Shown: positions 1 to 14,092, counted from the stretch's first letter. The stretch is 14,092 nucleotides of DNA from Myxococcales bacterium (GCA_037441385.1 JBBISH010000148.1:1-14092); one strand, 5' to 3'. Notes: generated by a model not told the origin, from the sequence alone. Made by a program: numbers and translations.

Positions 1-84
1 GCTCAGGCCCAGGTTCAGGTCCAGGCTCAGGCTCAGGAACAGGTTCAGGAACAGGCTCAGGCTCAGGAACAGGTTCAGGTTCGG
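1..84. repeat. Degenerate hexamer tandem array (GNNCAG)n, left arm, truncated by the window edge
   Basis: 13 consecutive units at 1-78: gctcag gcccag gttcag gtccag gctcag gctcag gaacag gttcag gaacag gctcag gctcag gaacag gttcag. It then decays (gttcgg, gttccc, gttccc). Positions 25-48 and 55-78 are identical 24-mers. Confidence 0.97.
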
Positions 85-127
85 TTCCCGTTCCCGGCTC
101 TGGCGGGTGGACCTCTAGCCCAACGCA

Positions 128-170
128 CCAGGCGCCCTGCGGGTTTGCGACCTCCCGCAGGCCGCCCTGG
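128..170. other. GC-rich stem-loop just downstream of the four-helix-bundle stop codon
   Basis: ccagg(128-132)-cgc-cctgcggg(136-143)-10 nt loop-cccgcagg(154-161)-ccgc-cctgg(166-170). No U-tract on either strand, so it is not a classical intrinsic terminator. Confidence 0.7.
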
Positions 171-178
171 CTGCCCAC

Positions 179-502
179 CTACCGCTGCGCCAAACGGAAC
201 AGCATGGCGCGAATCTGGTCCAGCTTTCCGGCCAGCTCTGCAACCGGCGTCGCATCCAGCAGCCCCAGCGCCTGCATGAGCCCCAGCCCGGCCGCAGCCT
301 CCGACGCGGAACCCCTTGCCACACCGAGCAAATTCCGCCGGTCGCCGGCCTGCCGGTTCAGCCCCTCGCTGGTATTGAGCACCACCGACGTGAGCGCCCT
401 GCGCACCTGATCGACCAATTCGCCATTCCCCCTGGGCACTTCCCCGACCAACCGAATGCCGTCCCGCGCCACTTCCCGCGCCAACCCTTCCACGATCAAC
501 AT
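179..502 (-). CDS. Four helix bundle protein (TIGR02436 / 23S rRNA-IVP / bAvd-like family), 107 aa
   Basis: ELVDQVRRALTSVVLNTSEG...DRRNLLGVARGSASE matches the family signature L.DQ.RRA..S...N..EG...ARGS..E. ATG at 502 is preceded by an SD-like AGAGG (atagaggttacgtcATG). Size is typical for the family. The TTG start at 574 in the ORF track is less likely. Confidence 0.88.
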   Translation of the reverse strand: MLIVEGLAREVARDGIRLVGEVPRGNGELVDQVRRALTSVVLNTSEGLNRQAGDRRNLLGVARGSASEAAAGLGLMQALGLLDATPVAELAGKLDQIRAMLFRLAQR

Positions 503-565
503 GACGTAACCTCTATCTGCCGGCCGAAAACCGACCGTGCCCCCGTGGCCGCCACGCCGCGCGGA

Positions 566-615
566 GCCTGGCAAGGCCGGCCCGAGTAGGGCCGCTCGTC
601 TTGGCCTTGCCGGGC
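566..615. other. Nested inverted repeat/stem-loop upstream of the four-helix-bundle gene
   Basis: gcctggcaaggcc (566-578) pairs with ggccttgccgggc (603-615) at 12/13 positions. Inside it is the hairpin ggccc-gagta-gggcc (579-593). Confidence 0.7.
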
Positions 616-680
616 GAGCAGGGTGTGGCAGGCTTGGGGAACAAGGAGAGAAGGCAAAGACAATTAGGGGCTTTGGGGAG

Positions 681-776
681 CTGATCCTGATCCTGTTCCT
701 GTACCTGTACCTGTACCTGTACCTGATCCTGTACCTGATCCTGTACCTGAACCTGATCCTGATCCCGACCCCGCCC
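681..776. repeat. Degenerate hexamer tandem array (CTGWWC)14, right arm, reverse-complement orientation to the 1-78 array
   Basis: 681-764 has 6x ctgatc, 6x ctgtac, 1x ctgttc and 1x ctgaac. It decays as ccgacc ccgccc (765-776) up to the stop codon of the PLC-like gene. Confidence 0.97.
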
Positions 777-1714
777 TACAACCCATTCAAAGTCTTGACC
801 ACACTGATCAAATCCCCTTCGCTGTACCAGTCGACCGCCAGCATGCCCACCCGCTGTTTCTGCTGCTGCTCGCACTGCTGGGCCCGCTGCAACAACAGCG
901 GGTTGTGGTTGGCCAGCTTGGCCAGCTGGTCGTGCGGCTCCAGGTTGTGGGTCAAGAAGTGGTTGACCACAAAGAAGCGGTTGCCTGGCTTGCCGCGCAG
1001 CACGTCGCAGCGGAAGTCCTCGGGCTTTTCAGCGGCATAGGGCGTATCGAACGCCAGGCTTTGGTAACCATGGTTCCATGGCTCGGCGCCGCCGCCGGAC
1101 TCGGTCATGATGAGCAGCCGCTTGTCCTGCGCAATCACCTGGGCCAGCGTGGGCGTGGGGTCATTGGGCCCCAAGTGCAGGCAGCGCGGCAGCAATCCGG
1201 CTGCCTGCAGGCCCGCGTTCAGTGCCGCCTCGCTCACATAGTCCTCGAAGATGATGACCACGAATTCGCGGGGGTGCGCGTCTAGCCACTGCCGCAGCGC
1301 CGTCATGGCCGCAGTGAACTCGGTCGCGCCTAGCTTGCAGCTGGCGTGGCACAGGTAGGGCTTGCCCTGTTCGCCGGCCAGGGTCCCGTCGTACGGGTGC
1401 ACGTCCAGCATGAAGCCGCGGATGCCCGCGTCAAGCTGGGGCAGCATCCCGTCGGGTTGGTTGGGGAGCAGAAAGCCATCGGCCTTGCTGCTCATGGCGT
1501 TGTGGGCGGTGGGCAGGGTGATTTGGTTGATCGGCCGCGCGCACAGGGCCGGATCGCCGTTGCAGGGCAGGGCCGCACTTGTGTCACCGCTATCGCCCGC
1601 TCCGCCAGCGTCGTTGCTGACCGTGGCGTCGGGTGGCACCGGGCTCGCCGACGAACCACAAGCGCCGAGCACCAGAACTGCGCCCAAGATCCAGGCTTTG
1701 CCGGCCGTGTTCAC
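776..1714 (-). CDS. PI-PLC X-domain / PLC-like phosphodiesterase (TIM barrel) lipoprotein, 312 aa
   Basis: Motifs CNG...LCAR, TAHNAMS, NQ...QLDAGIRGFMLDVH, LCH..C, WLDAHPREFVVIIFED, NHFL and AVDWY. Signal peptide with lipobox LGAC. GTG at 1714 overlaps the upstream TGA (GTGA coupling). Confidence 0.85.
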   Translation of the reverse strand: MNTAGKAWILGAVLVLGACGSSASPVPPDATVSNDAGGAGDSGDTSAALPCNGDPALCARPINQITLPTAHNAMSSKADGFLLPNQPDGMLPQLDAGIRGFMLDVHPYDGTLAGEQGKPYLCHASCKLGATEFTAAMTALRQWLDAHPREFVVIIFEDYVSEAALNAGLQAAGLLPRCLHLGPNDPTPTLAQVIAQDKRLLIMTESGGGAEPWNHGYQSLAFDTPYAAEKPEDFRCDVLRGKPGNRFFVVNHFLTHNLEPHDQLAKLANHNPLLLQRAQQCEQQQKQRVGMLAVDWYSEGDLISVVKTLNGL

Positions 1715-3447
1715 GGCGCTGTCCCCGGAAACAAGAAGCGCAGCGCCGCCGGGGCGCGCAAATTCCACGAGCCCTCGTTGTGCATGTGGCCGTGGCCGAT
1801 CAGGCAGACCAGGTTGTGCGACAACTGTAGGTACTCGCTCCAGGTTTTGCCGGCGGGCGGCTTGGCCGACCAGGCCAGCGCCGGCACCTTGGCCACCGCC
1901 GTCGAGTAGGGCAGGTTCGGCAGCGGAGTCGCGGGGTTGTTGTCGGTGTCCCACTCGGGGCGGTCGTCCCAGCCGGCGGCGATCAGGGCATTGCGGGTCC
2001 AGTCGGTGTTGGCCCACGAGTCGCACTCGTAGCAGGCGGTGCCGTCAAAGTCCGTGTCGCCGCTGTCCAGGTACACGCGCAGCGCGCCCTTGGGCACCTT
2101 GGCGGCGTTTTCGGCGATGATGGCGCGCATGGTCGGGCCTTCGCTGGGTTTGCCGGTCTCGAACGACACGCCCTCGCCCACCCATAGCGCACCCGAGAAC
2201 GACGCCAACCGCCCAAAAACCTTCCACTGTTGCCAGCCGATCCACAACGACGCGTTGCCGCCCAGGCTCGAACCGGCGATCGCCGTGTGATCGCGATCCG
2301 GCAAGGTGCGGAAGAGCTTGTCGATCATCGGCTTGACCGTCTCGACCAAGAACGCGGCGTACTGCTGGATCTTGGGCGGGTACACCTTGCTGCCGTCGTC
2401 CAGCGGCGCCCAGACGTACTCGCTCATGCGATCGTTTGTGTCCACGCCCACTTGGATGACGGGCGCCATCGCCCCGTTGGCCATCAGCTCGTCGCTGATC
2501 TGGTCCACCTTCCAGTCGCCAAACGGCGCCAGCGGACTCGTAAAGACGTTGAAGCCGTCGTGCCAGTACAGCACCGGGAAGTGCTCGGTCTGGCTTTGGA
2601 AATACGCCGCGGGCAAGTACACGTACAGGTTGCGGACGTTGTTCAGCTGCGGGCTCTGGACGTCGCCGATCCAGCGCAGGCGGCTGTGATTGGCCGGGTA
2701 GATCGCCGAGTTGGGGCCCAGCCCAGCAAAGACAAAGTAGGGGTTGCTGGGATCGATCGCCCACTGCCCGTCGATCTTGACTTTGTATTGGCGGGTTTGT
2801 GTCGTGTCGATCGGCACTTTTGCGGTGAACAGGCCCGGCACTCCCGCCACCGGCGTGGTCGCATCGGGCGTGGCCCAGTTGTGCCAGTCGCCCATGATCT
2901 CTACGGTTTGTGCGCCCTTGGCCATCACCAGGAAGCGGCACTGGCCAGCCTCGCACACGGGCATGTCGTAGGCGGCATACAGCTTCTGCAGGGCGGCCGC
3001 GTCGCCGCTTTGCAGGGCCGCGTCGATTTGGGCCGCGGTGGGTGGCGCGGGCGTGGCGGGGCTGGTGTCGGCGGGGCTGGTGTCGGTCGGGGCGCTGTCG
3101 GTGGCCGCCCCATCCGGGCTTGCGCTGTCCGCGGCGGCGAGGTCTGCCTCGGCGCTGTCTGGCAGCGCAGCATCCCACGGACCAAGATCGGGCAAAGACG
3201 CGTCCACTGCGGCGTCGTCGCTGGCCACGTCGGAGCTGGCTGCATCCTGGGGTGGTGCCTCGGGTTCATCGGCCGCGGCCGTGGCGTCCCCCGAAACCCC
3301 GCTCTCTTGTCCCGCGTCACCGGCGTCGGCTCCGGTCTCTTGGTCCCCACCGCTCGAACCCAGCAGATTTTGCTGGCTGGGCCCACCGCAAGCCGCCAGC
3401 AACGCCGCCAGCAGCCACTGCACCCACCGCATCGCTCGCTTGGCCAT
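1711..3447 (-). CDS. Alpha/beta-hydrolase 'putative esterase' (Fes/IroE-like) lipoprotein with Asp/Ala/Pro-rich linker and E-set/CBM48-like domain, 578 aa
   Basis: ATG at 3447 with SD GGAGG and lipobox LAAC. E-set-like VEIMGDWHNW...QYKVKIDGQWAIDPSNP. Esterase motifs RNLYVYLP, PVLYWHDG, VKPMID..FRT and nucleophile elbow GSSLGG. C-terminal HNEGSW...ALRFLFP. Confidence 0.88.
   Translation of the reverse strand: MAKRAMRWVQWLLAALLAACGGPSQQNLLGSSGGDQETGADAGDAGQESGVSGDATAAADEPEAPPQDAASSDVASDDAAVDASLPDLGPWDAALPDSAEADLAAADSASPDGAATDSAPTDTSPADTSPATPAPPTAAQIDAALQSGDAAALQKLYAAYDMPVCEAGQCRFLVMAKGAQTVEIMGDWHNWATPDATTPVAGVPGLFTAKVPIDTTQTRQYKVKIDGQWAIDPSNPYFVFAGLGPNSAIYPANHSRLRWIGDVQSPQLNNVRNLYVYLPAAYFQSQTEHFPVLYWHDGFNVFTSPLAPFGDWKVDQISDELMANGAMAPVIQVGVDTNDRMSEYVWAPLDDGSKVYPPKIQQYAAFLVETVKPMIDKLFRTLPDRDHTAIAGSSLGGNASLWIGWQQWKVFGRLASFSGALWVGEGVSFETGKPSEGPTMRAIIAENAAKVPKGALRVYLDSGDTDFDGTACYECDSWANTDWTRNALIAAGWDDRPEWDTDNNPATPLPNLPYSTAVAKVPALAWSAKPPAGKTWSEYLQLSHNLVCLIGHGHMHNEGSWNLRAPAALRFLFPGTAP
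3056..3085. repeat. Perfect 15-bp tandem duplication in the esterase linker (DTSPA x2)
   Basis: gcggggctggtgtcg at 3056-3070 and 3071-3085. Confidence 0.85.
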
Positions 3448-3489
3448 CCCGCCCTCCAAGCCGCAGCGTACCGGCCGGGCGGCGCGCCG

Positions 3490-3513
3490 GTCAATTGCCC
3501 AGTCAATTGCCCA
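3490..3513. promoter_or_regulatory. Perfect 12-bp direct repeat with palindromic CAATTG core in a divergent intergenic region; candidate transcription-factor site
   Basis: gtcaattgccca at 3490-3501 and 3502-3513, between the divergent starts at 3447 (-) and 3661 (+). The repeat is directly visible; the regulatory role is inferred. Confidence 0.45.
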
Positions 3514-3660
3514 GGCGGCCGCAAGCCTGCCGGCGTCGCAGACGAATTCCGCCCGAGGCTGCAGCTTCGACTCGCCTTCGGCCGAGTAGGCGAGCAGTTG
3601 CCGGCCCCTGGCAAACCGACTACCGTACAAGGGCTGCGGAGTCGCCCGCCGGGATGCTGC

Positions 3661-4743
3661 ATGGCTGCCCAGTCCCCCCAAGTCTACCGCCCACCGTCGG
3701 CCTGGCGCGAGTTCGCCGTGTTTTGGTTTGGCCACGAGGCGCGGCGCCTGCAGTTTCTGACCGCCATGGCCGTGCTGATCCTGGCGCTGCTGGGTGCCCA
3801 GCAGTTTCGCCTGGAAAAAGACTTGGCTGGAGCGAGTTTGCGCGTGTCTGGCGGCGCCGAGGTGGCGTACGTGGCGCCCGTGCCGGCGATGCGCATGGCC
3901 TCGCTGGGCAACCAGGGCGCGCTGGCCGACCTGCTGTTCTTGCGGGCCGCGCACTACTTTGTCGAGCACCTGATCACCGACAGTCGGCTGCCGTGGCTGG
4001 ATGTGTACCTGGACGCGATGTGGGGCCTGGACGCGCACATTCGCCAAAGTTATCGCTGGGGTTGCCAGGTCATCAAGTTTGGCCAGCGCATCGACGACGA
4101 CGTGGCCCGCCGCGCCAACCGCATGGCCCGCCTGGGGCTGGAGTACTACCCCGACGAGGCCTGGCTGTACCACGAGATTGCCTTCAACCTGCGCTATTCG
4201 GTCGAGGCCAAGACGCCTGAGGAGGAGAAGGCGCTGCGGGACTTGGCGCTGAAGTACTTGGACGTGGCCTACTCGTTCCCGGGTTTTGTCTTCGATCCCT
4301 CGTACTTGGTGGGCCAGTACAGCCGCGCCGGTCGCAGCGACGACAGCGTGCAGGCGGCCTTGGCCACCTATGCCCAGGCGACCGCGGCTCAGCGCCAGAC
4401 CCTGCGGCAAATGCTGCTGGATCGCAACAAGAACGATCTAGCCAAGCAGTTGGCATGGTTCGATTTTTCGCAGCAGCGCAATTGGCCGTGGGCGCAACCG
4501 ACCCTGGCGCTGCTGCTTGGACCGCGACCCCGGCTGGCGCCGCCGCTGCAGGCCGCCCACCCCGAGAATTGGCCCAATTATCCGCGGCCCGACGCGGCCC
4601 GGCTCGACGAGCTGGGCGTGCCGGCGATCGAGTCACCCGACGGCGACGGCTGGCTGCCCGACGAGCTGGCCGGCAAGGAGCTGTGGGCTGCCGAGAAGAA
4701 CCCCGCGACCTATCTGCCCCACGACGCCTCCCCCACGCACTAG
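3661..4743 (+). CDS. Membrane-anchored helical (TPR-like) protein resembling myxobacterial PilG / Geobacter XapA-type proteins, 360 aa
   Basis: N-terminal TM (FLTAMAVLILALLGA), then MASLG...ADLLFLRAAHYF...PWLDVYLDAMWGLD...YRWG...GLEYYPDEAWL...AF. I recall this pattern from deltaproteobacterial pilus-associated proteins. Host-like codon usage. The stop overlaps the SD of the next gene. Confidence 0.6.
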   Translation: MAAQSPQVYRPPSAWREFAVFWFGHEARRLQFLTAMAVLILALLGAQQFRLEKDLAGASLRVSGGAEVAYVAPVPAMRMASLGNQGALADLLFLRAAHYFVEHLITDSRLPWLDVYLDAMWGLDAHIRQSYRWGCQVIKFGQRIDDDVARRANRMARLGLEYYPDEAWLYHEIAFNLRYSVEAKTPEEEKALRDLALKYLDVAYSFPGFVFDPSYLVGQYSRAGRSDDSVQAALATYAQATAAQRQTLRQMLLDRNKNDLAKQLAWFDFSQQRNWPWAQPTLALLLGPRPRLAPPLQAAHPENWPNYPRPDAARLDELGVPAIESPDGDGWLPDELAGKELWAAEKNPATYLPHDASPTH

Positions 4744-4749
4744 GAGCCC

Positions 4750-5775
<1,026 letters not shown>

Positions 5776-5805
5776 GTCAATTCAACAGGTAGAAAATGCC
5801 CCCCA

Positions 5806-6546
5806 TTACGCTGCGGGGGACTCGCCCAGGGCCTGCACGTAGGCGGCGCGAAGGCGGTCGGCGAGAGTGCGCACGTCGTCGGCGGTCAGGCCGGCAGTCG
5901 GCAGCGGCGGCAACACGTCGAACACGACCTTGCCCGGCGAGCAGGCCACGGCACTCCGCGGCCACAACTCTGCACAACCGTGGATGATCAAAGGGTAGAT
6001 CGGTACTTGCGCCGCGATCGCGACGTGGAAGGGGCCCAGCTTGAACGGCCCCAGCTTGCCATCGGGCGAGCGCGTCCCTTCGGGCGAGATGAGCACGCTG
6101 TGCCGGCCGCGGACGATGCGCTGGGCGACGGCCTTGAGCATGCCGGTGGCGCCCTGGCGGTCGGCGCGGGCCAGGCGGACCACGTCGAGCAGCAGGATCA
6201 CCTGGCCAATCAGCGGCAGGTACAGCAGCTCCTTTTTGGCAATGACAATAGAGCCTTGGCACATCATGGTGGCGCCGACCATCAGGTCCAGGGTCGAGCT
6301 GTGGTTGAAGGTCAGCACGCGCGCCTCGCGGCGCTCCATGACCGCGCGGGCCGCCCGCGTGTACTCGATCTGCACGCCCAGCAGCCAGCTAGAGATGTAG
6401 CCCCAGCCGCGCACCAGCGCGCAGCCCAGCGTGTCTTTGGCCAGGCCCAGGGTGGCCAGCAGCAGCACGATCATGGTCGGGATGTAGAGCGCGCAGAACA
6501 GCCAGATCAGAATCGCTTGCTTGGCGGCGCGCAGGTACGTTCGCAT
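5806..6546 (-). CDS. plsC: 1-acyl-sn-glycerol-3-phosphate (lysophospholipid) acyltransferase, PlsC family, 246 aa
   Basis: NHSSTLD (HX4D), AKKEL, PEGTRS and FKLGPF motifs, plus an N-terminal hydrophobic helix. ATG at 6546 chosen over the TTG at 6576. Confidence 0.9.
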   Translation of the reverse strand: MRTYLRAAKQAILIWLFCALYIPTMIVLLLATLGLAKDTLGCALVRGWGYISSWLLGVQIEYTRAARAVMERREARVLTFNHSSTLDLMVGATMMCQGSIVIAKKELLYLPLIGQVILLLDVVRLARADRQGATGMLKAVAQRIVRGRHSVLISPEGTRSPDGKLGPFKLGPFHVAIAAQVPIYPLIIHGCAELWPRSAVACSPGKVVFDVLPPLPTAGLTADDVRTLADRLRAAYVQALGESPAA

Positions 6547-6662
6547 CGGCCTACCGTAGCGGCATTGGCCCAGCACGGCAAGGCCCAGAAGACGCCCCCC
6601 AATTTCTACTGCACGGAATTACGCCAATTGCTGGGTCGCCACGGAGCCAGAGCGTCGCGACA

Positions 6663-6691
6663 TTGACGCCCCGCCGCCGGTTTGGGATCCT
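6663..6691 (+). promoter_or_regulatory. Possible sigma70-type promoter for the oxidoreductase-asnB-dusC operon
   Basis: TTGACG (6663-6668), a 17-bp spacer ending in TGG, then GATCCT (6686-6691). Good -35 and a weak extended -10, about 46 nt before the ATG at 6738. Confidence 0.3.
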
Positions 6692-6737
6692 ACCGCGCCG
6701 CCGGCCGACCCCCTGGCCGCGCGCAGAGAGGGCGACC

Positions 6738-8930
6738 ATGAAGCAAGTGCTGCAAAACATGAAGACGGGCGACCTGCGGGTGGCCGATGTGCCGGTCCCT
6801 GCGCTGCGCCCGGGTGGCGTGGTGGTGCGGGTGGCGGCGTCGTGCATCAGCGCGGGTACCGAGCGCAACATCATGGATTTCGCCAAGAAGTCGTATGTCG
6901 AAAAGGCGCGCGCACGGCCTGACTTGGTGCGGCAGGTGTTCGACAAGGTGCGCAAAGAAGGTCTGCTGCCCACCTACAAGGCGGTGATGTCGCGCTTGGA
7001 TGTCGAGACGGCGCTGGGCTACTCGTGCGCGGGCACGGTGGTCGAGGCCGGCAGCGAGTCGGGCTTTGCCGTGGGCGACCGCGTGGCCTGTGCCGGCATG
7101 GGCTTTGCCAGCCACGCCGAGTACGTGTACGTGCCCAAGAATTTGACCGTGCGGATTCCCGACGGTGTCACCTTCGAGCAGGCCAGCTACGCCACCATCG
7201 GTGCCATCGCCATGCAGGGCGTGCGGACCCTGGAGATCACGCTGGGCGAGCATGTGGTGGTGATCGGGCTTGGGATCATTGGCCTTTTGGCGATGCAGCT
7301 GGTCGAGGCCAACGGCGGCCGCGCCATCGGCATCGACCTGGACCCGCGCAAGGTCGAGCTGGCCAAGCAGTTGGGGCTGCAGCACTGCATGGTCCGCACG
7401 GGCGATTGCGAAGCGGCGGTGCAGGGTTGGACCCAGGGCGTTGGGGCCGACGCGGTGCTGGTCGCCGCCGGCGCGCCCACCCCGGACCCGCTGCATCTGG
7501 CGGTGCAATTGTGCAGGAAGCGCGGGCGCATCACCGTGCTGGGCATGGTGCCGCTCGAGCTGCCGCACAAGCCGTTCTACGAAAAGGAGCTGCAGCTCAA
7601 GATGTCGACCTCGTACGGGCCGGGCCGCTACGACCCGCAGTACGAGATCGACGGCGTGGACTATCCGCTGCCGTACGTGCGCTGGACCGAGCGCCGCAAC
7701 CTCTCGTCGTTCCTGGATCTTATTGGCGCCGGCAAGGTCGACGTGGGCAAGCTGACGACCCACCACTTCCAGCTGGATCAGGCGGCCGACGCCTACGCGC
7801 TGATCGAGGGCAAGGTCCCCGGCGCGCACCCGGTGGGCGTGCTGTTCCAGATGCCCCAGGGCGCCGACGATAAGCCGCAACGCCGCGTGGAGCTTGGGCA
7901 AAGGACCCGCAAGCACCAGGGCCGCCAGGTGCGCATCGGCCTCATCGGCGCCGGGACTTTCACCCGCGGCGTGCTGTTGCCGGCGATCGCCGCGGCGCCC
8001 GACGTGGTGTTCCAAGGCGTGTCGACCGCGACCGGCCAGACCGGCGAGAAGACCGGCAGCAAGTATGGCTTCCGCTACGCCACCACCGACTACAAGGCGC
8101 TGCTGCAGGATCCCGAGGTCGATCTGGTGGTCATCGCCACCCAGCACCGCGCCCACGGCAAGATGGTGGTCGAGGCCCTGCAAGCCGGCAAGCACGTCTT
8201 TGTCGAGAAGCCGCTGTGCGTGACGCGCGACGAGCTGGCGCGCATTCGCGAGGCCTACCAGGGCACCGGCGCAGTGGTGCACGTGGGCTTCAATCGGCGC
8301 TTTTCGCCGCATGTGCTGGCGGTGCGCGATCACTTCGCTGGCGTGGGCGAGCCGCTGTTTTCCACCTATCGGATCAACGCCGGCTACGCGCCACCCGGAT
8401 CGACAATGCACCGCGAGGGCGGCCGCGTCATCGGCGAGGTCTGCCACTTCTTGGACACGCTCATTGCCATCACCGGCGCGCCCATCAAGCGGATGCAGGT
8501 CGCCAAGGTCGAAGCCGGCAACGCCGCCCTGACCGACGAGGACTCGGTGGCGCTGATCTGCGAGCACGAAGGCGGCCACCTGTCGACGATCCAGTACCTG
8601 GCGCGTGGCAACGCGCTGGTGCCCAAGGAGCGGCTGGAGGTGCACGGTGGGCTGCGCTCGGCGGTGCTGGACGATTTTTCGACCCTGCGCCGCTACGACG
8701 GCAGCAAGGTCAAGACCGACCGGCTGCTGGTGCAAGACAAGGGCCACAAGGCCCAGATGGCCCAGCTGATCGCGGCGGTCCGGGCGGGCAGTCCGGCGCC
8801 GGTGCCGTTCGACATCCTGTGTCACGTGACCGAGCTCACCATCGACGCGGCCGAGCGGCTAGCGGGCGAGTCCGGGCTGCCGGCCGATTGGCAGCGCGAC
8901 GGCGATTTTGCCGTTGCCACCGAGGTTTAG
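6738..8930 (+). CDS. Bi-domain oxidoreductase (MDR/Zn-ADH-like + Gfo/Idh/MocA), typical of polysaccharide clusters, 730 aa
   Basis: MKQVLQ start with SD GAGAGG. SCISAGTE, LGYSCAG, GLGIIG and SYGPGRYDPQYE in the first domain. IGLIGAG, HVFVEKP, VGFNRRFSP, GEVCHFLD and DKGH in the second. Confidence 0.93.
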   Translation: MKQVLQNMKTGDLRVADVPVPALRPGGVVVRVAASCISAGTERNIMDFAKKSYVEKARARPDLVRQVFDKVRKEGLLPTYKAVMSRLDVETALGYSCAGTVVEAGSESGFAVGDRVACAGMGFASHAEYVYVPKNLTVRIPDGVTFEQASYATIGAIAMQGVRTLEITLGEHVVVIGLGIIGLLAMQLVEANGGRAIGIDLDPRKVELAKQLGLQHCMVRTGDCEAAVQGWTQGVGADAVLVAAGAPTPDPLHLAVQLCRKRGRITVLGMVPLELPHKPFYEKELQLKMSTSYGPGRYDPQYEIDGVDYPLPYVRWTERRNLSSFLDLIGAGKVDVGKLTTHHFQLDQAADAYALIEGKVPGAHPVGVLFQMPQGADDKPQRRVELGQRTRKHQGRQVRIGLIGAGTFTRGVLLPAIAAAPDVVFQGVSTATGQTGEKTGSKYGFRYATTDYKALLQDPEVDLVVIATQHRAHGKMVVEALQAGKHVFVEKPLCVTRDELARIREAYQGTGAVVHVGFNRRFSPHVLAVRDHFAGVGEPLFSTYRINAGYAPPGSTMHREGGRVIGEVCHFLDTLIAITGAPIKRMQVAKVEAGNAALTDEDSVALICEHEGGHLSTIQYLARGNALVPKERLEVHGGLRSAVLDDFSTLRRYDGSKVKTDRLLVQDKGHKAQMAQLIAAVRAGSPAPVPFDILCHVTELTIDAAERLAGESGLPADWQRDGDFAVATEV

Positions 8931-8933
8931 CGC

Positions 8934-10892
8934 ATGTGCGGTATCTACGGGCGGCTGGGAGCGCGCCAAGACGAACTGGACAAGCGCGCCACCGCCAGCC
9001 TGCGCCACCGCGGGCCGGATGACGCGGGCATCTGGGTCGACGACGCCGCCGAACCGGCGATGATCCTTGGACATACCCGCCTGTCGATCCTGGACCTCAG
9101 CGCCGCCGGCCACCAGCCCATGCTGACGCCGGACGAGCGCTACGCCCTGGTCTTCAACGGCGAGCTGTACAATTTTGCCACACTCCGTCGCGAGCTCGAG
9201 GCGCTGGGCGTGCCGTTTCGATCGCAGTCGGACACCGAAGTGGTGCTGCAGAGCTTGGTGCAGTGGGGCGACGCCGGGCTGACGCGCCTGGAAGGCATGT
9301 TCGCGATTGCGCTTTGGGATCAACGCGAACGACGCCTGCTGCTGGCGCGCGATCCCAGCGGCATCAAGCCGTTGTTCTGGCGGCAAGGTCCGGACGCGCT
9401 GGCGTTTGCTTCTGAGATCAAGGCGTTGCTGGTCGATCCGCAGGTGTCGCGGCAGCCGAACCTGCCGGCGCTGGCGGGCTTCTTGCAGTACTTGTATGTG
9501 CCTACGCCGCAGACCGCCTTCCAGGGCATCCACAGCTTGCGGCCTGGTCACCGGCTCGTCTGGCAGGCGGGTGCCCACGACATCAAGCGTTTCTCTGGAT
9601 TTTCGCTGCACAACAAGGCGCCGCTGCGGCCGCTGGAGGCGGCGAGCGACGATCTGGAGCGGCTGCTGCAGGCGGTGATCGGCGAGCAGATGGTGGCCGA
9701 TGTGCCGGTGGGCGCGTTCCTGTCCGGCGGCCTTGATTCGGGCCTCATCGTGGCGCTGATGGCCAAGGCCAAGCGCGAACGGGGCGATCGCGAGCACCTG
9801 CGCACCTTTACCGTGGCGTTTGGCCGCGAAGGCGGGCAGTGGGACGAGTCGGCGCGCGCCCGTCGCATGGCCCAGCACCTGGGGGTGGAGCACGCGGTCG
9901 TTCACGTGGATCCGCAGCAGGTGGCGGCCAATTTCCACATGGTGGCCGACCAGTTCGACGAGCCGTTTGCCAACCCCACCGCGATGGCGCACGACGTGCT
10001 GTGCCAGTTCGCCCGCCGCGAAGTGACGGTGGCGTTGGCCGGCGACGGCGGCGACGAGGCCTTTGCCGGCTATCCGCGCCACCGCGCCGTGTGGTTCCTG
10101 CAGGCCTGGCAGCGGCTGCCGGCCCGGCTGCGCCGCGAAATTGCGCGTGTCGAGGCGCGGTTGCCCGAGCAGGCCGAGGCTTTGCCTTTGCTGCGCCAAG
10201 CGCGGCGTTTCGTGCGCAGCAACCGCCACGGGTTTGCCGAGACCTACCGCGATTGGCTCACGTTCTACAGCCAAGAAGCGCTGTGGGACCTGCTGAGCGA
10301 GTCGATGCGCGTCGCGCTGGGCGATCAGCTCCCGCCGGATTTGGGTAATACCTTGGCCAGCTTGCGCGAGGTCGAGGGCGCTCACCCGATTGACGCCGCC
10401 TGCTATGCCGACATTGCCGGCTTCTTGCCCGACAACGTGCTGCGCGAGTCGGACCGCATCTCGATGCGTCACGCCCTGGAAGTCCGCGTGCCCTTTGCCG
10501 ATCGCCGCGTGCTGCAATACGGCCTTAGCCTGCCGGTGGAATTGAAGCTGCCGGCCCAAAGCCTGCTCAGCCGCAGTGGCGGCGCCCAGGCTGGCAAACG
10601 TGTTTTGCGCAATCTGGCGGCGCGCTACCTGCCCCACGAAGTCGTGGCCGCCCCGAAGCAGGGTTTTGGTGCGCCGATGGGGGCGTGGCTGCTGGGGCCG
10701 CTGCGCGAGCAGATGGAGCGATCGACCGACCCGCACCGCGTGGCCGCGCTGGGCATCGTAAGGCCGGAAGTCGCGGAGCAATTGCGGCGCGAACACTTGG
10801 CGGGCCAGCGCGATCGCACCTGGCCGCTGTGGAGTCTGATGGTGCTCGACTCGTGGTTCGCCCGCTGGATCGAGCGCAGTGGCCATGGTTGA
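8934..10892 (+). CDS. asnB: Asparagine synthase (glutamine-hydrolysing) family amidotransferase, probably glycan-amidating, 652 aa
   Basis: N-terminal MCGI (Ntn Cys), HRGPD, HTRLSILD, FNGELYN, SDTEV, FLSGGLDS, GDGGDEAFAGY and DRISM..LEVRVPF. Confidence 0.95.
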   Translation: MCGIYGRLGARQDELDKRATASLRHRGPDDAGIWVDDAAEPAMILGHTRLSILDLSAAGHQPMLTPDERYALVFNGELYNFATLRRELEALGVPFRSQSDTEVVLQSLVQWGDAGLTRLEGMFAIALWDQRERRLLLARDPSGIKPLFWRQGPDALAFASEIKALLVDPQVSRQPNLPALAGFLQYLYVPTPQTAFQGIHSLRPGHRLVWQAGAHDIKRFSGFSLHNKAPLRPLEAASDDLERLLQAVIGEQMVADVPVGAFLSGGLDSGLIVALMAKAKRERGDREHLRTFTVAFGREGGQWDESARARRMAQHLGVEHAVVHVDPQQVAANFHMVADQFDEPFANPTAMAHDVLCQFARREVTVALAGDGGDEAFAGYPRHRAVWFLQAWQRLPARLRREIARVEARLPEQAEALPLLRQARRFVRSNRHGFAETYRDWLTFYSQEALWDLLSESMRVALGDQLPPDLGNTLASLREVEGAHPIDAACYADIAGFLPDNVLRESDRISMRHALEVRVPFADRRVLQYGLSLPVELKLPAQSLLSRSGGAQAGKRVLRNLAARYLPHEVVAAPKQGFGAPMGAWLLGPLREQMERSTDPHRVAALGIVRPEVAEQLRREHLAGQRDRTWPLWSLMVLDSWFARWIERSGHG

Positions 10893-11853
10893 CCCGCCCC
10901 GGCTCGTGCTGGCGCCCATGCAGGGCGTGACCGAAGCGCCGATGCGGACCCTACTCACTGAGTTGGGTGGCTTCGACCTGTGCGTCTCCGAGTTCGTCCG
11001 CGTGGCGCAGAACCCCTTGACCGAGAAGGTGGTCCTGCGCATGGTGCCCGAGTTGCGCCAAGCGGCGCGCACCCCGGCGGGGGTGCCCGTGCAAGTGCAA
11101 CTGCTGGGCGGCGACCCGGATCGGCTGGCGTGGGCGGCGCAAACGGCCGTGAAGGCCGGCGCGACCGGCATCGATCTGAACTTTGGCTGCCCGGCGCCGA
11201 CCGTCAATCGCCACGACGGTGGTGCGACCCTCCTCAAAGATCCTCCGCGCTTGCAGGCCATCGTCGCGGCCGTGCGCCAGGCGGTGCCGGCGACGCTGCC
11301 GGTGTCGGCCAAGCTGCGGCTGGGTTGGCAGGACCCGCGCGATATCGACGTGACCGCCCAGCGCGCGGCCGACGGGGGCGCCAACTGGCTGACGATCCAT
11401 GCCCGCACCCGCGCCCAAGGCTATGCGCCGCCTGCGGATTGGCACGCGATTGGCCGGGTCCGCCAAGCCCTGCCGATTCCGGTGGTGGCGAACGGCGACC
11501 TGTTCACCCTGGACGACGTCGAGCGCTGCGCCGAGGTGACGGGCTGTCGCCAGTTCATGCTGGGCCGCGGCGCGCTGGCCGATCCCACCTTGGCGGGTCG
11601 AGTGGCCGCCTGGCAGCGCGGCGAAAAGCCCGTCGCGCCGCCGGTTCCCGGCAATCCGTGGCCCGCTTGGTTGGCCCGCCTGGCCGAAATCGGCCGCGCC
11701 GCCGGGCAGGACGACCGGCAGCTGCTCAAGCGGGCCAAGCAGTGGCTGCGCCTGCGCTGGGAAGTGAGCCAGTGGACGGGCTTTGGCGTCGCGAAGCGCG
11801 CAGATACCTTTGCTGAATTGCAGCGGATTCTTCCGGCGTTGCCCTACACTTGA
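10885..11853 (+). CDS. dusC: tRNA-dihydrouridine synthase, DusC-like, 322 aa
   Basis: LAPMQG, CVSEFVRV, VQLLG, IDLNFGCPAPTVN..GGATLLK, TIHART, ANGD, MLGRG and C-terminal R.KQWL. ATG at 10885 overlaps the end of asnB by 8 nt. Confidence 0.88.
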   Translation: MVDPPRLVLAPMQGVTEAPMRTLLTELGGFDLCVSEFVRVAQNPLTEKVVLRMVPELRQAARTPAGVPVQVQLLGGDPDRLAWAAQTAVKAGATGIDLNFGCPAPTVNRHDGGATLLKDPPRLQAIVAAVRQAVPATLPVSAKLRLGWQDPRDIDVTAQRAADGGANWLTIHARTRAQGYAPPADWHAIGRVRQALPIPVVANGDLFTLDDVERCAEVTGCRQFMLGRGALADPTLAGRVAAWQRGEKPVAPPVPGNPWPAWLARLAEIGRAAGQDDRQLLKRAKQWLRLRWEVSQWTGFGVAKRADTFAELQRILPALPYT

Positions 11854-13088
11854 AAGTCGTAGGGAATGTACGGAAAGCGCGCCGTAAAGCAGGTGCCCTG
11901 GCCAACCTGGCTGGTCGCGGCCAGGGTGCCGCCGTGTCGCTCGACGATCTTCTTGCACACCGCCAAGCCGATGCCCGAGCCCGGGAACTCCTGGCTGGCG
12001 TGCAGGCGTTGGAACATGTCAAAGATGCGGTCGATGTGCTCGGGGGCGATGCCGATTCCATTGTCCTGCACCGCGATCTCGCAGAATTCGCCGTCGATCA
12101 AGCCGTGGACTTGGACCAAGGGCCTGCGGTCGCGATCCACAAACTTCAGGGCGTTGCTGACCAGATTCTGCAGCAACTGCCGGAGCTGTTGAGCATCGCC
12201 AAACACGGTTGGCAGGTGGCCCACCTGCACGGTGGCGGCGCGCTCGCCGATCATGCCTTCCAAGTCCGCAACGACATTGCGTGCAATCACGTCCAGGTCC
12301 ACCCAGGTGCGCGGCAGCGGCTGGGTCGCCACACGCGAATAGGCTAGCAAACTGTCGACCAGCGCTTGCAGCCGCTCGGCCCCGTCGCGCATCCGCGCCA
12401 CATAGTCGCAGGCCACGCTCGGCATTTCGGGGCAATGGTCGTCGATCAACAACTCGCCGTATGCCCGAATTCGCCGCAGGGGCTCTTTGATGTCGTGCGA
12501 CGCGACCAGGGCAAACTGCTCCAAGTCGCGATTCGAGCGGGTGAGCGCTTCGGTTTTTCGTAGCAGCTCCAGCTTGGCGCGCCGTTGCTCGGTGACGTCG
12601 ACCGCGAGGCCGAGCAAGTACACGGGCTCGTTCTCGGCGTTGATCAGGGGCACTTTGCGGGTGTGCAGCCAGCGTTCGCCGTGCGGGGTCTTGATCGGCT
12701 CTTCCGGGATGTCTACGGCACAGCGCCCCGCCAGCACCGCCCGGTCTTTGCTCACAAAGAACTCGGCCTGCTCGGGTGGGAACAGGTCGTAGTCCGACTT
12801 GCCCAGAATCTCGGACCGCGGCAGTCCGATCAGTTCCTCGCCTGCGCGATTCAGGCTGACAAATCGCAAGTCCTTTGCATCTTTGACAAAGACCATGGTG
12901 GGCAGGTGCTCCAGCAGGTCCGCAAAGAAGCGTCGCTGCGCCACGCCGGGGTCGTGTTCGCCTGCGTACTCGGGGTGCTCCGCGTCGGGGCCATCGGGCA
13001 CGCCTGCGGACAGTTGGTCGCGCAGGTCGGCCAACTCCGCCTCCAATTCAGCGATTTTCGCCACCACGCGGTCGCGTGCGGTCGCCAT
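11844..13088 (-). CDS. Soluble PAS/PAC sensor histidine kinase (HisKA + HATPase, Cph1-like kinase core), 414 aa
   Basis: ATG at 13088 with SD AGGAGG. N-terminal coiled coil, then PAS (VFVKD...LNRAGE...ILGKSDYDLFP). H-box ASHDIKEPL, N-box NLVSNALKF, G1 DNGIGI, F-box IFDMFQRLH and G2 GSGIGL. Confidence 0.94.
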   Translation of the reverse strand: MATARDRVVAKIAELEAELADLRDQLSAGVPDGPDAEHPEYAGEHDPGVAQRRFFADLLEHLPTMVFVKDAKDLRFVSLNRAGEELIGLPRSEILGKSDYDLFPPEQAEFFVSKDRAVLAGRCAVDIPEEPIKTPHGERWLHTRKVPLINAENEPVYLLGLAVDVTEQRRAKLELLRKTEALTRSNRDLEQFALVASHDIKEPLRRIRAYGELLIDDHCPEMPSVACDYVARMRDGAERLQALVDSLLAYSRVATQPLPRTWVDLDVIARNVVADLEGMIGERAATVQVGHLPTVFGDAQQLRQLLQNLVSNALKFVDRDRRPLVQVHGLIDGEFCEIAVQDNGIGIAPEHIDRIFDMFQRLHASQEFPGSGIGLAVCKKIVERHGGTLAATSQVGQGTCFTARFPYIPYDFQV

Positions 13089-13225
13089 CACCGCCTCCTG
13101 GCACCCAGATGGCTTGGAGCATAGCGCCGTTGCCACCCGAGCGCCAGAGCAGGCTGCGCGATCCGCCGCCTGCGGTTCGCGCCGCCTTCCGGGCAGTTGC
13201 GCCTATGGTCATGCGCGGTTGTGCC

Positions 13226-13981
13226 CTACCAGCGCGCCGTGCGTCCGCCGTCTACGGGGATGAGCTGGCCCGTGACGTAGCGCGGCGCCCGCGCCAACCA
13301 CAGCACGGCATCGACCACGGCCTGCACCGGCAACTGCGGATTGCGCAACACTTCTGGCCCCAGCGGCACCCGCGACTGCAGCCCCGCCCACTGCGCCGCC
13401 GCCATGCCTTCGGGGGCCAGCACGGCGCCGGGCACCACGGCGTTGACGAGCACCTGCGGCGCCCACTCGACCGCCAGGCTGCGCACCGCCATGTGCAGCG
13501 CGGCCTTGGCCATCGAATGCGCCAGGTAGCCGCGGTAGGGGGTCAGCCCCGCCAGGTCGCCCACCACGATCGCCCTACCGTCGCGACTGGCTTGCAGGTG
13601 CGGGTGGGCGTGCATCAGCAAGTCCACGGGCGCACGGGCATTTTCTGCCAGCACTTGGTCCAGATGGGCGGCACTGGCGCGCTCGGGATCCGTCGCGCGG
13701 TAGCTGGCAGCGCAGGCGATCACCAGGTCCAACCCGTGCAGGTGCTGCACGGCATGGTCCACCACGGCGCGCACTTGCTGCGTATCGGTCAGTTCGCCGC
13801 TCACCACCGTGACCCGGCGCCCGGTCGCGCGCACTTCGGCCGCTGTGGTGGTCGCTTCGTCGGTGTGGCTGCGGTAGTGGATGCACACGTCGCAGCCCGC
13901 CTGGGCGAGCACCACGGAGATGGCTCGCCCCAGGCGGCGGTGGCCTCCGGTCACCAATACGCGCGCTGCTGCACCCATCAT
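13226..13981 (-). CDS. Short-chain dehydrogenase/reductase, pteridine reductase (PTR1/FolM)-like, about 251 aa
   Basis: TGGHRRLG (PTR-type TGxxxRxG), IHYRS, catalytic-position Asp in GDLAG, HSMAK at the YxxxK position, VNAVVPG and VTGQLIPVDGG. ATG at 13981 or 13978, with AGGTGG upstream. Confidence 0.85.
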   Translation of the reverse strand: MMGAAARVLVTGGHRRLGRAISVVLAQAGCDVCIHYRSHTDEATTTAAEVRATGRRVTVVSGELTDTQQVRAVVDHAVQHLHGLDLVIACAASYRATDPERASAAHLDQVLAENARAPVDLLMHAHPHLQASRDGRAIVVGDLAGLTPYRGYLAHSMAKAALHMAVRSLAVEWAPQVLVNAVVPGAVLAPEGMAAAQWAGLQSRVPLGPEVLRNPQLPVQAVVDAVLWLARAPRYVTGQLIPVDGGRTARW

Positions 13982-13991
13982 ACGCACCCCA

Positions 13992-14047
13992 CCTGATTCG
14001 CGCCTGTACGGCTTTTCTGACCCGTTCTGCAACTGGCGAGAATCAGG
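13992..14047 (-). promoter_or_regulatory. 16-bp imperfect inverted repeat overlapping the putative SD of the SDR gene
   Basis: cctgattcgcgcctgt (13992-14007) pairs with actggcgagaatcagg (14032-14047) at 14/16 positions. The 24-nt loop contains a further acgg/ccgt pair. Confidence 0.5.
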
Positions 14048-14092
14048 CGGGGACCCCGGTTCGGGCCCGAAGAATTGCCCGAGTTTTCGATC

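Follow-up and report, generated by a model that had tools for sequence, protein, structure and literature searches.

Genes tied to intergenic repeats are known from REP/REPIN sequences and RAYT, where the gene is connected with many such repeats and flanked by them, and where single-stranded DNA (ssDNA) intermediates occur. Dispersed intergenic short tandem repeats are likewise found in cyanobacteria (STRRs). The available parts of two reports on Geobacter describe multicopy intergenic short tandem repeats, proposed to be regulator sites (PMC2700814, PMC2996986). A different arrangement is found in the 23S rRNA intervening sequence (IVS) of Coxiella, which is described as having a stem of 28 bp that RNase III cuts, with heptamer repeats ahead of an ORF that is reported to be decaying (PMC4990558). 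The protein family of that ORF, PF05635, is common in the phylum studied here; it has solved structures and no known function outside DGRs. One of its members, Xcc0516, is a homopentamer, as stated in the same part of that source (PMC4990558).

Promoters that act on single strands form a separate field. In the accessible text of the reports on Frpo/ssi promoters, a hairpin forms on the single strand and its boxes are directed into the gene (PMC9849209; 10.1101/2023.02.15.528439). Leaders of the klcA/ardA type are called class 2 ssDNA promoters, with starts determined by 5'-RACE in pESBL (PMC12672017). As far as the literature found shows, ssDNA promoters are established for plasmid leading regions only. 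Multicopy repeats, strain-specific four-helix genes or Avd likeness have been described, in the relevant passages without the connection between gene family and repeats considered here (PMC2700814, PMC2996986, PMC8700078, PMC10053308). A search of titles and abstract openings, covering little subscription literature and partly missing the hyphenated 'four-helix bundle', found no report in which the PF05635 family is connected with ssDNA promoters, with array load or, outside rRNA, with flanking arrays.

How does a chromosomal four-helix-bundle gene between two tandem arrays compare with these systems? The window, meaning the whole stretch of DNA analysed, is the entire contig C148 (14,092 nt) of a Myxococcales genome (G000) of 6.6 Mb and 67% GC, in which close relatives of the four-helix protein come from Myxococcota-assigned records. 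At its left end lies a cassette that reads, in order, hexamer array, putative fold-back promoter, four-helix gene, hairpin and hexamer array, in a gap between convergent host genes. The features are as follows.

1..84, no strand assigned: hexamer array downstream of the gene, with (GNNCAG)13 spanning 1-78 and one looser unit after it; in the sense of the gene it reads (CTGNNC)n; it probably continues on contig C24.
128..170, no strand assigned: GC-rich terminator-like hairpin directly after the stop codon; some convergent pairs have a comparable hairpin between their genes.
179..502, minus strand: four-helix-bundle gene (PF05635/TIGR02436), 107 aa, pI about 10.4, under purifying selection.
510..514, minus strand: Shine-Dalgarno-like AGAGG, 7 nt before the ATG, its role inferred from sequence.
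551..634, plus strand (the template strand of the gene): leader hairpin, with the 5' arm at 551-578 and a G..A-closed loop at 584-588.
607..634, plus strand: leader boxes, consisting of a -35-like TTGCCG (607-612), a 16-nt spacer with TG at 626-627, and a -10-like CAGGCT (629-634).
635..680, plus strand: purine-rich tract that separates the -10 box from the array; close homologues have a tract of similar composition.
681..776, no strand assigned: hexamer array upstream of the gene, with (CTGNNC)14 spanning 681-764 and two looser units that reach the neighbour's stop; in the sense of the gene it reads (GNNCAG)n.
776..1708, minus strand: PLC-like phosphodiesterase-type gene, a host flank outside the cassette, with matches in 47 of the 61 genomes searched.

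A first-pass annotation of this DNA had counted 13 GNNCAG and 14 CTGNNC units and had let the right array begin at the stop codon of the co-oriented upstream PLC-like gene. Both counts are exact, and the looser pattern carries the right array to the stop at 776. The left array is cut off by the contig end, since the window is the whole contig. The PLC-like neighbour scores 16.1 bits against the PI-PLC-X profile, below the cut-off of 23.1. Positions 1-900 gave no Rfam match below E 0.6, either to rRNA or to another known RNA family, and no transfer genes were found in the window by its ORF list and a family scan of three genes only. A ComEC-type gene is present in the genome, as in most bacteria.

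Cassette anatomy, selection on the gene, insertion, leader covariation, strand asymmetries and the co-occurrence of arrays with the gene are shown by the data. The mechanism that we prefer, though tentatively, is that the cassette is switched on from ssDNA, that its Avd-like protein acts on array-bearing ssDNA and that host recombination moves the cassette.

The assignment of the gene to the four-helix family is borne out by an HMM search of 179-502 (PF05635, 48.9 bits with a cut-off of 33.8; TIGR02436, 53.1 bits with a cut-off of 24). The predicted structure has four helices (pLDDT 96.4), and the model matches Xcc0516 (2GSC; TM 0.92, 27% identity), BT_0352 (2RLD; TM 0.87) and bAvd (PDB 4DWL and 8UB7; TM 0.84-0.86, 11-12% identity). 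The protein is a member of a known family and, by its predicted structure, is nearer to Xcc0516 and BT_0352 than to bAvd. Over 21 pairs from seven close homologues dN/dS is 0.10-0.36, and the gene is therefore maintained; their pI of 9.8-11.0 means that the protein is basic. A second copy in the same genome, on contig C188, is 93% identical, and a dS of 0.52 shows that the two copies are old. The first-pass annotation had proposed that paralogues be checked for inverted flanking arrays, and the C188 copy has arrays in identical inverted polarity. No match to the protein was found among plasmid sequences; a distant family member occurs at two loci in viral contigs. The PF05635 family is found in 63 of 251 genomes of the phylum (E up to 1e-12), with up to 17-25 matches per genome.

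The leader hairpin, which lies between the upstream array and the start codon and is kept in close homologues, is the most informative part of the cassette. Its structure was drawn from the window's own fold and followed through an alignment of 15 leaders, 6 of the first 21 rows having been left out as misaligned (rows from G053, G046, G025 and G015). Across 23 pairs, 91.8% of cells are paired and two-sided changes occur in 12 pairs; none of 500 shuffles is as high, and slid controls reach 26-36%. The main stem ends at -12, where position 551 pairs with 629.

On which strand would the hairpin fold, and as what? Read on the template strand, it contains 24 G.T pairs against 7 A.C. Its mini-hairpin loops are G..A-closed in 60 cases and T..C in 1, the background being 656 against 606; 36 of the 60 come from the single genome G053, and counted by source the loops go one way in 11, the other way in 1 and are tied in 1. 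G..A-closed triloops are stable in DNA. In promoters, positions such as the A at -11 and the T at -7 have known roles, and T is usual at -12. The template arm, which is the gene-distal one, reads a TTG-type hexamer, a spacer of 16-17 nt and TG. All 15 leaders have A at -11, just beyond the end of the main stem, and G at -14; T occupies -7 in 12 of them, and C occupies -12 in 12. Among 30 distinct leaders, an A at -11 after a 16-17-nt spacer is found on the template arm in 27 and on the mirror arm, the one facing the gene in duplex DNA, in 1, a row with a mis-assigned partner. These three asymmetries, in G.T pairs, loops and boxes, point to a template strand folded as DNA.

In duplex DNA the boxes face away from the gene, and on the folded template strand they face into it. 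The layout is thus that of a candidate ssDNA promoter, in which the boxes are rebuilt in the stem so that transcription would run into the gene, with a predicted start near 539. By analogy with the plasmid promoters, when the template strand becomes single-stranded in transformation or conjugation, the hairpin would probably rebuild the promoter and RNA polymerase would read the gene.

Avd binds RNA, and the same boxes might instead form an ordinary duplex promoter directed outward, whose transcript would cross the purine tract and the array and be antisense to the upstream gene. The Avd-like protein would then bind this structured repeat RNA as a ribonucleoprotein. The duplex -35/-10 at 607-634 do point into the array, the upstream array is the more constant arm (present in 89 of 129 surveyed genes, against 62 of 129 for the downstream array), and in DGRs Avd partners the reverse transcriptase (RT) and template repeat, according to the part of the source available (PMC10053308). 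Such a promoter would work without pairing to the upstream arm; the stem nonetheless covaries, and its end falls at -12. Most of the hairpin would lie upstream of the start and hence be untranscribed, the loops are of the kind that is stable in DNA, and array polarity varies among gene clades. We regard an outward promoter of this kind as quite unlikely.

How widespread is the leader that, in our preferred reading, would serve as an ssDNA promoter? A hairpin score of at least 11 is reached by 35 of 51 class-level genes (15 of them G053 copies) and by 33 of 585 background sequences; this cut-off is quoted because a cut-off of 9 was too lax, matching 142 of the 585. At the phylum level 10 of 71 genes were flagged, about 6 of them convincingly, and the leader is therefore clade-limited. 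In other phylum-level genes a hairpin covers the ribosome site, or promoter-like motifs of the ordinary type are present. The same design is seen in leaders outside the model's training set (G191, G242 and G265), and orphan leader hairpins without a gene occur on contig C23 of G000 and in G001, G004 and G016.

The leader core of a family-level relative matches 327 plasmid records (E up to 1), the matches being short. Nine were inspected; six lie 77-212 nt from the start of a gene on the opposite strand, and three are without this geometry. The surroundings of five of the six are of the leading-region type and contain parB, psiA/psiB, ardA or further genes for antirestriction, methylase or zincin proteins. 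The -10 boxes of the plasmid matches are not uniform. The klcA leader of the F plasmid has the same core in the same orientation; a covariance model of the leaders gave no significant match in the F leading region (best E 0.48).

Has the cassette been inserted between its neighbours? In the sister genome G005 the PLC-like orthologue (75% identical) adjoins a convergent gene across 4 nt, and the orthologue of that convergent gene is found on contig C24 of G000. The first-pass annotation had suggested looking for empty sites downstream of PLC-like orthologues; this 4-nt gap is one, and two further gaps are empty in G005, among them that of the C188 copy. Contig C24 starts with 13 more units and is the sole contig start that shares at least 17 nt with the end of C148 (23 nt); the synteny of G005 agrees, and the left array of C148 most likely continues into C24. 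On the C24 side, a WYL gene and an AAA_14/DUF4143 gene precede a last array in the first orientation. The join and the synteny together make an insert of about 3.7 kb most likely, comprising array, leader, gene, inverted array, AAA_14/DUF4143, WYL and last array. The DNA contigs of three sequencing runs contain no bridge across the join and no joint that removes the cassette; assembled contigs drop rare forms. A joint skipping 484-550 in these contigs comes from a diverged copy.

In G007 a solo array follows the stop codon of the PLC-like gene, and no leader is seen in the 199 nt before the contig end. The gap between a sigma factor gene and lon measures about 12 nt in G005, holds a solo array in G000, and in G007 holds a gene pair between two arrays of direct orientation; in this genome the lon side is found on a different contig. 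G000 and G007 are thus reciprocal at two sites, one having the cassette where the other has a solo array. Since orthologous gaps hold nothing, a solo array or a cassette, solo arrays and cassettes share sites. Having no enzyme of its own, the cassette could be moved by the recombination machinery of the host, and the arrays would then be either landing pads or scars, which we suggest only tentatively.

The arrays are not confined to the cassettes. G000 has 31 strict arrays of at least 4 units, and arrays are therefore not unique to the four-helix gene; a loose pattern finds 65, of which 38 were called intergenic and 27 inside called genes. Among 4677 genes called, an array lies within 300 nt on the upstream side of 24, on the downstream side of 40 and on both sides of 1, the four-helix gene; the calls come from a simple in-house gene finder that missed the C188 paralogue, yet this too has an array on both sides. 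The first-pass annotation had named, among others, two findings that would count against a gene-array unit: arrays spread over the genome with no enrichment around four-helix genes, and a left array that is the coding end of a conserved neighbour. The enrichment is real and the arrays are also spread elsewhere, so that the first objection stands by half; the second does not apply, as the arrays beside the gene lie outside any conserved ORF. The idea that arrays are coding linkers was dropped for the latter reason, although translated units could give Gly-Ser or Pro-Glu.

Solo arrays have no polarity relative to stop codons (11 against 10) and favour convergent gaps (13 of 33, against 320 of 2750). 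Among 47 neighbouring proteins at 23 hand-picked sites, many are housekeeping (prfA-lepA, recA, sigma factor-lon, ribBA-yebC) and a few belong to toxin-antitoxin genes, and the notion that solo arrays mark accessory genes only was rejected. Gaps that hold arrays also collect other repeats.

Does the number of arrays in a genome depend on the gene? Array load was counted as matches to a six-unit pattern on both strands plus a reversed pattern, included because it catches a second array family; matches overlap. With a class-level profile for the gene, 11 of 17 genomes with it and 2 of 44 without it, among 61 related genomes, have at least 120 matches, a threshold set post hoc in genomes that are incomplete and whose kinship makes them not independent; with Pfam gene calls the figures are 12 of 17 and 1 of 44. 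Within the genus, three carriers have 216, 810 and 890 matches and eight non-carriers have 16-98. There are exceptions: G060 has 1092 matches and no gene was found in it, and six carriers have fewer than 100 matches (G016, G017, G025, G026, G057 and G058). The unit of G025 lies outside the search pattern. Array load shows no association with the Y1 transposase (PF01797; 6 of 34 genomes with it, 7 of 27 without), and Y1/RAYT as the driver of array load was rejected on these counts. Array load and gene presence thus show strong co-occurrence across genomes, with these exceptions and uncorrected for phylogeny, and the unit adjoining the gene is the dominant unit of its own genome (for example 2956 against 77 in G053, 211 against 5 in G000). 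The option, raised in the first-pass annotation, that the protein binds its own flanking repeats gains some indirect support from this co-occurrence.

A rival account holds that the repeats are lineage-specific and arise by slippage in neutral gaps of repeat-rich genomes, that gene and hairpin are passengers landing there, and that protein and arrays are functionally unlinked; even then, the hairpin may still serve as an ssDNA promoter or priming site. Much of the distribution of solo arrays fits it: they are common, lack stop-codon polarity, favour convergent gaps, flank many housekeeping genes and share their gaps with other repeats. The arrays of G060, which come without the gene, and the unmatched order of units between arms agree with it too. 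It does not account for the restriction of two-sided arrays in G000 to four-helix genes, for a load that follows the gene in congeners and not Y1 transposases, for the identity of the gene-adjacent and the dominant unit, or for the heptamer arms, which in 10 of 10 cases match their own partner best. We regard neutral slippage as an unlikely explanation of the whole. If the protein does act on the arrays, as in our preferred reading, then a basic Avd-like oligomer would bind array-bearing ssDNA and aid its persistence or recombination, so that gene and arrays spread together, a step that we find on balance credible.

The first-pass annotation had considered, among other options, an excisable or processed mRNA element, with arms that could pair into a stem of about 80 bp. 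The arms can pair, over 68 of 84 nt at -120 kcal/mol as RNA; the longest uninterrupted helix is 11 bp, internal loops recur, and the long near-perfect terminal stem of an rRNA IVS is absent. Unit-shuffled arms pair equally well or better in 11% of 300 shuffles for C148 and 79% for C188. Duplexes of the upstream arm with ten other long arrays have energies from -7.9 to -10.1 kcal/mol per unit, compared with -8.85 for the duplex with its own partner, and sense and antisense arm duplexes are about equal. A survey of 129 distinct genes, a non-random sample because loci were picked by best score or by hand, found 52 with an array on each side, 37 with an upstream array alone, 10 with a downstream array alone and 30 that have none by the rule applied. 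The two-sided cases are inverted in 36, direct in 10, tied in 4 and of unequal period in 2; the hexamer pairs among them are inverted in 24, direct in 10 and tied in 4, and the 7- and 8-mers are inverted in 12 of 12.

Could the arms pair in a read-through mRNA, so that RNase III or another nuclease frees a gene-bearing loop as in the 23S rRNA IVS? The sense strand of 1-790 folds with its arms paired (-420.7 kcal/mol, z -7.4), the two-sided 7- and 8-mers are all inverted, and the Coxiella IVS combines the same family, heptamer repeats and RNase III cutting (PMC4990558). The antisense strand is equally significant (z -8.1), the helix of 11 bp compares with a Coxiella stem of 28 bp, and the arms are unmatched in unit order. 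Furthermore, 47 of the 129 genes are flanked on a single side, another 10 carry their arms in direct orientation, and the template-strand leader would go unexplained. An RNA stem cut by RNase III may suit the heptamer-armed subfamily and fits the hexamer clade poorly. Release from mRNA is not supported as the main mechanism, and as an explanation of this cassette we hold it to be distinctly improbable.

A further possibility is that the arrays were made by an adenine-mutagenic RT as in DGRs, with the four-helix protein as its Avd partner in trans. The variable NN are most often AA on one strand (70 of 241 units), positions with an A consensus vary most (28% in hexamers) and the protein shares its fold with bAvd. 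Variation is also present at the T positions of that strand (19%; the heptamer values are 17% for A and 15% for T), and the signal is therefore one of A:T versus G:C and not adenine-only. The sole RT found in G000 (PF00078, on another contig) best matches retron models, and no template repeat was identified. DGR-style adenine mutagenesis was rejected on these grounds, and arrays made by an RT are highly improbable.

Further relatives of the cassette contain two genes. Thirteen tail-to-tail convergent pairs were found in genomes of several families, with a within-pair identity of 45-67% in the 12 that could be measured; in several, each gene has its own leader. The protein tree, whose branches are long and joins weak, served only to show that the members of a pair belong to different clades. 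The outer arrays of nine measurable pairs are direct in 5, leaning towards inverted in 2 and unrelated in 2, and a pop-in between direct arrays is therefore not general. On the ssDNA reading, which we prefer, a convergent hetero-pair would provide one expressible gene whichever strand enters.

A bolder form of this reading would make the cassettes a widespread class of enzyme-free selfish chromosomal elements that are on only as ssDNA in horizontal transfer. The Avd-like ring, expressed from the fold-back promoter, would bind the short tandem arrays native to the genome when they arrive on ssDNA and would promote establishment of that DNA; convergent hetero-pairs would be a version that works for either strand. 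We think this rather unlikely in full; if true, gene and arrays would be driven through populations, an orphan family would gain a function and the 6-8-mer arrays would be recognition tags. Less far-reaching outcomes would also matter. A chromosomal gene wired in this manner would mean that resident DNA runs a programme during its own transfer. If the promoter part alone holds, ssDNA promoters are extended to chromosomes and to another phylum; if the gene-array link holds, dispersed short-period intergenic arrays gain a cause, as REPs did with RAYT. Two features of the cassette lend themselves to direct tests, namely the start site predicted for one particular folded strand and, as a candidate ligand, the repeat unit specific to each genome.

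How, finally, does the cassette stand beside the known systems? Its leader resembles the class 2 Frpo/ssi leaders (klcA, ardA; PMC12672017) in having a template-strand hairpin upstream of the gene with -35/-10 on the gene-distal arm, and shares with the plasmid leaders a short core, GCAAGG/GTCAAGG ... GCGAAGCG ... CCCTTG, in the same orientation. In contrast to those leaders, it is chromosomal, stands before one small gene between arrays, has a shorter stem and mostly C at -12, and lies outside a leading region, the cassette being set between conserved chromosomal genes whose orthologues abut in G005. With the 23S rRNA IVSs of Leptospira and Coxiella burnetii, as far as the available part of the source describes them (PMC4990558), it shares a PF05635 ORF, complementary arms and short tandem repeats beside the ORF; it differs in lying between protein genes and in having an 11-bp helix, its own leader and an ORF under purifying selection. 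The protein is like the Avd of DGRs (bAvd) in its four-helix fold and basic character, whereas no DGR-type RT, template or variable repeat was found with it. As with REP/RAYT, presence of the gene tends to go with genome-wide repeats that also flank it; unlike RAYT, the protein does not belong to the HUH nucleases, its repeats are hexamers in tandem where REPs are palindromes, and array load does not follow Y1 transposases. Dispersed intergenic arrays with units of 6-8 nt, some as inverted pairs, recall the STRRs and the Geobacter repeats; the latter, in the parts of the reports available, are not tied to four-helix-bundle genes. By the tests that define them, the cassette is not an rRNA IVS, a DGR or a REP/RAYT system. 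We take the combination to lie outside the known kinds, the mechanism being tentative; that related genomes with the gene tend to be full of the same repeats points to an undescribed kind of self-spreading chromosomal element.

What else does the insert that holds the window cassette carry? The left array of the window contig most likely continues to contig C24 of the source genome, G000, where the following genes are probably cargo of the same insert:

G000 C24:462-2799 (L081): ATPase with AAA_14 and DUF4143 domains; WYL/WCX protein; 59-aa piece

The 59-aa piece at C24:462-2799 has no Pfam match and resembles a DNA polymerase III alpha fragment. Further along the window contig, 3661-11853 resembles, from ORF translation alone, a polysaccharide-type cluster with epimerase, acyltransferase, oxidoreductase and asparagine synthase-like genes; a gene in the same stretch is presumably tRNA-dihydrouridine synthase-like, on the same basis. 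The sole reverse transcriptase match in G000 is retron-like and lies at C119:17412-18047 (L170).

Two kinds of short sequence accompany the hexamer arrays:

G000 C24:93-150, also C29, C37, C94, C104 and C106: element of ~60 bp, beside or within arrays
G000 C53, C56, C73, C100, C124 and C17; G007, after the stop codon of the PLC-like gene: GTGTCAAGTGTCAATACCTGAC or its complement, next to arrays

The ~60-bp element has CCCCAC...GTGGGG termini and two hairpins within. It occupies at least six places in G000, within hexamer arrays or at their edge, and one four-helix gene, in a metagenome locus, has it on its 5' side. The element could be small mobile DNA with the arrays as its target. Many arrays are adjoined by GTGTCAAGTGTCAATACCTGAC or its complement.

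G060 and G026 are among the genomes at odds with the link between four-helix genes and array load. The 3.1-Mb genome G060 contains ~1090 array pattern matches and no four-helix gene was found in it, which makes it a counter-example. G026 has few arrays, and the four-helix gene is absent from its five congeners; the protein sequences of its gene pair on contig C135 are nearly identical to those of the G012 pair, and a recent transfer or a misbinned contig is possible.

Leader-type hairpins, the candidate single-stranded-DNA promoters, also occur with no four-helix gene behind them:

G000 C23:20390-20484 (L088)
G001 L095
G004 L097
G016 L096

By eye, the ORF 3' of the G004 hairpin resembles the start of an IS110-type transposase. 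At L104 in G023, the four-helix gene is reduced to a 5' stub.

Other family members have different leaders:

L178-L180, L188-L190 and L206 (G075, G193, G100, G214): hairpin enclosing the ribosome-binding site
L157, L158, L161, L163, L166, L191-L193 and L197-L199: GCAAC ... CGATA-like motif

The former, a different leader type, is a near-perfect hairpin of ~20-30 bp directly 5' of the start codon, with the ribosome-binding site as part of it; most instances belong to convergent pairs whose stop codons overlap. The latter motif, recognised by eye, is conserved from a few to ~25 bases 5' of the start codon and resembles an alternative-sigma promoter.
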